Shown here: one piece after another, positions 1-64,000 of the stretch
Layout: each line of letters opens with the position of its first letter
Numbering within the stretch: the stretch's first letter is position 1
IMG/VR virus record: IMGVR_UViG_3300042314_001189
Location: 64,001 to 128,000 of that record
DNA from: a virus
Length of the DNA stretch: 64,000 bases
Reading direction: 5' to 3' (one strand)
Program-made: the position numbers and the translations under genes
Notes under the pieces: generated by a model
What the model was told of the DNA's origin: nothing
What the model saw: only the letters and a program-made list of their open reading frames with translations
Databases searched by the model: none

Positions 1-1
1 G

Positions 2-820
2 TTGGTTAATTTATTCTTTTCATTTGGTTTACCACTTAATAGCACTGACGATAACAGATTTAGTGGTATAACATACGCTAATGGTGGTTTTTCAGACACA
101 GCATTTAGTGGGTTCGCTGGTAGTAAAATAGTTGTTATTGGTATAGATAATTCACAATATGGTGAGGCGTTGGATGGTAAAACTGTTAAACTTGAATTAC
201 CAACGACTGCTGGTACATATACTCTTTATAGTACATATTTAGGTGGTTTATCTCAATTGAATGAATTAGACGCTAGATATAACGATACAGCAATTGCAAC
301 TGGTTCATTTGGTTATAACGTTGCAACTTTATTCTCTGATAACATTCTAACACCTAATGGTGGTGATTTAAGTTTAAGCTGGTCAACTGGTTATGGTACA
401 CAAAAACCGTTCTCTATAAATGGTAAGAAAACATACAACCTACAAACGAACACCAATTTAGGTGCTACTGCTGATACAGCTGTTGGTATGTCTTATTTGG
501 ATAAAGGGTTTATAGTAATCACAGACCCTACAATCGTAAACGCTGTCGGTGATGTTACAACAACTGGTGTAACAACTGGTATGACAGTAACTTTTGACAG
601 CATTTCAACAAATGTGACACAACAAATCACATGTATTGCCGACAGAGGTGAATTCGGTGGAACAACAAACCCAACATTTGGTGATGGCGATGTTCCTAGA
701 ATTAGCGAAGTGGGACTTTATGACGATGCTGGTAATCTTATTGCATATGCCAAAACAGATAGACAAGTAACAAAGAATGTTAACCAATTTTTGGCCCTTT
801 CTATAAATATTACACTTTAA
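2..820 (+). CDS. Virion structural protein (baseplate/tail-associated), 5' partial
   Basis: Gly/Thr/Ser-rich ORF ending in a PRISEVGLYDDAGNLIAYAK motif typical of phage tail/baseplate proteins. Confidence 0.5.
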   Translation: MVNLFFSFGLPLNSTDDNRFSGITYANGGFSDTAFSGFAGSKIVVIGIDNSQYGEALDGKTVKLELPTTAGTYTLYSTYLGGLSQLNELDARYNDTAIATGSFGYNVATLFSDNILTPNGGDLSLSWSTGYGTQKPFSINGKKTYNLQTNTNLGATADTAVGMSYLDKGFIVITDPTIVNAVGDVTTTGVTTGMTVTFDSISTNVTQQITCIADRGEFGGTTNPTFGDGDVPRISEVGLYDDAGNLIAYAKTDRQVTKNVNQFLALSINITL

Positions 821-869
821 CCCTTTATTTTTTACAAGTTAAGGTTAGATTAGTGTTAAAAATTGATTT

Positions 870-1517
870 ATGGCAAAAGAACCAGAATTTTTATTAGCAC
901 TAGACGTGTCGACATCAACAATTGGTATCGCACTATTTGAAGACTTAGGTGAAAAAGGTGAGTTGAAATTACTACACCATGTTTCACCTAAAGTTAAACC
1001 TAAACCAGAAAATAAAATGGAAGAATTGTTCAGAAAAGTTGAAATTTTTGAACAAGAATTTCTATCACATTATAGTGATTTTGGTATCAATAGAGTAGTC
1101 ATCGAAGAACCATTGCTTCAATCTAACAATGTTTACACAATAGCAACCTTATTACGTTTTAACGGTATGATATCAAAATCCGTTTATGACACTATTGGTG
1201 TTGTGCCAGAATTCATTTCTTCTTATGATGCTCGTAAATTTGCTTTCCCAGAATTAATGGCTGTCAGAAAATTCAAAAAAGACGGTACACCTTTAAACGA
1301 AAAACAAATAGCCAAAAATACTCCAGTATTGTTTGGTGGGTATGATTTCGATGTTGACAAGAAGTACGTTCTTTGGGAAAAAGTTGCCGAATTAGAGCCA
1401 CAAGTTACTTGGTTTTACGACAAAAACAACAAGTTAAAAAAAGAAACTTTTGACACCTCAGATGCTTATGTTGCTGGTATTGGTTACATGTATAAACACG
1501 AAATCTGGAAAAAATAG
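870..1517 (+). CDS. RuvC-like Holliday junction resolvase
   Basis: LALDVSTSTIG, VVIEE and DTSDAY acidic motifs of the RNase H/RuvC fold. Confidence 0.75.
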   Translation: MAKEPEFLLALDVSTSTIGIALFEDLGEKGELKLLHHVSPKVKPKPENKMEELFRKVEIFEQEFLSHYSDFGINRVVIEEPLLQSNNVYTIATLLRFNGMISKSVYDTIGVVPEFISSYDARKFAFPELMAVRKFKKDGTPLNEKQIAKNTPVLFGGYDFDVDKKYVLWEKVAELEPQVTWFYDKNNKLKKETFDTSDAYVAGIGYMYKHEIWKK

Positions 1518-1562
1518 TAAAATTTATTTGTAAAAACCATTAGTATTTCGTACCTTTGTAGT

Positions 1563-2519
1563 ATGAATCTTTTATTGGTTGATATACTTGAGAGCTTTTT
1601 AGGTGATACTAGAAAGCATAATGAAGATACTGGGCAAATCGCTTTTGACTGTCCAGCATGTTCTGCTGAAAAGGGTATGGTCGATGGTGATGGTAAAGGA
1701 AACCTAGAAATCAATTATAATAGAGGTATGTTTAAATGCTGGGCTTGTCAAGAGACAAACAACATGCATGGACCAGTAATTAAACTACTAAAAAAATACG
1801 CAACACCCAAAAACATACGTGATTATCTGTTGGTTAAACCAGATGCTGATTTGGTTAGCGAAAAACAGAAGAAAGAAATAGTATTAACTTTGCCAGAGGG
1901 GTATAAAAAACTATCTGAATGCACAGAAAAAGACTACAAATCACAACAAGCACTATCTTATTTGCGTGAACGTGGTATAACCGATGATATTATAAAATAT
2001 TATGAAATAGGTTACACGTTTAGAGGTAAATTCTTCAATAGAGTTATCATACCATCTTATGATTCAGAGGGTAAATTAAACTATTTCATAGCTAGATGGT
2101 TTGCCAAAGAATACACAAAACTAAAATATCTAAACCCAGATGTTGAAAAACAAGAAATAATCTTCAACGAAGGAAAAATAAACTGGGATTCAACAATTTA
2201 CATAGTAGAAGGAGCAACAGACCATATTGTTGTACCAAATTCAATACCATTATTGGGTAAATTCTTATCACCGCAACTCCTAGAACTATTACACGATAAC
2301 GCACAAGCTTTTATTGTGATTGTATTGGATGATGATGCGTATGAAGACGCTAAAAGGTTATACAGAGAATTAAACTTTGGTGATTTAAGGGGTAGAATAA
2401 AACTGGTTAAATGTCCAGAAGGTTATGACCCATCAAAAATATTTGAAAAATTAGGTAATAAGGGTATTGTTAAATTGCTTAGGGGTGCTTATAAATTAGA
2501 AGATTCTGAAATTTATTGA
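1563..2519 (+). CDS. DNA primase (Zn finger + TOPRIM)
   Basis: CPAC...CWAC Zn finger, YLRERGI, IVEGATD, LDDDA. Confidence 0.85.
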   Translation: MNLLLVDILESFLGDTRKHNEDTGQIAFDCPACSAEKGMVDGDGKGNLEINYNRGMFKCWACQETNNMHGPVIKLLKKYATPKNIRDYLLVKPDADLVSEKQKKEIVLTLPEGYKKLSECTEKDYKSQQALSYLRERGITDDIIKYYEIGYTFRGKFFNRVIIPSYDSEGKLNYFIARWFAKEYTKLKYLNPDVEKQEIIFNEGKINWDSTIYIVEGATDHIVVPNSIPLLGKFLSPQLLELLHDNAQAFIVIVLDDDAYEDAKRLYRELNFGDLRGRIKLVKCPEGYDPSKIFEKLGNKGIVKLLRGAYKLEDSEIY

Positions 2520-2541
2520 TATTTATACATAAAAGGTAAAT

Positions 2542-3171
2542 ATGGAAATAAAAAGTCGTTTAAGACAATTATTAAAAGAATCTATAGAAGGCAACTACGG
2601 CTACCATGTTGGTAATCTAACAACAAAGTCTGAATTTATTGGTGAAAAGGCGTTTGGTGGTAGAAGTTTAGCTTTGCAAGGTCTTGGTGGTGCTAGTAAG
2701 ACTGGCCAGTTTGGTGCTGGTCATTTTTTGTTTGGTACAAAAGAAAAAGCAGAAGATTTTAGAAAAACAAAAGACAGACCAATTTATAAGGTTGATTTTG
2801 GTCAATATAGAATGTATAGACCTAGCGATGCCAAAGAATTTGTAGAAGGCGTAATCAACCTTACGAATCAACTTATTATGGTTCCAGAAAGGTTTGCCGA
2901 AACTCAAGAGTTCAACGATGTTATCGATGACTTGGCACAAGATTTACCTAGTTTTGGTATTACTCTTTCAAGAGATAAAATATTCCAAATAACGAAAGGA
3001 TTTGTCGAAGACGTAACCGAAATGAAGAACCCAAAAAGTGATTACCTTATCACTAGATACCTTAAATCAATGGGTTATGAGGGGTTAGATTTAAGAAACA
3101 CACCATACGATTCCTACTATATTGGCTCTGTAATATACGATTTAAAAGCAAATACTGTTTCAGAAGCTTAA
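2542..3171 (+). CDS. Putative ADP-ribosyltransferase-fold virion protein
   Basis: YGYHVG...FGAGHFLF...GYEG pattern; N-terminal LRQLLKE leader; upstream TATTTATA. Confidence 0.35.
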   Translation: MEIKSRLRQLLKESIEGNYGYHVGNLTTKSEFIGEKAFGGRSLALQGLGGASKTGQFGAGHFLFGTKEKAEDFRKTKDRPIYKVDFGQYRMYRPSDAKEFVEGVINLTNQLIMVPERFAETQEFNDVIDDLAQDLPSFGITLSRDKIFQITKGFVEDVTEMKNPKSDYLITRYLKSMGYEGLDLRNTPYDSYYIGSVIYDLKANTVSEA

Positions 3172-3207
3172 TTTTACTTAAAATTAGTTGTTATTTAAGA
3201 TATTATT

Positions 3208-4017
3208 GTGTATCTTTGTAATAAATTATTAGACATGAGTAAAGCAAAATTATGGGTTGGGCCAGTATATTTAGAGCCGATAGAACATAAGTATCATCAT
3301 AGAGAAACTGGAAAAATTTATAAGTCGGTAACTACGACACTTTCATCTATTGAACCTCATTTTGATTCTGAAGCTGTTTCTTTGGCGATAACCAAACAGC
3401 TAGATACTGTTAAACAAGAACGTTATATTGGGCTAACGCAGCAACAAATTTTAGATTATTGGCAAATGCTTAATGATGAAGCTAACATTTATGGAACAAA
3501 AGTCCATGATATTGTTGAGCGTTATTTGCTGGCTAACAAATGGTATTTCCCACCAGAAAATGAAGAAGGTGAGTTTGAACAAAAAGTCATTGATGGGTAT
3601 AACGGGTTAAATATTGATGAGGGTGTTGCAATGTGGCCAGAAAGAATTTTGTTTGCGGAACAATACGAATTGGCTGGTATGTCTGACCTTATAATCGATA
3701 TTGATGATGTGTTTTTTGATGTATGGGACTGGAAAACCAATAGAGAGTTTAACTTCTTCAACCCATATGGTTTTGAAACGCTTTATAAACCTTTTGACCA
3801 CTTACAATCGTGTCAATGGTCTATATATACGCTGCAACTTTCAGTTTATGCTTATATGTATGAATTGGAATTCCCTGGTCGTAAGTGTAGACAAATAAGA
3901 ATTGGGTATTGGGATAAAGAAAAAATGACGTTTGAAAAAATTCAAATTATGTATTTGAAACATGAAGCCAAAAAACTTATTGAGATGCACCACTATAACA
4001 TAATGAAAAACGCATAA
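3208..4017 (+). CDS. PD-(D/E)XK exonuclease
   Basis: SVTT, GTKVH, AGMSDL, DWKT and LQLSVY motifs. Confidence 0.8.
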   Translation: MYLCNKLLDMSKAKLWVGPVYLEPIEHKYHHRETGKIYKSVTTTLSSIEPHFDSEAVSLAITKQLDTVKQERYIGLTQQQILDYWQMLNDEANIYGTKVHDIVERYLLANKWYFPPENEEGEFEQKVIDGYNGLNIDEGVAMWPERILFAEQYELAGMSDLIIDIDDVFFDVWDWKTNREFNFFNPYGFETLYKPFDHLQSCQWSIYTLQLSVYAYMYELEFPGRKCRQIRIGYWDKEKMTFEKIQIMYLKHEAKKLIEMHHYNIMKNA

Positions 4018-4020
4018 TCA

Positions 4021-4236
4021 ATGGATAAGCCTAGATACTTTAAATGTTCTAAGTGTGGGGAATCAATTAGAAAGATTCTTCACCCTTCATTAAGTGATTT
4101 AGACAATATGCCAGTATGTATTTTTCCAATGGTAGAAAGAACATCTGGTATTTGTGGTGGTAGTTTTAGTGTTGAAATAACAGAAGAAGAATATAATGAA
4201 ACCCTTAAAGAGTGGGAAAATAAAAACGCAAAATAA
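4021..4236 (+). CDS. Small Zn-ribbon protein
   Basis: CSKC...C...C in 71 aa. Confidence 0.4.
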   Translation: MDKPRYFKCSKCGESIRKILHPSLSDLDNMPVCIFPMVERTSGICGGSFSVEITEEEYNETLKEWENKNAK

Positions 4237-5049
4237 ATGGTAAAGAAAATAGTACACTTAGCTGATATTCACATCAGAACTTTTAGAATGCATGATGAAT
4301 ACAAAGATGTTTTTAGGAATTTACTTAAAGACGTTAAAGAACTTACTGAAGATTTTGAACGTGAAGAAATACGAATAGTTATTGCTGGTGATTTGGTTCA
4401 TCAAAAAATCGTGATTTCAAACGAGCAGTTAATTTTAGGTACGTGGTTTTTGAGAAAATTAGAAGAAATCGCACCAGTAATTATAATTGCTGGAAACCAT
4501 GATTTATTAGAGAACAACAAAGACAGAATGGATAGTATTAGCCCTATGGTACAATTCTTAGGTGATAAAGAAATAAACTATTTCAAGGAATCTAAATGCT
4601 ATATGGATGACAATATTGTTTGGTGTGTTTATTCTATCTTTGAAGAAAACGCTAGACCAGACATTGAGTCGGCTAGAGTTGAATTTGGTAATGATAAAAC
4701 ATATGTTGGGTTATTCCACGCACCGTTGATAAACGCAAAAACCGACATAGGTTATGAAATTGACCATGGTGCTGAATTAGATACTTTTGAAGGTTGTGAT
4801 GTTGTTATGTTGGGTGATATCCACAAGCGTCAAGCGTTTAACCATAAAGGGATAATTGTTGCTTATCCCTCATCATTGATACAACAAAACTTTGGTGAAA
4901 ATGTGACAAAACACGGTTTCTTATTCTGGGATGTTGAAACAAAAACATATACAGAACATGACGTAGAAAATAAATCTCCTTACTACCAATTTAAAATAAA
5001 ATCATTGGAAGATATTGAGAATGGAACAGAAAAAATTACAAACTTATGA
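4237..5049 (+). CDS. Mre11/SbcD-like nuclease (T4 gp47-like)
   Basis: DIH, GDLVH, GNHD and GDIH metallophosphoesterase motifs; adjacent to Rad50-like gene. Confidence 0.85.
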   Translation: MVKKIVHLADIHIRTFRMHDEYKDVFRNLLKDVKELTEDFEREEIRIVIAGDLVHQKIVISNEQLILGTWFLRKLEEIAPVIIIAGNHDLLENNKDRMDSISPMVQFLGDKEINYFKESKCYMDDNIVWCVYSIFEENARPDIESARVEFGNDKTYVGLFHAPLINAKTDIGYEIDHGAELDTFEGCDVVMLGDIHKRQAFNHKGIIVAYPSSLIQQNFGENVTKHGFLFWDVETKTYTEHDVENKSPYYQFKIKSLEDIENGTEKITNL

Positions 5050-5262
5050 TGCTAGGTGAATTAAGAGAGTTTATAAATAAACTCCCAGAAGACATGGACA
5101 ACTTTATTGTTGTAAATGGTGAATACGGGTTTTTAGACCCAAGTGATGATAACAGTGTTGTTTATCGAGTAGATAAACCCGTACTTATGGTTACGGTTGA
5201 TGAGAATGACAAAGAAATTTTGTTATTACATCAGACACGTGAAGATGTAAAAACAATGATGG

Positions 5263-5697
5263 GTGATGACAATTCCTAATGAATTACATGATGAACTTTG
5301 GGATTATTGTAGAGTTAACAATATCACAAACGTTGAAGAGTTTAAATTAAAACTTTTAAAGAAAGGTTTTACTGTTGAAAAATTTGGTGCAACACCACAA
5401 GCGGTAGAGAAAATTGTTGAGAAAATTGTTGAAAAAATCGTTGAGGTTCCAGTTGAAAAAATCGTTGAGGTTCCAGTTGAAAAAATCGTTGAGAAAGAGG
5501 TATATGTAACCGATGATTCTAAACTATCTGATTTTACTGATAAGATAGAAGAACAACAAAATTTAGTGATTAAACTAGAAGGTGATATTTCAAAACAAAA
5601 CAAAACGATATCAACATTAGAAACCGAGATAACCAATTTGAAATCAGAGTTGGAAAAAGAAAAGAAGAAAAATAAAAGAGACATTTATGGTGAGTAA
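5263..5697 (+). CDS. Hypothetical protein with VEKIVE repeats and coiled coil
   Basis: ORF track; tandem repeats at about 5403-5495. Confidence 0.5.
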   Translation: MMTIPNELHDELWDYCRVNNITNVEEFKLKLLKKGFTVEKFGATPQAVEKIVEKIVEKIVEVPVEKIVEVPVEKIVEKEVYVTDDSKLSDFTDKIEEQQNLVIKLEGDISKQNKTISTLETEITNLKSELEKEKKKNKRDIYGE

Positions 5698-8056
5698 TAC
5701 AGACGTTATGGATATCAAGGCAATATCCCCTTATTCAAAAATCAAAGTCTATTGGGATGATAGACCAGAAAATTATAGCAAAGAAGCCAAGAACAAAGTT
5801 AGAAATTATTTTGCTAACAAATATGGTGTTGCTAAGAACAACATCAATGTTGTTTATAGACCAGTTAGGTTAAACGATAAAGGCGATGTTATTGAAATTA
5901 CTGGTGCTGGTATTGAAAACATTATGGATGTAGGGTACCAAAGAGCCCTTATGAAAGAGTTAATCGATAGAGACGGTAAATCGGTTGACTTTAACCGTAT
6001 AATCGCTTTAGATGATAAAGTAAACGCATCATTAAACGTTGATTTGACAGAAGCGCAACACAGAAGCTGGTCAATCAAATGGGTGATGATTGATAACTTC
6101 TTATCTTTTGGTGAAAATAACTATGTTCCTTTTAGTAAACTAAGAGGTTTAACAGTTGTTAATTCAATGCCATCTAATCAAGGTGGTAAAACAACCTTAA
6201 CGATTGATGCTATTAAATTTTTATTACATGGTAGCACAACAAAAACGGATACAAACGAACAAATCTTCAACACATACACCGATAAAAACGAACTAACTGT
6301 TCGTGGTATGATTGATATTGAAGGTGAAGAAACAATCATAGAACGAAAAATGAGACGCTCAGCCAAAAAAGGTGGTGGGTGGACAGTTGTTAATAAAGTC
6401 AACTATTACAAGATATTACCAGACGGTGAAGAAGAAATGTTGAACGAGGAAGATGCTACTCAAACAACCAAAAAACTTAAAGAAACTATTGGTAGTGAGA
6501 AAGACTTTGAAATGCTTGTTTTAGCAACTGAGAAGAATTTGGATGATTTGATTGGGTTAACAACAACTGAATCTGGTAAAGTTTTAACTAGACTTATTGG
6601 TTTGGAGATTTTAGAAATCAAAGAAAAAGCTGTTAGAGAAATGTATAATGAATTTGCTAGAAAGAAAAAATCTAACGAGTTCGATGTCATAACTCTTGGT
6701 AATGAAATTGATGAACACGAAGAAAAAATCGTTTTATGTGATGAGTTAGAAAAAACTTTAAACGAAAAACTAGAATCTAACAAAAACGAAATTGTTAGAT
6801 TAAACGGTGAGAACGATAGGTTAATAGACAGCAAAGAAAAAATTGATGTTACGATATCTGAATTAAACCCAGAAACATTAGAAAGTGAAATAGAAACTTT
6901 AATTGAAAAAGGTGTCGGTTTAAAAGAAAAGGTTGATGAGTTTGTTGTTAAGATAGATGAAATAGGTAATATTGTTTTTGATGAAGATAGACACTTTGAA
7001 TTAACCAAATCCGTAAACGCTAAGACAACTGAAAAAGCTGTTCATTCAGCTGAAATAAGTAGGTTAGAAACGGTTATTGAGGATTTAATAGCTGGTGGTA
7101 TTTGTCAATCATGCAACAGAAAATTGGATGATGTAGATAATACAGAACACATAAACACACACAAAGTACAAATTGAAAATACTAGAGCCAAAGTTACTAA
7201 ACTAGGTCAAGAAATAAAAGTTTTGAATGATGAATTGAGTGGGTTAACTGAAACTAAAAAATCTGTTGATATCAAAAACAAATTAGAGTTAGATAAAGAC
7301 AGAACGGAAGTTGAAATTGGTTCACTTAGAAACAAAGTTGTTGCTAAGAAAAACGACTTGAAAAAATATAAACTTAATTTGGATGCTATCGAATTAAACA
7401 AGAAAATTGACATAGAGATTAGTAAAGTTAAAACTGATTTGTCTGTTTGTGAATTTGCTAAAGATGATGCGATAACCAAAATAGAAAGAGTTCAAACAGA
7501 TATTAAAAATCACAAAAAAGACATAGCAACCAAAACAAAACTTATTGAAACTATCAAGAAAGAAGAAGAGGTTGATAAAATATTCAAAATTTATATTGAT
7601 TTAGTAGGGAAGAAAGGTATTAGCAAATTAGTGTTGCGTTCAGTTTTACCAATAATTAACTCTGAAGCACAAAGATTGCTAGAAGATGTTGTAGATTTTG
7701 ATATTGAGATATTTATGAATGATAAGAATGATGTTCAATTTTTGATTGTTAAAGATGAAATCTCTAAGTTGTTAAAATCTGGTTCTGGACTAGAAAAAAC
7801 AGCTGCAAGTTTAGCTTTAAGAGCTGTACTAGGGAAATTATCAACGTTACCGATGCCAAACTTTATCACTTTTGATGAGGTTTTAGGTAAAGTGGCACCA
7901 GAAAATATTGAAAAACTGAAACACTTATTTGATAAAATAAAAGATATGTATGAGATAGTTTTCTTTATTACACACAACGACCTAGTAAAAGACTGGGGTG
8001 ATAATGTCGTGACCGTCAACAAGATAGATAACGTTTCTAAAATATCTTTTAAATAA
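5687..8056 (+). CDS. Rad50/SbcC-like ATPase (T4 gp46-like)
   Basis: NQGGKT Walker A, CQSC zinc hook, SGLEK signature, FDEV Walker B, ITH. Confidence 0.9.
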   Translation: MVSNTDVMDIKAISPYSKIKVYWDDRPENYSKEAKNKVRNYFANKYGVAKNNINVVYRPVRLNDKGDVIEITGAGIENIMDVGYQRALMKELIDRDGKSVDFNRIIALDDKVNASLNVDLTEAQHRSWSIKWVMIDNFLSFGENNYVPFSKLRGLTVVNSMPSNQGGKTTLTIDAIKFLLHGSTTKTDTNEQIFNTYTDKNELTVRGMIDIEGEETIIERKMRRSAKKGGGWTVVNKVNYYKILPDGEEEMLNEEDATQTTKKLKETIGSEKDFEMLVLATEKNLDDLIGLTTTESGKVLTRLIGLEILEIKEKAVREMYNEFARKKKSNEFDVITLGNEIDEHEEKIVLCDELEKTLNEKLESNKNEIVRLNGENDRLIDSKEKIDVTISELNPETLESEIETLIEKGVGLKEKVDEFVVKIDEIGNIVFDEDRHFELTKSVNAKTTEKAVHSAEISRLETVIEDLIAGGICQSCNRKLDDVDNTEHINTHKVQIENTRAKVTKLGQEIKVLNDELSGLTETKKSVDIKNKLELDKDRTEVEIGSLRNKVVAKKNDLKKYKLNLDAIELNKKIDIEISKVKTDLSVCEFAKDDAITKIERVQTDIKNHKKDIATKTKLIETIKKEEEVDKIFKIYIDLVGKKGISKLVLRSVLPIINSEAQRLLEDVVDFDIEIFMNDKNDVQFLIVKDEISKLLKSGSGLEKTAASLALRAVLGKLSTLPMPNFITFDEVLGKVAPENIEKLKHLFDKIKDMYEIVFFITHNDLVKDWGDNVVTVNKIDNVSKISFK

Positions 8057-8097
8057 AATTGGTTTATTCGTAAAAAAATAGTACCTTTGATAAAAAT

Positions 8098-8637
8098 TTG
8101 AAAAACATGAAGTTTAGAAATTACTGTGTGGTTATTATGGGTGACACCAATGGAGTTTCGGTTGAAATTGAAAAAGTGAGCGAGACTAAACCCAATATTT
8201 TAGATGCTAGAGGCATAATTATTGCTACATTTTCATCTGCTGTTGAACCAAAAGAATTGTCAGATTGGTTCAAATTGAACAAAAGAAGTTTTTTTGTTTT
8301 TGATTTAGACCAAAAATCATCTGGGTATCATATAACGAAAAAAGAAATACATGAAGGACTATTTGGTTTTTTGAGCGAATTTAATGAAGATGTTTTGAAA
8401 CAAAGAACAAACGATTTGATGGATGCTATTCAAGATGCTGAAATCATACAAGAAAATAGTAGAAAAAACAAAGGTATAAATGTGAAGACCGTGGTAAAAC
8501 CCAAAAGACTTACCGAGTCAGAAATCGAGAATATGACATTAAAAGAAAAGGAAGAAATAATGAATAAAATAATCGATAATGGGGTTGAAAACATGACTGA
8601 ATACGATAAAAAAATATTACCACTTTTAGTGAAATAA
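8098..8637 (+). CDS. Hypothetical protein
   Basis: ORF preceded by a TACCTTTG promoter. Confidence 0.5.
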   Translation: MKNMKFRNYCVVIMGDTNGVSVEIEKVSETKPNILDARGIIIATFSSAVEPKELSDWFKLNKRSFFVFDLDQKSSGYHITKKEIHEGLFGFLSEFNEDVLKQRTNDLMDAIQDAEIIQENSRKNKGINVKTVVKPKRLTESEIENMTLKEKEEIMNKIIDNGVENMTEYDKKILPLLVK

Positions 8638-8725
8638 TTATCAAAAACCCTTGACTTTTAAGGGTTTTTGTCGTATATTTACGTAAGTAAAAATAACAAA
8701 AAAAGAGAGTAAATGAGAGTATTTA

Positions 8726-9553
8726 ATGAACAAAAAGTATGTTAATTTTGATAATGATGATAGCATTTCAAAATATTTTAAAGATGTTAGAAAATCGGTT
8801 GTTCTAACACAAAACGAAGAGATTAGTTTAGCTAAAAGAATAAAGAATGGTGACAATAAAGCCATAGAAGAATTAGTAAACGCAAATCTTAAATTCGTTA
8901 TATCGATAGCTAAAGAATATCAAGGACAAGGTTTAGCTTTGTCTGATTTGATTAGTGAAGGTAATTACGGTTTAGTTAAAGCGGCTACCAGATTCGATTA
9001 TAAAAGAGGTTTTAGGTTTATATCATACGCTGTTTGGTGGGTTAAACAATCAATCATTCAAGGACTTAATGATAATGCTAGAGTTGTAAGATTACCAGCA
9101 AATGTTATCAACAAAATATCAAAACTAAATAAAGAGATTGCCAAATTTGAACACATAAACGAGAGAGAACCTATTTTTGGTGAAATTGTTGATGAAGAAG
9201 TTAGTGTTGAATTGTTAAGATATCCTAAATGCGCATCACTTAACGAATACATAAATGAGGACGGTGATGAGCTAATTGAATTGATACCTGGAGAAGAACA
9301 ACAAGAGGATAAAATAGAGGTTGACGAAAGAATTAAAAAACAATTAGGTAAAACCTTATCAGTATTGGATGAGAGAGAACGAAACATTGTTGAATGTTAT
9401 TTTGGTATAGATACAGATTGTGAACCAATGACACTTGAAGCTATAGGTGAAAAATATTCTTTGACAAAAGAAAGGATTAGGCAGATAAAAGAAAAAGCAA
9501 TTCGAAAGTTAAGGCACAATGCTCACGACTTATACGATTTAATTAATGAATAA
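8726..9553 (+). CDS. RNA polymerase sigma70 (RpoD/RpoS-like) factor
   Basis: NLKFVISIAK, DLISEGNYGL, FISYAVWW, TLEAIG...TKERIRQI. Confidence 0.95.
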   Translation: MNKKYVNFDNDDSISKYFKDVRKSVVLTQNEEISLAKRIKNGDNKAIEELVNANLKFVISIAKEYQGQGLALSDLISEGNYGLVKAATRFDYKRGFRFISYAVWWVKQSIIQGLNDNARVVRLPANVINKISKLNKEIAKFEHINEREPIFGEIVDEEVSVELLRYPKCASLNEYINEDGDELIELIPGEEQQEDKIEVDERIKKQLGKTLSVLDERERNIVECYFGIDTDCEPMTLEAIGEKYSLTKERIRQIKEKAIRKLRHNAHDLYDLINE

Positions 9554-9580
9554 AAAAAAAGGGATTGAGGTCCCTTTTTT
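9552..9580 (+). terminator. Rho-independent terminator
   Basis: AAAAAGGGA-TTGAGG-TCCCTTTTT hairpin with T run. Confidence 0.7.
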
Positions 9581-9585
9581 GACTA

Positions 9586-10878
9586 TTGAGTATTTATAGT
9601 AAAATAAAAGACATGAAGATAAAATTTAGTTACATAATGTTAATATTAGCACTTTCAGTTGCTGGTTGTGCTGCATACTTTTCAGTGTGGGGTCTAAGTC
9701 AATTGTTTGCTGGTGCAAGCACTGCTGTTATTATAATGGCATCTGTGTTAGAAATTGGTAAAGTAGTAACAACAACTGCTTTGCATACATATTGGCATAA
9801 GTTAGCCAGAGGGTTAAAAATTTATTTAACGATAAGTGTGGGTGTCCTTATGATTATCACATCAGCTGGTATCTACGGTTTCTTATCAAACGCTTATCAA
9901 TCAACTGCTAACAAATTAGAATTACACGAAGGTGAATTGGGTGTGTTAGAAGCTAAGAAACAAGTATTTGAAAAAACAATAGCTGACAATGCTAAGATTA
10001 TCGAAACAAAAACAAAACGTGCAGAACAATTAAATAACCTTAGAGGTAATCAAGAATCACGTTTAGATAATTCAACAAATAATAGAAATCAAAGAAACGC
10101 TAGAAAAGATATTGAAAGTTCAGATAAACAAATTCAAGTATTAAATACTGAAATAGACGAACTTAACGCTAAAAATATTGTGTTGTCTGATTCAGTGAAT
10201 GCTTATAATGTAAAAGCTATTGAATTAAAAGCTGGTAGTGAAGTAGCTGGTGAAGTTGGACCTCTTAAATATGTTTCTGAATTGACTGGAACACCAATGG
10301 CCAATGTAGTTAACTTTATGATTCTTTTGCTTATATTCGTGTTTGACCCATTGGCAATTGCGCTAGTATTGGCAACAAACAGAGTGTTTGAATTGGAAGG
10401 TAAACAAACACCATTGGAACCTAAAATAGATAAAACTAAAGAAGTTTTAGAGGGTGCTGTTGAAGAATTAAAAAAACAGCCAGAGGTACCCACAACCATT
10501 GTTGATGTTATTAAAAGTAAAACATCTGAAGATGAATTACCAATAGAAGAACCTATAATGTTGGATGAACAACATGAGGAAGATATTGTTGAAGAAGTTG
10601 AAAATGTTGAGATAGAACCATGGGATATCAGACCTATTCAAGAAGAAATCGTTGTTGAAGAACCAATAGTAGAAGAAATCAAACCAATTGCTAAAAAGCA
10701 ACCAGTAATACCAACTGGAAAAGTTGAGTTGGAAGATATCAAAGAAATTAAAGAAGGTAACAGAGGTTTTTCAGTTGACATACCAAATCCAAAAACCTCA
10801 AACACAATAGAAAGAATCGGGTCAAACAAAATAGTTAAAAACGGTGATAACAACAAAGTGTATTTCAAACGTGGGTAA
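9586..10878 (+). CDS. Membrane coiled-coil protein
   Basis: Three N-terminal TM helices, coiled coil, a further TM helix, acidic tail. Confidence 0.55.
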   Translation: MSIYSKIKDMKIKFSYIMLILALSVAGCAAYFSVWGLSQLFAGASTAVIIMASVLEIGKVVTTTALHTYWHKLARGLKIYLTISVGVLMIITSAGIYGFLSNAYQSTANKLELHEGELGVLEAKKQVFEKTIADNAKIIETKTKRAEQLNNLRGNQESRLDNSTNNRNQRNARKDIESSDKQIQVLNTEIDELNAKNIVLSDSVNAYNVKAIELKAGSEVAGEVGPLKYVSELTGTPMANVVNFMILLLIFVFDPLAIALVLATNRVFELEGKQTPLEPKIDKTKEVLEGAVEELKKQPEVPTTIVDVIKSKTSEDELPIEEPIMLDEQHEEDIVEEVENVEIEPWDIRPIQEEIVVEEPIVEEIKPIAKKQPVIPTGKVELEDIKEIKEGNRGFSVDIPNPKTSNTIERIGSNKIVKNGDNNKVYFKRG

Positions 10879-11489
10879 TGATAATTGATGATAAAACATA
10901 TGCTTTAGAAGAAAAAAATTACGTACCGATTGAATGTATTAAAAAGCAAATAGTATTAGCCAACACTTTTAATCACGATATGAAACACGTGATTGGTTGG
11001 AAAACAAGATACAATGGTGAATATAAAAAAACAGCTGCATTTACAATAGATGCGGCTGGTGTTGTTCATCAACATTTCGACCCTAGGTATCAATCAAAAT
11101 ATTTTGGTAAAATCGATTTAGACATGAAAACCATCATAATATTATTAGAAAATGATGGGTGGTTATTCAATGATAAAGAAAAAAATAATTATATTACTTG
11201 GTTTGGTGATATTTATAATAAACCATCTGATGTTTTTGAAAAAAGATGGAGAGGATATACACATTGGGCCAACTATACAAAAGAACAGTTTGATTCATGT
11301 GTTGAACTAACCAGAATGTTATGTGATGAATTTTTTATCCCAAATATGGCGATATCACACAACACAAAGGTTGATACTCTTTCTGATTTTCAAGGAGTTG
11401 TATATAAAAGTAATATTGAAAAATATTATACCGACTTAACACCAGCATGGGATTTTGAAAACTTTAAAAATAAATTAGAAATAATATAA
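10878..11489 (+). CDS. N-acetylmuramoyl-L-alanine amidase-like protein
   Basis: Amidase_2-like layout (AAFTID..G.V.Q, YTKEQ...DLTPAWD); catalytic His residues look degenerate. Confidence 0.55.
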   Translation: MIIDDKTYALEEKNYVPIECIKKQIVLANTFNHDMKHVIGWKTRYNGEYKKTAAFTIDAAGVVHQHFDPRYQSKYFGKIDLDMKTIIILLENDGWLFNDKEKNNYITWFGDIYNKPSDVFEKRWRGYTHWANYTKEQFDSCVELTRMLCDEFFIPNMAISHNTKVDTLSDFQGVVYKSNIEKYYTDLTPAWDFENFKNKLEII

Positions 11490-11494
11490 AAATT

Positions 11495-12010
11495 ATGGCA
11501 CAAAACATAAACGAACACGACATGACCAAAAAGATGATGGATATCATCAGAGGTGGTTATAAAAAAACATTGTTAAAAGAAGAAGAAATTGAAGCTACTT
11601 CTACAATGGCACCAGACACATCTCAAGTAGCAATGGCTCAATCACCAAGCGATGGTCGTGAACCTTTAATTAAATTGGACAATACTTATTTTGAGGTTCC
11701 AAAAGATGACCAAAGGTATAAAGATTTAACAAAAAAACTACAAGACATTGCAAACGTTACAGTTACAAGTATCTATGTTTCAAAAAACAAAGATTTGGTA
11801 ATAACTGGTGAGGCTTTACAGTACGAAAACTCTGGTTTATATTTCACAATGGCATTATCTAACAAAGACGTTGTAACGTCAACTGAAAATGTTGAAGGTG
11901 ATGAAGCTAATATTATAATAAATAAATTAACTGGTTTCCTACAAAACCTTAGAGATGATTCTGCTGGAACTAGCGAATATCTTTATGATGAAAAAGTTGA
12001 TAACAAATAA
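11495..12010 (+). CDS. Hypothetical virion protein
   Basis: INE and LLKE motifs; upstream TATTTATA inside the previous gene. Confidence 0.4.
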   Translation: MAQNINEHDMTKKMMDIIRGGYKKTLLKEEEIEATSTMAPDTSQVAMAQSPSDGREPLIKLDNTYFEVPKDDQRYKDLTKKLQDIANVTVTSIYVSKNKDLVITGEALQYENSGLYFTMALSNKDVVTSTENVEGDEANIIINKLTGFLQNLRDDSAGTSEYLYDEKVDNK

Positions 12011-12024
12011 ATAAAAAAATAGAT

Positions 12025-12591
12025 ATGTTTATAAAAAGTAGAATAATCGCAATTTTATTAATAATCATAATGGTTTGTATGAGTTCATTATATGGTTTGT
12101 TCAAACTTTACAATTATGAGAAAGAAGAAAGAAAAAGATTTAACGACAACTATCTTGCTGTAACGACTGACAGAGCAAGACAACAAGAATTGACAGCTAA
12201 AGAACTAAAAGAACTTTATCCAAGATACGATAGTTTAGCTAAAGAGTTGAATATAAAAACAAAACAAATCACAAATATAATTGAAACTAGATACAGATTT
12301 AGAGATTCGGTTGTTACAAGCACAATATTAAAAAAAGATAGTATCTCAGAAAAAAGTTTTTTCACCTTAAAAGAAAAATGTTACACTTTCTCTGGGTACA
12401 TAAAACAAGACTCAATATCGTTTACAAACAAAGAGTTTAAAGACAATCTAACAACTTTTTTATACAAAGATTGGAAACACAAATATCTTTTTGGTTTAAT
12501 AAAAACAAAACCATATTACACAGCTAAAGTTTATAGTGAATGTATGAAAGATACGGTTGGTGTTCAAAACAATATAAAATTGAAAAAATAA
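12025..12591 (+). CDS. Spanin/Rz-like membrane protein
   Basis: N-terminal TM helix, coiled coil, C-terminal WKHKYLFGL as seen in Bacteroidota phage Rz-like proteins. Confidence 0.45.
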   Translation: MFIKSRIIAILLIIIMVCMSSLYGLFKLYNYEKEERKRFNDNYLAVTTDRARQQELTAKELKELYPRYDSLAKELNIKTKQITNIIETRYRFRDSVVTSTILKKDSISEKSFFTLKEKCYTFSGYIKQDSISFTNKEFKDNLTTFLYKDWKHKYLFGLIKTKPYYTAKVYSECMKDTVGVQNNIKLKK

Positions 12592-12613
12592 CAGTTTAAT
12601 TAATAGTTTTAAA

Positions 12614-13324
12614 ATGGATAAAAACCCAGAACAAGGTAAAAACAAATCAAATAGAAGTTATAGAAAAAAAACAAAACCAGTATCTTCTGGACAAACTAAA
12701 ACACAAAATTCAGTAATATACGGTAAAGAATATTTAGAAAAGAAAAAACTTGAGATTCCAATGTATGACCCATACACTGGCGAACCAAACCCACACTATG
12801 AAGAGTTAACTGGGAAAAAAAACCCATTATTGGATAAACCAGAAAATAGAATCGAATCAACAAAAAAGGGTGATAACCATAAATCTACGTCACTAAAATA
12901 CGGTAAAGATTATGTTTTACCAGAATTTGGTAGAAAAAATAGATTCTTATTGATGCTCCCTAAAGAATTTAACATTGAACCATTTTTTGTTAGTAGTGTT
13001 AGCGGACCTAATATTATATATGATAATGTAAGAATTTTAGGGATTAAAACATGTTTAAAAAAATATTATGTAGAAGATGTTCACATAAGTTTTAATGTTC
13101 CAGTCAGTAATCAAATAATGAAAAAATTATACGATACTACAGTTAAAAACAAAAAGTTTTGTTTTTCGGTTGAAATAATAGACCCAACGGGTGTTGTTTA
13201 TGAAAATTGGGACTTTAACGGATGTTCAATCAAAGAAATACACTTCGATGATTTATCTTATGACAATGATGGAATCATGAAAACTAACCTTAGAATAAGC
13301 GTTGGCCAGTACACGATAAAATAG
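12614..13324 (+). CDS. Tail tube-like protein (C-terminal domain)
   Basis: KNRFLL...IDPTGVVYENW.F.GC...FDDLSYD, T4 gp19-like pattern. Confidence 0.55.
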   Translation: MDKNPEQGKNKSNRSYRKKTKPVSSGQTKTQNSVIYGKEYLEKKKLEIPMYDPYTGEPNPHYEELTGKKNPLLDKPENRIESTKKGDNHKSTSLKYGKDYVLPEFGRKNRFLLMLPKEFNIEPFFVSSVSGPNIIYDNVRILGIKTCLKKYYVEDVHISFNVPVSNQIMKKLYDTTVKNKKFCFSVEIIDPTGVVYENWDFNGCSIKEIHFDDLSYDNDGIMKTNLRISVGQYTIK

Positions 13325-13344
13325 AAACGTATAAATATTAAAAT

Positions 13345-13369
13345 AAAGCCCCACGTAAGGGGCTTTTTT
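13345..13369 (+). terminator. Rho-independent terminator
   Basis: AAAGCCCC-ACGTAA-GGGGCTTTTT. Confidence 0.75.
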
Positions 13370-13659
13370 AGTTAAATTACTATATTTATATATAAAAATA
13401 ACCCCTAAAATGGATAAAAAAGTTAATGAAGATATCACTAAAACTGATGTGACTAAACAAATCAAAGTCTACATGGACGGTAGTGAGTTTAAAAACAAGG
13501 TTGAGAAGATTGTCAAAGACAGAATAAAAAACGAAAAAGAGTTAGAGGATAAAGTGGTTGAAATCACTAAAAACGTACTAACTCAGTTATATAAAACTCT
13601 TTGGGTTAAAAGAAATACTTGGGTAAATAACTTGTCAAATAAAAACAATTAATTATACG

Positions 13660-16386
13660 ATGAAAAAAATTAAGATAACAAAAGAACAGTATAACAGAAT
13701 CGCTGGGTTGTTAACCGAGGGTGATGATGGCTACGCAAAAGGTGGTTTAGCAAGAGTTGATAAACAATTCAAAAAAGCTTTTGCTGGTAAAGACGTTTTA
13801 AACGTTAAGGTCTCTGAAGACATGAAAACAACTAGCTTTGACATTAAAAAACCTAACACTAGTGTACCTAGAAAAGGTCAAGCTAAATTTGGTAAAACCT
13901 TGAGTGAAGGTACTGAAACTTTAAAAAATGAAACCTTAGAATTGATAAAATATCTTTACAGAAAAAGTGAAGAATTTTCTCCGTTTTGGGCTGAACATGA
14001 TTTAACGTATGATGATATTTGTGATTCATTGTTGGATAAAGGTGTTATTGTTAAAAAAGACGGTAAGTTTGAGTTATCAAAATCTTTAGGTACAGCGGAC
14101 GAAGCTAAACAAGCAGTTGAAGATGCGCTAAGCGAAATGGTTGGTGTTGAATTGACAGAATATGACAATTACAATTATCCAATGGGTGCTGACGCTAACC
14201 CTAACGCTCCATGGAATCAAAAAGAACCAAAATACAGTAAAGCTTCTATAAACCCATCAAAATTAACGTTTGAAGGTTTATACTCAAACGGTGAAATTTG
14301 TATCTTAAAAGATAAATCTGGTCAATTATATTCATTCTACTATGATAATGTTTCAGAAGAAGAATTAAATTCACTTGCTTATGATTTAGGTTTTGCCGAA
14401 GAAGAATATATTGGCAAAGATGAAGATGGTATGCCAGAATTTGATTATTATTATAATTGGAAAGGAAACCAAGATGAAGAACCAGAAGTTTTAGCTGCAT
14501 ATGCTTCAGAAAACACATTAGATACTGGTGAAGGTTTAGAAGCTTGGGAAAACGGTGTTGAATTGGTTAAAATAGATGATGCACTTAAAAATGAATTACT
14601 AAGCGTTTACGATAAAGATAGTAAATTAGTAAGTTTATTAGGTGGTGTAAACGAATCTGAAACAGAAGGAGATAGATTAGCTAGATTGAAATCTGTTATT
14701 GCACAAAGAAGAGCTGACTCAGATAAATGGGATGCTGAAAGATTTGCAAGAAGAGACCAACAAAACGCAATAGATAGCGCAAACGCTGAAGAAAAAATGA
14801 GACTTCAGAGCATGCCAAAACCAACACCAGAACCTAAAAAACCAGTTGGACAATACAACATGTTTGGTGGTGTTGATGAAATGGATGCTAGTGCTTCTGG
14901 CGCATTTACACCAGCTTTTGGTGCACAACCAATGAGAAAAGAAATGCCTATTGTCACAAACGTGCCAGTAGTTAAAGAAGGTATGGTCGATTCACCTACT
15001 ACAAATGGTGAATACACAACACCAGCTTTCAAAATGAAAAAAAACCACACAGATTTTGCTGAAACAAAACCTAAAGCATTTAAAAAAACGCAATGGGCTG
15101 GTGGCGGCTTCGTAGAATTTAATGACTGTGTTGATTTGAACAATAAACCAGCTGGTACTGGTTGTAGTACTGGTGCTGTTGATAACGTAGTTAAGGTTAG
15201 AAAAACCAAAGGAAACGTAAACGCACCTTCTTTGAATGAAGGTATGATGCGTGAAGCGTTGAAACTACAACACGATAAAAAAGAAAACAGACTAATTGTA
15301 ATTTCTGATTTAGAAGGTAGAGCTGGTAGTCAAGAAACATTTACTAACAAAGCTGTACTTAAACAAAATGGTTTTGTTTGGACTGGAACCAACTGGGCTA
15401 TACCAGTAGACAAATTAGATGTTGCTAAACAAACTTTAACCCTAATAAATAAAGCTGAGTACTTGATTGATAAATTAGAAGATTTGGAAAGTGCTGTTGA
15501 AGAATCTGGTGCTGATAATAAAAGTTTATTAAAAGCTAGACTTGAACAATATATTTCTGATTTAGCAAACGCAACTGATGAAGCTGCTTTATCTGCTGAG
15601 ATTAGAAGATACTTAACGTTCTTCTCTAAATTCCATAGTTATAGTTTCTACAATAGAATGCTTATCTTTATTCAAAGACCAAATGCGACTAGAGTTGCAT
15701 CATACAAAACATGGCAATCAAAATTCAGACAAGTAAACAAAGGCGCAAAAGCAATAACTGTTTTGGCACCAATCATAAGCAAATCTAACAAACCAGAAGA
15801 TGAAGACGACAATTTCTCATCAAACTCAGACGTTAGAGGGTTTAGAGCTGTAAACGTATTTGATATTTCAGACACAACACCAATTGATGAAAGAGGTGAA
15901 GTTCCAGAACAACCACAATGGTGGGGTGATAACACACCTTCAGAAACTGCTGATGTGTTATTCGAAGCTGTTGTTGAGGTAGCTAAAGATATGGGTATAA
16001 ATGTAACACAAAGCGATGCAAAAGGTGGTGAAAAAGGATATAGTGCTGGTGACCACATTAATATTTCTTCAGATGTAACTGGTGCTGGTAGATTATCTAC
16101 AATGATTCACGAAATTGCTCACGAATTAATGCACTGGAAAAAGTCATCAATCTATTTTATTGACAACGGTGAAGGAAGACAAAAATCAGAATTACAAGAA
16201 TTACAAGCCGAAAGCGTGTCTTATGTTGTATTGAAACATTATGGAATACCAGTTTCACATCATGCAACATACTTAGCATTGTGGAAAGCGAATAAAGATA
16301 GAATTCAAAATAACTTAGAAATTATCTCAAAAGTATCTCAATTTATTATAACTAAAATTGATGCACAAGTAGCTGAAGGTAAATAA
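13660..16386 (+). CDS. Large virion-type protein with C-terminal ArdC-like ssDNA-binding + HExxH metallopeptidase domains
   Basis: FHSYSFYNRMLI...ASYKTW...VNKGAKAI..VFDISDT, HEIAH, ELQAESVSY; many LxE/VNE motifs in the N-terminal part. Confidence 0.75.
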   Translation: MKKIKITKEQYNRIAGLLTEGDDGYAKGGLARVDKQFKKAFAGKDVLNVKVSEDMKTTSFDIKKPNTSVPRKGQAKFGKTLSEGTETLKNETLELIKYLYRKSEEFSPFWAEHDLTYDDICDSLLDKGVIVKKDGKFELSKSLGTADEAKQAVEDALSEMVGVELTEYDNYNYPMGADANPNAPWNQKEPKYSKASINPSKLTFEGLYSNGEICILKDKSGQLYSFYYDNVSEEELNSLAYDLGFAEEEYIGKDEDGMPEFDYYYNWKGNQDEEPEVLAAYASENTLDTGEGLEAWENGVELVKIDDALKNELLSVYDKDSKLVSLLGGVNESETEGDRLARLKSVIAQRRADSDKWDAERFARRDQQNAIDSANAEEKMRLQSMPKPTPEPKKPVGQYNMFGGVDEMDASASGAFTPAFGAQPMRKEMPIVTNVPVVKEGMVDSPTTNGEYTTPAFKMKKNHTDFAETKPKAFKKTQWAGGGFVEFNDCVDLNNKPAGTGCSTGAVDNVVKVRKTKGNVNAPSLNEGMMREALKLQHDKKENRLIVISDLEGRAGSQETFTNKAVLKQNGFVWTGTNWAIPVDKLDVAKQTLTLINKAEYLIDKLEDLESAVEESGADNKSLLKARLEQYISDLANATDEAALSAEIRRYLTFFSKFHSYSFYNRMLIFIQRPNATRVASYKTWQSKFRQVNKGAKAITVLAPIISKSNKPEDEDDNFSSNSDVRGFRAVNVFDISDTTPIDERGEVPEQPQWWGDNTPSETADVLFEAVVEVAKDMGINVTQSDAKGGEKGYSAGDHINISSDVTGAGRLSTMIHEIAHELMHWKKSSIYFIDNGEGRQKSELQELQAESVSYVVLKHYGIPVSHHATYLALWKANKDRIQNNLEIISKVSQFIITKIDAQVAEGK

Positions 16387-16444
16387 ATCTAGAAAATTGA
16401 ATTTTTTACATAAAACATAGATATTTATAATAAAATCAAATAAG

Positions 16445-18358
16445 ATGGACAAAAACATAATAAAACAACACTTAACTCAAAGGTTTGTAAATGAGGCAAA
16501 AGGAGAAACAGCAACACCTGGTATTACTGTTACTAATTCTGTCAATAAGAAATCTGGTGATGTTAACAAAAAGGGTGTTAAAGACATGGAAAAAGATTTA
16601 TCTGCTTATGATAAAGCTTTGAAAAAAGGTGCTGAAACAACCAAAGTCCCAAACAAATTTAACTACAACGGTGATTCTGAAATCGAGTACCACAACCAAA
16701 TGGAAACACTTAATGGTACTGAAATGAATGAATACGACAGAGAACCAACAAAAGAGTTTAAAGATAAAGCAAAAGAAGGTTTAACTGGTAGTGAAAGAAT
16801 GGGTAATAAAGGTGGGAAAGATGTAGGTAACGCTGAGGAAACTTGGGGTGCTTCTTCTGATGATTTTGGTAAAGAAAAAGACAAAAATATTAAAGCGTCA
16901 ACTAAGAAAAGACAAGACGCTGTTAAAGGTATCATAAGCTTCGGTGATGATATCGAAACAGTATCAAAAGATTATGCGCCAATGTCTAAACACACAGCGT
17001 ATAACGAAAATAAAGATAATAATAAACCACAAATAAAAGAATCAATGAAAAGACTTAAATTTAAAAAAGAATTCAAAGGTGTTGGAAACGCACTTAAAAT
17101 GATACCAGAGTCGTACAAAGTAGATAACAAAGTATTTGAAATGACTGATGGTAACGAATCATACAAAATCCGTTGGGAAGGAACTTTAACAGAAGGTAAA
17201 GCTGTTGTTCTTGTGGCTTCAGACAAAACTATGGTTAATGAAGACATGCAAAAAATGAAACACCTAATGGGTTACAAATCACAAGATACTTTAGGTCTTG
17301 TAAGAGGTAAATCTAGAATCAACGAAAACGCTGTTTTCTCTGATATGTATAAAAAATCAAAAGCGTTATTAGAAGGTGAAGACATTGATGATGCTTCAGC
17401 ATCTGAAGGTGATATGGATGATGCTGTTAAACATGCAGCAGAAGCTAAAAAACATGTTGAAGGTTCAGTATCAACTGAAAAAGGAACGCAAGCTCCAGCA
17501 CCTAAAACTGGTAATCTAGAAGATGTTAAGAAAAAAGCACCAGAAGCAACTAAACATGTTGAAGGTTCAGTATCAACTGAAAAAGGAACACAAGCTCCAG
17601 CACCTAAAACTGGTAATTGGGATGTAAACGTTAAAGGTCAAGCACCAGAAGCGAAAAAACATGTTCACATGTCAGAAGGAATTCAATTAGGTGAAAACTT
17701 TTTTGCACCAATGGAAGAAGGTCTATACGAATACGGTAGTGAGCATGAAATGCCATTAGATGTTGCCGTTGGTCAACTTAAAGATAAAACAGCTGGGGTG
17801 AACGAGTATGGTGATGAGCATGAAATGCCATTAGATACTGCTGTAAAATCTATGTCTCTTAACAAAGAAGGTATGATGAACGAAGGTGCTGGTTTAAAAA
17901 ACATGTTTAGCACAGCAAAACAAATTGCTAGTAAAATTTTACAAGGCGAATTAACCGATGAGGATAAACAAGATATTATGAATGCAACTAATAAGATTGG
18001 AGACCCAAAAGCGATGCTTTCTAAATTAAGTGGTATTTCACAATTAACACCAGAAGAAGAAGCAGAATTAACTAATCAATCAACTGAATTAGCTGAAGGT
18101 TGGTGGGGTGACACTGGTAAAAGATGGGCTGCTAGATTTTCAGCTTTAATTGGTGCACCAGCATCGTTGATAGCATCAATAATGGGTATGTGGTCTCAAG
18201 GTGCTGGTTGGGCTGATAGTCCAATTTTAAGTAGAGTACACGACATGACTGACGCAGCATTTGGTATCTACGGTGGTCCAGTTTCAACTTTAGGGTTCTT
18301 TATCTCAATACTATACTTAGGTGCTGCATTAATAAATTTTAATGCTGGTAAAAAATAA
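16445..18358 (+). CDS. Putative internal virion protein with repeats and C-terminal hydrophobic segments
   Basis: TATTTATA upstream, multiple xNE/LxE motifs, duplicated KHVEGSVSTEKGTQAPAPKTG. Confidence 0.55.
   Translation: MDKNIIKQHLTQRFVNEAKGETATPGITVTNSVNKKSGDVNKKGVKDMEKDLSAYDKALKKGAETTKVPNKFNYNGDSEIEYHNQMETLNGTEMNEYDREPTKEFKDKAKEGLTGSERMGNKGGKDVGNAEETWGASSDDFGKEKDKNIKASTKKRQDAVKGIISFGDDIETVSKDYAPMSKHTAYNENKDNNKPQIKESMKRLKFKKEFKGVGNALKMIPESYKVDNKVFEMTDGNESYKIRWEGTLTEGKAVVLVASDKTMVNEDMQKMKHLMGYKSQDTLGLVRGKSRINENAVFSDMYKKSKALLEGEDIDDASASEGDMDDAVKHAAEAKKHVEGSVSTEKGTQAPAPKTGNLEDVKKKAPEATKHVEGSVSTEKGTQAPAPKTGNWDVNVKGQAPEAKKHVHMSEGIQLGENFFAPMEEGLYEYGSEHEMPLDVAVGQLKDKTAGVNEYGDEHEMPLDTAVKSMSLNKEGMMNEGAGLKNMFSTAKQIASKILQGELTDEDKQDIMNATNKIGDPKAMLSKLSGISQLTPEEEAELTNQSTELAEGWWGDTGKRWAARFSALIGAPASLIASIMGMWSQGAGWADSPILSRVHDMTDAAFGIYGGPVSTLGFFISILYLGAALINFNAGKK
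17450..17616 (+). repeat. Direct repeat (about 67 bp x2) inside CDS
   Basis: aaacatgttgaaggttcagtatcaactgaaaaaggaac.caagctccagcacctaaaactggtaat occurs at about 17450 and about 17552. Confidence 0.85.
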
Positions 18359-18382
18359 AAATTAAGTAGATAATAAATATTA

Positions 18383-18414
18383 AAAAAAAAGGGGAGCTTA
18401 GGCTCCCTTTTTTA
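18383..18414. terminator. Bidirectional terminator between convergent genes
   Basis: A8-GGGGAGC-TTAG-GCTCCC-T run. Confidence 0.8.
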
Positions 18415-18738
18415 TTTTCTAGATTTTATTTCTTCTAAGATTCTAATTCTTAAATTAAATTCAGCATTGATATTCGATTCAAATCTTTTAGCCAACGTTG
18501 AGTAAATAACCAACCAATATACAAAATGACCTATTACTGATACAGTAAAAACGGTTAAGTCAAAACCAACAAAAAACATAGGTACAACAACAAAAATTGC
18601 TAATGAGACAATAAAGTCAAAAGTTTTTGTGGTAAAAGCTCTAAAAAACTTATGGATAAAAATTGCAATGTTTACTCTGGTTTTAGATTTGTTTTCATAA
18701 ACACTAAGTTCTTCTTTAAATTTTTGGTAATTTTCCAT
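18412..18738 (-). CDS. Small membrane protein
   Basis: Two TM helices; two tandem minus-strand TACCTTTG promoters at about 18758-18765 and 18827-18834. Confidence 0.6.
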   Translation of the reverse strand: MENYQKFKEELSVYENKSKTRVNIAIFIHKFFRAFTTKTFDFIVSLAIFVVVPMFFVGFDLTVFTVSVIGHFVYWLVIYSTLAKRFESNINAEFNLRIRILEEIKSRK

Positions 18739-18908
18739 TTTATTTGATTTTATTTAACAAAGGTAATAATAATTTTTTAATTATGCAAATTTTTTGTAAT
18801 TTATTTTAATCTATTTGATAACAATACAAAGGTAATAATAATTTTTAAAATATCCAAATTTTTAACTTACTATTTAAAACATAGACATATTTATAAATAA
18901 AAACAGTT

Positions 18909-19523
18909 ATGAGTTTAAAAAAGTTACAAGAAAAGATTGGCGCAACGCCAGATGGTTCATTCGGACCAAACACGCTAAAAAAAGCGATGGAATTTTATAA
19001 AATGACACCAGAAAGAGCTGCACATTTCTTTGCTCAAACAGCGCACGAAACTGGTGAATTTAAAGCGTTCTCAGAAAACTTAAATTATTCAGCACAAGGA
19101 TTGCAAAATACTTTTGGAAAGTATTTTCCTGGTAATTTAGAAGAGTCTTATGCTAGACAACCAGAAAAGATAGCATCTAGAGTTTATGCTGATAGAATGG
19201 GTAATGGTAATGAGGCATCTAAAGAAGGTTGGTTATTCCGTGGAAGAGGTGCATTACAATTAACTGGGAAATCAAATTATAAAGCATTTTCTGATTATTT
19301 AAAAAAACCAGAAGTTATGACAAATCCAGATTTGGTTGCTAACGATTTAGCGTTTGAATCAGCAATATTCTTTTTTGATAAAAATAAACTTTGGGATATA
19401 TGCGATAAAGGTGTTAACGATGCTTCAATATTATCATTAACGAAAAGAATTAATGGTGGTACTAATGGTTTAGACCATAGAGCAGCATTAACTAAGAAAT
19501 ATTATGAATGGTTAAAAAAATAA
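18909..19523 (+). CDS. Glycoside hydrolase family 19 endolysin
   Basis: FFAQTAHET, ENLNYS, FRGRGALQLTG, TKRINGG. Confidence 0.9.
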   Translation: MSLKKLQEKIGATPDGSFGPNTLKKAMEFYKMTPERAAHFFAQTAHETGEFKAFSENLNYSAQGLQNTFGKYFPGNLEESYARQPEKIASRVYADRMGNGNEASKEGWLFRGRGALQLTGKSNYKAFSDYLKKPEVMTNPDLVANDLAFESAIFFFDKNKLWDICDKGVNDASILSLTKRINGGTNGLDHRAALTKKYYEWLKK

Positions 19524-19526
19524 TTT

Positions 19527-20135
19527 ATGTGTTATACTAGAGAACAAATTGAGACGGCTGTTAAAGCCAAAGGATACAAATGGTTTGACGATGCTTCAAA
19601 CAAAGGTTATGATGTAAACATTGTTGGTGTTAGAAATAACGCACCAAACGTGGCTAAAAAAGTTACAAATGTATTTGATGACCACTTAACAATTTCATTT
19701 AAAGATGCGAGTGGAAATTGGCAATTTTATTGCTGGATGGCAACATGTGACCCAGGTAAAAAAGGTGTACAACAATTCCATAATAAAAAAGGTGTTGCTA
19801 GATTAGTACCAGCACAATACAGAGGTGTATGGAAAATAGATTTACATCAAGGAAAATATGAAGCTCTTTGTCAAAGAAACGGTAATGTTACTGTTTGGAG
19901 AGATGCTAATAAAGATTTAGTGTTTGAAGAAACAACAAAAGATACTGGTATGTTTGGTATAAACATTCACAAAGCTGGTCAAGATTCTACTTGGGTGGAA
20001 AATTGGAGCGAAGGTTGTCAAGTATTTAAAAGAGTGAAAGATTTTGATGAATTTATGAAAATTTGTAAATCAGCCTCAAAAATACACGGTAACAATTTTA
20101 GTTACACACTATTAGAAAGTACAGATATAGTTTAA
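19527..20135 (+). CDS. Putative peptidoglycan-active enzyme (L,D-transpeptidase-like)
   Basis: GINIH...WSEGCQV motif; located in the lysis cluster. Confidence 0.45.
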   Translation: MCYTREQIETAVKAKGYKWFDDASNKGYDVNIVGVRNNAPNVAKKVTNVFDDHLTISFKDASGNWQFYCWMATCDPGKKGVQQFHNKKGVARLVPAQYRGVWKIDLHQGKYEALCQRNGNVTVWRDANKDLVFEETTKDTGMFGINIHKAGQDSTWVENWSEGCQVFKRVKDFDEFMKICKSASKIHGNNFSYTLLESTDIV

Positions 20136-20137
20136 TC

Positions 20138-20350
20138 GTGGAAAACTCTAGAAGATGGGTTTTAACTGTTTTAGTCATGGTTACTTTTTGTTTAGTAACT
20201 TTGGGTATACTTGGTTCAATTCATTCAAATTCAACAGTAGATGGCGAATGGAAAGAGATTTTGTTACTTTTATTAGGAGCCTTTATTGGTTCTTATGGTA
20301 AAATTGTTGACTATTGGTTTGGAAAAGATAATGACAAAACCAAAGAATAG
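20138..20350 (+). CDS. Holin-like two-TM protein
   Basis: Two TM helices, charged C terminus, follows the endolysins. Confidence 0.5.
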   Translation: MENSRRWVLTVLVMVTFCLVTLGILGSIHSNSTVDGEWKEILLLLLGAFIGSYGKIVDYWFGKDNDKTKE

Positions 20351-20418
20351 CATCAATAATAGTAACATAACATTTATTTTTTTGGTATATTAACTATATT
20401 AATAAAAATAAATAAAGA

Positions 20419-20892
20419 ATGAATAACAAATACGATAAACTTAGCTTCTTGGCATATATCCACAACCCTATAAGTAGGGAAAGCATGAACGTATTGTACG
20501 CTTCAAACAACTTAAAATATGAAAAATGTGAGTTGTATAGCGACTTTGTACAATCATTGCTGATGCTAACCTTTGACACGTATATGGGTGACGACATAAT
20601 GGCCGTTGACGACCAAATAAAACATTTTAATTGGTGCTGGAACAAAGTTGTTGAAAATTTTAAGCTAGAAGGTGTTTTTCTCAACAGTGTTAAGTTATAT
20701 GATTATTTTCTAGAATTTATGCTTGAAGTTTTTTACTCATATGATAACAAAAAAAGATTTGATTATACTGACAAAGGGTTGTTAAAAATATGGTACGATA
20801 TTTTTGATTATGATAAAATCAAAACCCAAGCGGATATGGATACACTTATTGAGATTTACGGTATTTTTGATAAATCCTTGAAATTTCAATAA
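20419..20892 (+). CDS. Hypothetical protein
   Basis: ORF track. Confidence 0.5.
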   Translation: MNNKYDKLSFLAYIHNPISRESMNVLYASNNLKYEKCELYSDFVQSLLMLTFDTYMGDDIMAVDDQIKHFNWCWNKVVENFKLEGVFLNSVKLYDYFLEFMLEVFYSYDNKKRFDYTDKGLLKIWYDIFDYDKIKTQADMDTLIEIYGIFDKSLKFQ

Positions 20893-21169
20893 AAAAATAG
20901 GTTTTACTATTTATTTTTGATAATAAATGATTAGTTTTATATTATGAATACTGAAAGATTATTTAATGTTGTAATGATGGAACTTACAACCGACAAGATG
21001 AAATTAGAGGATGAATTAGAAATGGCTATCAATTCAAAAGATAGTATTGACCAAAAATCCGCTAAAATACAACAGATTTTGGCTAGGTTGTCAAACCTAG
21101 AAAATAGTATTGCTAAATTTAGCAATCTTATAAATAACAATAACAATAACAATCAAAAAGAAGACTAAA

Positions 21170-21355
21170 ATGGAAAAATTTGAAGAATTAAAAGCGTTAA
21201 TCGTTTCTCTAGAAGAAGATGCGACTAAATTTTACGAAAAAAGTAATAAAGCTGCTGGTGTAAGACTTAGAAAAGGTTTACAAGAAATCAGAACTTTATC
21301 ACAAACTTTGAGACAAGACGTTTCTGCAAAAAATAAAGAAGCTAAAACTGCTTAA
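21170..21355 (+). CDS. Histone H1-like (Hc1 family) protein
   Basis: KFYEKSNKAAGVRLRKGLQEI, typical of Bacteroidota Hc1-like proteins. Confidence 0.75.
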   Translation: MEKFEELKALIVSLEEDATKFYEKSNKAAGVRLRKGLQEIRTLSQTLRQDVSAKNKEAKTA

Positions 21356-21587
21356 AAAATAAATTATGCTAGTAGATATACTTAACAAAATATTGCTAAT
21401 ACTATTCTTTATGTCGAGTCTTAACGTGTTAAGGCATGTGTATTATTTCATACAAGCTGTGCTTACTTCAACAGAAGAAGAGCCCAAAAAATATAGGATT
21501 CCAAACGTTTCGTTGTATTTATTAGGTGTATCTATTGCATATATTTTATCAGCTATTATTACTGGTATAACACTTTAAAAATATACT

Positions 21588-22274
21588 ATGTCAAACATAC
21601 AAAAAACACTTGATTCTTTACAACCATATGTCATTGGTATACGTTATGTTGAAGGTACACCAGTTGTTGATACTGTGTTCAAAGAAGGGTGGACACTTCA
21701 TGATGACCCTAGAATTGAGAAAGCTAAAGGTAGTGAAGAAATGAATTACTATATGCTATTTTCAAAGCTAGAAGGTATAGGTTTGGATGAATTATTGGCT
21801 TATGTTGATAAAACAATCAAACTAAATGTTGAACGTGAAAAAAAACATGACTTGTTAAAACAAAAGGTTAACGAACTTAAAGAAGTATTCAAGAAAAACA
21901 GTTTGGAAAAACTCAAAAGACTTAAATTCACATTTACGGAAGAAGACTTGGTACCAAAATTAAATGATTTTGATGTTGATATAGACATTGATGATGATTT
22001 AATGGAAGAACCTAAAATAGAGATACCTAAAGTAGAGGTAACTAAAAACGAATACGAAGAAGTATCGGTGGATGAATATGAAGAAGAACCCAAAAGCTTA
22101 ACACAAACAGCTAGTTACTTGGACGAAAACGGAAACCCAATAGAGATGACTGAAGAAGAACTGGAAATGATGGAAGAAGAAGCCAGAGCCAAGAAAAATA
22201 TGGAGTATTTAAAATCAAAGAAACAAACTCAAAATTTTAAAACTTCCAGTAAAGTAGAGTTACCACCTAGGTAA
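21588..22274 (+). CDS. Hypothetical acidic protein
   Basis: ORF track. Confidence 0.5.
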   Translation: MSNIQKTLDSLQPYVIGIRYVEGTPVVDTVFKEGWTLHDDPRIEKAKGSEEMNYYMLFSKLEGIGLDELLAYVDKTIKLNVEREKKHDLLKQKVNELKEVFKKNSLEKLKRLKFTFTEEDLVPKLNDFDVDIDIDDDLMEEPKIEIPKVEVTKNEYEEVSVDEYEEEPKSLTQTASYLDENGNPIEMTEEELEMMEEEARAKKNMEYLKSKKQTQNFKTSSKVELPPR

Positions 22275-22374
22275 TACTAAACCGATTGTGATTACGGATT
22301 AAAACAAAAAAAAACCCCATAATTGGGGTTTTTTTGTTTGTTAAAATACTGGTTAGATATGCACCATATAAGAC

Positions 22375-22761
22375 CTAAGCCTCTTTGTTAAAAGCTCTTT
22401 CAAGTGCTTCTTGTAGTGTATGGGTTAGCCAAACACCAGCAGCTGATAACAAACCATTAAAGAAAACAATTAAGTACATGTTTTTAACACCTAAGCTACC
22501 GATAGGGGTCAATTCGCCATAACCGAAATAAATCATAATAGCTGATACTGCAAACCCCATCCATGTACCTAAACACATAAAACAAGTAAATAACTTATGA
22601 AGACTGTAACCACCAGTCCCCATTTTAGAAAGAAGGTTTCTAAAACCTTCAAATACGGAACCGTAAATCATGTTGTTACATGCTCCGTAGCAAATAAGAA
22701 TAAAAATTAGTGTAATCATCGTTTTTATTTCAAATATAATGATTATACTCGATATAGTCAA
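22375..22761 (-). CDS. Membrane protein with CxxC (DUF1360-like)
   Basis: LFTCFMCLGTW between TM helices; true start is probably ATG near 22719. Confidence 0.5.
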   Translation of the reverse strand: MTISSIIIIFEIKTMITLIFILICYGACNNMIYGSVFEGFRNLLSKMGTGGYSLHKLFTCFMCLGTWMGFAVSAIMIYFGYGELTPIGSLGVKNMYLIVFFNGLLSAAGVWLTHTLQEALERAFNKEA

Positions 22762-22784
22762 TATTTATAAACAAATACTTTATA

Positions 22785-23339
22785 ATGAAAAGTTTGATAA
22801 AAAATTTACTTAGAGAAAATATAAATGATTTTACAATAACATGTGAAAATTGTGGTTGGCATTGGAAAGCATCTGAATCGGATAAATCTGACTTATATGT
22901 TTGCCATGAATGCGGTCACGACAACGAACCAGCGTATGACGATGAAAGACTCAACGAGTCTGAAGAAGAACAAAAAGTTGCTGGTGTGTTAATCAAGTGT
23001 TTAAAAACAAATCGTGTTTTATTGTTGTTGAGAAATGATAAACAACCCAAATGGGCCCTTATGTCTGGTGGTATGGAAGAGGGTGAACACCCAGTTGAAA
23101 CATTAAAAAGAGAAATAGGTGAAGAATTGAGTATTGATGCGTCAATCATTCAATTTGAATACGATAGGGTGGAACACATACCAGAAAAAAATAGAAATTT
23201 TTATTACTATAAAGGATTTACAATGTCAGAATTTAAGCCTATATTGGACCATGAAAACTTAAAATACGGTTGGTTTTCAAAGGATAAATTACCAACACCT
23301 TTATATAAAGGTTTGGCCGAAAAAATATCTAGAATATGA
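22785..23339 (+). CDS. NUDIX hydrolase with Zn ribbon
   Basis: GGMEEGEHPVETLKREIGEE Nudix box; CENC/CHEC; N-terminal LIKNLLRE leader. Confidence 0.85.
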   Translation: MKSLIKNLLRENINDFTITCENCGWHWKASESDKSDLYVCHECGHDNEPAYDDERLNESEEEQKVAGVLIKCLKTNRVLLLLRNDKQPKWALMSGGMEEGEHPVETLKREIGEELSIDASIIQFEYDRVEHIPEKNRNFYYYKGFTMSEFKPILDHENLKYGWFSKDKLPTPLYKGLAEKISRI

Positions 23340-23832
23340 ATGAAAAAATGGTAAATAGAGAGATTAAACAAGCTGAAAATGAAATCTTGCTAGAGAAATA
23401 CAAAACAGCTTTGAAGAAAACTCAACTAATCAACGAACTTAAATCTGGTTTGGGTAACGAAATAAAGAAAAACCCAGGGAAAGCCAAGATAATAAAAAAA
23501 CCATGGTATAAAAAAATCCTAGCTGGATTAAAAAAAATATTTACAAAGTTTTAATATGAACTACGATGATTTAATAAACACTATTTCCGAAATAGTAAAT
23601 AACGAAAAGATACACAAAAATGGGTTGTTCCTAACTTATGAATTAAACGATGTTATTCATAAAAGAATGAATGAGCAACTATTCTACAAATCAAACCCAC
23701 CAACAGCCCAATGTGTTTATACAGATGAATTTGAGGTTGAACTTGGTGGACTTTTAGTTAAGTTTACTAAAAAATTACCAGAATAATTTGGAAAACAAAT
23801 AAATTCTTTGTACCTTTGCCAAAAATAAAATT

Positions 23833-24444
23833 ATGGCTAAAGAAAAAAAGATATTAGAAGACTACGGTGACTATCAATTTGTCGCTGGGTTAGATGAGGT
23901 TGGAAGAGGTTGTGGCTCTGGCCCAGTAGTAACAGCAGCTGTTATAATGCCAAAAGGTTTTAAATCCCCTTTAATCAGAGATTCAAAAAAATTATCACCC
24001 ACTCAAAGAGCTGAAGCATACAAACTAATCATGGAAAATGCTATTAGCGTGTCATGTAACGCTGGGTCTGTTGACGATATAAATGAAATGGGAATAGACA
24101 AAGCAACATTTAAAACGATGTATAAATGTTTATCTGAATTAAACACAAAACCAGAACACATTTTGGTTGACGGAATATCATGGGAGACTTATACCGATGA
24201 AATAAATTACGACAAGCTTATAAGTATGGTACCTAAAGGTGATGATACCTATACATGTATAGCAGCTGCTGCAATCGTTGCCAAAGTAAGACGTGACGAA
24301 TACATGTGTAAATTACACTTAAAATATCCAAAATACAATTGGTGTTCAAACAAAGGATATTTAACACCAGACCATATCGCTGCTTTGAAAGAACATGGTG
24401 CGAATAAATACCATAGAAAATTATACGTAAGAAATTTTGTATAA
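23833..24444 (+). CDS. rnhB: Ribonuclease HII
   Basis: GLDEVGRG, DSKKL, LVDG, KGD, AAAAIVAKV.RD, NKGY. Confidence 0.95.
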   Translation: MAKEKKILEDYGDYQFVAGLDEVGRGCGSGPVVTAAVIMPKGFKSPLIRDSKKLSPTQRAEAYKLIMENAISVSCNAGSVDDINEMGIDKATFKTMYKCLSELNTKPEHILVDGISWETYTDEINYDKLISMVPKGDDTYTCIAAAAIVAKVRRDEYMCKLHLKYPKYNWCSNKGYLTPDHIAALKEHGANKYHRKLYVRNFV

Positions 24445-25312
24445 CAAATTATTTTAACATATGAAAAATATAAAAAACAAAGAAGAATACGATAGAATTT
24501 CTGAATTAAGAAATAGTGTATATAATTCGGAAGATATGATAGATGGTGAATATACTATTGGTATGTATGGTGATAAATACGAAGAAATTGATAAATTACA
24601 TACTAAGGTATTAGAAATTCTAAGGGAGTATGATAAACTACTTAAAAACACTCTAAAATAATTTTTTCTGTGTATAACAAATGATAAAAAAATATAGAAT
24701 ATGATTAAAAAGAACGAAAGATTTTCTTTTAAGGAAATGGAACACATTGCTGTTGAATTTGCAATAAGTTGTGTGAAAGGGTATAAGGGTAGTTTTGAAG
24801 ATTATATGTTAACGGTGCGTAAAGATTGGAGAGTTATTCTAAAGACAGTATCCAAGCAAGAAACTAATATTAAAGATTATCATAGAATGATTACAACACC
24901 TTACTTTTTATGTAGGGATTTAAAAATATCAAAAAGTAATATCAGAGATAGTGATTGCAATTGTGGGCAACCTAGTTGTAGTTTATGTGGTTAAATAATT
25001 CAAAACAAAGTAAATGGGAAGAAACACAGCGTGGGGTAATAAAGCTTATAAAGAAGTAAGACAAAATGGTGGTTCAAAAGATGAAGCTAGAGAAGCTTCC
25101 AACAGAGCAACCGAATTATATCACCAACAAACAAGAGAAAGACAATTTGGCAAATGTGGTTCTTACGACAATGATGTTAGCGACTTTAACAATAGTTTAA
25201 ATGATGGTTCTTGGCATACATCAGACGATTTATAAAAAAAATTAAATTTTTTTCGTTTTAAATTTGGAAGTTTAAAAAATTATTCTTACCTTTGTATTGT
25301 TAAATTAAAGAT

Positions 25313-25810
25313 ATGAAAAAAATACTAATGATTATCGGTCTTGCTGTTTTAATAGTGTCATGTGAAAAAGAACCGATTACACCTGGGAATTATGGTGCTG
25401 GAACACCAACACCACCAGATACAACAACATGGCAATGGCAATACGGAAATGGCGGTACATTACCTAACTGGGGAAGCGGTACTCAAACAAACGAATTGGT
25501 TGGAACCGTTTGGGTTTTAACAAAAGTTGTAAATGGTTTTGCCACATCTTATCCAAACGATACGATTAAGTTTGTTAACAATACAAATTACACATTAAAT
25601 AATGGTGCTGTTAGACCATACCAATTAACGGCTGGGGTTGCATCAACAAACAAAACTTTAAGCTTATATTATTTTGCACCTTTTGGTGGTAGTCATTATA
25701 GTGGGGAAGTTGGACCGTATTTTGTTACTGATGGCGTGATTAATAGTTGCGAATTTACAAATATACAAAATACGACAAGCACTGTAAAAGCTTGGTTTAC
25801 AAAGATTTAA
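25313..25810 (+). CDS. Lipoprotein
   Basis: Signal peptide with LIVS-C lipobox. Confidence 0.7.
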   Translation: MKKILMIIGLAVLIVSCEKEPITPGNYGAGTPTPPDTTTWQWQYGNGGTLPNWGSGTQTNELVGTVWVLTKVVNGFATSYPNDTIKFVNNTNYTLNNGAVRPYQLTAGVASTNKTLSLYYFAPFGGSHYSGEVGPYFVTDGVINSCEFTNIQNTTSTVKAWFTKI

Positions 25811-25914
25811 AAATTATTTTAAAAAATAAAACAAAAAAGTTTAAAAAAAAGTTGACACGGGCGAAAAAAGTTCGTAACTTTGCATCACTTAATTATTAAT
25901 ATAAAAAAATTACT

Positions 25915-27354
25915 ATGAGCACATTATTGAAAGCAATGCAAACAAATGATTCGTTAACTGAAAACGGTATGGCGACTAACTCATCATCATTAAACCACTG
26001 TGTAGACTTGTTCTTCCAAATTGGTGCGATGAGAGGGCAAGACAAACAACGTTTGATTAACGCTTTTACCAAAGCGTTTGCTGAGAACCCTTTAAACGCA
26101 ATGCGTTTATTGTTTTGGGCTCGTGACGTTAGAGGCGGTGCTGGTGAAAGACAAATCTTTAGAGATATTGTTGAGTACTTGGCTAAAAACCGTACTGAAA
26201 CGTTAGGTAAAAACTTGCATTTGATTAGCGAGTATGGACGTTGGGATGATGTATTGGCTTTGGTTGGTACACCATTAGAAACACAAGCGTTGGACTTAGT
26301 TTCTTCTGCGTTAAACAGAAAAGACGGTTTATGTGCTAAGTGGATGCCACGTCCAAACGTTACAAATCGTGAGAAAAAAAGATGGGCTAGTGCTGTTAGA
26401 AAGCACATGGGGTTAACACCAAAAGAATACCGTAAATTGTTAGCTGAAAACTCTAACACTGTTGAGAAATTGATGTGTGCTAAAGAATTCACTAAAATTG
26501 ATTACTCTAAATTGCCGTCAAAAGCGATGAGTGACCTTATGAAGGCGTTTTCTAGAAATGACTTAGAAAGATTCCAAGCTTACTTGGCATCTTTAGAAAA
26601 AGGTGAGGTAAAAATCAATGCTGGTGCGGTATACCCATATGACATCGTTAAAAACTTGAAACATGGTAGTGCAAGAGGTGCTAACGCACAATGGACTGCG
26701 TTGCCAAACTACATGGAAGGAAACAACGAGTTTGTTTTACCAGTAGTTGACGTTTCTGGTTCAATGTCATGCCCAGCTGGTGGTAACCCTAACGTTACTT
26801 GTATGGATGTAGCAATCTCTTTGGGGTTATACATCTCTGAAAGAAACGTTGGACCTTTCCAAGATGCGTTTGTTACTTTCTCTGAAAGTCCAAAACTTCA
26901 AATCCTTAAAGGTTCTTTAGAAGAAAGATATAATCAACTTCAAAGAGCTGATTGGGATATGTCGACTAACTTGGAAGCTGTATTTAAGTTAATTCTTAAA
27001 AAAGCTAAAGAGTCAAACGTGCCACAAAGCGAAATGCCGACAATGGTTCTTGTGTTGTCTGATATGGAATTCAATTCTGCTGTAAGAGGTAGAAGCTGGA
27101 ACCCAACAGCGCAACAAATGATTGAATCAATGTACGCTGAGGCTGGATATAAAACTCCGAAAGTAGTTTATTGGAATATCCAATCTAGAGGTGACAATAA
27201 CAAACCAGTACACTTTGATACAAATGGTACTGCGTTAGTATCGGGGTTCTCCCCAGCTTTATTGACTAACTTGTTAGCTGGTAAAGATATGACTCCAATG
27301 TCTATGATGTTGAGTGTTATTGACTCTGAGCGTTACTCACCAGTAACAATCTAA
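25915..27354 (+). CDS. DUF2828 / TROVE(Ro60)-like protein with C-terminal vWA domain
   Basis: TENG..., RDVRGGAGER, YGRWDD, AKWMPR, DVSGSM (MIDAS), LSDMEF, VYWN, ALVSGFS. Confidence 0.85.
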   Translation: MSTLLKAMQTNDSLTENGMATNSSSLNHCVDLFFQIGAMRGQDKQRLINAFTKAFAENPLNAMRLLFWARDVRGGAGERQIFRDIVEYLAKNRTETLGKNLHLISEYGRWDDVLALVGTPLETQALDLVSSALNRKDGLCAKWMPRPNVTNREKKRWASAVRKHMGLTPKEYRKLLAENSNTVEKLMCAKEFTKIDYSKLPSKAMSDLMKAFSRNDLERFQAYLASLEKGEVKINAGAVYPYDIVKNLKHGSARGANAQWTALPNYMEGNNEFVLPVVDVSGSMSCPAGGNPNVTCMDVAISLGLYISERNVGPFQDAFVTFSESPKLQILKGSLEERYNQLQRADWDMSTNLEAVFKLILKKAKESNVPQSEMPTMVLVLSDMEFNSAVRGRSWNPTAQQMIESMYAEAGYKTPKVVYWNIQSRGDNNKPVHFDTNGTALVSGFSPALLTNLLAGKDMTPMSMMLSVIDSERYSPVTI

Positions 27355-27389
27355 GAAACTGGGCTGTAATAGGCCCAGCTTTCTTCAAG

Positions 27390-27574
27390 TGTTTGTATAG
27401 AAAGATATTTTCAGCAATCTAAAAAAACTATACAATTATGATTCAGAACAAGTTGAAAACTAAAACCCTATGGGCTGTTTTTGACAAACGTAGGTGCCAA
27501 GACCTCTTTTTAAAATTGGCAACTTCTTTCATAGAGTTTAGAAGTTAAACTACTCCCGTATCTTGATGCAAACA
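27390..27574 (+). ncRNA. TTCAGCAA-motif structured RNA, copy 1
   Basis: TGTTTGTAT/ATGCAAACA outer stem, AGA/G internal loop, AAGATA/TATCTT stem, TTCAGCAA...AAACTA; terminator follows at 27578-27607. Confidence 0.65.
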
Positions 27575-27965
27575 TTAAAAAAAAGGTCCTTTTAAAGGGC
27601 CTTTTTTAGTTTATGCTATTTACACTATGAAAAAAAATCGATATTGTTGTTTATTATTTTAAAGATAACATTATATTTAGAGATAGCGAATGAAAAGAAT
27701 AGTTGTAAAAGAAATTGACAAGTTAAAAAGCACCATGTATGGTGACAAAGTTATAAGTGAATACTTAATTTATTTAATTTTGAACCAAGGTGGTGGAGAC
27801 ATAACCTTAAATGGTTTCACCGAATATGGTGAAAAAAATAAAGATGCTAGAGTTGATGAACTTATTGTCGAACACTTCGTAAACAATGAAACACTTGCTA
27901 AAATAAATAAAAAAGAAATCATCCAAGAAGTAACGTTTTTGGAACATTTAAAAAATTAATTAAAA

Positions 27966-28361
27966 ATGAAAGAAAGTTACCCACTAATCATAGTGTTCTA
28001 TTTGGACGCTGATATGATGAAAGTCAAAGAAATCATCCAACCATTTGCTGATTCAGTAAATACTATGTTGGCACACAAAAATGCAAACGCTATGGCGTTC
28101 TTTATCCCAACAAAAGGTGAAGAAAGAGTTGAATGTATCAACCCATCAATAATCGCTGAAGCTGACATGGCCAAGATAAATGAAATGGTAGAAGATATTA
28201 GAAAAAGTTTTGCTATTGGTGAAGATATCGATGTTTCAGATGAAGAAATTGATATGACCGAAGAAGAAATGATTGATGAGCTAACAAAAATAGCTGAACA
28301 ATTAAACACCAAACCATGCGATTGTGGTAATAACCCAGATGGTAAATGTAAATGCGATTAA
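27966..28361 (+). CDS. Hypothetical protein with Cys-rich tail
   Basis: ORF track. Confidence 0.5.
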   Translation: MKESYPLIIVFYLDADMMKVKEIIQPFADSVNTMLAHKNANAMAFFIPTKGEERVECINPSIIAEADMAKINEMVEDIRKSFAIGEDIDVSDEEIDMTEEEMIDELTKIAEQLNTKPCDCGNNPDGKCKCD

Positions 28362-28553
28362 TATGACACAACAAGAAAAAGCTTATTTATATGATGAATA
28401 CATTAGAGAAAGCGATAAACTACAAAGAGAAAACTCTAAAATAAAATCAGAGTACGTTACAAACATACCACCACATCTTCAAGCAGTGATTGATAAAAAC
28501 AACGCTAGGATTGCAACACTAGTTGTTAATTTAGAAAATTTATTTAGATAAAA

Positions 28554-29210
28554 TCAAGGTCTAGTACTAGTCCTTCTTATTTTAGTATAACGCCAGCCCG
28601 TTTCTTCGTGTATTATATCATACATTCGACCAACGGTTGCTGGCGTTGCTGTACCCATAAACATAAGACTTTTAATTTTTTGTTTTTTAGCTATTTTGGC
28701 TAGTGTGTGGTGTAAACGTTGAGCATCTTCTAAATTTTTACAAATAACCATATCAAATTGGTCTTCGTTATAAATTATTAGTTTATTATGGACTACAATT
28801 ATTTGTTTGACCATTTTTTTGGAATGAGCACCAATCATTAATTTTTTAACAACTTCTTTTATTGTAGGTCTTTCTGATTTTTTGTCTAAACCATAAACCC
28901 AAAAAGTTTCTTCTATTTGATATTCGTCTGAAGTCAATATAGTCCAATCACCCAAAGCTTTTTCGGTATATAGTTTACCATAATCATCTCTAAGTACTCT
29001 AAATGTATCGTCTTTTTCGGTTACCTTAGTAACACATATTTCATATTTTACTGGTTTTAAACCATTGGCGTTTAAGAATCTCTTAGGGTATAAAACGTTA
29101 TTTTCCTCTCTTAACTTATGGTAGTTAAGAAAGGCAGTTTCTTTGGTTTTACTCTTATGAAGTGTTTTTTTGTATTTACCGTTTGATGTTAAAATCACCC
29201 TATATGTCAT
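28554..29210 (-). CDS. Hypothetical basic protein
   Basis: 218-aa ORF on the minus strand. Confidence 0.55.
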   Translation of the reverse strand: MTYRVILTSNGKYKKTLHKSKTKETAFLNYHKLREENNVLYPKRFLNANGLKPVKYEICVTKVTEKDDTFRVLRDDYGKLYTEKALGDWTILTSDEYQIEETFWVYGLDKKSERPTIKEVVKKLMIGAHSKKMVKQIIVVHNKLIIYNEDQFDMVICKNLEDAQRLHHTLAKIAKKQKIKSLMFMGTATPATVGRMYDIIHEETGWRYTKIRRTSTRP

Positions 29211-29267
29211 GAAAAGTTGTTTTTTATTATAAAAATATGTATATTTGCAAAAAAATAAAGGTTTATA

Positions 29268-30293
29268 ATGAGCAAAAGAGATTATTACGAAGTCTTAGGA
29301 CTTAAAAAAGGTGCTTCGGCTGATGAAATAAAAAAGTCTTATCGCAAATTAGCTAAAGAACACCATCCAGATAAAGGTGGTGATGAAAATATCTTTAAAG
29401 ATATTTCAGAAGCCTACGAAACACTATCTGACAGTGATAAAAAAGCCAACTACGATAGATTTGGTCACTCTAACCAACGACAAGGGAACCCATTTGGTGG
29501 TTCTAGAAACCCTTTTTCAACTGGTTTTGATAATGAACCAAACATTAGAGTTGGTCCAAACATGTCTTTGTTATTAAAATTGACGCTTGAAGAGATTTAC
29601 ACTGGTGTTAAGAAAACATATAAATACACTAGAGGTGTTAGTTGTACTGGATGCCATGGGCATGGTGGTGAAGACACGCATGATTGTCCATCATGTGGTG
29701 GTTCTGGTTACGTAATTCAAATCATGAATACACCAATCGGTCAAATCCAACAAAGAATGCGTTGCCATGTTTGTCAAACAACTGGTAAACGATATACCAA
29801 ACAATGCAAAAAGTGCAACGGTAGTGGTTTAACAAATGTAACTGAAACTATTGAGGTTGACGTACCACCAGGTGTCGTTGAAGGTATGACTTTCGTTATG
29901 GAAGGCAAAGGTAATGGAATAAAATCTGGTAATGAAGGTGATTTACATATAAAAATAATGGAATTACCACACAAAGTTTATACTAGGTCTGGTGCTGATT
30001 TAAAAATGAATTTAAAACTATCTTACCCACAATTAATCTTAGGTGATAAGGTTGAAATTGATACGATAGAAGGTGGTAAGATAAGGATAAACATACCAGA
30101 ATATAGTGATGTTGGTAATAACCTTAGAATACCGTTCAAAGGTGTTAAAGTGTATGGTAAAGAAGGTAGGGGTGATGTTCTTGTTACTTTAGGTGTTGAT
30201 ATACCTAAAAAAGTTGATGATGATACCAAGTCTTTAATTATAGATTTGAAAGAAAAATTAAATAAAAATGTTGCATCACAAGAAATGAATTAG
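29268..30293 (+). CDS. dnaJ: Chaperone DnaJ
   Basis: DYYEVLG, HPD motif, CxxCxGxG repeats. Confidence 0.95.
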   Translation: MSKRDYYEVLGLKKGASADEIKKSYRKLAKEHHPDKGGDENIFKDISEAYETLSDSDKKANYDRFGHSNQRQGNPFGGSRNPFSTGFDNEPNIRVGPNMSLLLKLTLEEIYTGVKKTYKYTRGVSCTGCHGHGGEDTHDCPSCGGSGYVIQIMNTPIGQIQQRMRCHVCQTTGKRYTKQCKKCNGSGLTNVTETIEVDVPPGVVEGMTFVMEGKGNGIKSGNEGDLHIKIMELPHKVYTRSGADLKMNLKLSYPQLILGDKVEIDTIEGGKIRINIPEYSDVGNNLRIPFKGVKVYGKEGRGDVLVTLGVDIPKKVDDDTKSLIIDLKEKLNKNVASQEMN

Positions 30294-30336
30294 TATATTT
30301 GTAAAAATAAAAATAACATAAAAACAAAAATCTATT

Positions 30337-30789
30337 ATGGCAAAGTACGAAGAACCATTTGAAGACACACAAGACTTGTATAACGAGGTTATCCAAGCGG
30401 CTGGGTTAGACCAGTTCATTAATATTACTGTTTTGGTTAACACTAAAGCTAAAGACCTATTTAAGGTTAACAAAGCTAACGAATTGTTGAAATACAGAAC
30501 TGGTGATGATATCATTATTGTTTTGAATGAGAAAATTTTCGAACAATTAACACCAGAACAAAGAAGAATCGTTGTTGAAGAATCATTGGCTGGTATTCAT
30601 TACGATACTGAAAACGATAAATTGGTTATCACAAAAGCTGACGTTGTTACGTTTAGTGGTATCCTATCTAAATATTCGTTTGATGTTTGGAATGTATTAC
30701 AAGAGTCTGTTAAAACTCTTTACAATGCTGAAAAACAAGCCGAGGACGAAGCTGCTTCAGCAACTAGTAAAAAAGCAAAAGCATATTAA
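30337..30789 (+). CDS. Hypothetical protein (phage metallopeptidase-like, degenerate)
   Basis: DDIIIVLNE...LTPEQRRIVVEESL...ADV pattern. Confidence 0.35.
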   Translation: MAKYEEPFEDTQDLYNEVIQAAGLDQFINITVLVNTKAKDLFKVNKANELLKYRTGDDIIIVLNEKIFEQLTPEQRRIVVEESLAGIHYDTENDKLVITKADVVTFSGILSKYSFDVWNVLQESVKTLYNAEKQAEDEAASATSKKAKAY

Positions 30790-31351
30790 TGACTAGAGAA
30801 GATGCTGAAGAATTATTGGCTGATTCAAACCCAGAGGCGTTATTCCTCGATGGGTTTGATGATGCGATAATAGGTTTAGCCGAAAGACCTAATTTGGGTC
30901 CAATAGTGGCTTATAACGAAGAAAAAATCATCGAGATATTAACAGAACAAATGGAAGTTGATGCTGATGATTTAGACGATAGAGATTCTGAAGAGATTAA
31001 ATTAGAGATGGCTTTGGAATACTATTATTATAACGTAAAAGGTGCTTGGGTTGGTGAAAACACACCCATTATCATAACAACAAATTTTTATTAAAATGAA
31101 CAAACCATTAAAACAAATGTTAAAAGCAACGTTGGAAGCTCAAAGGCAAAAAGCGTTGACAACCCTTCAATTATTGGCACACCATTCAGTTGGTATTGGT
31201 GACCATTCAACTGAGGATTATTATAAAAACGCAGAAGAAGCACTTGCTGCTTTAACAGACGCTGATGATAAATTGGAAACACTTGACAGATATCAATTTT
31301 CAATGGAATCTGGTGAGTATGTAATAATAAAAGACGGAAGAAGACAATAAT

Positions 31352-32077
31352 ATGAACTTAACAAACGAATTTAAAGATTATGCTATTAAGCATATGGGTG
31401 TTTCCTCGGTAGAATTCTATCAATGGGAACAAATGCAAGATAAACTTTATGGTTCACAAGCATCACTTATGGTGCCATCGGCATCACTAACACCATACAT
31501 CTTAGAAGAAAGAGAAATGCGTGTAACACAAATGGATATTTTTTCTAGATTGATGATGGATAGAATTATCTGGTTAGCTGGTCCAGTTAACGACAGAATG
31601 AGTACGGTTGTACAAGCTCAGCTTATGTTCTTGGATAACTTGGAACAAAAAGATATCACGTTACATGTTGACTCGCCTGGTGGGTCGGTTAAATCTGGGT
31701 TATCAATTGTTGACGTTATGGATTACATTTCTTCAGATTGTATCACAATCAACACTGGTATGGCTGCAAGTATGGGTAGTATCTTGTTGGGTGCTGGTAC
31801 AAAAGGGAAAAGATATAGTTTACGTTTCAGTAGAGTTATGTTACACCAAGTTTCAACTGGAGCACAAGGTAACATCCAAGACATCAGACGTTCAATTGCT
31901 GAAGGTGAAAAATACAATGAATTGTTATTTGGTTTGTTAGGTGAATACACTGACAAAGACCCAAAACAAGTTATGGAAGATGCGTCACGTGATTTGTGGT
32001 TAAATTCTGATGAAGCATTGGCGTATGGTATTGTTGACCATATTATTACAAATAAAACAACAAAAAATAAAAAATAA
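31352..32077 (+). CDS. clpP: ATP-dependent Clp protease proteolytic subunit
   Basis: DIFSRLMMDRII, SPGGSV, AASMG, MLHQ, RDLWL. Confidence 0.95.
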   Translation: MNLTNEFKDYAIKHMGVSSVEFYQWEQMQDKLYGSQASLMVPSASLTPYILEEREMRVTQMDIFSRLMMDRIIWLAGPVNDRMSTVVQAQLMFLDNLEQKDITLHVDSPGGSVKSGLSIVDVMDYISSDCITINTGMAASMGSILLGAGTKGKRYSLRFSRVMLHQVSTGAQGNIQDIRRSIAEGEKYNELLFGLLGEYTDKDPKQVMEDASRDLWLNSDEALAYGIVDHIITNKTTKNKK

Positions 32078-32193
32078 TTACAAAAAAACTTGCATTTTAT
32101 AAAAAATGTTAGTACCTTTGTAATAAGAAAATAAATAAGTGGGTTTTTTAACCGAAACCCACATATTTATAACTTACAAGTTCTTTAATTTAT

Positions 32194-32544
32194 GGGGATA
32201 CCACGGTATTGACTGGATATAGTCGTAGGTAGTAAGCATGTAGTGCTAAATTGGAAGCACTTTAATCTGTCTATTAAAACAAGAATTGACAACGATTTCA
32301 TCGTATCAGAAAATTTCCTTGACGAAGCTGTAATGGTTTCTAACGGAGAGGTAGCATTAGCCTAATTATTGCAAATGGTGGTAAACCACCGATGATAGTA
32401 ACCTATCAATGGTAGTAATCTACTAGTGGGGCCAAAACCACTATAAAAGTAAGGAAGATTTCGGATAGTTAGAAAACTATGTCCTAAACATGTAGAAAGC
32501 ATTGAAGAATATTCAACACAGGGGTTCGATTCCCCTTATCTCCA
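32194..32544 (+). ncRNA. ssrA: tmRNA (tag ORF 32288-32365, DNDFIVSENFLDEAVMVSNGEVALA)
   Basis: GGGGATA/TATCTCC-A acceptor with G3:U wobble, GGTATTGAC 5' motif, GGGG-TTCGATT-CCCC T arm, tag ending in ALA; terminator at 32592-32625. Confidence 0.9.
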
Positions 32545-32719
32545 CTCGTTTTTAGATTCTACTCAATAATCACCTATGAGATAGAAATTATAACCCTTAG
32601 TAAGTCGCTTTACTAAGGGTTTTTTGTTTTGTATGATATTTATAGTAATTCTTAAAAACAAACTATAAAAAAAAAAGGACTCACACTGAATCCTTTTTAA
32701 TTTTTAATCGCCACACACA

Positions 32720-32785
32720 TTATTTGCTTGGTGGTGGTGGTGGTGGTGTTGTTGTACCTTTTGGTTTTCCGCATCCGCATCCCAT
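32720..32785 (-). CDS. 21-aa micro-protein MGCGCGKPKGTTTPPPPPPSK
   Basis: Own ATG and TAA; minus-strand TATTTATA about 35 nt upstream; hairpin with T run downstream. Confidence 0.5.
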   Translation of the reverse strand: MGCGCGKPKGTTTPPPPPPSK

Positions 32786-33122
32786 GGCTTTAAGTTTTAT
32801 TTTTATTGTTATTTATTTATAAATACTTGATTAAGTAAAAAATTAACCTTATATTTGATTATGTTTAAAACAAAATATAATACCACTTTATTGGATAGTA
32901 AATGGAACCCAATAAAAAGAAACGTTATTCTTGAAGTTTTACCTAGAAAAGATGAATTTATCTATTACGGTGAAACGTATTATCGTGTCATAAGTCTGGT
33001 ACATAAATTAGAAAAAAAACACGATATATTTATTGTTGTTGAAGATTTCAAAGAACAAGAGGCATCCAAACTATCTGAAAATCAAGTAAATAAAAAATAA
33101 TTTTAAAATTTTTTACATTTTA

Positions 33123-33155
33123 CTTGACAAAAGGTAAAAAAATTAGTACCTTTGC
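33123..33155 (+). promoter_or_regulatory. Bacteroidota-type promoter of the ncRNA array
   Basis: CTTGACA ... TACCTTTG (TAnnTTTG -7 element). Confidence 0.7.
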
Positions 33156-33197
33156 ATATATTTATTTAAACAAGTTCTTTAATTTATTATAAAAATA

Positions 33198-33360
33198 TTG
33201 GTTGACTTAATGCTTAGGTTCAGTCGGTAATAACAGTGTGTGAGGAAAGTGAGACTGTGTATGACTTGAGGGTTTACGATTGGTAAACCTAGAATGGTGG
33301 AAGCCCTTCGCACTTAAATTGATTCTGAAAAATGTCTCAGCTGTTATATAAGTCAACCAA
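33198..33360 (+). ncRNA. Structured RNA, minimal RNase P RNA-like
   Basis: 12-bp terminal helix TTGGTTGACTTA/TAAGTCAACCAA; GAGGAAAGT-GAGAC can pair with GTCTC near the 3' end (P4-like). Confidence 0.45.
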
Positions 33361-33365
33361 AAATA

Positions 33366-33527
33366 TTATCCAAAAAGATGTGTTCAGCAACTGAACTCAA
33401 ACTACAATCTATAAGATGAAGTACAGTCTTCGTTAAAAAACTGGACATGTTGTGAGGGCATGTAAAAAATAACTACCATGTAAACGTTAGTCATGTAAAA
33501 TAAAGGCGAACTTACATCTTGGGATAA
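33366..33527 (+). ncRNA. TTCAGCAA-motif structured RNA, copy 2
   Basis: TTATCC/GGATAA, AAA/G loop, AAGATGT/ACATCTT, TTCAGCAA...AAACTA. Confidence 0.65.
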
Positions 33528-33597
33528 AATATTAAGAGACAGAGTAAAAATTTGGACAGTCGAAAGATAGAATGATTACTTGGACAGTCTCAAAAAA

Positions 33598-33671
33598 TTG
33601 GTAAAAGAATCTTTTCAGCAATTAAAACTATCTATTATTTGAAACAGAAAAAACCAACAGATTCTGACCAA
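33598..33671 (+). ncRNA. TTCAGCAA-motif structured RNA, copy 3
   Basis: TTGGT/ACCAA, AAA/G loop, AGAATCT/AGATTCT, TTCAGCAA...AAACTA. Confidence 0.65.
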
Positions 33672-33761
33672 CACACTCTAGAGGAATTGTCCTTATTAAA
33701 CGGGTTGCTAAATTCTGCGGCTTGTTGATAGTTGGCTCACTGCCAGCCTAGGGTACTAAAT

Positions 33762-33833
33762 TGCGGGGTAGAGCAGAGGTAGCTCGCAAGGCTCATAACC
33801 TTGAGGTCGTCAGTTCGAGTCTGGCTCCCGCTA
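33762..33833 (+). tRNA. tRNA-Met(CAT), initiator-like
   Basis: Cloverleaf, 1:72 mismatch, CAAGG-CTCATAA-CCTTG. Confidence 0.85.
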
Positions 33834-33892
33834 CAAATGGCCCAGTAAAGCCTCTTACCTTAGTGGTAACGTAACTGGTGCCGAAGATATAT

Positions 33893-33963
33893 TGCGTTAT
33901 GGTGTAAGTGGTTGCACATGAGGCTCATAACCTTGAAGGGTGGTTCAACTCCACGCTACGCTA
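33893..33963 (+). tRNA. Atypical/degenerate tRNA (CAT)
   Basis: D arm, GAGG-CTCATAA-CCTT, GTGG-TTCAACT-CCAC; imperfect acceptor stem. Confidence 0.55.
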
Positions 33964-34045
33964 CTATTGACTTTTACAAGCAAACCCCCGAATATGGCGG
34001 TTTTAATACCCATGAAATGGCATGGTGCTAATAAAAGTTAAAAAA

Positions 34046-34132
34046 TTAAAGAATAGTTTCAGCAAAAAACTACGGTTAACATTAAATTTGCAAAATTTGA
34101 TTAGTGGTTCAATCCCACATAACTATTCTGAA
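34046..34132 (+). ncRNA. TTCAGCAA-motif structured RNA, copy 4, with tRNA-like insert
   Basis: AGAATAGTT/AACTATTCT stem enclosing TAAAT-TTGCAAA-ATTTG (GCA anticodon-like) and GTGG-TTCAATC-CCAC T arm; terminator at 34139-34167. Confidence 0.65.
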
Positions 34133-34194
34133 CTCATTAAAAACCATCTTATTGATGGTTTTTTTTATTATAACATAAAAGTAAAAACAAACCA

Positions 34195-34872
34195 ATGGAA
34201 AAAGTAATTTTAGAAATTCGTGATGCTGAAGGCGGTGCCGATGCAAAGCTGTTGGTTGGTGAAATGAAAGACATTTACATCAAGACAGCAAAAAACAATA
34301 ACCTTAACTGACTGATAGTCGAAGAAAGGGAAGGATTTGTCGTGATGTGACTAACTGGTCATAATGTCAAAAAAATCTTTAAGAACGAAGTCGGTAATCA
34401 CCGATGGCAACGAATACCACCAACCGAAAGAAAAGGTAGGGTTCATACTAGTTCAATAACAGTAGCAATTTTAGAGGAAAACGAATATAAGGAAGTAGAA
34501 TTACAACCTAATGAATATCGTTTGGAAACAACCCGTGGTACGGGTAACGGTGGTCAACATAAGAACACCACAGATTCATGTGTGGTGGTCACACACATGG
34601 CTACTGGCATCAAAGTAGTTCGAGATGGTAGAAATCAACACAAGAACAAAGAAGATGCGTTAAAAGAGCTTAAAACACGTGTGAATAAATTTTATCGCAC
34701 TGGTCATATAGAAGAATCTGTTGAAGAACGAAGAGACCAAATAGGTAAAGGTGAAAGAAGTGATAAACGTAGAACGTATCGTGTGAAAGACGCTATTGTT
34801 ATTGACCATATAACCAATAAGACTGTAAGTTTGAAAGATATTTTAAAAGGTAAGATAGAATTATTTGCATAA
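34195..34872 (+). CDS. Class I peptide chain release factor (RF1-type, lacking domain 1) with two in-frame TGA codons (34309-11, 34348-50)
   Basis: MEKVILEIRDAEGG...N*LIVEEREGFVVM*LTG...HRWQRIPPTERKGRVHTS...GNGGQH...RRTY, all in one frame. Confidence 0.8.
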
Positions 34873-35457
34873 TTGAAAAATAAGTAGTATCTTTGTGGAA
34901 AATAAAAATAAGATGGAAAAAGAAACACCAAAAACAATAACGGTATTTGCTACTGAATCATATGAGACATATCTTTTCAGAGAATCATTAGAAATAAATG
35001 TTGAAGATTATCCAGAATTGGCTGGTATGAGTAAAGAAGAGATTGTTTCATACGTTGAAGAAAATGCGTGGGAAATGAAACCTACTGATAGTGAATATTA
35101 CGAATCTTTAGGTGAAGAACTAATGGAACGTGATATTATCAGAGATAAAATAACAAATGAAACTGCTGAGGTAACTGTAAAATAATGGAAAAGTTAACAT
35201 CTGAAAATCTAAGAAATTTCATCAACACGTATCCAACAAAATATCAATATGGTTTTTTGGCTAGTGAAACTAATGAGATATTGGAAAAGTTTGAAATTGA
35301 CAAAGAAAAGTTTTATGAAGCCTTGGGGGTTAATACTTGCATGTTGATGGAAGGTCAAGTTTTAAATTATCATTGCGATATTGAATTAGCTTTACGTTGC
35401 GTAATTGAAAATAGAGAGAAAACACTAGATGAGTGGGATTAAATAAAAAGTAAAAAA

Positions 35458-35961
35458 ATGTTTAAAAAAATGTTAATCATAGGCCACATGAGGCACGGTA
35501 AGGACAGTCTTGCTGAAATCATGAACGAAGAGTTTGGTTTGACTTTCAAATCATCTTCACAATCAGCTGCGGATATATTTTTATATGATGCGCTAAAAGA
35601 CAAATACGGTTATAAAACACCAGAAGAATGCTTTGAAGATAGAGTTAATCACAGAGCTGAATGGAAAGATATGATTTGTGACTACAACAAAGATGACCGT
35701 GCCAAATTAGCCAAAGGTATTTTGGAAAAGTCTGATTGTTACGTTGGAATGCGTGATAGAGAAGAAATCCAAGAATGTTTAAACCAAAAATTGTTTGATA
35801 TCATTATATGGGTTGATGCTAGTGAACGACTACCATTAGAAGATGCTTCATCATTCAACATTGATAAAACATGTGCTGATATTATCATTGAGAACAATGG
35901 TACTTTTGAACAATTCAAAGAAAAAGCTATTCGTTTAGGTAATTTTTTGAAAAAAGGTTAA
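35458..35961 (+). CDS. Deoxynucleoside monophosphate kinase-like P-loop protein
   Basis: IIGHMRHGKD P-loop, GMRD, IIENNGT. Confidence 0.65.
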   Translation: MFKKMLIIGHMRHGKDSLAEIMNEEFGLTFKSSSQSAADIFLYDALKDKYGYKTPEECFEDRVNHRAEWKDMICDYNKDDRAKLAKGILEKSDCYVGMRDREEIQECLNQKLFDIIIWVDASERLPLEDASSFNIDKTCADIIIENNGTFEQFKEKAIRLGNFLKKG

Positions 35962-36008
35962 ATAAATTTGCATTATTGAAAAATGTTTAGTACATTTGCA
36001 ATGCAAAC

Positions 36009-36079
36009 GGCTCTATGATGTAACGGCAGCGTAACGGTCTCTAAAACCGATAGAGTGGGTTCGATTCCCACTAGAGTCA
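36009..36079 (+). tRNA. Amber suppressor tRNA (anticodon CTA)
   Basis: GGCTCTA/TAGAGTC acceptor, CGGT-CTCTAAA-ACCG anticodon arm, GTGGG-TTCGATT-CCCAC T arm; own TACATTTG promoter at 35991. Confidence 0.85.
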
Positions 36080-36080
36080 C

Positions 36081-36191
36081 ATGGAAAATCAAGGTAAAAG
36101 AAAAGACCAAATAGAAACATCTGAAAAAGCTTTATTTTTCAGTATAATCGGATTTTTGGTATTATTATTGATACTTATTATTACAAATTAA
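36081..36191 (+). CDS. 36-aa single-TM peptide
   Basis: MENQGKRKDQIETSEKALFFSIIGFLVLLLILIITN. Confidence 0.45.
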   Translation: MENQGKRKDQIETSEKALFFSIIGFLVLLLILIITN

Positions 36192-36200
36192 AAAAAAGTT

Positions 36201-36545
36201 ATGAAGTAGATTAACGAAAAACTTAGAGTTGTCACAAGACGTGACTTATCATTACCAACACAAGCCGTGCAATCAGCACATGCTGCCATCGATTTCCAAC
36301 ATGCTCATCCTAAAGAAGCGACAGATTGGCAGACAAAATCAAATTATCTGGCATTATTGACAGTAGCAAATGAAGAAGAGTTATACAAACTCATAGACAA
36401 GGCTACGATTAGAGGAATTAAATATACAATATTCCGTGAGCCAGACATCAATAACGAAATTACCGCAATAGCATTTGAACCATGTGACGCTAGTAGAAGA
36501 TTAACTAGTGGGTGTCCTTTATTGGGTAAAAATAACAATAACTAA
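36201..36545 (+). CDS. Peptidyl-tRNA hydrolase Pth2-like protein with in-frame TAG at codon 3
   Basis: MK*INEKLRVVTRRDL...QAVQSAHA...FREPD...TAIAF...PLL; the conserved first strand lies upstream of the ORF-track start. Confidence 0.75.
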
Positions 36546-36665
36546 ACTATAGATTATGAATTAGATTAAAGCTCCCCCTTAAATTTATTTTAACTTAGAC
36601 ATTTACTTGGACATTGTGTCCAAGTACTACAAAATAAAATAAAATAAATTTAAAACATAGACAAT

Positions 36666-37085
36666 ATGAAAACTATAGAGCAAAAACAATTAGAAGTTAA
36701 AAATTATTTAACAACATCAGAACAACACTTATTTAAAACTAACAAAGGTGATTTGTTCAAAATAATGCCATTTGAAGTAGACGGAATTTTACATGTGTGT
36801 AAAGTAACCATAAAACAAGATGGTACAATGACATCCAAAGTAAAAAAAGTTTTTACTTACGAAAGTGATAATATAAAACAAAATTGGAAAAATTACTTTT
36901 TCTATAAGAGTTGTTATATTAACGAAGAAGCCATTGCAATTAAACACTTTAAGGGGGTTAGAACCTTTTTTGGTAATTTAATGGGTAATTTAACTATAAA
37001 TGACGAAAAAAACGTTGAATATATGAATAAATTAGTGGATGTTTATAAATTATCTTTAAATTTTGTTGACAAGAAGGAAATTTAA
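36666..37085 (+). CDS. Hypothetical protein
   Basis: ORF track. Confidence 0.5.
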   Translation: MKTIEQKQLEVKNYLTTSEQHLFKTNKGDLFKIMPFEVDGILHVCKVTIKQDGTMTSKVKKVFTYESDNIKQNWKNYFFYKSCYINEEAIAIKHFKGVRTFFGNLMGNLTINDEKNVEYMNKLVDVYKLSLNFVDKKEI

Positions 37086-37125
37086 TCGTATATTTGTCAA
37101 AATAAAATTAACTTAAAAGTAAAAC

Positions 37126-37542
37126 ATGACAGTAAACGAAAACAGTAGTGTTAAAGTACACTACACGGGAAGATTAGAAGATAACACAGTTTTTGATTCA
37201 TCTGTAGATAGAGAACCGTTAGACGTAAAATTGGGTCTAGGTGTTTTGATACCTGGATTTGAAAAAGGTCTACAAGGTCTATCTGTTGGTGAAAAAAGAA
37301 CAATTACAATACCATATACTGAAGCATATGGACCAGTGTTGGAAGAGAGAAGACAAGAAGTTGAAAAACAATATGTACCAGAAGGCGTACAAGTTGGTCA
37401 ACAATTAACTGCTCAAGGTCCACAAGGTGAAATGTATGTTACGGTGGCCGAAGTAAAAGAAAGCACAGTTGTTTTGGATGCCAACCATCCTTTGGCTGGG
37501 AAAGACTTAATCTTCGATTTGGAAGTTTTAGAAATTGCCTAA
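37126..37542 (+). CDS. FKBP-type peptidyl-prolyl isomerase (SlyD/SlpA-like)
   Basis: VHYTG, FDSS, IPGFE, AYG, DANHPLAGKDLIF. Confidence 0.9.
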   Translation: MTVNENSSVKVHYTGRLEDNTVFDSSVDREPLDVKLGLGVLIPGFEKGLQGLSVGEKRTITIPYTEAYGPVLEERRQEVEKQYVPEGVQVGQQLTAQGPQGEMYVTVAEVKESTVVLDANHPLAGKDLIFDLEVLEIA

Positions 37543-37635
37543 CTTAAAAACTAAAAAATTAAAACCCAGAGAAATCTGGGTTTTTTTTATGTCTAAAAAT
37601 TTGGTAGTTTAAAAAAGTTTTCATACCTTTGTCAT

Positions 37636-38583
37636 ATGAAAAAAATAAGTTTAAACAATTTAGGCGGTGAAAATATCACCAACGCTAACAACAGAGATAT
37701 ATTCAATAAGTATTTGGTTGAAGTATCTAAATTTAAACCGTTGACTAGAGAAGAAGAATTCGAGTTATTCAAGAGAGTAAATGAAGATGGTGACAAAAAT
37801 GCGTTGGATAAAGTTTGCAAACATAATTTACGTTTCGTAATAAGTGTTGCTAAAAAATACGCAACAGTTTTAACTAAATCATCACTAACATTAGAAGACT
37901 TGGTTAACGAAGGTAATTTAGGTTTGTGCGTAGCTGCAACTAGGTTTGATTATAAATCTGGTAACAAGTTTATTTCATATGCTGTTTTTTGGATTAAACA
38001 ACATATTTTAACATCAATACAAAAAAACGTAAAATCGATTAGGATTCCTTTGCATGTTAAAAACGACATAAACAAAATTTTAGAAAAACAACAAGAGTTG
38101 GAGCAAATACAAGGTCAATCTGTTTCAACATTAGAAGTGTTTGAGTCACTCATGGAAACTGGCCAGTTAAATGATAAATATGATATTGGCAGAGTTAATA
38201 ACATGTTGAACATTAACAATTTTGAAGATAGTTTAAACCGATTTGTTGGCACCGAAGATAAAACAGAATTATCTGAACTAATCAAAAGTGATTACGCAGA
38301 ACCAGATTCTGAATTAATAGAAAAAGAACGTAGAGCTTTTGCATTAAAAATGATAGAAACTTTACCTTTGATGATAAGACATTATTTTATCGATTACTAC
38401 GGTCTTTTTGGTCATGATGAGTTGAACATACATGAAATGGCTGAAAAATATGGGGAGAACGCCCCAACAATTAAAGCAAGGATGAATAAGTATTTAATGT
38501 TTTTGGCTCGTAAAAATAAAAACTCTAAAATTTATTTTTTGGGTGGAAAAAAAGAAAATAAAGACATTATTTATTGTATTTAA
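37636..38583 (+). CDS. Second sigma70-family factor (divergent region 4)
   Basis: HNLRFVISVAK, DLVNEGNLGL, FISYAVFWI. Confidence 0.9.
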   Translation: MKKISLNNLGGENITNANNRDIFNKYLVEVSKFKPLTREEEFELFKRVNEDGDKNALDKVCKHNLRFVISVAKKYATVLTKSSLTLEDLVNEGNLGLCVAATRFDYKSGNKFISYAVFWIKQHILTSIQKNVKSIRIPLHVKNDINKILEKQQELEQIQGQSVSTLEVFESLMETGQLNDKYDIGRVNNMLNINNFEDSLNRFVGTEDKTELSELIKSDYAEPDSELIEKERRAFALKMIETLPLMIRHYFIDYYGLFGHDELNIHEMAEKYGENAPTIKARMNKYLMFLARKNKNSKIYFLGGKKENKDIIYCI

Positions 38584-38606
38584 TATAAAGTACAAAATGG
38601 AAAACG

Positions 38607-39722
38607 ATGAGTGAAAAAAGAATAAAATTTGATATACCGATTCCAAAAGATATCCAACAAATTAAAGACGTGTTTAAGAAAAACGGCTTTAAACTGTATG
38701 TTGTAGGTGGTGCGGTTAGAGATGCGTTATTAGGTAAAACACCAAAGGACTACGATTTGGCGACAGATGCTGTACCAGATAAAGTAGAAGATATGATGGC
38801 AAAAGCTGGTTTTAGAACATTACCAACTGGAAAAGCTTTTGGTGTGATTAATGTTTTTACCGATATGGGTGAATACGAAATCGCTACGTTTAGAGAAGAC
38901 TTGTCTGGTGGTAGAAGACCAGACGCTGTTTCGTTTACAGATATTGAAGGTGATGTTAAAAGACGTGACCTAACAATAAACGCATTGTTTTATGATATTG
39001 ACACCCATGAAATAGTTGACCTTGTTGGTGGTGTTGAAGACCTTAAAAAAGGTGTTGTTAGAACTGTTGGTGCTGCTGAAGATAGATTTGGTGAGGATAG
39101 GTTGCGTATATTGAGAGCGATTAGATTTGCTGGTAGGTTTGGTAGTCAACTAGACCCATCAACAGATGCTGCTCTAATGAAAGACGCTAGTTTAGAAGGA
39201 ATATCTGGTGAACGCATCCGTGATGAATTTTTAAAAGGTATCGCATCAGCAAAATCAGTTAAATCTTTTTTGAAAATGGTTGATAAATACAAATTGTTTG
39301 ATTGGGTGTTTAATGGTTTAAACGTTGATAAACATTTTGTTGAAGATAACGACCCAATAATTGTTTTGGCTTGTTTACTAAAACATAACAACCTAGATGG
39401 TTTAGGTAAAAAATTGAATGGTTTAAAATACTCTGCTGAAGAAGTTAAAGGTATAACATTCTTGGTAGCGTTGTTAAAATTATCTGTTGATACAGCAGTT
39501 ACGCTTAAAAAAGCACAAAAACATTCTGGAGTAACGCCAGAACAAATTTTGAAGTTTTCAAAGATAGAGGGTATAAACCAAAAACTTATCGATGCTTTTT
39601 TAAAGTTTAATTTGACAGTTACTGGCCCAGATGTTATGGATAAATTGGGTATAAAACCAGGACCAGAATTAGGTAAAGAAATACAAAGACTTGAAACTGA
39701 CAACTTTAAAAAAAGTTTATAA
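38607..39722 (+). CDS. cca: CCA-adding tRNA nucleotidyltransferase
   Basis: VGGAVRD, DYD, RRDLTINA, EDRLRILRAIRF, ERIRDE; most tRNA genes here lack an encoded CCA. Confidence 0.85.
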   Translation: MSEKRIKFDIPIPKDIQQIKDVFKKNGFKLYVVGGAVRDALLGKTPKDYDLATDAVPDKVEDMMAKAGFRTLPTGKAFGVINVFTDMGEYEIATFREDLSGGRRPDAVSFTDIEGDVKRRDLTINALFYDIDTHEIVDLVGGVEDLKKGVVRTVGAAEDRFGEDRLRILRAIRFAGRFGSQLDPSTDAALMKDASLEGISGERIRDEFLKGIASAKSVKSFLKMVDKYKLFDWVFNGLNVDKHFVEDNDPIIVLACLLKHNNLDGLGKKLNGLKYSAEEVKGITFLVALLKLSVDTAVTLKKAQKHSGVTPEQILKFSKIEGINQKLIDAFLKFNLTVTGPDVMDKLGIKPGPELGKEIQRLETDNFKKSL

Positions 39723-39777
39723 CAATAATATTTATTTTTGTTAACATAACATTATATTTTACTTTATTATTTAAAAT

Positions 39778-40158
39778 ATGGGAAAATTTTTAGTCACATT
39801 TAATGACACAATCGGTGAAATAGACATAAACGGTTTCGCTATCATGACGGATAAAGAGGTTGAGGAATTTGAAGAATTTGCGTACAGTATTACATGGCCT
39901 TTTTCTTATAAAATGGGTGATGATGAGTTGGAATACACCAGTGGTGATGATTTATTAACAAGAATCGAATACAAAGAAATCACCAACGAAGAAGCTAAAG
40001 TATTAAAGAAGCTATTCAACGATGAGTATGGTGTTTTTATTGGTTTAGATTATTTGGAAGAAGTTATTGGCGAGGAAGAAGAGTACGATGACGAAGAGGA
40101 AGATGACGACTACGGTTCACCTTACTATGATGACGAAGACTCAGATGATAACTATTAA
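39778..40158 (+). CDS. Hypothetical acidic protein
   Basis: ORF track. Confidence 0.5.
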   Translation: MGKFLVTFNDTIGEIDINGFAIMTDKEVEEFEEFAYSITWPFSYKMGDDELEYTSGDDLLTRIEYKEITNEEAKVLKKLFNDEYGVFIGLDYLEEVIGEEEEYDDEEEDDDYGSPYYDDEDSDDNY

Positions 40159-40618
40159 CTATACAAAACAACCAACTGGTAATAGCTGCGGACCAACATG
40201 TTTACACATGGCGTTATCTTATTTAGCAAACAAAAACAACGACTTACCTTTTTATTTTGACATTAAACATACTGTTTTGGAGATATGTGAAATGTGTGGA
40301 ACCGATTGGGTGGTTGGGACACCACCAGAAAGAATGGAAAAAGGAATGAAAGCTTTGAATATAAAATATATTGAATACATTTCGTCACCTAGACCATACG
40401 ACTTAATCAAACAAATCCTAATCAACAAAAACTTACCAATCCTAAGAACAATAACACAAGGTGTCCCTCATTGGATAATAGTCAAAGGTTTTGACGGTGA
40501 TTTATTCGATGTGTTAGACCCATGGTTAGGCGAGATTCAATATACCAAGAATCAACTAGAGAGTATATGGAAAGTAAGAGATTATCAATTTTTTGAAATA
40601 GTGTCATATGAAGATTAA
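40145..40618 (+). CDS. C39-like cysteine peptidase
   Basis: Q...SCGPTCL, PHWIIV, LDPW; ATG at 40145 chosen as start. Confidence 0.75.
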   Translation: MITINYTKQPTGNSCGPTCLHMALSYLANKNNDLPFYFDIKHTVLEICEMCGTDWVVGTPPERMEKGMKALNIKYIEYISSPRPYDLIKQILINKNLPILRTITQGVPHWIIVKGFDGDLFDVLDPWLGEIQYTKNQLESIWKVRDYQFFEIVSYED

Positions 40619-41054
40619 ACAAGGAATACCCGAAGAAAGAAGATTAGAATCTATTAAGTGGGCTTTTGAAAGTTTCAAACATGTTACAGATAAAGATTAT
40701 TTTTTTGCCATAATCGCTCATTTAACTATTTGGGATATATCTGCAATGTTGGTAGATGAAGAAGAGAATATAATGGGACTTTATCTATTAGGTGACAAAC
40801 AACTAGACTCTTTGGTTCGAGATGAAAAATATTTAGACTTGAAAGGTCTTGAAGGTGTTTTGTTAGCTGTTGATAAATCAATTAGAGGAATGGGCTGGGG
40901 AAACAAACTAAAAGACTATCCAAAAACATTAGGGATTGATTATATTTGGGGTCAACAGTTAAAAACCTTGAACAATCTAAACGATTGGTTAAAACGTAGA
41001 GAATTAGTTGGTGAAACCAATAGTGTTTATATAACAGCTGAAATTTTTAAATAA
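40608..41054 (+). CDS. GNAT acetyltransferase
   Basis: LAVDKSIRGMGWGNKL acetyl-CoA binding motif. Confidence 0.7.
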   Translation: MKIKQGIPEERRLESIKWAFESFKHVTDKDYFFAIIAHLTIWDISAMLVDEEENIMGLYLLGDKQLDSLVRDEKYLDLKGLEGVLLAVDKSIRGMGWGNKLKDYPKTLGIDYIWGQQLKTLNNLNDWLKRRELVGETNSVYITAEIFK

Positions 41055-41086
41055 TTCGATATATTTATAATAAAATAAATCGAATT

Positions 41087-42175
41087 ATGAATAAGAAAAA
41101 ATTTTTAACAGAATCAGATAGAAAAAAAATTGTATCTGACAAAGAAAAAGCGATACTAGAAAGTTTTGCAAAAACTTTTAACAAAATCAAACGTATTGAC
41201 GAAAATGAAGTTGCTGGTATCGAAACCAAACAGTTAGAGAAAAAAGCTTTTGATTTTGCTAATTCACCAGAAATGGGTCAATTGGTTGATAAAATTTTAG
41301 CTAATGCTAAACCAGAAGACTTACAACAAATCAAAAATGCTGTTGGTTCAGTATCTGAAGGTATGATGTGTGAAAATGATTTTTCTTCATTTTTAAACAT
41401 TGCACATAAAGCACAATCAGCGTTAAGTGAAGATAACAGCGTTGGTAGTTTACAAAATAGTGTTGGTAAAGCTCTTTCAACTTTTGGTGTGGTTAATATC
41501 ATGTCAATGGGTATGTTACCATCATTAGTTGGTATGGCTGTTGACCATTTTGGTGGAACAAATTTCTTACAATCATTTAGCGATGCTATTGGTTCTGGTG
41601 GTGCAGCTGCTGGTTTATCAGTTATTGGTAGTTTAATTGGTGGTGGTTTATTATGGAGATTAGGTAAAGCTATTTCTGGTGAAAAAGTAACTGGTGATAC
41701 GCCATTATTTGAAACGGATATGAACGATGGTAAAACTATTTTAAAATCAACAGACAAAGATGATTTAAAAGCAGATATTGCTAAAGAAAAAAAAAAACAC
41801 CCAAATGCAAAAGTTGGGCTCATAACTAAAAATGGTAAAATTTTTAGTGTTGAAATAACCCACAATAATGTTAATGAGGGTGAAGATTATGAAAAAATAG
41901 GTAGAGAAGTTGAATACGGAATTAACCCATATGAAGAAGAATCTAATGTTAGTTTTGAACCTATGAATAATGATGAAAAAAAAATGTTATCATATGTTTC
42001 TAAATATGTTGGTAGTGAATTAGAGCTTAGTGATGAAATGGATAATTATAGAAACTTAGGTTATCAAGGTTTTTCTGATAATGTTAAAAACGCATTAAGA
42101 AACGATATGGATTATCAAACATGGGTTCAAATGTCACATGATGAAGATACTTTTAGACGTGAAAGAGGTTTTTAA
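41087..42175 (+). CDS. Putative internal virion protein with Gly-rich hydrophobic segments
   Basis: TATTTATA upstream; LTE, ILE, IDE, VSE, LSE, LFE and VNE motifs. Confidence 0.5.
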   Translation: MNKKKFLTESDRKKIVSDKEKAILESFAKTFNKIKRIDENEVAGIETKQLEKKAFDFANSPEMGQLVDKILANAKPEDLQQIKNAVGSVSEGMMCENDFSSFLNIAHKAQSALSEDNSVGSLQNSVGKALSTFGVVNIMSMGMLPSLVGMAVDHFGGTNFLQSFSDAIGSGGAAAGLSVIGSLIGGGLLWRLGKAISGEKVTGDTPLFETDMNDGKTILKSTDKDDLKADIAKEKKKHPNAKVGLITKNGKIFSVEITHNNVNEGEDYEKIGREVEYGINPYEEESNVSFEPMNNDEKKMLSYVSKYVGSELELSDEMDNYRNLGYQGFSDNVKNALRNDMDYQTWVQMSHDEDTFRRERGF

Positions 42176-42203
42176 TAAAAAAAATAAAAAAAACACAAAA
42201 AAA

Positions 42204-42235
42204 CTTGACAAAACAAAAAAAAGTTAGTACCTTTG
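42204..42235 (+). promoter_or_regulatory. Bacteroidota-type promoter of the tRNA operon
   Basis: CTTGACA ... TACCTTTG. Confidence 0.75.
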
Positions 42236-42279
42236 TATAACTTTTAAATAAGAGAGTATATTTAATAAAAGAAACAAAA

Positions 42280-42378
42280 ATGAGAACAATAAACATACAT
42301 ATGATTTCGATTAGTAATTGGAGACGCAATAGTCACCATACTGGTCAAGGTATGTTTAATGACATCATAGAATGGTAA
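42280..42378 (+). CDS. Leader peptide MRTINIHMISISNWRRNSHHTGQGMFNDIIEW
   Basis: A-rich initiation region; ORF overlaps the antiterminator arm GGTCAAGG (42343-50). Confidence 0.75.
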   Translation: MRTINIHMISISNWRRNSHHTGQGMFNDIIEW

Positions 42379-42403
42379 AACATTTTAGATAATATTAACA
42401 AAG

Positions 42404-42433
42404 AAGCCTTGACCTAAAATCAAGGCTTTTTTT
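42404..42433 (+). terminator. Attenuator terminator
   Basis: AAGCCTTGA-CCTAAAA-TCAAGGCTT-TTTTT; the 5' arm CCTTGACC can alternatively pair with 42343-50. Confidence 0.8.
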
Positions 42434-42613
42434 ATGCTTATAACTATGGGAGAATTAGTAAGACCACTCGGAAAAGTAAAAGTAAAAAAGTTTAACGAAA
42501 ACTTTGATGAAATAGTTGACGAGTATAAAAATAAAGCAAAAGAAATGGGTTACAACGGTGACCTAAGATTTAAAAAAGAAAAAGGTAACATAGTAATTTT
42601 TGTTACAATAGAT

Positions 42614-42690
42614 GGTGGCGTTAGCTCAGTTGGTTAGAGTGCTAGATTGTGATTCTAGAGGTCATGGGTTCGACCCCCATACGTCACCCA
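42614..42690 (+). tRNA. tRNA-His(GTG)
   Basis: Cloverleaf, G-1, CTAGA-TTGTGAT-TCTAG. Confidence 0.95.
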
Positions 42691-42722
42691 AATAGGTCTT
42701 TGATATGTTGGTAAATTAATAC

Positions 42723-42795
42723 ACGGGATTAGCTCAATTGGTAGAGTAGCGGTCTCCAAAACCGAAGGTTGCAAGTTCGATTCTTGCATCCCGTG
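42723..42795 (+). tRNA. tRNA-Trp(CCA)
   Basis: CGGT-CTCCAAA-ACCG. Confidence 0.95.
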
Positions 42796-42806
42796 CTAAA
42801 ATATAT

Positions 42807-42889
42807 GGAAGGAGCCCGAATGGACGAGGACACCGCCTTGAAAGCGGCTGGGTGTAAAAGCTTTGGGGGTTCGATTCCCTCTTCTTCCG
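42807..42889 (+). tRNA. tRNA-Ser(TGA)
   Basis: CCGC-CTTGAAA-GCGG, long variable arm, G73. Confidence 0.9.
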
Positions 42890-42960
42890 CTAAAATTAAA
42901 TTATATGAAAAAAAAATTTGACATGCTTTAAGTTCTGCTAAACAACAGACGATAAAGCAA

Positions 42961-43143
42961 ATGAAAAAAGAAACATTAAAAACAACAACAAACCGTAAAG
43001 TTTATAAAATGCTTCACCGCAAAGAACTTTATGATGAACAAGGATTATGTCACTATTGTGGACCACATTCTGGTTGTAATTCTAATTTTAGACCAAGTTC
43101 AAATAGAAATTGGAAAATGTATCGTAAAACACAGTGGAAGTAA
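42961..43143 (+). CDS. Small basic Cys/His protein within the tRNA cluster
   Basis: CHYCGPHSGCN; RNWKMYRKTQWK. Confidence 0.5.
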   Translation: MKKETLKTTTNRKVYKMLHRKELYDEQGLCHYCGPHSGCNSNFRPSSNRNWKMYRKTQWK

Positions 43144-43154
43144 TTCCACAATCT

Positions 43155-43228
43155 TGGTACCTAGCTCAACTGGTTAGAGCACTTCGCTGATACCGAAGAG
43201 GTTATGGGTTCGAGTCCCGTGGTACCAA
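43155..43228 (+). tRNA. tRNA-Ile(GAT)
   Basis: CTTCG-CTGATAC-CGAAG. Confidence 0.9.
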
Positions 43229-43235
43229 CAAAAAT

Positions 43236-43354
43236 TGTAGGGTGGTGAAATTGGCAGACACGCCATCTGGTCTCGATGGTGTCGATTATTATCAACAGAA
43301 TTATACTTTTTGTTGATAATAATCAACATGTGGGTTCAAATCCTACCCCTACAG
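43236..43354 (+). tRNA. tRNA-like RNA with non-canonical anticodon loop and about 50-nt variable arm
   Basis: TGTAGGG/CCCTACA acceptor, Leu-type D arm, CCATC-TGGTCTC-GATGG, GATTATTATCAACA/TGTTGATAATAATC helix, T arm. Confidence 0.65.
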
Positions 43355-43357
43355 CAA

Positions 43358-43431
43358 GGTCCTTTAGCTCAGTTGGTTAGAGCAGCTCGCTCATAACGAG
43401 AAGGTCGTAGGTTCGAGTCCTACATGGACCA
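43358..43431 (+). tRNA. tRNA(CAT), Ile2 (lysidine) or elongator Met
   Basis: CTCG-CTCATAA-CGAG; GGTCC acceptor resembles Ile-type tRNAs. Confidence 0.85.
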
Positions 43432-43437
43432 CAATAT

Positions 43438-43509
43438 TCTTCGGTAGCTCAGAGGCAGAGCACTCCGCTGTTAACGGATAGGTCGGGATTTCGAAATTCC
43501 CCCGAAGAG
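43438..43509 (+). tRNA. tRNA-Asn(GTT)
   Basis: TCCG-CTGTTAA-CGGA. Confidence 0.9.
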
Positions 43510-43519
43510 CAACATATAT

Positions 43520-43591
43520 TCTCCTTTAGCTCAGCGGTAGAGCAATCGGCTGTTAACCGATAGGTCCTAGGTTCGAATCCTAGAGGGAGAG
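43520..43591 (+). tRNA. tRNA-Asn(GTT)
   Basis: ATCGG-CTGTTAA-CCGAT. Confidence 0.95.
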
Positions 43592-43597
43592 CAACAT

Positions 43598-43669
43598 GGC
43601 GATATAGTATAATGGTTATTACACTTGGCTCATATCCTTGAGAAGTAGGTTCAATTCCTTCTATCGCTA
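43598..43669 (+). tRNA. tRNA-Met(CAT)
   Basis: GGCGATA/TATCGCT acceptor, CTCATAT loop, weak anticodon stem. Confidence 0.75.
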
Positions 43670-43765
43670 CACAATATCTTTGCTCGCCAAATTGGCGAGC
43701 AAATGGCGAGATAAGACAAAAAAGATGAAATTAGGGAGCTTATCTCGCCAAAATTATGATATTAT

Positions 43766-43840
43766 GCATCCATAGCTCAATTGGATTAGAGCACTCGCCT
43801 ACGAAGCGAGAGGTTGAAAGTTCGAATCTTTCTGGATGTA
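43766..43840 (+). tRNA. tRNA-Arg(ACG)
   Basis: CTCGC-CTACGAA-GCGAG. Confidence 0.9.
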
Positions 43841-43845
43841 CATAT

Positions 43846-43918
43846 GCCCCTATCGTTCAACTGTATAGGACCAGCCCCTTCTAAGGGCTTAATGGGAGTT
43901 AGAGTCTCTCTGGGGGTA
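43846..43918 (+). tRNA. tRNA-Arg(TCT)
   Basis: AGCCC-CTTCTAA-GGGCT. Confidence 0.85.
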
Positions 43919-43923
43919 CAAAT

Positions 43924-44007
43924 GGAGAGTAATGCGGTATGGTTGCCGTCCTTGTTTGCTAAACAAAGGGTACCTTCGGGTATGGGATTCGATTTCTCTG
44001 CTCTCCG
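43924..44007 (+). tRNA. tRNA-Ser(GCT)
   Basis: TTGT-TTGCTAA-ACAA, long variable arm, GGAGAG/CTCTCC acceptor. Confidence 0.85.
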
Positions 44008-44079
44008 CTTTTTGTTTATATTGTATATATATAATAATTTTTTAGTATATTTGATAAGTATTTATAATAAAAAAAACAC

Positions 44080-45270
44080 ATGAAAACAAAATTGATATTA
44101 GCCTTTGTAATTGCCCTAATAAGTTCCGTTAGAGCGCAAGTTTCAACAGATTACACATTTTCAGAAACAATTGGAACCTATGCTGCCATAACTAGTGGAA
44201 CACAACTAGTAACAACAACCGCTGGTGCGACAGCATATGACACCGATGGTAGTACTATTTCACTACCAACTGCATCATATTTTACTTTTAATAACGTAAC
44301 AATAACAACTGTCTATATGATGGCAGATGGTTTTTTATGGTTAAATCCTGGGGTTACAATGGCCAACGTTAGTGGTACGAATGCTGTTACGGGGCCGATT
44401 CCATCTACAAGAGTTGCTGACGGTGTAATATCAGCCATGGGAATGGATTTGAGAAGCACATCGTTAGCTGGTCAAGTATATGAAAGAAGATGGTATGACG
44501 ATGGAATAGAAGTCATTTTTCAATGGCAAAACGCTGCAAGATATGTACAAAGTAGTTCTGAAAGATTTTCATTTCAAATAAGAATAAATAAAACAACTGA
44601 TGTTGTGCGTGTTGTATATGGAAATATGACAACGATTACAACGAGCACAACTTATCAACCAATGGTTGGTTTAAGAGGTTCAACAAATACAGATTATAAT
44701 AATAGAAGATTAACAAATTCTATACCCGATTCAACTCCAAACTGGGGTCAACCAAATGGTACAACTGCTGGTACTTCAAATGCACACACTGTTAGATTTA
44801 GAAATAATTGCTTACCAACATCTGGGCTTACATTTGTTTGGACACCACCAGTACCGTTGCCGATAGAATTAATATCATTTGAAGGTATAACAAAAAATGG
44901 TTATAATCATTTGTTTTGGAAAACAGCTAGTGAATCTAACAATGATTATTTCACGATAGAAAAAACGCAAGATGGTATAAACTATAATACTGTTATAAAC
45001 ATAAACGGTGCTGGTAATTCAAACACTACATTAAGTTATGATTATATCGATTATAACGTTGACAATACAATAAACTATTATAGGTTAAAACAAACCGACT
45101 ATGACGGTAAGTATGCGTATTCACATATTATAACTTTAGACAACACTAGGAAAATACTTTTGGTTGTTAGAGTGGTTAATTTATTAGGTCATGATGTTGA
45201 TATAAACTCAAAAGGTATTGTGATATTGATATATGACGATGGTTCGGTCAAGAAAATATTTAATGAATAA
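44080..45270 (+). CDS. Secreted protein resembling a Bacteroidota T9SS substrate
   Basis: Signal peptide, PLPIELISFEG...W.TASE.NNDYF...YYRLKQTDYDG domain, CTD-like NLLG...IYDDGSVKK. Confidence 0.65.
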   Translation: MKTKLILAFVIALISSVRAQVSTDYTFSETIGTYAAITSGTQLVTTTAGATAYDTDGSTISLPTASYFTFNNVTITTVYMMADGFLWLNPGVTMANVSGTNAVTGPIPSTRVADGVISAMGMDLRSTSLAGQVYERRWYDDGIEVIFQWQNAARYVQSSSERFSFQIRINKTTDVVRVVYGNMTTITTSTTYQPMVGLRGSTNTDYNNRRLTNSIPDSTPNWGQPNGTTAGTSNAHTVRFRNNCLPTSGLTFVWTPPVPLPIELISFEGITKNGYNHLFWKTASESNNDYFTIEKTQDGINYNTVININGAGNSNTTLSYDYIDYNVDNTINYYRLKQTDYDGKYAYSHIITLDNTRKILLVVRVVNLLGHDVDINSKGIVILIYDDGSVKKIFNE

Positions 45271-45293
45271 ACAGATATTTATACTAAAAAGAA

Positions 45294-45965
45294 ATGATGA
45301 AAGATTTTATAAAAAAACATGTAAGTGAAGCTATGACGTATAACTTGATAGAAGTACTTATGGGTGAAGATTATCCATCAACATTTGATATGGAACATTT
45401 TAAAAATCTTAGAAAATACGCTGAAAGGGTTAGATATTGTAATGAACATTTGAAAAAGATTTCTTCTGGTTCTTCTAGAATAGTTTATATGGTTGATGAC
45501 ACAAAAGTATTAAAATTAGCTAAGAATGAAAAAGGTGTTGCTCAATGTGCAACAGAAATACAATGGGGTAATGATAGTTACTATGGTGACGTTTTAGCTA
45601 GCACAATCGAATATCACCCAGATGATTTATGGGTTGAAATGGAGTTGGCTAGAAAAGTTAAAAAATCTGATTTCAAAAGACTTGAGGGTATTAATTTTGA
45701 TGCGTTTGGTTATTATTTGAAAAACTTTGAGTTTCAAAATAAAGGAAGAAGAGGTGTGTTTAGTATAGACCCTAAAGAAGAAGAAATTTTAGATGAAAAC
45801 CAATTTACACAAACTATTTGTAGTTTTATGTCAGATTCTGATTCACCAGCTGGTGATTTTATGCGTTTAAACTCATACGGTGTTGTCAACAGAAATGGTG
45901 AAGATATTATCGTAATCATAGATTTCGGATTGACACAAAGTGTGTATGATGAATATTACAGATAA
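45294..45965 (+). CDS. Protein kinase-like fold protein
   Basis: SGSSRIVY, VLKLA, conserved Glu, GDFMRLNSYG, IIDFG. Confidence 0.55.
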   Translation: MMKDFIKKHVSEAMTYNLIEVLMGEDYPSTFDMEHFKNLRKYAERVRYCNEHLKKISSGSSRIVYMVDDTKVLKLAKNEKGVAQCATEIQWGNDSYYGDVLASTIEYHPDDLWVEMELARKVKKSDFKRLEGINFDAFGYYLKNFEFQNKGRRGVFSIDPKEEEILDENQFTQTICSFMSDSDSPAGDFMRLNSYGVVNRNGEDIIVIIDFGLTQSVYDEYYR

Positions 45966-46015
45966 AAAACAATAATAAATTTGTTTTTTATAAAAATTAT
46001 TCATACCTTTGCTTT

Positions 46016-46948
46016 ATGAAAGATAAAATTAGAGAAATTTTAAGGGAGAATACCGAAAAAAATATTTTAGGTGTTGTGGTATCTAAACCAAATCAAGAAT
46101 TGATAATTATGCGTGGAATTCCAGGTTCTGGAAAATCAACAAAGGCTAAATCACTTGTTGGGAAAGGTAAAATACACTCTACCGATGATGTTATTGAAGC
46201 TGGTGGTGATTATAACGAATTTTTTGCTAAAATGATAGCATCAAAAGACTTTGCACCATTAAGCCGAGTTCACTCAACCAACTTGAAAAACGCTATTGCA
46301 TCTATGAAGTCTGGTGTTTCACCAGTTATCATCGATAACACAAACATTAAACAAAACGAGTCAAAAGCTTATATTGTTGCTGCGTTGGAAATGGGTTATG
46401 CTGATAATAACATTAAATTTGTTGATATTGGTACTGCTGGGTTAGAAGCGGCTGAATTAGCTAAAAGAAATACTCATGGTGTACCATTGGATAAAATAGA
46501 AATGATGATTGCTAGTCACACAGCACAAGGGCCATTGACGCTTCAAAGCGTTTTGGAGTCAAAAGATATGTACAAACAATCCGATGTATTGTACTCTGCT
46601 GTAGTGTTGGACAACGGTTCTAAATCAGCATTGTTATCAAGACTTGAAGATATGATACCAGAAGGATGGAAAGTATTTGCTCACCACATGACAATTGTTT
46701 TTGGTAAAGGTGTTCCAAATAAAGAAGACTTGGGTAAAGAGGTGACTTTGTATGTTGAAGCGATAGGTCTTAGCGATATGGCTATGGCTGTAAGGGTTGA
46801 AGGTTATCCATCGGCCAACGCAATACCACACATTACAATTGCGATAAATCCAGACGGTGGTAAACCAGTGATGTCCAACGATATAACAAAATGGCAAAAA
46901 ATTAAAAACTTTGCTATCAAAGGTGTTGTTACCGAAATAAAAAAATGA
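46016..46948 (+). CDS. P-loop polynucleotide kinase-like + 2H phosphoesterase fusion
   Basis: MRGIPGSGKST, IDNTN, RNTHGVP; C-terminal HMT...HIT. Confidence 0.75.
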   Translation: MKDKIREILRENTEKNILGVVVSKPNQELIIMRGIPGSGKSTKAKSLVGKGKIHSTDDVIEAGGDYNEFFAKMIASKDFAPLSRVHSTNLKNAIASMKSGVSPVIIDNTNIKQNESKAYIVAALEMGYADNNIKFVDIGTAGLEAAELAKRNTHGVPLDKIEMMIASHTAQGPLTLQSVLESKDMYKQSDVLYSAVVLDNGSKSALLSRLEDMIPEGWKVFAHHMTIVFGKGVPNKEDLGKEVTLYVEAIGLSDMAMAVRVEGYPSANAIPHITIAINPDGGKPVMSNDITKWQKIKNFAIKGVVTEIKK

Positions 46949-47146
46949 TGAATGAAGTCAAATTAAACCTAAAAGGGTGGGGATTGGTCTTTGTAGAGAT
47001 TATGTGGATTGAAGGTAATTTATACAAAATAAAATTTGTGCCAGAAGATAACATACTTTGTGATGTTAAAACAGAAATATTTCACGTGAAAGAAATATTG
47101 AACATTAATGAAGTTTTTATTGATAAAAATTTAAAGATTACGAAGT

Positions 47147-47782
47147 ATGATAACGAATAAATCAGCACAAGTTATTTTGATAAATAAAAATGGTTTGGTG
47201 CTAGGTGTTTCTAGGAAAGATGACCATAATGATTTTGGATTACCTGGTGGAAAGATGGACCCAGAAGATGGTGACGACCCAAAAGTCACAGCTATTCGTG
47301 AAACAAAAGAAGAAACTGGTTTGGATATTACAAACCTAAGACTTATATTTGCGATACATAAAGATGGTTTTATGGGTTACACCTATTTGGCTGATTATTC
47401 TGGTAAAATTGAACATGATGAACCACATGTTGTTAAATGGCAACCTATGGAAGTCATGGTTAACGGTAGGTTCGGTAGATACAATCAATTGGTTGCGGAG
47501 TCTTTAAATGATATGAACATCAAATATCAATACCATGTTGATATGAACGCATTGACGTTGGATGTAACACAAATAATTGATGGTCATTATAATGGTGAAG
47601 TAAAATTAGATTTCATCAGAAAAGAATGGGGTTATAACCATTACAACATTTATTTTGTTGACGATAACGGTGAATTAGAAGAAACATTTGGTTTTGATAA
47701 ATCATTGGATAAGAAATTAGATATCGTTTCAAAAAAATATGGTGTTAAGGTTAAGTTATCCTCAGAATATTATTGCAAGTAA
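47147..47782 (+). CDS. NUDIX hydrolase
   Basis: LPGGKMD...AIRETKEETG. Confidence 0.85.
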   Translation: MITNKSAQVILINKNGLVLGVSRKDDHNDFGLPGGKMDPEDGDDPKVTAIRETKEETGLDITNLRLIFAIHKDGFMGYTYLADYSGKIEHDEPHVVKWQPMEVMVNGRFGRYNQLVAESLNDMNIKYQYHVDMNALTLDVTQIIDGHYNGEVKLDFIRKEWGYNHYNIYFVDDNGELEETFGFDKSLDKKLDIVSKKYGVKVKLSSEYYCK

Positions 47783-48219
47783 AGAATAATATTCGTATAT
47801 TTGTAAAAAATAGTTTTATGAAAAATACTGATAGACGTTTAGATTTAAGCGCAAAGTTCATGCAGATGGGTCAGACCCTAATCTTAGAGGGTAGAGAAAA
47901 TAGCGATATTAGTATCTCTCAAACTGGTACCATTTTAGTTTTCATTAGTGGTTTGTTATTAGGTGATGATGAAGATATTTTTAAATTTTCAGACCTATGT
48001 TCAATGTTTTCTGCTAGAAAAATATTAGATGGTATCGAAGAAGAGGGTAGTCCTTTGAAAGGGTTGATGAAACAAGTTTCAGATGCTCAAACTTACGAAG
48101 AATTTATCAAAAAAATTAATGAAATAAGAAAAAGAAATGATAAAGACGATGTTAATTAAACAAATATTTGTTTAATTCATTTTTATTTACTACCTTTGTC
48201 TTATTAAAGTGAAAAGATT

Positions 48220-49344
48220 ATGTTAGCAATACAAAATTATTTATTAAAGCATGGGTTGGAAAAAACTGTGAAAGACTTTAGTTTAAAAACTAGAGAATAT
48301 GAACACAAAATACTTTTAAAGTATGACCAATTGGTATCACCAACCCTTATGGCGTTGCCAGAGATGCAAGATTGTCGTGGTATCATCCTTGAAAAAGGTA
48401 CGTGGAAAGTAATGTCGATGGCATTCCGCAAGTTCTTCAACTCTGAAGAAGGGAATGCCGCTAAAATTGATTGGAATACTGCAAAAGTACTTGAAAAATT
48501 GGATGGTACTATGATACAAGTATATTATGACTGGCATGATATGACATGGTATGCTGGTACTACTGGTACAGCAAACGGTGAGGGTGAAGTGAACAACAAA
48601 AACGGAACAACGTTTAACGATTTGTTTTGGGATACCTTGAATAACAAATATACGTTTAATACATGTTTGTTAAACAAAGATTGCATATACGTTTTTGAGT
48701 TGACAACACCATACAATATCGTGGTTAAGCCACACGGTGAATCATCTGCAACATTGTTGACTGTAAGAAACAGAGAAACTCTTGTTGAGTTATCTGGAAA
48801 AGACTTGGAAATGTCTGCTATATCAATAGGTGTACCATTGGTAAACGCTTTTGATATAAATGCATCTAACGTTGGTCACTTGTTGAAAACGTTTGAAGGT
48901 ATGCCATGGTCAGAAGAAGGGTATGTTGTACGTGACGGTAAAGATAATCGTGTTAAAGTGAAAAACCCAGCATACGTTGCTGTACATCACTTGAAAGGCA
49001 AAACTGCTGAACACAACATATTGACAATCGTAAAAACTAACGAGATAGAAGAGTTTGCAGCTACGTTCCCAGAAAGAACTGAAGAACTTTATCGTCTTAA
49101 AGAAAACTATGATGCGTTGTTGTTAAAACTTAATGTTGTTTGGGATGAGTTGAAATTACACAGACCAAAAAATATAACAAAAGAAGAACAAAAAAAATAT
49201 GCCACGGCTGTTTTTGATGTTTGTAAAAATCATAATGTTGAAGGGTTTACTGGTATGTATTTTGGTTTAGCGCAATACAAAATAAACTCTGTTGAAGAAT
49301 TTTTGTTTAACTATGATGATAAAACATTATATAAAATTTTATAA
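48220..49344 (+). CDS. RNA ligase (T4 Rnl1-like)
   Basis: DCRG, FRKFFN, EKLDGT, FEL, EGYV, VKVK. Confidence 0.85.
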   Translation: MLAIQNYLLKHGLEKTVKDFSLKTREYEHKILLKYDQLVSPTLMALPEMQDCRGIILEKGTWKVMSMAFRKFFNSEEGNAAKIDWNTAKVLEKLDGTMIQVYYDWHDMTWYAGTTGTANGEGEVNNKNGTTFNDLFWDTLNNKYTFNTCLLNKDCIYVFELTTPYNIVVKPHGESSATLLTVRNRETLVELSGKDLEMSAISIGVPLVNAFDINASNVGHLLKTFEGMPWSEEGYVVRDGKDNRVKVKNPAYVAVHHLKGKTAEHNILTIVKTNEIEEFAATFPERTEELYRLKENYDALLLKLNVVWDELKLHRPKNITKEEQKKYATAVFDVCKNHNVEGFTGMYFGLAQYKINSVEEFLFNYDDKTLYKIL

Positions 49345-49944
49345 AGATGGCAATAGATTTTAAAGAAAGGTACGCTAAACTAATACAGAAAGACGAAGAA
49401 CCTTTGACAGAAGTTGAGTTGGGTTATGTTAAAACTATCGAAGACCACATTGATTCAGAGATTGAAAAGAAACTATCAACAGATAGTCGAGAAATTTGGA
49501 TTGATATGGCGTATGTTAGATTTAATTATAACCCATCAACTAAAAAGCCTTTTCCAAATATGACCAATAATAGAAAAGTTTTTTTGAAAAAAGAGTTGTT
49601 GAGTCGTTATGAAAAAGCAAATTGGTCAATAAATTGGCATATTGATGATGGATTAGACGGACCAAATATGTCTGGGGGTGATTATTTAATTTTAAAAGGT
49701 AAAATATGAGAGAAAACATTACAGCTGATTGGGCTAGAAAAACAGCCGAATCTATTTTAGGTGAAAAAATCAATAAACAAATTGATATATGCCTTACAGC
49801 AATCGAAGAAGCTGTTAAAAGAAATGAGATGGGGTGCAACATAGGTATTTATGCTGACGCTATTGTTGTAAAAGAATTAAACAAAAGAGGGTTTAGTGTA
49901 AAACAATATGACGACCAAAGAGATGGAAGTTATTTAACAATTTC

Positions 49945-50256
49945 ATGGTAATGGATTTTTTAAAAGAAATCCTTTCAAACCCATACTATTCATCTTTGAT
50001 TGTTTTAGTAACTCAAATATGCATGTTATATTTGAGAACTATAAATATTGTTTACACTACCGAACATAACATATACGGTGCAATATGGTCAAACAATTTA
50101 TTTGCGATTGCATGGTTATTGTCAACATCAATTGGCTTGAATGCAATATTGACTGGTAATATTTTACCAATCATTGCTTTTTTGGTTGGTGGTAGTCTTG
50201 GGACATATTTTGGTATGAAAAAAGAAATTAAGAAACGTGAAAATCAAAAGAGTTAA
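49945..50256 (+). CDS. Small multi-TM membrane protein
   Basis: Three hydrophobic helices. Confidence 0.5.
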   Translation: MVMDFLKEILSNPYYSSLIVLVTQICMLYLRTINIVYTTEHNIYGAIWSNNLFAIAWLLSTSIGLNAILTGNILPIIAFLVGGSLGTYFGMKKEIKKRENQKS

Positions 50257-50258
50257 AA

Positions 50259-50633
50259 ATGAACAAAGAGGAACTTGAAAATTATTTGGAATCCATTGGT
50301 GGTCTTTACGATTGGAAAGGTAGAACCCACACAAAGGCTAACATATTTGGTGTTGGCGAAGGGTGGTATAGTTTATTAAAAAATCTAATTGAAGAACTAT
50401 TGGAAATTGGTTGGGATAGACATTTGACACAATGTAAAGAAAAGTTCGGTGGATTAAGGTTTTATCTATCAACATATCCAGAAGGTTCTGATGCGATAAT
50501 CTCAAAATACGAATCGTTATCATATAAGACTTGTGAAGTTTGTGGTGAAGAAGGTGTTTTAAGAAAAGCGTCTTGGTTAGCTGTTAGATGTGATGAACAC
50601 TCCGAAGGTAACCCACCATACGCAAATAATTAA
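50259..50633 (+). CDS. Conserved phage protein (KEKFGGLRFY, CEVCG)
   Basis: Recurrent phage motif. Confidence 0.55.
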   Translation: MNKEELENYLESIGGLYDWKGRTHTKANIFGVGEGWYSLLKNLIEELLEIGWDRHLTQCKEKFGGLRFYLSTYPEGSDAIISKYESLSYKTCEVCGEEGVLRKASWLAVRCDEHSEGNPPYANN

Positions 50634-51113
50634 AGAATTATTTGGAAATCACAAAAATTATTTGTACCTTTGTAATATGAAAACAATTGAAGTTGATGGA
50701 ATCATAGTAAATTATGATTTAGAAAGTCTAGCAAATGAAGTAAATAATATTCAATATGAAATTGAGAACTTCATTGATAACCATAGAACAAGTGGTGGTA
50801 AAGGGGAATTACATGAAGATGCTCCAACTGAGGAAGAATTCATAAACCTTAGAACACAATTCGCTAACGAGATTTTGAATATTGAAGAAAGGTTACCAGA
50901 ATTAATATCTGAAAATTTATTCTTAACCAAAAAAGGTATTCCAGCTAAAGGTAGACGGAGACCAATACTTATGGCACATAATGATTTTTATGTGAACGTA
51001 ATAGATGAATATGACCATGACTTACAATTTGATAGACCTTATTTAAAATTAGACATGATTGGTGATAAAGAAGGTAGATTAATTATTCACGAAATGCAAA
51101 CAAATTATTAATT

Positions 51114-51623
51114 ATGAATTATACAGATAAAACCTACAAAGAAGCCAGAATGGTAGCCGTCAAAGCCCACTCTAACCAATCCTATGATGAAATTTTTCCT
51201 TATGAGAAACACTTAGACGATGTTGTTGATGTTTTGAAAAGATTTGGTTTTTCTGGTAAATTTATTGTTGCTGGCTATCTGCATGATGCGATAGAGGATG
51301 ATGGTATATCTTACAACGACATCAAGAAACACTTTGGTGTTGAAGTTGCCGAGATGGTATTTTGTGTGACTGACGAGTTAGGTCGCAATAGAAAAGAGAA
51401 AAAAGAAAAGACTTTACCTAAAACAGCTAGTAATCCAGATGCTATTATCCTTAAATTGGGTGACCGTATCGCCAACATTGAACATGGTGGTAAAATAGAC
51501 ATGTATGCCAAAGAGTATCAAGAGTTTAAAGGTGCGTTATACTTGAACACGCCATCTGATGGTAAAAAAATGTGGGAATATTTAGATAAATTATTGAAAA
51601 TAAATTTGGTGGAATCAAATTAA
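51114..51623 (+). CDS. HD-domain small alarmone hydrolase (RelA/SpoT hydrolase, Mesh1-like)
   Basis: AH..Q, PY..H, LHDAIED, VTD, KLGDRIAN. Confidence 0.8.
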   Translation: MNYTDKTYKEARMVAVKAHSNQSYDEIFPYEKHLDDVVDVLKRFGFSGKFIVAGYLHDAIEDDGISYNDIKKHFGVEVAEMVFCVTDELGRNRKEKKEKTLPKTASNPDAIILKLGDRIANIEHGGKIDMYAKEYQEFKGALYLNTPSDGKKMWEYLDKLLKINLVESN

Positions 51624-51655
51624 TTTACTACCTTTGTATCATTAAAATAAATAAT

Positions 51656-53050
51656 ATGAAAATAAAACAAATTTTTGATGAAATCGCTGCTGAACCTGGG
51701 ACAAATGCGAAAATGGATATCCTTAAAAAATATAAGGATAATGAATTGTTAAGACGTGTATTGTATTTGGCTAACTCTAAACGAGTTAAGTATTACATCA
51801 AACGCATCCCAAGCTACGAATATTTTGGTGTTAATTACTCTTTGGAACAAGCATTGGGTATAATCCTAGCAATCTCAAATAGAGATGTTACTGGTCAGTT
51901 AGCTATCGATAAATTAGTTTTGGTTTTAGAGAATGTAGATGCTGATGATGCTTACATAATTGAGCGTATCATTGAGAAAGATTGTAAAATCGGAATGGGT
52001 ACGTCAAACATGAACAAGGTAATCAAAGGATTGATTGAAGACACACCTTATATGGGTGCTGTGTCTTTTGATGAAAAGAAAGCACGTAAGATTTTTGAAA
52101 AAGGTGGCAAAGGTATCTCACAAGTAAAAATGGATGGTCGTTACTGTAACGCAATAATCCGTGCTGGTGAAGTTGAATTAGAAAGTCGTCAAGGCGAACC
52201 TACAATTGTAACTGGTGCTAAATTTGTTGAAGAACTAACACAACTTGATGATTGTGTTTTGAATGGTGAATTGACAATGGACGGAATACCACGTTATGAG
52301 TCAAACGGTATTATCGCATCAATTATTGATATCTGTGGTAAGAAAGAAAGTAGAACAGATAAAGAAAACGAAAAGAAATTAGCTACGTTTGAAGAAAAAC
52401 ATGGTAATTTTGAAGAAGCGTTGAGTAAAATACGTTACACTGTTTGGGATAGAATTGGTATTGATGAATACTTTGATACAAAATCAATTGTACCATACAA
52501 CAAACGTGCTATCGAGTTAAATAGAGCGTTAAAAAATATTGAAACAACAAAAGTATCAATAGTAGAAGGGGTTGTTGTTAACAGTTACGAAGAAGCTATC
52601 AGCCATTTCCAAGAAATCTTGGCTCGTGGTGAAGAAGGTACAATTTTAAAGTCGTATGATGGTGAATGGAAAGATGGTAAACCAACATGGCAAATAAAAA
52701 TGAAATTGGAGTTAGCGTTGGATTTGGTGATTACTGGTTTTAATTATGGCACCAAAGGTACTAAAAACGAAAACGTTGTTAGCTCTTTGAACGCTGAAAC
52801 ATCATGTGGTAAACTAAAAACTAGACCACAAGGTTTGACTGAAAGTTTAATGGCAGAAATAACCGAAAACCAAGAAAACTTGTTGGGTACGATTATCGAA
52901 GTTAAATGCTCTGGTTTATCGTTTGACAACACTGGTGCTTACTCACTATTATACCCAGCTTTTAAAGGGTTTAGAGATGACAAATCAGAGGCTAACTCAC
53001 TTGACGAGTGTATTGAAATACAAAATGCAGCAATAGGTTTAACAGTTTAA
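51656..53050 (+). CDS. ATP-dependent DNA ligase
   Basis: KMDGR, LNGEL, EGTILK, KMK, C-terminal FRDDK OB fold. Confidence 0.9.
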   Translation: MKIKQIFDEIAAEPGTNAKMDILKKYKDNELLRRVLYLANSKRVKYYIKRIPSYEYFGVNYSLEQALGIILAISNRDVTGQLAIDKLVLVLENVDADDAYIIERIIEKDCKIGMGTSNMNKVIKGLIEDTPYMGAVSFDEKKARKIFEKGGKGISQVKMDGRYCNAIIRAGEVELESRQGEPTIVTGAKFVEELTQLDDCVLNGELTMDGIPRYESNGIIASIIDICGKKESRTDKENEKKLATFEEKHGNFEEALSKIRYTVWDRIGIDEYFDTKSIVPYNKRAIELNRALKNIETTKVSIVEGVVVNSYEEAISHFQEILARGEEGTILKSYDGEWKDGKPTWQIKMKLELALDLVITGFNYGTKGTKNENVVSSLNAETSCGKLKTRPQGLTESLMAEITENQENLLGTIIEVKCSGLSFDNTGAYSLLYPAFKGFRDDKSEANSLDECIEIQNAAIGLTV

Positions 53051-53060
53051 AAATAAAAAA

Positions 53061-53519
53061 ATGAAAAAATTATTATTAGTTTTAATGGTCTTAGTTTCGG
53101 TAGAATCATGGGGTCAATGTAGTGAAAATACCTTGAATAAATACGTTTCTTGGGGTGTTTCAATGTCCAACAACTCAGATTTTAATACTGGTTCTTACAG
53201 TTCGTTAGAGTTTGGTGTTATCTACAATGATGTAGCTGCTGGTTTGGTTTTTGGTCGTGGTAGTTTACAAGGTGTTTTTGATAAAACAGACAATATTAGA
53301 AATTATTTCTATGAGTTAAAAGTATCACCATCTTTTCCGATAGGTAAAGTATATGGAAACATTATTTTAGGTGTTGGTGGTTACATTGATACAAAGCATA
53401 ACTTTATTGAATATGGGTTGGGCGTTTCTTACACGCACAAGAAAATAGGTTATGGTGTTTCTTTTACTAATTGGGATGGTGTTGATTATGTTACCCCATC
53501 TATCACGTTTAATTTTTAA
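53061..53519 (+). CDS. Small outer-membrane beta-barrel protein
   Basis: Signal peptide, alternating strands, terminal Phe. Confidence 0.55.
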   Translation: MKKLLLVLMVLVSVESWGQCSENTLNKYVSWGVSMSNNSDFNTGSYSSLEFGVIYNDVAAGLVFGRGSLQGVFDKTDNIRNYFYELKVSPSFPIGKVYGNIILGVGGYIDTKHNFIEYGLGVSYTHKKIGYGVSFTNWDGVDYVTPSITFNF

Positions 53520-53528
53520 AAACACGTT

Positions 53529-54572
53529 ATGAAAAAAATGATTAAATTTCCGTCTATTGAACAATTTAGAACAGTTGTTTCTAATGTGAATAGACACTTC
53601 AATTTTGTTGGTTTGGATGAAAACGGTGAGGCTATTTATGACCCAACGTTACCAAAACCAGTTATCACATTCAAAGGTACTGTAAAATTACATGGTACAA
53701 ATGCTTCGGTGTCATTTAACGCACCAAGTGGTATGTGGGCGCAATCTCGTGAGAATATCATCACACCAGAAAAAGATAACGCTGGCTTTGCATTCTTTGC
53801 GCATTCAAATGAAACGGCATTAATGCGTTTCTTCCATGATGTTGCTGCTAATAACAATATTGACATGCATAAAAACACAATCACTATTTATGGTGAGTGG
53901 GCTGGTGGAAATATTCAAAAAGGTGTTGGTATTTGCAATTTACCTAAGTCTTTCTTTATCTTTGGTGTTAAAATCACACCACATACTGAAAGTGAGGAAG
54001 AATTAAAAGCTAACCCAGCTTATTGGGTTGATTATTCTTACTTAAAAAACAATGAAGTTAAAATTTACAATATTAACGATTACCCAACGTATTCAATCGA
54101 TATTGATTTTAACATGCCACAGTTGGTTCAAAATCAATTATCTGAATTAACTATTGCTGTTGAAGAAGAATGCCCAGTTGCTAAAGCGTTTGGTTTTTCT
54201 GGGATTGGTGAGGGTATTGTTTGGTCTGCCGAGTTCAAAGGTAATGTACATAGGTTCAAGGTGAAGGGCGAGAAGCACAGCTCTTCAAAAGTAAAGACGT
54301 TAGCAGCTGTTGATGTTGAAAAATTGAACTCAATCAAAGATTTTGTTGACTATGCAGTTTCTGAAAGCAGATTTAACCAAGCTTTGGAAAATGTTTTTCC
54401 TAACAATGAACCTATTGACGTAAAGAAAATGGGTGACGTTATTAGATGGGTTGTAAATGATGTTATCAAAGAAGAAATGGACACATTGGTAGAAAACCAA
54501 TTGGAACCAAAAGAAATAAATAAATACGTTTCTTCAAAAGTTAGAGAAATGTTTTTCAAACAAACAGTATAA
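53529..54572 (+). CDS. RNA ligase (Rnl2-like)
   Basis: KLHGTN, QSR, YGEW, EGIV, FKVK. Confidence 0.8.
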   Translation: MKKMIKFPSIEQFRTVVSNVNRHFNFVGLDENGEAIYDPTLPKPVITFKGTVKLHGTNASVSFNAPSGMWAQSRENIITPEKDNAGFAFFAHSNETALMRFFHDVAANNNIDMHKNTITIYGEWAGGNIQKGVGICNLPKSFFIFGVKITPHTESEEELKANPAYWVDYSYLKNNEVKIYNINDYPTYSIDIDFNMPQLVQNQLSELTIAVEEECPVAKAFGFSGIGEGIVWSAEFKGNVHRFKVKGEKHSSSKVKTLAAVDVEKLNSIKDFVDYAVSESRFNQALENVFPNNEPIDVKKMGDVIRWVVNDVIKEEMDTLVENQLEPKEINKYVSSKVREMFFKQTV

Positions 54573-54751
54573 TATGATAAAGAACAAAGTATACAAACTA
54601 AAAAAAGCAACAGAGGTTGGTAAAGATATGCCTTTACAAGCTGGTCAAGAAATTGAAATCGTAATGGATGTTGTCTACATCAATGGAAACATGGTGCCAC
54701 CAACATTACAACCATTGTTTTACAATTTTATAACCAAAAACGAAAACTTAT

Positions 54752-55249
54752 TTGACGATGTTACTAGAACGTGGTAAAAAGAAATGCGACTGTGGAAACA
54801 CAGCCGTATGGGTTTATATGCCTGGTTATGGTGATGGTTCAAATCCATACATTTGTGATGATTGTGTATCATCACCAGATGATATTGGTTGTTCATGTAA
54901 TTGGCACTATGGTAAAGAACAAGAAGGTTTACCTACTGATTTACCAGAAGGTATTGAGGGTAAAGATTGGCGATGGATTGAACACGAAGGTGACGAGTAC
55001 GTTGATAAGATATCTAAAGAAGAAGATGGTTATTGGCAATACTTGGATGAACGTGGTAGACCATATCCATGTTCGGAATATGAATATGATAAAGATGGGT
55101 TTCCAGAATTGACATGGTTGGGTGATAAAGTTTATGACTTATCTTATCGATGGTATTTCTTCAAAATAAAATTAAAAAATAAGTTTATAGCTTGGAAGAA
55201 AAAAAATATTGTTGACGATGTTCCAAAACATTTAGAAGATAATTTCTAA
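54752..55249 (+). CDS. Cys-rich hypothetical protein
   Basis: CDC, CDDC, CSC. Confidence 0.45.
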   Translation: MTMLLERGKKKCDCGNTAVWVYMPGYGDGSNPYICDDCVSSPDDIGCSCNWHYGKEQEGLPTDLPEGIEGKDWRWIEHEGDEYVDKISKEEDGYWQYLDERGRPYPCSEYEYDKDGFPELTWLGDKVYDLSYRWYFFKIKLKNKFIAWKKKNIVDDVPKHLEDNF

Positions 55250-55304
55250 AAAATTTTGTTTATTTAATTTTTTTTACTACCTTTGTGGTGTTAAAATAGT
55301 TTTT

Positions 55305-56612
55305 ATGATAGTAAAAGAAAACGGTTTAAGATATGCTAAGTTAATCCATGTATCAGTAGATAACGGAATGACTAGCAACAGTAATAAGGTGTATATAATG
55401 GAAGAGTTGCCAGATGGTCGTATCAAATGTGAATATGGTCGTGTTGGTAAATCTTTGGTCACTGAATATAAACCTAGCTCTAAATGGGATAGTGTGTTGA
55501 AGCAAAAACTATCTAAAACAAAAGGTTACACTGATGTAACTGATTTGTTGGCAGAACCAGTTGTCGATGAAACAAAACCAACCAATAACAAAGTAGAAAA
55601 CATCAAAAATGAGATTGTTAGAAAGCTGGTTGATGAGTTGATGTCGTTTGCCAACAAGTCAATCCAAAAGAACTATAAGGTAACGCAAGAAGCCGTATCG
55701 GAACAACAAGTCAATGCTGCTCAAGAAATCATCAGCAACATTAGTGGTTTAATTAAAATTGGGGTTGATATTAAACATGTTAATGACATGTTATTGAAAC
55801 TTTATACCATTATCCCTAGAAGAATGGATAATGTTAAGAACCATTTATTTGATGATATTACGGATGATAATAGATTATCAATAGCTCAAAGGTTAATCGA
55901 TAATGAGCAATCAGCACTAGACACTATGGCTGGTCAAGTTGAGTTATTGAAACAGCAAAGAGAAGCTGCCAAAAAAGCTGCTGAAGCGGAAGCTGAGGGT
56001 AAAAAAGAAGAAGTTAGTGAAATCACAATATTAGACCAAATGGGTTTAACCATTGAGGTTGAAAACGATACGGAAACGCTTGAACTAATCAAAAAATTGA
56101 TGGGTCCAAACGTAAATCAAATGAAACGTGTTTTTAAAGTTGTTAACAAAAAGACACAACTTAGGTTTGATAAACACATGGACAAAGTTGAAGTTAAAAA
56201 GAAAAGATTTTACTGGCATGGGTCTAGAAATGAAAACTGGTTTAACATTTTGCAAACTGGTTTGTTAATCAGACCATCTGGTGCTGTACATACTGGGTCT
56301 ATGTTTGGTGATGGTATCTATTTTGCTGACAAAGCACAGAAATCAATTGGTTACACATCTTTAAGAGGCTCATATTGGGCACATGGTGGTGATAACAAAG
56401 CATTTTTAGCGTTGTTTGACGTACATTTAGGTAAACAAAAAGAAATCCTACATCACAACTCTAGTTGTTACTCTTTGTCTAAAAAAGTTTTGGATAAAGA
56501 AGGGTTTGATAGTGTCTTTGCAAAAGGTGGTGCTGACCTAAGAAATAACGAATATATAGTATATGACTCAGCGCAATGTACTGTATCACATTTAATTGAA
56601 ATATCAAATTAA
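55305..56612 (+). CDS. PARP-like ADP-ribosyltransferase (WGR + regulatory + catalytic domains)
   Basis: NSNKVY...YGRVG (WGR), YTIIP, WHGS, MFGDGIYFAD, KSIGY, NEYIVYD (H-Y-E triad). Confidence 0.85.
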   Translation: MIVKENGLRYAKLIHVSVDNGMTSNSNKVYIMEELPDGRIKCEYGRVGKSLVTEYKPSSKWDSVLKQKLSKTKGYTDVTDLLAEPVVDETKPTNNKVENIKNEIVRKLVDELMSFANKSIQKNYKVTQEAVSEQQVNAAQEIISNISGLIKIGVDIKHVNDMLLKLYTIIPRRMDNVKNHLFDDITDDNRLSIAQRLIDNEQSALDTMAGQVELLKQQREAAKKAAEAEAEGKKEEVSEITILDQMGLTIEVENDTETLELIKKLMGPNVNQMKRVFKVVNKKTQLRFDKHMDKVEVKKKRFYWHGSRNENWFNILQTGLLIRPSGAVHTGSMFGDGIYFADKAQKSIGYTSLRGSYWAHGGDNKAFLALFDVHLGKQKEILHHNSSCYSLSKKVLDKEGFDSVFAKGGADLRNNEYIVYDSAQCTVSHLIEISN

Positions 56613-57330
56613 TATGAGTATAAATTTAAAAACGGGTTATGAATGGTGTTTAGATGCCAACATGCGAATATTGGACATATCATCATGGGATACTAATTGG
56701 GCCTTTTACGAACAATCGTATTACGAAGAAAAAATAGATTTGAAAGAATTTTACAGACGCATCGAATTGTGTAAAGTGAAAGCTAATTCAATGCCACGTA
56801 AAACTATGATGTTCTTGGAATACAGAATGTATGGACTTGTACCGTACAACTTATCACCAATCCAACAAGGTATCCAATTTGGACATGCTGTTGTAGATTA
56901 TGGTCGAACAGCCGAGGGGTTGCCACCACATTTTGAAATATATAAAAAATGGGCCGACAAAGACAAGACGTTTATTATTTTGAATGGTGGAACAACCAAC
57001 AACAACCCAGAAAGGTTAGGAACGTTGAATCAACACATGAATACTCTTCGTGAAAATGGTGTTTTGTTGCAAGAGTTCCATGAACCAGACTTGGGTGACC
57101 AATTGACAGCATTTGTGTTTTTGGTTGATGAGCGAGTGTTTAATAGAACAATCTACCCAGACTTTGTTGGAACACCATATCCATGGCCAGCACATAAAAA
57201 ACCTACTGAGAAACAACTTTCACAATGGGAAGCCGAAAATAGTAAAAACTACAAAGCATGGGAAGAAAAAATAGGTGGCGAAAAAAACGCTTTTCTTAGA
57301 GATTATTTAAGAGCTTTAAAACTGGCTTAA
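56596..57330 (+). CDS. Protein with Pth2-like domain
   Basis: QQGIQFGHA...KTFIILNGG...FHEPDLGDQLTA. Confidence 0.6.
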   Translation: MKYQINMSINLKTGYEWCLDANMRILDISSWDTNWAFYEQSYYEEKIDLKEFYRRIELCKVKANSMPRKTMMFLEYRMYGLVPYNLSPIQQGIQFGHAVVDYGRTAEGLPPHFEIYKKWADKDKTFIILNGGTTNNNPERLGTLNQHMNTLRENGVLLQEFHEPDLGDQLTAFVFLVDERVFNRTIYPDFVGTPYPWPAHKKPTEKQLSQWEAENSKNYKAWEEKIGGEKNAFLRDYLRALKLA

Positions 57331-57360
57331 AACTTGATTTTTTCATAATTTTCCTTATAA

Positions 57361-57945
57361 TTGTATATGGAAGATTATGAAAGACAAGAGGAAATTGTAA
57401 ATTATTTAAACAAATACTATTATGTAAATGATTCGTATTTTTTTAATAGACAACATGAACAAGAATGGGGTTTATTAATAATTGAGACACTTACAAAAGT
57501 ATTTTGTCACGATGTTAGCCTTACAGAAAACACTTTAAAAGAGTGGGCTTATAATAAAGGCTTATCAGAAGAAGACTACATAAAAGCGACTGGTACTAGA
57601 AAGTTAAAAGCTACTTGGTCACCAGAAATGGCTCAAGATTTAGGTAGGTATGGTGTCATTGATGCTGAAGAAGAATTATTATCTATCTTATCTGAGCAAA
57701 TTGCTAGAGAAATAGACGCACAAATATTATTAGATTTAAAAGGTCAATTAAAAGGTGAAGATTTTTTAGGTGTGATGGAATGTGTTGGATATACGACAAC
57801 ACCTTTGATATATGACCCGATAACATTCGCACCTAAAAGAGGTTTCATTTCAATGAAATACTACGATATTCAATATGCAAGACAGAATAACATTATATGG
57901 AAAAATTGGGTTCGAACCAGAGAACAAAACCAACAAGCACAATAA
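57361..57945 (+). CDS. Protein containing a T4 gp23-like major capsid fragment
   Basis: TRKLKATWSPEMAQDL...IDAEEELLSILSEQIAREIDAQIL. Confidence 0.6.
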   Translation: MYMEDYERQEEIVNYLNKYYYVNDSYFFNRQHEQEWGLLIIETLTKVFCHDVSLTENTLKEWAYNKGLSEEDYIKATGTRKLKATWSPEMAQDLGRYGVIDAEEELLSILSEQIAREIDAQILLDLKGQLKGEDFLGVMECVGYTTTPLIYDPITFAPKRGFISMKYYDIQYARQNNIIWKNWVRTREQNQQAQ

Positions 57946-58399
57946 CCAAGCTAGTTGGAAGAAAATTGCCATGGTTTTTATTGATGGTGATGTATCTGAA
58001 TATTATGCTTGGTTTGTAAAGAAAAGATACAATCTAACGCTTAATAAACCATTGCGTGGGGCTCACGTATCATTCATAAACGATAGTATGAGAGACTTAT
58101 CTCAAAATGGTCAAAAGAGCAACGAAGAAGTTGAAGCATTGTGGGAATCAGTAAAACAAAAATGGGACGGTAAAGAAATTCCAATCGTGTTGGATTTAAC
58201 ACCAAAAACAAATGACGAACACTGGTGGTTAAATATACCACATGATGAAAGAGAACTTCTACAATCAATAAGAAATGAATTAGGGTTAGGCAAACCTTTT
58301 TTTGGTATGCACATGTCGATAGGATATGCAAACGATAAGAATATTCATCATTCAATCTATATTCACGATTTAATTAAAAAAGGGTTTATTACTAATTAA
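57875..58399 (+). CDS. 2H phosphoesterase-like protein
   Basis: Two HxS motifs (GAHVSF, MHMSIG) about 80 aa apart. Confidence 0.55.
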   Translation: MQDRITLYGKIGFEPENKTNKHNNQASWKKIAMVFIDGDVSEYYAWFVKKRYNLTLNKPLRGAHVSFINDSMRDLSQNGQKSNEEVEALWESVKQKWDGKEIPIVLDLTPKTNDEHWWLNIPHDERELLQSIRNELGLGKPFFGMHMSIGYANDKNIHHSIYIHDLIKKGFITN

Positions 58400-58494
58400 A
58401 TTTTAACCAGGTTTTATTCACAAAAGTAAGTCGTTTTAATACATGTGGACTATTTATATTTTAGTATATAATAGTCCACATTTGTTTTTAAAAT

Positions 58495-60099
58495 ATGTTG
58501 TTAAAAAGTAAAATCTCGTTAGTGCTTTCATTATTGATAATGATATTGTATTTCACTGTTCAATCCTTATTGGTTTTTGATATTATTCAATATTCAAAAA
58601 ATTTAGGGTATTTTGGTTATGGTTGTTTCATAGCATTTTTATTCCCTTTTTATATTTTTGCCAAAGGGTTTATTAAAAATGCGAATCAAATCAAAAGTAA
58701 TTTCAACCAAACTCAAAAATTTATAGACGAAGCGTCTATTATTTCAAAAGCTGATGCTAATGGTAAAATAACGTATGTAAATAAAAAATTTACAGACGTT
58801 TCTGGTTGGTCCTTAGAAGAAGTCGTGGGTAAAGACCATAATATTGTTAATTCTAATACACACCCAAAAGAGTTTTGGTCTAATATGTATAAAACAGTCG
58901 TTAAAGACAAAAAAATATGGAACGAGATTGTAACCAACAAGGGTAAAAACGGTGATTTTTATTATGTTGATACCTATATAAAAGCTGAGTTTGATAGTGA
59001 AACAAATAAATTGTTAGGTTTCACGTCAATAAGACAAGATGTTACAGAATTGAAAAGAAAAGAGGGTGAAATTTCTAATAGAATGAACGCTATTAATAAA
59101 TCTAATGCTGTTATTGAGTTTGATTTAGATGGTAATATAAAGTTTGCAAATGATTTATTTTTAAACACACTAGGTTATGAACACCAAGATGAAATCGTAG
59201 GAAAACATCATAGTATATTTATTGAAGATGAATATAAAAATAGTGATGAATATAAAGATTTTTGGAAAACATTAAGACAAGGCGTTTTCTTTAGCGGTGA
59301 AATTACCAGAAAGAAAAAAAATGGTAATTTAATTTATCTTCAAGCAACGTATAACCCTATTATAGGAACCGATGGAAATGTTTATAGCGTAATGAAAATT
59401 GCTACTGATATTACCGAAAGCTACAATCAACAGCTGGAGATTGATAAGAAAAACACATATCTAGAACATGCTGCTAAGATACTTAGACATGACATGCATT
59501 CTGGTATAAATACTTATATGCCAAGAGGGGTATCATCTTTGGAAAGAAGATTAACACCAGAAATTGTAGATTCTATAAAATTAGAGGCACCTTTAAAAAT
59601 GATAAAAGAAGGTTTGAAACACACTCAAAAAGTATATAAAGGTGTATATGAATTTACAAATTTAGTAAAAACTGATGTAGTTTTAACAAAAACTGAATGT
59701 AGTATTCAGAAAATAATGGATGATTATTTAACTTCTACTGCTTACAAATCACAAGTTCATTTAGATGATAACTTACCTACATTAGAGGTTAATGAATCTT
59801 TGATGTGTACGTCAATTGATAATTTAATTAGGAATGGTTTAAAATATAATGATAGTAAAAGTAAAGTGGTTAAAATTTACAGCGAAGGTGACTATATTTG
59901 TATTGAAGATAACGGTAGGGGTATTACCCAAAAAGAATTTGAAGAACTTTCAAAACCTTACGTTAGAAAAGAAGGGCAAAAAGAAACGGGTAGCGGTTTA
60001 GGGCTTAACATATGTAAAGCTATTTTAAAAGAACATGGTTTTGATATCACAGCTGAAAAGTTAGAACAAGGTACAAAATTAAGAATAAAAATAAAATAA
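58495..60099 (+). CDS. PAS-PAS sensor histidine kinase
   Basis: Two TM helices, two PAS/PAC domains, LRHDMH, NLIRNGLKY, EDNGRG, GSGLGL. Confidence 0.9.
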   Translation: MLLKSKISLVLSLLIMILYFTVQSLLVFDIIQYSKNLGYFGYGCFIAFLFPFYIFAKGFIKNANQIKSNFNQTQKFIDEASIISKADANGKITYVNKKFTDVSGWSLEEVVGKDHNIVNSNTHPKEFWSNMYKTVVKDKKIWNEIVTNKGKNGDFYYVDTYIKAEFDSETNKLLGFTSIRQDVTELKRKEGEISNRMNAINKSNAVIEFDLDGNIKFANDLFLNTLGYEHQDEIVGKHHSIFIEDEYKNSDEYKDFWKTLRQGVFFSGEITRKKKNGNLIYLQATYNPIIGTDGNVYSVMKIATDITESYNQQLEIDKKNTYLEHAAKILRHDMHSGINTYMPRGVSSLERRLTPEIVDSIKLEAPLKMIKEGLKHTQKVYKGVYEFTNLVKTDVVLTKTECSIQKIMDDYLTSTAYKSQVHLDDNLPTLEVNESLMCTSIDNLIRNGLKYNDSKSKVVKIYSEGDYICIEDNGRGITQKEFEELSKPYVRKEGQKETGSGLGLNICKAILKEHGFDITAEKLEQGTKLRIKIK

Positions 60100-60121
60100 A
60101 AAGTAAAAAAAAACAAAAAAA

Positions 60122-60559
60122 ATGATTAATTCTATTTTATTGGTGGATGACGAAGATTTATTCCACTTAGTGTTTGAAGACGCATGCAGTCTTTTAGATA
60201 TAACGCTTTCATTAGAAAGTTTAGATAGTGCTGACACAGCTGAAACTATGTTTAAAGAGTGGACTGAAAAAGGTGACATCTCAAATAAACCAGAATGTGT
60301 GTTTGTTGACTTAAATATAATTGGTTCATCTTATGATGGGATTGAATTGATTAGAAAAATCAATTTTGATTATGGTAACAACGTTGTTATTGGTATTATA
60401 TCATCTAGTGACGAAGCTAACGAGCAAGCTAAAGCTATCCAAGCTGGTGCACAATTTTGGATTATAAAATCAGATGAAATCGAACCAAGATTGGAAGAAT
60501 TCAGAAAAGACTACGAAGGTTATAAAAACAAAACAAATCCGTTTAAAATCTATAGATAA
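60122..60559 (+). CDS. Single-domain response regulator
   Basis: LLVDDE, FVDLN, ISSS, IIK. Confidence 0.9.
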   Translation: MINSILLVDDEDLFHLVFEDACSLLDITLSLESLDSADTAETMFKEWTEKGDISNKPECVFVDLNIIGSSYDGIELIRKINFDYGNNVVIGIISSSDEANEQAKAIQAGAQFWIIKSDEIEPRLEEFRKDYEGYKNKTNPFKIYR

Positions 60560-61233
60560 TGATTAAAATAGATAAAAAAACAAAAGAACAACTCATTCAA
60601 CTTTTTGAAACCAAAAAAATTTCCTTGGAAGGTAATATATTAAAGGTTATTGAAGATGATGGGGATGAAGCGTTTCAAAAATACATCAAAGAATCGATTG
60701 AAAAAGATAATTCTACCAGGAAAAAACGTTTGGAAATAACCAAACAAATTCAAAAACAAAATAAAGAATTAACTGATTGGAAAGTTGAAAACGAAAGAAT
60801 TCATGGTGAGCTTTTAGAAACTTTAGAAGCCAATAAAACAGCTATAATAGAAGCTGAAACAGCAAAAGAAGAAGCTGAAACAGCAAAAGAAGAAGCCGAG
60901 TTGTCTAAAGAACAAGCTGAGAAATCAATGGCTGAAGCAATCACGGCTAGAGCCGAAGCTGAAAATGCAAAAGCAAATGCTGAAAATGATTTGGAGTTGA
61001 TTCAAAAGAAATCTCAGTTTGAATTAATTGGTACAATAGTTAAAGTTGCTCTTTGGGTTATTATGGGTGTTGGTGTAACAACGACTGTTATGTTTTTAAT
61101 CGCATTATTTGCTAAGGTTGACACTAGCGTAATCGGGTCAACATGGAGTAATATCATTGGTATTTTATTAACCAATGCATTCAGTATTGTTGGTACGATA
61201 ATGGGTGTTAAATACGCTTCAGAAAATAAGTGA
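60559..61233 (+). CDS. Coiled-coil protein with two C-terminal TM helices
   Basis: EAETAKE repeats; overlaps the regulator stop codon. Confidence 0.6.
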   Translation: MIKIDKKTKEQLIQLFETKKISLEGNILKVIEDDGDEAFQKYIKESIEKDNSTRKKRLEITKQIQKQNKELTDWKVENERIHGELLETLEANKTAIIEAETAKEEAETAKEEAELSKEQAEKSMAEAITARAEAENAKANAENDLELIQKKSQFELIGTIVKVALWVIMGVGVTTTVMFLIALFAKVDTSVIGSTWSNIIGILLTNAFSIVGTIMGVKYASENK

Positions 61234-61240
61234 TAACGAC

Positions 61241-61522
61241 TTATGCGTTATCACCACTATCTGTATCGTTAGTGTTACCACCTTTTTTAGCCCATATTTT
61301 ATCAACAGAAGCCAAACCTAAACAACCAAACGCTAATAAAGCTACAGCGTCTACTAATTTATCAGAAGGTTTAATATCACCATGAGTGTATTGATTTACA
61401 TATAATGTAACACAAAGTGTGATACCACAAAGAATACCAATAAATCTTTTTGATGAAGGGTTACCTTTTTCATCATTAAATAAGCCTTTTACCCAAGCTA
61501 CAATTTTAGAATACCATTTCAT
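61241..61522 (-). CDS. Holin-like two-TM protein
   Basis: GNPSSKR followed by two TM helices; minus-strand TATTTATA upstream. Confidence 0.5.
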   Translation of the reverse strand: MKWYSKIVAWVKGLFNDEKGNPSSKRFIGILCGITLCVTLYVNQYTHGDIKPSDKLVDAVALLAFGCLGLASVDKIWAKKGGNTNDTDSGDNA

Positions 61523-61856
61523 AATATTAAGTTTATTATAAATATTTAAAAATTTACATTTGTTCTTTATTTTAAAAAAATAAACATTATATTTGCAAAT
61601 TTAATTTAATTAAATTTGTTTATTTCAAAAAAAATTAATACCTTTGTGTAAATTAATACATATGATGTTACAATTAAATCCAATGTTACCAATAATTAGA
61701 GTTTCTGACAACATGAAAGGTTATGCCTTTTTAGTTATAGATTACTCACAAGAACATGATTTGATGTTCACATGTGCTATGGATAACGGTGAAATATGGA
61801 CGTTGAAAAACAACGAATTAAGGATGGAAAAAAACATAACTTTAGGTAGAAAATAA

Positions 61857-63047
61857 ATGAAACAAATTACACACGAATTTTTGGTTGAGAATGGTTTAAT
61901 ACTATTTGAAACTGTTGTAGGTTCACAAGCATACGGAACTCAGACTCCAACGTCAGATATAGATAAAAAATTTGTCTATATATTACCACATGATTACATA
62001 TTGGGTACTGGATATATGGAACAAATAAACGTAAACAAAGATTACGTTGGTTGGGAAATCAGAAGATTTTTAGAACTTATGGCTAGCAATAACCCAACTG
62101 TTTTGGAATTGTTAAACAGCCCAGAAGATTGTATCGTATCTAAACACCCATTATTTGATGACATCATCGCACACAAAGATGAATTTATTACAAAGATTTG
62201 TAAGGATTCATTTGGTGGTTATGCCAGACAACAAATCAAAAAAGCCAAAGGTCTAGATAAGAAACAAAATTGGGAAAAAGACAAAGTAACTCGTAAAGAT
62301 GTTTTGGACTTCGTTTATGTTATTGAAGGTCAAAAGTCTATTCCATGGAAAGTTTGGAATACTCGTTACAATGAAAAATTCTGTGGTGTTGTAAATGTAC
62401 CAAATGCTAGAGATTTATATGCTGTTTATTTTGACGTTGATGCCAATAACTGTTTCAACGAAAAAATACCAGAAAAGATGAGGGAAGAAGCTAAAGCTTG
62501 GAGAAAAAAAGAAGGTGAACCTATGGGTTTTGGTTATAAAGGACTAGTAAAGACCGATGAAGGTGCAAACGCTGCTGAATCAAATCAATTAAGACTTTCA
62601 AGCATACCAAAAGGTGAAACACCTATCTGCAACATCATCTATAACAAAGATGGTTATACAATGCACTGTAAAGACTACAAGGAGTATCAAGATTGGTTGG
62701 AAAACAGAAATGAAACAAGATATGTTGAAACGCAAGAGCATGGTCAAAAAATTGACGGTAAAAACATGATGCACTGCATGCGACTTATAAGAATGGCACA
62801 AGAAATTGGTGCTGGCAAAGGTATTATTGTTCGCAGACCAGATGCGCAAGAATTGTTATCTATCAGACGTGGTGAGGTAGATTTGGAGAATTTAATCGCC
62901 ATGGCTGACCAAGCTATTTTAGAAATGGATTCAATTTTTGATAATTCTGATTTACCAAACAAAACAAACCCAGAGTTGGTGAACGCATTATTGATTCACA
63001 TTAGAAGAGAATTTTATAACTTGCCAATCATGGCAACAAACATTTAA
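61857..63047 (+). CDS. Pol-beta family nucleotidyltransferase (RlaP / T4 NrdC.11-like)
   Basis: GSQAYGT.TPTSDID, NPTVLELL, KNMMHCMRL. Confidence 0.8.
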   Translation: MKQITHEFLVENGLILFETVVGSQAYGTQTPTSDIDKKFVYILPHDYILGTGYMEQINVNKDYVGWEIRRFLELMASNNPTVLELLNSPEDCIVSKHPLFDDIIAHKDEFITKICKDSFGGYARQQIKKAKGLDKKQNWEKDKVTRKDVLDFVYVIEGQKSIPWKVWNTRYNEKFCGVVNVPNARDLYAVYFDVDANNCFNEKIPEKMREEAKAWRKKEGEPMGFGYKGLVKTDEGANAAESNQLRLSSIPKGETPICNIIYNKDGYTMHCKDYKEYQDWLENRNETRYVETQEHGQKIDGKNMMHCMRLIRMAQEIGAGKGIIVRRPDAQELLSIRRGEVDLENLIAMADQAILEMDSIFDNSDLPNKTNPELVNALLIHIRREFYNLPIMATNI

Positions 63048-63050
63048 AAT

Positions 63051-63554
63051 ATGAATATATTTGACGCACCAAAAGATTGTATAAGAACCAATTCTGGTTT
63101 ATACATCAACGTATTTGAACCAACATCAGAAATGATATGTATTGAAGATATTGCACATGCTTTATCTTCGATACCTAGGTTCGGTGGACACATGAATAAA
63201 CACTATTCTGTGGCTCAACACAGTGTAATGTGTTATGAACGAGCTATTGGTGTAGAAGATAAAAAAGCTGCTCTTATGCACGATGCCAGTGAAGCTTATA
63301 TGTTGGATATACCAACACCAATAAAAGCTAAATTGCCAGACTATAAAAAGTATGAGGCGAACCTTATGAGTTTCATTGCAAACAAATATGGTTTTGTATT
63401 CCCACTAACAGAATCAGTACACGCAATTGACCGTGAAATGTTGTTGTTGGAATGGGAAAATTTGGTGGTTAATCAAAATGAATCGTTTGAGTGTTGGTCA
63501 CACGCTTATGCTAAAGAAAGATTTTTAAACGCATTTAACGAGTTGTTCAAATAA
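63051..63554 (+). CDS. HD-domain 5'-deoxynucleotidase-like protein
   Basis: IEDIAHALS, RFGGH, YSVAQH, LMHDASEAY, DIPTP. Confidence 0.8.
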   Translation: MNIFDAPKDCIRTNSGLYINVFEPTSEMICIEDIAHALSSIPRFGGHMNKHYSVAQHSVMCYERAIGVEDKKAALMHDASEAYMLDIPTPIKAKLPDYKKYEANLMSFIANKYGFVFPLTESVHAIDREMLLLEWENLVVNQNESFECWSHAYAKERFLNAFNELFK

Positions 63555-63708
63555 AAACTATGGAAAAAGAATTTGGTTCAGAAGAACCTAAACAAGAAAC
63601 ACTTGAAGAAATTGAAAAGAACATTGACCGAGAAGAGTGGATAAACTTTTTTAAAAATAACTCAAAAGAAGAAATTCTAGAATACTTAATCAACTATAAA
63701 TTCCCATT

Positions 63709-63957
63709 ATGAAAAAAGAAACACTTGAAGAAGCTGCTGAAAATTTTGCAAATTCAAAGGAATGGATAAATGGGGGTGCAAGTAATTGGGTACAGTTTTC
63801 TTTTAAAAAGGGTGCTAAATGGCAAGCCGAAAGAGGTTATAGTGAAGAAGAAGTACTTGATTTATTATACAAAAGAGATTTATACTTACTTAATAGAGAT
63901 GAAGAAGTTGAATTAGAATTGCCAGATGAATGGTTTGAACAATTTAAAAAGAAATAG
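63709..63957 (+). CDS. Small hypothetical protein (KETLEEAA family)
   Basis: ETLEEAAE...GAKWQAER motif; a similar KQETLEE motif occurs in the upstream small ORF at 63560. Confidence 0.5.
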   Translation: MKKETLEEAAENFANSKEWINGGASNWVQFSFKKGAKWQAERGYSEEEVLDLLYKRDLYLLNRDEEVELELPDEWFEQFKKK

Positions 63958-64000
63958 TATGAAAAATTTACATTTAGTATACACAGATAACCCAAGTAGA

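Follow-up and report, generated by a model that had tools for sequence, protein, structure and literature searches.

The gene for release factor 2, prfB, carries an early in-frame UGA, and synthesis of its product depends on the recognition of that stop by a release factor; prfB escapes by +1 frameshifting and senses its own product. The phage locus described here resembles prfB in having an early in-frame stop that would tie synthesis to release-factor recognition of that stop. It would differ in its means of escape, a dedicated suppressor tRNA, and in the quantity sensed, which would be the balance between that tRNA and release factor 1 (RF1).

A second point of comparison is provided by the code-15 phages (crAss-like, Lak and others), in which TAG stands for glutamine and a phage tRNA(CUA) allows in-frame TAG codons to be translated. 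According to the main text of Borges et al. (preprint 10.1101/2021.08.26.457843), 26 to 71% of genes in such phages have in-frame stops, mainly genes for structural and lysis proteins, and recoding is proposed there to act as a timer of gene expression. Translation of an in-frame TAG by a phage tRNA(CUA) would be common to those phages and to the locus studied here; in contrast to them, the code is the standard one, and a single gene near the tRNA carries a single TAG at a fixed early position.

Nearer still are two reports on jumbo phages. The published description of Xanthomonas phage XacN1 (PMC5852040) gives two tRNA(CUA) genes and a peptidyl-tRNA hydrolase gene in a jumbo phage; its authors had 18 terminal ambers read through and, in the main text, report no target. 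The phage studied here is, like XacN1 as that paper presents it, a standard-code jumbo phage with a tRNA(CUA), and it has a gene that resembles peptidyl-tRNA hydrolase; the amber that we propose as target stands near the beginning of a gene and not, as in the XacN1 search, at the end. Iyer et al. 2021 (PMC7824862) recorded PTH2, the protein superfamily to which our gene also belongs, across jumbo phages and read it as a means of ribosome rescue; the word “suppressor” does not occur in the main text of that paper, which describes neither an amber gate nor a linkage to a tRNA. A full-text search, covering main texts, found no publication in which a PTH2-like gene, an amber early in its frame and a suppressor tRNA are brought together. 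The word “hydrolase” is absent from the main text of the Borges et al. preprint (10.1101/2021.08.26.457843) and from that of a 2026 jumbo-phage survey.

The locus and its PTH2-like gene

The window, the whole 64-kb stretch of DNA that was analyzed, comprises bases 64001 to 128000 of a 137,444-bp IMG/VR virus record, has a G+C content of about 32% and contains 24 tRNA genes. CheckV puts the completeness of the record at 39%, with the remaining 61% of the phage genome lying outside it; since its relatives measure 245 to 430 kb, the record is a fragment of a jumbo phage. Near-identical DNA was found in lake and freshwater metagenomes from 14 studies (17 runs with at least half of the sampled words), and the source is a large freshwater phage. 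A blastn search of the phage collection with positions 35400 to 37600 gave no match. Under code 11, a crude gene call of the record yielded 148 genes at 89% coding density, 128 of them ending in TAA, 11 in TGA and 9 in TAG.

Table 1. Positions of the features of the locus within the window
Feature	Position	Strand	Remarks
RF1-like gene lacking domain 1	34195..34872	+	Pfam RF-1, PF00472 E 1e-20; in-frame TGA at 34309 and 34348
Promoter-like motif TTTG-N20-TAcaTTTG, Bacteroidota-type	35967..35998	+	10 nt upstream of tRNA(CTA)
Amber-suppressor-type tRNA, anticodon CUA (36041-36043)	36009..36080	+	ARAGORN; discriminator A; CCA not encoded
Spacer between tRNA and gene	36081..36200	+	69-nt insertion absent from closest relatives L027 and L028; A-rich leader
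Candidate gate ATG AAG TAG (start, one sense codon, in-frame amber)	36201..36209	+	ATG 36201, AAG 36204, TAG 36207-36209
PTH2-family coding region, 111 codons and TAA (36543-36545)	36210..36545	+	Pfam, AlphaFold2, Foldseek
Phage tRNA-Trp(CCA)	42723..42796	+	ARAGORN; anticodon arm as in the suppressor except C35/U35

The preliminary description of this DNA had named a tRNA with anticodon CTA, preceded by its own promoter and followed after about 120 nt by an ATG AAG TAG in frame with an open reading frame, and each of these elements was recovered (Table 1). The tRNA called by ARAGORN adopts a cloverleaf fold. Its label “tRNA-Pyl” was assigned by the anticodon only, and a search of the 137-kb record (39% complete) for the PylS family of a pyrrolysine system (TIGR02367) gave no match. 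Acceptor pairs 3-70, 4-69 and 5-68 and one T-stem pair have undergone compensatory changes between the window and its closest relatives, L027 and L028; judged by these stem changes, the tRNA is under structural selection. As had been noticed earlier, its anticodon arm (CGGTCT-CTA-AAACCG) is one base away from that of the phage tRNA-Trp (CGGTCT-CCA-AAACCG). The hint of a Trp-derived suppressor stands for the anticodon arm but not beyond it; the two tRNAs are otherwise unlike. Across the family, diversity among the suppressor tRNAs is great: the 46 distinct sequences fall into 30 clusters at 70% identity, and the discriminator is A in 29 of them, G in 10, T in 6 and C in one.

The predicted promoter has the form TTTG-N20-TAcaTTTG, which we take to be the promoter consensus of Bacteroidota. 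The motif occurs 21 times in the window, compared with 5.4 +/- 2.3 times in shuffled sequences, none of 100 shuffles reaching 21, and its -7 box is kept in L027 and L028. No copy was found between the tRNA and the PTH2-like gene, and the copy upstream of the tRNA probably drives both.

The start codon ATG 36201 lies 120 nt downstream of the tRNA. The 20 nt before it have an A fraction of 0.6, in agreement with the A-rich initiation region described earlier, and the sequence from 36201 onward reads ATG AAG TAG ATT AAC GAA AAA CTT AGA GTT GTC ACA AGA CGT GAC TTA. Beyond the TAG the frame is open as far as the terminal TAA. Past TAG 36207, the frame offers no ATG, GTG or TTG before GTG 36267, where canonical initiation first becomes possible. 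The TAG is not an assembly error, since two further studies provided DNA contigs with an identical sequence across it. Metatranscriptome contigs cover positions 36262 to 36457 at a depth of 2 to 3.5 (two runs of one study), for which DNA carry-over is possible, and one metatranscriptome run contains a contig over 35937 to 36029 with a “goes back” joint that resembles an assembly artefact.

The gene is surrounded by genes for tRNA maturation and RNA repair (CCA-adding enzyme, Thg1, RNA ligase, RlaP and HAD_SAK_2). A Pfam scan of the neighborhoods of 16 loci, extending to about 3.5 kb and covering the 145 plus-strand ORFs of 171 (26 minus-strand ORFs were excluded), revealed no constant third partner; tRNA and RNA-repair genes recur.

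The Pfam profile PF01981 (PTH2) matches the encoded protein with 36.3 bits against a gathering cut-off of 23 (E 7e-9), covering profile positions 2 to 103 of 115. The match begins at residue 4 past the TAG, at profile position 2; the preliminary description had read the N-terminal Pth2-like strand just after the TAG. An AlphaFold2 model built with 32 homologues (pLDDT 94.8, pTM 0.88) has strand beta1 at residues 5 to 10; this strand is encoded between the TAG and GTG 36267, and a product started at GTG 36267 would therefore lack it. When the model was compared with the PDB by Foldseek, the best 11 matches were Pth2/Bit1 structures (probability 1.0, TM 0.74-0.80), and a profile of the 32 homologues matches the Pth2 chain 2zv3 (E 2e-10).

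With a profile score above the gathering cut-off and a predicted Pth2 alpha/beta fold, the protein falls within the PTH2 superfamily, but it scores far under the NCBIfam equivalog cut-offs for Pth2 proper (NF003314, 31.2 against 126 bits; TIGR00283, 24.6 against 82). The gene family corresponds to PHROG 1866, listed as “unknown function”. The archaeal and eukaryotic Pth2 structures (PDB 2zv3, 1wn2, 1q7s, 3erj and 1xty) have the same fold, at the TM values given above, and R-x-D-L, Q-x-x-H and T-A motifs are common to them and to the phage protein; the Gly-Lys-rich loop of canonical Pth2, in contrast, aligns to a gap. Eight residues are invariant across 50 distinct genes of the family, and the invariant R10, D12, Q21, H24, E77 and T85 align with conserved Pth2 positions. 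PMC4929431 gives no catalytic residues for Pth2. By profile scores and predicted structure, the protein is a divergent PTH2 subfamily. One viral locus, L067, has a canonical PTH2 (106 bits) besides the gated one, and the gated genes of L067 and of Tenacibaculum phage pT24 each carry a fusion to a weak HD-like domain; these arrangements hint at a role for the gated enzyme distinct from bulk peptidyl-tRNA recycling.

Conservation across viral loci and cultured phages

Two scans of IMG/VR yielded 6 and then 60 loci, the latter representing 50 distinct homologous genes. In 35 of the 50, ATG is followed by one to three sense codons, a TAG, one to eight further codons and the conserved strand, and no ATG, GTG or TTG lies between the TAG and the strand in any of these 35. 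One gene (L079) has the same layout with TAA, and 14 have a normal start. As a control, the same pattern was scored on 954 other ORFs of at least 90 codons from the same loci. Nine showed it, one of them a second gated PTH2-like paralogue in L036, so that the TAG pattern, present in 35 of 50 homologues and in 8 of 953 control ORFs, occurs far beyond chance. Among close relatives the TAG is kept while the leader varies in length and sequence (MK* in the window, MKN* in L027 and MK*V in L028). A maximum-likelihood tree of 53 rows needs only two changes of the gate, which spans long branches; mycobacteriophages Bxz1 and Phabba carry the label “gated” in that tree, which is now doubted.

The preliminary description had singled out the conservation of the codon-3 TAG and its co-occurrence with the suppressor as points to be checked, and both hold: beyond the conservation just given, ARAGORN found a same-strand tRNA(CTA) in the searched flank of 31 of the 35 TAG-gated genes, mostly 116 to 141 nt upstream or 0.3 to 2.5 kb downstream. 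Eleven of the 14 ungated genes also have an adjoining tRNA(CTA), mostly directly downstream, which brings the number with an adjacent tRNA(CTA) to 42 of the 49 TAG-gated and normal-start genes. Four of the 14 normal-start genes (L072, L073, L075 and L078) contain an internal in-frame TAG, and L068 and the phage LR756501 have both an early and an internal one. Between the TAA-gated gene of L079 and a tRNA(TTA) there are 1.8 kb. Further on, the frame of this gene appears to be shifted, and the covariation of TAA with tRNA(TTA) is therefore a single imperfect case.

Two complete genomes keep the TAG and the ATT that follows it, and ARAGORN found no tRNA(CTA) in the whole of the one (G001, 360 kb) or in the 12-kb locus of the other (G005). 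The Rfam tRNA model (E <= 0.1) likewise gave no tRNA(CTA) in the 12-kb loci around the two genes, nor did a BLAST of 60 suppressor tRNAs against G001. A scan of the whole of G005 for the loop/T-arm pattern detected no tRNA(CTA) besides a tRNA-like element. Such a non-canonical element, with CUA in its loop, lies upstream of the gene in both genomes, where relatives have the tRNA. The element of G001 has the acceptor stem of the window tRNA and an 8-nt loop, and that of G005 has a shortened D arm. Permissive ARAGORN settings produced hundreds of false calls on G001, and their output was discarded.

A tblastn search of the phage collection gave 245 records with a member of the family, among them 206 from Mycobacterium phages; nine records were examined. 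Tenacibaculum phage pT24 reads ATG AAA TAG ATA, with a tRNA(CTA) 2.6 kb upstream, and its GenBank CDS begins within the domain. Serratia phage BF (ATG ACG CAC TAG AAT; tRNA(CTA) 3.3 kb downstream) has no CDS at this position in GenBank, and truncated CDSs are given for Xanthomonas phage XbC2 (ATG GCT CAC TAG AAT; tRNA(CTA) 3.7 kb downstream) and Cronobacter phage GAP32 (ATG GCA CAA TAG AAT; tRNA(CTA) 3.1 kb downstream). The present reading corrects these annotations, GenBank having a shortened gene for pT24, XbC2 and GAP32 and none for BF. LR756501, an uncultured 735-kb phage, reads ATG TCG TAG ATT and carries, besides its internal TAG, two tRNA(CTA) genes, while in Aeromonas phage phiAS5 the gene starts normally, with no tRNA nearer than 3 kb.

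Bxz1 (ATG TAG GTG) and Phabba (GTG TAG GTG) each have a tRNA(CTA) just downstream and were considered as gated, an assignment that we have withdrawn. A Shine-Dalgarno motif fits the annotated GTG directly after the TAG, and from this spacing the two genes, although linked to tRNA(CTA), are probably not gated.

Readthrough, restart and the genetic code

On the comparative evidence, we consider it likely that synthesis of the hydrolase is gated, with the neighboring suppressor tRNA reading the UAG. The earlier proposal that the hydrolase is made conditionally by amber readthrough is strongly favored by comparison of the sequences, which includes, besides TAG conservation, tRNA linkage and the TAA/tRNA(TTA) case, the placement of Shine-Dalgarno motifs and the base after the stop. 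A recognizable Shine-Dalgarno motif is present in seven loci (L062, L067, L068, L081, BF, XbC2 and LR756501), where it lies 5 to 10 nt before the pre-stop ATG and never ahead of the post-stop codon. The other leaders are A-rich, most with an A fraction of 0.5 to 0.75, as is expected for hosts that do not use Shine-Dalgarno motifs. Immediately 3' of the stop, 28 of the 36 gated genes have A and the other 8 have G, and none has a pyrimidine; in E. coli, a purine 3' of an amber is said to have been found by Bossi in 1983 to favor suppression.

In 26 of the 36 gated genes the stop is followed by ATT or ATA, both near-cognate starts, and this would also suit ribosomes that finish a tiny upstream ORF and restart at an adjoining ATT, ATA or GTN, the tRNA(CTA) then being a mere neighbor in a tRNA island. 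Such a restart fits G001 and G005, two complete genomes that have ATT behind the TAG and no canonical tRNA(CTA) by the searches given above, and it fits the well-placed Shine-Dalgarno motif before the annotated GTG of Bxz1 and Phabba; since the module lies amid tRNA and RNA-repair genes, some of the linkage could reflect location alone. However, 10 of the 36 post-stop codons are no kind of start (GTT, GTA, AGC, GGC, AAC and GGT). Non-start codons, namely AAC, AGC, GGC, GGT or AAT, stand in this position in L069, L043, L067, L081, BF, XbC2 and GAP32, the last three having AAT. Reinitiation also sits poorly with the choice of the leader stop, which is TAG in 35 of 36 gated genes even though TAA ends 128 of the 148 genes of the record, and whose sole TAA case is accompanied by a tRNA(TTA). 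The leader ATG is always in frame, in-frame TAGs recur inside the genes of L068, L072, L073, L075, L078 and LR756501, and the specific adjacency of tRNA(CTA) in 42 of 49 genes would be left unexplained. We regard a restart after a mini-leader as unlikely. That the gene is simply broken, or misassembled, deserves practically no credence: an in-frame stop at codon 3 resembles a defect when taken in isolation, and in GenBank the gene was cut short or passed over for pT24, XbC2, GAP32 and BF, but the protein is conserved over 50 distinct genes with its eight invariant residues and a confident model, and four isolate genomes as well as contigs from two further studies have the same TAG.

Suppression of the UAG could instead be part of ordinary code-15 recoding, with TAG serving as a sense codon in many late genes of the unseen 61% and no special gating of this one. 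The record is only 39% complete, TAG is rare in it as a terminator (9 of 148), database pipelines already place Q at the TAG of this gene, and recoded phages with suppressor tRNAs are well known, as the main text of the Borges et al. preprint (10.1101/2021.08.26.457843) illustrates. TAG does end genes at positions 1517, 13324, 20350 and 30293, as the preliminary description had stated. Against recoding, both the 64-kb window and the 137-kb record, at 89% coding under code 11, contain no other in-frame TAG candidate. Reading TAG as sense adds little to long-ORF coverage: the value goes from 0.804 to 0.819 for the record itself (G000) and, for its complete relative G001, from 0.719 to 0.736, gains that are smaller than, or similar to, those for TGA. 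When we scanned for gated genes, defined as ORFs without an early start whose upstream stop is preceded by an in-frame ATG, G000 returned the PTH2-like gene only, and the TAG cases in G001 under relaxed thresholds were the PTH2-like gene and one artefact over a tRNA array. (A first readthrough scan, which called for at least 25 codons on either side of the stop, returned mostly antisense ORFs and neighboring genes that share a frame, and it told nothing about N-terminal stops.) In-frame TAG is thus confined to one gene in about 148 in the record and to no other gene in G001, and across the family it occupies one conserved position (codons 3 to 5) in 35 genes rather than being scattered. We hold code-15 recoding to be very improbable. 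Since the scans of G000 and G001 yield no further amber-gated gene, the tRNA(CTA) of the cassette appears to have only one evident in-frame target, the PTH2-like gene.

Proposed working and meaning

In the model that we favor, tRNA(CUA) and the PTH2-like gene would form one cassette, probably transcribed from the promoter before the tRNA. Ribosomes would start at ATG 36201, translate one codon and meet the UAG. Were RF1 to win there, a dipeptide would be released and no enzyme made; were the charged phage suppressor tRNA to win, an amino acid would be added to the N-terminal tail, which is unstructured, and translation would go on to the complete PTH2-like protein of 114 residues. Competition at the UAG would in this way make synthesis of the enzyme depend on how active the suppressor tRNA is in comparison with RF1. 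The sequences show the anatomy of the cassette, its conservation, the linkage and the predicted fold, from which we infer that readthrough occurs and that tRNA(CUA) is charged; for decoding by the tRNA, the conserved in-frame UAG beside it is indirect evidence. Internal TAGs fall on variable positions of the alignment, and the bodies of the tRNAs differ too much among themselves, to reveal which residue is inserted at the TAG. The position of the TAG in a non-conserved tail suggests that the act of readthrough, not the inserted residue, is what matters.

Upstream of the cassette lies an RF1-like gene lacking domain 1, which has the GGQ domain of class-I release factors and finds its best matches among the prfA models of NCBIfam (prfA 204 bits, prfB 109, prfH 74); all of these scores are below the equivalog cut-offs because domain 1 is missing. 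Its two in-frame TGAs, codons 39 and 52, are both kept in eight related loci (L030, L031, L032/L034, L033, L036 and L038/L039). In L035 both positions are Cys; in L037 only the second is, the first being TGA. The preliminary description had seen in this gene and the hydrolase a stop-codon-based control circuit with a UGA-gated RF1. The two in-frame TGAs and their conservation speak for that proposal, but the RF-1 family is absent from four other gated-gene records, including one complete genome, and the putative link to RF1 is therefore confined to a sub-lineage and is not general. Within that lineage, a UGA-gated RF1 beside a UAG-gated hydrolase is suggestive of a circuit, in which the RF1-like gene of the window could oppose the gate.

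The purpose of such a gate can be addressed only tentatively. The purpose that we prefer, although we hold it to be less probable than not, is a feed-forward arrangement in which enzyme would be made in proportion to suppression and would clear the tRNA esters, such as peptidyl- or aminoacyl-tRNA, that arise from the suppression of UAG. Rather unlikely, though worth stating, is a closed feedback pair in which the substrate of the enzyme would be the suppressor's own ester, which could be short peptidyl-tRNA(CUA) lost from ribosomes at early ambers or else the aminoacyl-tRNA. The cassette would then both measure and set the reading of UAG in the infected cell, and the UGA-gated RF1 of this lineage would be the second arm of a logic circuit of stop codons, by which host termination would be retuned while the phage genome is not recoded.

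The presence of the cassette in four cultured phages makes the gate directly testable. Many large phages that use the standard code carry amber suppressor tRNAs without known purpose, and the early amber of the PTH2-like gene, at codons 3 to 5, offers a concrete target for them. The pairing of such a tRNA with a PTH2-like gene is present in dozens of large phages besides this one. If the model is true, a tRNA would be dedicated largely to one codon in one gene. The amber-gated PTH2-like gene would be a new form of suppressor-tRNA-based recoding, and the cassette may be a first step towards full recoding of TAG, or a leftover of it.

Suppressor tRNA position in relatives

In two complete jumbo phage genomes that keep TAG (G001 and G005), the position held by the suppressor tRNA in relatives is occupied by a non-canonical tRNA-like element with CUA in its loop. 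The G001 element has an acceptor stem in common with the window tRNA and an anticodon loop of 8 nt, and the D arm of the G005 element is shortened; neither was called by ARAGORN or Rfam. Two mycobacteriophage tRNAs were read as CTA by ARAGORN, whereas GenBank labels that of Phabba Arg(tct) and that of Bxz1 a "tRNA-like product." Their loop, TTCTAAC, permits two registers, tct or CTA, and stem pairing favors CTA.

Many of the 48 tRNA calls in the whole G001 genome are 84 to 97 nt long. The long calls are of the Thr, Gly, Lys, Gln, Asp, Val, Cys, Ile, Asn, Trp, and His types, in which the variable arm is normally short, and they may contain insertions or introns. In both complete genomes, phage-encoded tmRNA genes (Table) precede the cassette by about 5 kb.

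Fusions and paralogues of the PTH2-like gene

In locus L067 and Tenacibaculum phage pT24, the gated PTH2-like domain (with an early in-frame TAG) is joined in a fusion to a C-terminal domain about 190 residues long, which had a weak match to HD (E 0.006, below the cut-off). A canonical PTH2 (106 bits) is encoded separately in L067, adjoining the tRNA(CTA) of that locus. A single locus, L036, holds two amber-gated paralogues (5186 and 5992) together with two genes for tRNA(CTA). A gene for a TonB-dependent receptor follows 2 kb downstream on this phage contig.

Genes surrounding the cassette

Directly after the window tRNA(CTA) begins an ORF of 36 codons, whose product would include a hydrophobic stretch. 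The ORF falls within a 69-nt insertion missing in the closest relatives, L027 and L028, and is therefore probably not a gene. The two TGAs of the nearby RF1-like gene are kept at identical codons in eight related loci. In L035 both positions encode Cys, and in L037 (G005) the first is TGA and the second Cys. The 137-kb record yielded no tRNA(TCA).

Coordinates of features in the window and related loci
Feature	Locus	Position	Remark
RF1-like gene	window	34195-34872	domain 1 missing; in-frame TGAs at 34309 and 34348
36-codon ORF	window	36081-36191	
FKBP-type prolyl isomerase gene	window	37126-37542	just downstream of cassette; family match tested
Putative sigma-70-type factor gene	window	37636-38583	just downstream of cassette; looks like one by sequence
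TTTG-N17-21-TAnnTTTG sites	window	34864-34895, 35967-35998, 37600-37631	examples
Gated PTH2-like fusion	L067	5986-6906	
Gated PTH2-like fusion	L087 (pT24)	2962-3903	
Canonical PTH2	L067	8584-9042	
tRNA, CTA by ARAGORN	L101 (Phabba)	5465-5535	
tRNA, CTA by ARAGORN	L090 (Bxz1)	3657-3729	
tRNA-like element	L046 (G001)	5523-5593	
tRNA-like element	L037 (G005)	about 5893-5962	
tmRNA	L037	50-432	
tmRNA	L046	1208-1584	
tmRNA	G001	194289-194663	

Promoter-like motif and probable host

The motif TTTG-N17-21-TAnnTTTG occurs at 21 sites in the window, a fourfold over-representation, mostly ahead of plus-strand genes. Its consensus is that of Bacteroidota promoters, and both its over-representation and the absence of Shine-Dalgarno motifs fit a Bacteroidota host.

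Follow-up and report, generated by a model that had tools for sequence, protein, structure and literature searches.

The window analysed here, a 64,000-nucleotide stretch of viral DNA (positions 64,001 to 128,000 of IMG/VR record IMGVR_UViG_3300042314_001189), contains a unit that, judging from sequence comparisons, is quite likely a ribosome-mediated leader-peptide transcription attenuator controlling a phage tRNA operon; its tRNA genes are probably made only when ribosomes read the leader codons slowly. The observations bearing on this are the anatomy of the unit, the match of the leader codons to the downstream tRNAs, the covariation of leaders with their tRNA sets and the covariation of the alternative pairing. 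The first-pass annotation had described the order promoter, 32-codon upstream ORF, terminator and tRNA cluster, and each of these elements was found in its place in the sequence:

42205-42235, + strand: promoter of the Bacteroidota type, assigned from sequence (-33 element TTGAC at 42205-42209, -7 element TACCTTTG at 42228-42235)
42236-42279, + strand: 5' UTR with the blocks GTATAACTTTTA and TATATTTAATA, then an A-rich stretch upstream of the ATG
42280-42378, + strand: leader ORF of 32 codons, MRTINIHMISISNWRRNSHHTGQGMFNDIIEW (ATG at 42280, TAA at 42376-42378)
42290-42316, + strand: region 1, the partner of region 2 (42339-42358) when the free leader adopts its MFE fold
42295-42339, + strand: regulatory codons 6-20 (IHMISISNWRRNSHH), 15/15 read by cluster tRNAs
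42343-42350, + strand: antiterminator core (region 2), GGTCAAGG, exact complement of CCTTGACC (42407-42414)
42405-42433, + strand: intrinsic terminator with an 8-bp stem, AGCCTTGA (42405-42412) and TCAAGGCT (42420-42427), a 7-nt loop and 7 T
42446-42637, + strand: small ORF (MGELVRPLGK...), 56 aa, between the terminator and the first tRNA, overlapping tRNA-His
42615-42689, + strand: tRNA-His(GTG) (ARAGORN, Rfam)
42723-42796, + strand: tRNA-Trp(CCA) (ARAGORN, Rfam)
42807-42890, + strand: tRNA-Ser(TGA) (relaxed ARAGORN only; 32.8 bits against the Rfam tRNA-Sec model)
43155-43229, + strand: tRNA-Ile(GAT) (ARAGORN, Rfam)
43236-43355, + strand: tRNA-like element with a long inserted hairpin and without a canonical anticodon call (relaxed ARAGORN: Ser(GGA), 26-nt insert)
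43358-43432, + strand: tRNA(CAT) (ARAGORN, Rfam)
43438-43510 and 43520-43592, + strand: tRNA-Asn(GTT), two copies (ARAGORN, Rfam)
43598-43670, + strand: second tRNA(CAT) (ARAGORN, Rfam)
43766-43841, + strand: tRNA-Arg(ACG) (ARAGORN, Rfam)
43846-43919, + strand: tRNA-Arg(TCT) (ARAGORN, Rfam)
43924-44008, + strand: tRNA-Ser(GCT) (ARAGORN, Rfam)

The promoter is one of 24 plus-strand sites on the contig with the pattern TTG-N-TAnnTTTG, and the 5' UTR is kept in every unit of the window clade; this conserved UTR served as the search pattern that retrieved the related units. In the MFE fold, regions 1 and 2 are joined by the helices 42290-42298 with 42350-42358 and 42309-42316 with 42339-42346, and the terminator is present with its stem extended to 42400-42432, the hairpin starting 26 nt past the leader stop codon. 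The complementarity of GGTCAAGG to the terminator 5' arm, noticed at first pass, is exact, and the two pairings are mutually exclusive. In an Rfam scan of 41800-44300, gathering scores were reached by the tRNAs only, with Thr_leader and sRNA matches falling far below.

The cluster behind the terminator comprises 12 genes, 10 called by ARAGORN in 42615-44008 and 2 by relaxed settings; the segment 43230-43356 is absent from a near-identical contig in RNA run X2. The small ORF is kept behind 8 of 10 type A terminators (types are defined below), belongs to no Pfam or PHROG family, gave no usable Atlas match, and its AF2 model (pLDDT 83) matched no PDB fold at E <= 0.001. A blastn search of 41000-45300 against cultured phages returned tRNA matches only. 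The phage also encodes a tmRNA and a suppressor tRNA.

The leader is composed of codons read by the tRNAs that follow it to an extent not seen elsewhere on the contig. Nineteen of its first 20 codons are read by cluster tRNAs, a count that assumes decoding of ATA by a lysidine-modified CAT tRNA, and the nine distinct anticodons (GTG, CCA, TGA, GAT, CAT, GTT, ACG, TCT, GCT) each have a cognate codon among these 20, just as the earlier reading had it. The probability of such a match, which that reading had left to be computed, is 4e-10 (binomial) against a background in which cluster-read codons make up 0.278 of all codons in 93 long ORFs of the contig. The runner-up among 669 ORFs of at least 25 codons reaches 14/20, and runs of at least 12 cluster-read codons occur in the window leader only, in any frame on both strands of the 137-kb contig. 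The sole exception, ACA (Thr), which had been counted as a miss, falls in an M(R/K)TIN start that is conserved across leaders of different types and is better viewed as part of that start than of the sensor. Each of the seven amino acids concerned (Ile, His, Met, Ser, Asn, Trp, Arg) has a codon at positions 6-16, and the sensor draws on rare codons: CGC makes up 1% of Arg codons and TCG 5% of Ser codons.

Two paralogous units lie on the same contig, just outside the window, preceded by the same promoter and 5' UTR, and each leader tracks its own tRNA set. In one, a leader of VLC content (MKTINTVLTLLLCLLV...) is followed by tRNA genes for Cys(GCA), Val(GAC), Val(TAC), Leu(TAA) and Leu(TAG); in the other, a leader of FEDA content (MRTINNIFEFDFFAAEADF...) is followed by those for Phe, Glu, Asp, Ala, Ala and Glu. 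With 31 units from related viral contigs, these three make a comparison set of 34 distinct units, which fall into four leader types (A, n=10; B, n=8; C, n=7; D, n=9); the relatives are kin to one another, so these counts are not independent events. Together the tRNA sets of the four types comprise all 20 amino acids, and on two contigs all four types occur together. Leader residues 6-17 lie within the amino-acid set of their own type at frequencies of 1.00 (A), 0.80 (B), 0.82 (C) and 0.99 (D), against backgrounds of 0.28, 0.15, 0.23 and 0.33, respectively. At the codon level, 228/264 codons at positions 6-17 are read by downstream tRNAs versus 62/232 in the leader tails (22 units). In type D all 12 columns are variable, yet 107/108 residues remain within PQYTGK; in type A the figure is 120/120. 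The type A leaders listed have an Arg pair of AGA and CGY, and sample Ser by TCG and AGY.

Conversely, 214/221 downstream tRNA genes match the type of their leader, while 7/221 sit in a cluster of another type; five units have a tRNA whose amino acid is missing from the leader, and for one type D leader (L045) no tRNA was called within 6 kb. The window leader ORF has homologues in the 9 related type A units, with alignment gaps that are all multiples of three. A terminator is present in all 34 units, with a distance of 23-33 nt from stop codon to hairpin in 34/34. Among the stretches set aside, L016, L017, L019, L022, L026 and L029 represent one unrelated sequence without leader or tRNA, and L031, L040 and L046 are chance matches to the search pattern; a looser pattern gave 114 stretches on viral contigs, mostly by chance. 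A scan of genome contigs gave 73 stretches, none with a same-strand tRNA within 500 nt, and the 12 of these that were inspected had neither leader nor tRNA; no bacterial copy or host was found among them.

The cultured Cellulophaga phage phi4:1 (NC_021788.1; Lightbulbvirus), the DNA ligase of which is 52% identical to that of the window, has two leader-tRNA operons in which the amino acids are grouped differently from the window clade. Behind the leader MKIQRLHLQELEQP... come tRNAs for Pro, Glu, Gln, His, Leu(TAG), Leu(TAA) and Arg(ACG), and behind (M)QLTKTGITVIDKTKGARAY... those for Ala, Lys, Ile, Gly, Met, Asp, Thr, Val, Arg(TCT), Met and Tyr. Arg is written CGT in the first leader and AGA in the second, with each codon fitting the Arg tRNA of its own operon. 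Both units share with the window unit the order of promoter, leader composed of codons that the downstream tRNAs read, antiterminator immediately behind those codons, terminator and tRNAs, with the stop codon 27 nt upstream of the hairpin; they differ from it in promoter, UTR and leader sequences as well as in the division of the amino acids over two operons. The existing annotation omits the first leader and has the second inside the 'hypothetical protein' gp075. A scan with the phi4:1 promoter pattern gave 30 stretches, with tRNA-linked units in phi4:1's own record only and ordinary promoters in the rest. In Vibrio phage V09, a KVP40 relative, the best candidate of a generic leader scan had 11/12 residues in a 10-amino-acid set, which is not significant. 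Thus, the check proposed at first pass, whether leader content co-varies with the tRNA set in relatives, has a positive answer in the 3 same-contig units, the 31 related-contig units and phi4:1.

The comparison extends to the switch itself. A segment at leader codons about 19-25 pairs with the terminator 5' arm (-9.4 kcal/mol by RNAduplex in the window unit), and the best duplex that the leader ORF can form with this arm lies at about nucleotides 49-74 of the ORF in types A, B and D. In relatives, the segment at the homologous position pairs with the terminator arm of the same unit, which differs in sequence, the mean duplex energy being -11.2 kcal/mol with a unit's own arm versus -7.7 kcal/mol with the arms of other units. 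In the type A alignment, 78.6% of antiterminator cells are paired, against 13-54% with the partner slid, and three pairs (5 cells) have changed on both sides, a cell number reached in 0/500 shuffles. The antiterminator-terminator pairing thus covaries, another point that the first-pass annotation had put forward for checking. Type C units have weak antiterminators (-3.8 to -9.0 kcal/mol). The 1:2 pairing, the candidate anti-antiterminator that would bring termination in an untranslated leader, is found in the window MFE fold, and both of its sides are near-invariant in the type A alignment, so covariation cannot show there; in truncated transcripts folded without a ribosome, 2:3 pairing wins over 1:2.

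Folding was also modelled with a ribosome footprint. For the window unit at full-length equilibrium, the probability of the terminator is 0.96 in free RNA versus 0.0-0.4 with the A site at codons 6-13. In most relatives the terminator is still favoured in the corresponding folds with a stalled ribosome, which implies that the switch must be kinetic, like that of trp. Since it flips the window unit but not most relatives, full-length equilibrium folding was given up as a general test in favour of a truncated-transcript model. In transcripts cut before the 3' arm, across the 34 units, the 5' arm is sequestered when the A site lies anywhere from codon 1 to about codon 16 (P about 0.5-0.9) and freed when it lies at codons about 17-29 (about 0-0.5). 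A ribosome of normal footprint whose A site is at about codons 17-20 itself covers the antiterminator, so the earlier suggestion that stalling at any of the 20 codons frees the antiterminator does not hold. The core of the earlier proposal, a trp/his-type attenuator with the codons of the downstream tRNAs as its regulatory codons, is strongly supported by the comparison of leader content and pairing. Once a ribosome has reached the stop codon and waits there, the antiterminator of types A and D is no longer covered, so basal termination in these types would depend on 1:2 pairing, on a ribosome following behind or on suitable timing.

No TAnnTTTG motif occurs on the plus strand in 42236-43674, and a -7-like motif inside the window cluster, at 43675, has no -33 TTG. 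In type B the first tRNA begins 8-16 nt past the hairpin in 8/8 units, and in 4/7 type C units, including the one on the window contig, a consensus promoter lies between terminator and first tRNA. The sole signal in RNA libraries is one contig of depth 2.2 spanning 42282-42529, which could be DNA; the RNA runs gave shares of words of 0.04-0.12, as contigs only, with matches mostly to conserved tRNA parts of other organisms.

Briefly, we advance the following mechanism; a translated leader, coupling between transcription and translation, and read-through on stalling are inferred. The host RNA polymerase would start at the promoter, closely followed by a ribosome that translates the 32-codon leader. 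The stretch from codon 6 to about codon 16 would test Ile, His, Met, Ser, Asn, Trp and Arg, with each isoacceptor of the cluster being sampled. If these codons are decoded fast, the ribosome would move onto codons about 17-29 and cover GGTCAAGG while the terminator is made, allowing the hairpin to form and transcription to stop ahead of the tRNA genes. A shortage of any one cognate aminoacyl-tRNA would instead stall the ribosome upstream of the antiterminator, which would then pair with the terminator 5' arm and permit read-through into the 12 tRNA genes and the small ORF ahead of them. This would amount to a negative feedback in which every tRNA operon is made on demand, with four such operons in related genomes jointly attending to all 20 amino acids.

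What such a device was selected for is a separate question. That the attenuators act as damage sensors, switching on the matching block of replacement tRNAs when the host cuts or withholds tRNAs (by anticodon nucleases or host shut-off), is possible but doubtful. The narrower version, a device selected for counter-defence that senses host tRNA depletion by anticodon nucleases such as PrrC and PARIS and induces replacements, strikes us as unlikely. Such a role would fit the mechanism, in that loss of any cognate tRNA would stall the ribosome, and phage tRNAs are reported to escape or neutralise tRNA-targeting defences in the portions of PMC10264068 and PMC11464382 consulted. The heavy investment of the phage in translation, with its tmRNA and suppressor tRNA, points the same way. 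However, known anticodon nucleases cut few tRNAs, and the sensors span all 20 amino acids and nearly all isoacceptors, well beyond those targets; given this coverage, control of supply in general fits at least as well, as does host-pool replacement.

Because stalling depends on aminoacyl-tRNA, amino-acid starvation would also trigger the proposed attenuator, and all known leader-peptide attenuators respond to charging. Yet that the leader senses starvation, or uncharged tRNA generally as the leaders of biosynthetic operons do, rather than how abundant particular tRNAs are, with the tRNA operon as one output among others, seems improbable to us: extra tRNA gives no relief from starvation, and the match holds at the level of isoacceptors, in phi4:1 (CGT with Arg(ACG), AGA with Arg(TCT)) as in type A (AGA and CGY, TCG and AGY), a pattern that tRNA-level sensing predicts. 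Phage tRNA regions often contain small ORFs and terminators, and the leader might accordingly be an ordinary small gene or an untranslated spacer, the hairpin a constitutive leaky terminator and the codon match meaningless. This we regard as very improbable indeed, since it leaves unexplained why the four types and the two phi4:1 leaders each track their own tRNA set, why residues vary freely yet only within that set, and why the stop-to-hairpin spacing is fixed and the antiterminator covaries.

It has long been asked why phages carry tRNA genes, and the regulation of those genes is almost unknown. If attenuation by a translated leader is indeed at work, phages would meter their tRNA output by a ribosome testing the very codons those tRNAs read, and leader-peptide attenuation would extend from amino-acid metabolism to the tRNA pool, with 15 codons enough for one sensor to sample as many as seven amino acids and nine anticodons, and the sensors dividing the genetic code among them. 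Should the damage-sensor reading be true, it would represent an inducible counter-defence monitoring the whole genetic code via a few multiplexed leaders. Codon supply, host-pool replacement and counter-defence become testable against one another, as each predicts different inducing conditions, and bench tests are feasible since the cultured phi4:1 has the same device. In PMC10264068 and PMC11464382, too, phage tRNA genes are viewed as a response to host tRNA loss; those papers, in the parts covered, concern tRNA sequence and function, and leader-peptide control of tRNA genes does not appear in them. Likewise, no description of such control was found in the literature searched, which included portions of PMC2965389 and PMC5335546, with the supplementary Cellulophaga phage transcript tables lying outside the search. 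In practical terms, the leaders could serve as compact natural reporters of decoding speed at chosen codons.

The closest mechanistic counterparts are the multivalent attenuators of enterobacteria, such as the thr leader with its Thr and Ile codons and the ilvGMEDA leader with Ile, Leu and Val, alongside hisL, trpL, leuL and pheL; in leuL, rare codons serve as sensors. The window unit shares with the thr/ilvGMEDA type a short leader, here presumed translated, that is rich in regulatory codons, an intrinsic terminator ahead of the regulated genes, an antiterminator sharing the terminator 5' arm, the sensing of more than one amino acid per leader and rare sensor codons. In contrast to these amino-acid operons, the regulated genes would be tRNAs and one 56-aa ORF of unknown family rather than biosynthetic enzymes, a single leader tests as many as seven amino acids and nine anticodons, several leaders split the whole genetic code, and the carrier is a phage of Bacteroidota-type hosts. 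Sequence similarity to the amino-acid operon leader families is absent, the best Rfam match being Thr_leader at 21.3 bits versus a gathering score of 55. The pheM attenuator, which controls the pheST (Phe-tRNA synthetase) operon of E. coli, is comparable in that a leader peptide controls a translation component for the sensed amino acid, with feedback on aminoacyl-tRNA supply; however, it concerns a synthetase, one amino acid and a cellular genome, whereas the product of the window unit is the tRNA itself. T-box riboswitches, none of which were among the Rfam matches at E <= 1 in 41800-44300, likewise use transcription attenuation to report the state of specific tRNAs to translation-related genes; but while the T-box RNA binds uncharged tRNA directly and without a ribosome, the sensor proposed for the window unit is a translated ORF.

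Comparison with related units lends good support to reading the window unit (42205-44008, + strand) as a ribosome-stalling leader-peptide attenuator, which probably gates a phage tRNA operon. It lies on a viral contig of 137,444 bp (completeness 39% by CheckV), whose bases 64001-128000 form the window. The first-pass annotation had described a promoter, a small upstream ORF, a terminator and a tRNA cluster in this order, with the ORF codons mirroring the cluster; the observation as a whole is confirmed by the anatomy and the codon match, every feature being found in its place in the window, and the complementarity claimed between a segment of the ORF and the terminator 5' arm is exact. Read from the sequence and, for the terminator, also from its fold, the features are:

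42205-42235 (+): promoter of the Bacteroidota kind, TTGAC-18 nt-TACCTTTG
Between promoter and leader ATG (+): 5' UTR of 44 nt
42280-42378 (+): leader ORF, 32 codons from the ATG, MRTINIHMISISNWRRNSHHTGQGMFNDIIEW
42343-42350 (+): antiterminator GGTCAAGG, inside the leader ORF, the exact complement of CCTTGACC at 42407-42414
42405-42433 (+): terminator hairpin AGCCTTGA-CCTAAAA-TCAAGGCT, then seven T
Downstream of a 56-aa ORF (+): first part of the cluster, His(GTG), Trp(CCA), Ser(TGA), Ile(GAT), with Ser(TGA) called only under relaxed settings
Middle of the cluster (+): an odd tRNA-like element, then CAT, Asn(GTT) twice, CAT
Last part of the cluster (+), ending at 44008: Arg(ACG), Arg(TCT), Ser(GCT)

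The promoter is one of 24 sites of its pattern on the + strand of the contig. As had been claimed, 19 of the first 20 leader codons are readable by the cluster tRNAs, for which the contig's own codon usage (a cluster-readable fraction of 0.278 over 93 long ORFs) gives a binomial P of 4e-10. The single mismatch, ACA, is accounted for by the leader start M(R/K)TIN, which is common to the paralogues. Codons 6-20 are cluster-readable without exception (15/15), as against 5/12 in the tail, and all nine distinct cluster anticodons are sampled, and the leader uses rare codons (CGC, 1% of Arg codons; TCG, 5% of Ser codons). Of the 669 contig ORFs with 25 or more codons, the runner-up has 14 such codons among its first 20, and no second run of at least 12 cluster-readable codons occurs on the contig in any frame of either strand.

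When the contig was searched with window 42200-42640, the promoter, UTR and leader start were found to recur twice, just outside the window:

Contig 131128: leader MKTINTVLTLLLCLLVADWVGYAC and terminator, before Cys(GCA), Val(GAC), Val(TAC), Leu(TAA), Leu(TAG)
Contig 134438: leader MRTINNIFEFDFFAAEADFSLGRSTHVKS and terminator, before Phe, Glu, Asp, Ala, Ala, Glu

The conserved UTR pattern, run against IMG/VR, matched 43 stretches. Removal of duplicates, contig-end fragments and nine unrelated matches left 31 further distinct units, so that the set numbers 34, including the three of this contig. Four types are distinguished by the amino-acid sets of the downstream tRNAs, which together make up all 20 amino acids:

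Type A (the window unit): His, Trp, Ser, Ile, Met, Asn, Arg
Type B: Cys, Val, Leu
Type C: Phe, Glu, Asp, Ala
Type D: Pro, Gln, Tyr, Thr, Gly, Lys

Two contigs hold all four types. No type D unit was found in the 137,444 bp of the present contig; judging from the order in relatives, that of this phage may lie just past the contig end. The co-variation of leader codons with cluster tRNAs that the first reading predicted is borne out, as leader types track their own tRNA sets. The fraction of leader residues 6-17 within the own-type set is 1.00 for A, 0.80 for B, 0.82 for C and 0.99 for D, and 214 of 221 downstream tRNA genes belong to the matching set, the seven exceptions standing in clusters of some other type; behind one type D leader no tRNA was called. 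At the codon level, counted in the 22 units with at least five tRNAs, tRNAs of the same unit read 228/264 of codons 6-17 and 62/232 of the tail codons. The residues are shuffled between relatives yet confined to the type set: all 12 columns of the type D leaders are variable, yet 107/108 residues belong to PQYTGK, and in type A 120/120 are within the set.

Judged by DNA ligase (52% identity), Cellulophaga phages phi4:1 and phi17:2 are the nearest relatives in culture. The same relationship holds in phi4:1, whose tRNAs are grouped differently from types A-D and whose leaders follow the phi4:1 grouping:

First leader, unannotated ORF MKIQRLHLQELEQPIISGGTGV, before Pro, Glu, Gln, His, Leu(TAG), Leu(TAA), Arg(ACG)
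Second leader, (M)QLTKTGITVIDKTKGARAYLGDTVIG, within annotated gp075, before Ala, Lys, Ile, Gly, Met, Asp, Thr, Val, Arg(TCT), Met, Tyr

The second probably starts at GTG. As for what is sensed, the first leader encodes Arg by CGT and the second by AGA, in both cases the codon that fits the Arg tRNA of the same operon; this isoacceptor match, a feature of the sequences, points to tRNAs rather than amino acids. In the phi4:1 record (L164, NC_021788.1, 3990-4109 and 6118-6219), gp075 as annotated begins within the promoter and encloses the second leader peptide; annotated gp076 coincides in part with a tRNA-Ser(TGA)-like sequence and is unlikely to be a real gene.

The architecture of the proposed switch is likewise conserved. 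The leader stop codon stands 26 nt 5' of the hairpin in the window unit, 23-33 nt in 34/34 units and 27 nt in both phi4:1 units. The energetically best duplex that the leader ORF forms with the 5' arm falls, in types A, B and D, directly after the regulatory codons (ORF nt about 49-74), with energies of -6 to -16 kcal/mol, near that of the terminator; type C antiterminators are weak. The mean duplex energy is -11.2 with a unit's own 5' arm and -7.7 with the arms of other units. In the type A alignment 91.3% of terminator cells are paired, as are 78.6% of antiterminator cells against 13-54% with the partner slid. The expected covariation of the two pairings was found in type A, where both sides change in three antiterminator pairs (5 cells), a cell count attained by 0/500 shuffles; L025 and L034, two related units, share a G-to-A, C-to-T and G-to-A change in antiterminator, 5' arm and 3' arm. 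The type A antiterminator figures are conservative because the window row is shifted by one column in the alignment and for the most part scored as unpaired.

With the ribosome modelled as a 30-nt footprint, the terminator of the full-length window unit forms at equilibrium with a probability of 0.96 when the RNA is free; if the A site is placed at codons 6-13, the value falls to 0.0-0.4. In most relatives the equilibrium folds retain the terminator; hence, the switch has to be kinetic. When the transcript is cut before the 3' arm, the 5' arm of all 34 units is sequestered for A-site positions from codon 1 to about codon 16, and released for positions of about 17-29. Thus, codons 17-20 of the window leader probably lie too near the antiterminator to take part, but each of the seven type A amino acids has a codon at positions 6-16. 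According to the footprint folds, the antiterminator of types A and D is left exposed when the ribosome has reached the stop codon. The pairing of region 1 (42290-42316) with region 2 in the window fold could be a source of basal termination, and it shows no covariation. Directly 3' of the antiterminator (window 42349-42355), types A, B and D all retain the motif GG(C/G)TATG, though in differing frames (GCT ATG in A, GGC/GGG TAT G in B and D), which points to a constraint at the RNA level; the motif may be part of the 1:2 pairing or a pause signal.

In the window unit no -7 motif occurs from the leader promoter to 43674, and the one at 43675 is without a -33 TTG. Among the RNA-library contigs, a single low-depth one, which may derive from DNA, spans 42282-42529. 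Four of seven type C units (L002, that of the present contig, at contig 134600-134730 outside the window; L018, L042 and L051) have a consensus promoter TTG-N-TACCTTTG between terminator and tRNA-Phe, so that the type C operon may have a constitutive input besides the attenuated one. A further conserved element, TTGACAT(A/G/C)(T/G)TGG(T/A)T, stands after the terminator shortly 5' of the first tRNA, in several units directly so, with no -7 box behind it, in ten units of types A and D (L010, L020, L025, L027, L028, L034, L035, L041, L044, L045).

The interval from the type A terminator to the first tRNA encodes a conserved protein of 55-60 aa (window 42446-42637, +; L008, L010, L034, L038, L041, L048, L050), a position that places it under the attenuator. 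It matched no family and no fold; its AF2 model is strand-helix-helix-strand-strand (pLDDT 83). The tRNA-like element at 43236-43355 (+) contains a long inserted hairpin (about 48 nt) and lacks a canonical anticodon loop. In a near-identical contig of the RNA-library run X2, position 43229 is followed directly by 43357, so that close relatives differ by an insertion or deletion of the element.

Elsewhere in the window, a phage tmRNA (32194-32547, +; Rfam RF00023, 66.7 bits; gathering score 47) lies just downstream of a consensus promoter (32090-32120). An amber suppressor tRNA with anticodon CTA (36009-36080, +; called 'Pyl' by ARAGORN) directly follows its own consensus promoter (35968-35998) and, unlike the sense-codon tRNA operons, has neither leader ORF nor terminator. 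Two tRNA(CAT) (33762-33834 and 33893-33964, +) stand outside the leader-gated clusters; both appear initiator-like by their mismatch at acceptor 1:72, and an initiator tRNA is not sensible by A-site stalling. Further window genes, at 55305-56612, 58495-60099 and 13660-16386 (+), encode a PARP catalytic domain protein (E = 7e-27), a histidine-kinase-like protein with a PAS domain, and a protein of 908 aa carrying an ArdC-like anti-restriction domain.

That the attenuator serves counter-defence, as the first-pass annotation supposed, we regard as rather unlikely. A T-box was rejected for the window unit by an Rfam scan, and a full-text literature search of main texts found no account of leader-peptide control of tRNA genes. 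In its working the phage unit would be similar to the multivalent leader-peptide attenuators of enterobacterial amino-acid operons, with which it shares the codon-enriched leader ORF, the terminator and the antiterminator, while neither its sequence nor the genes it regulates make it a member of the enterobacterial leader-peptide families.
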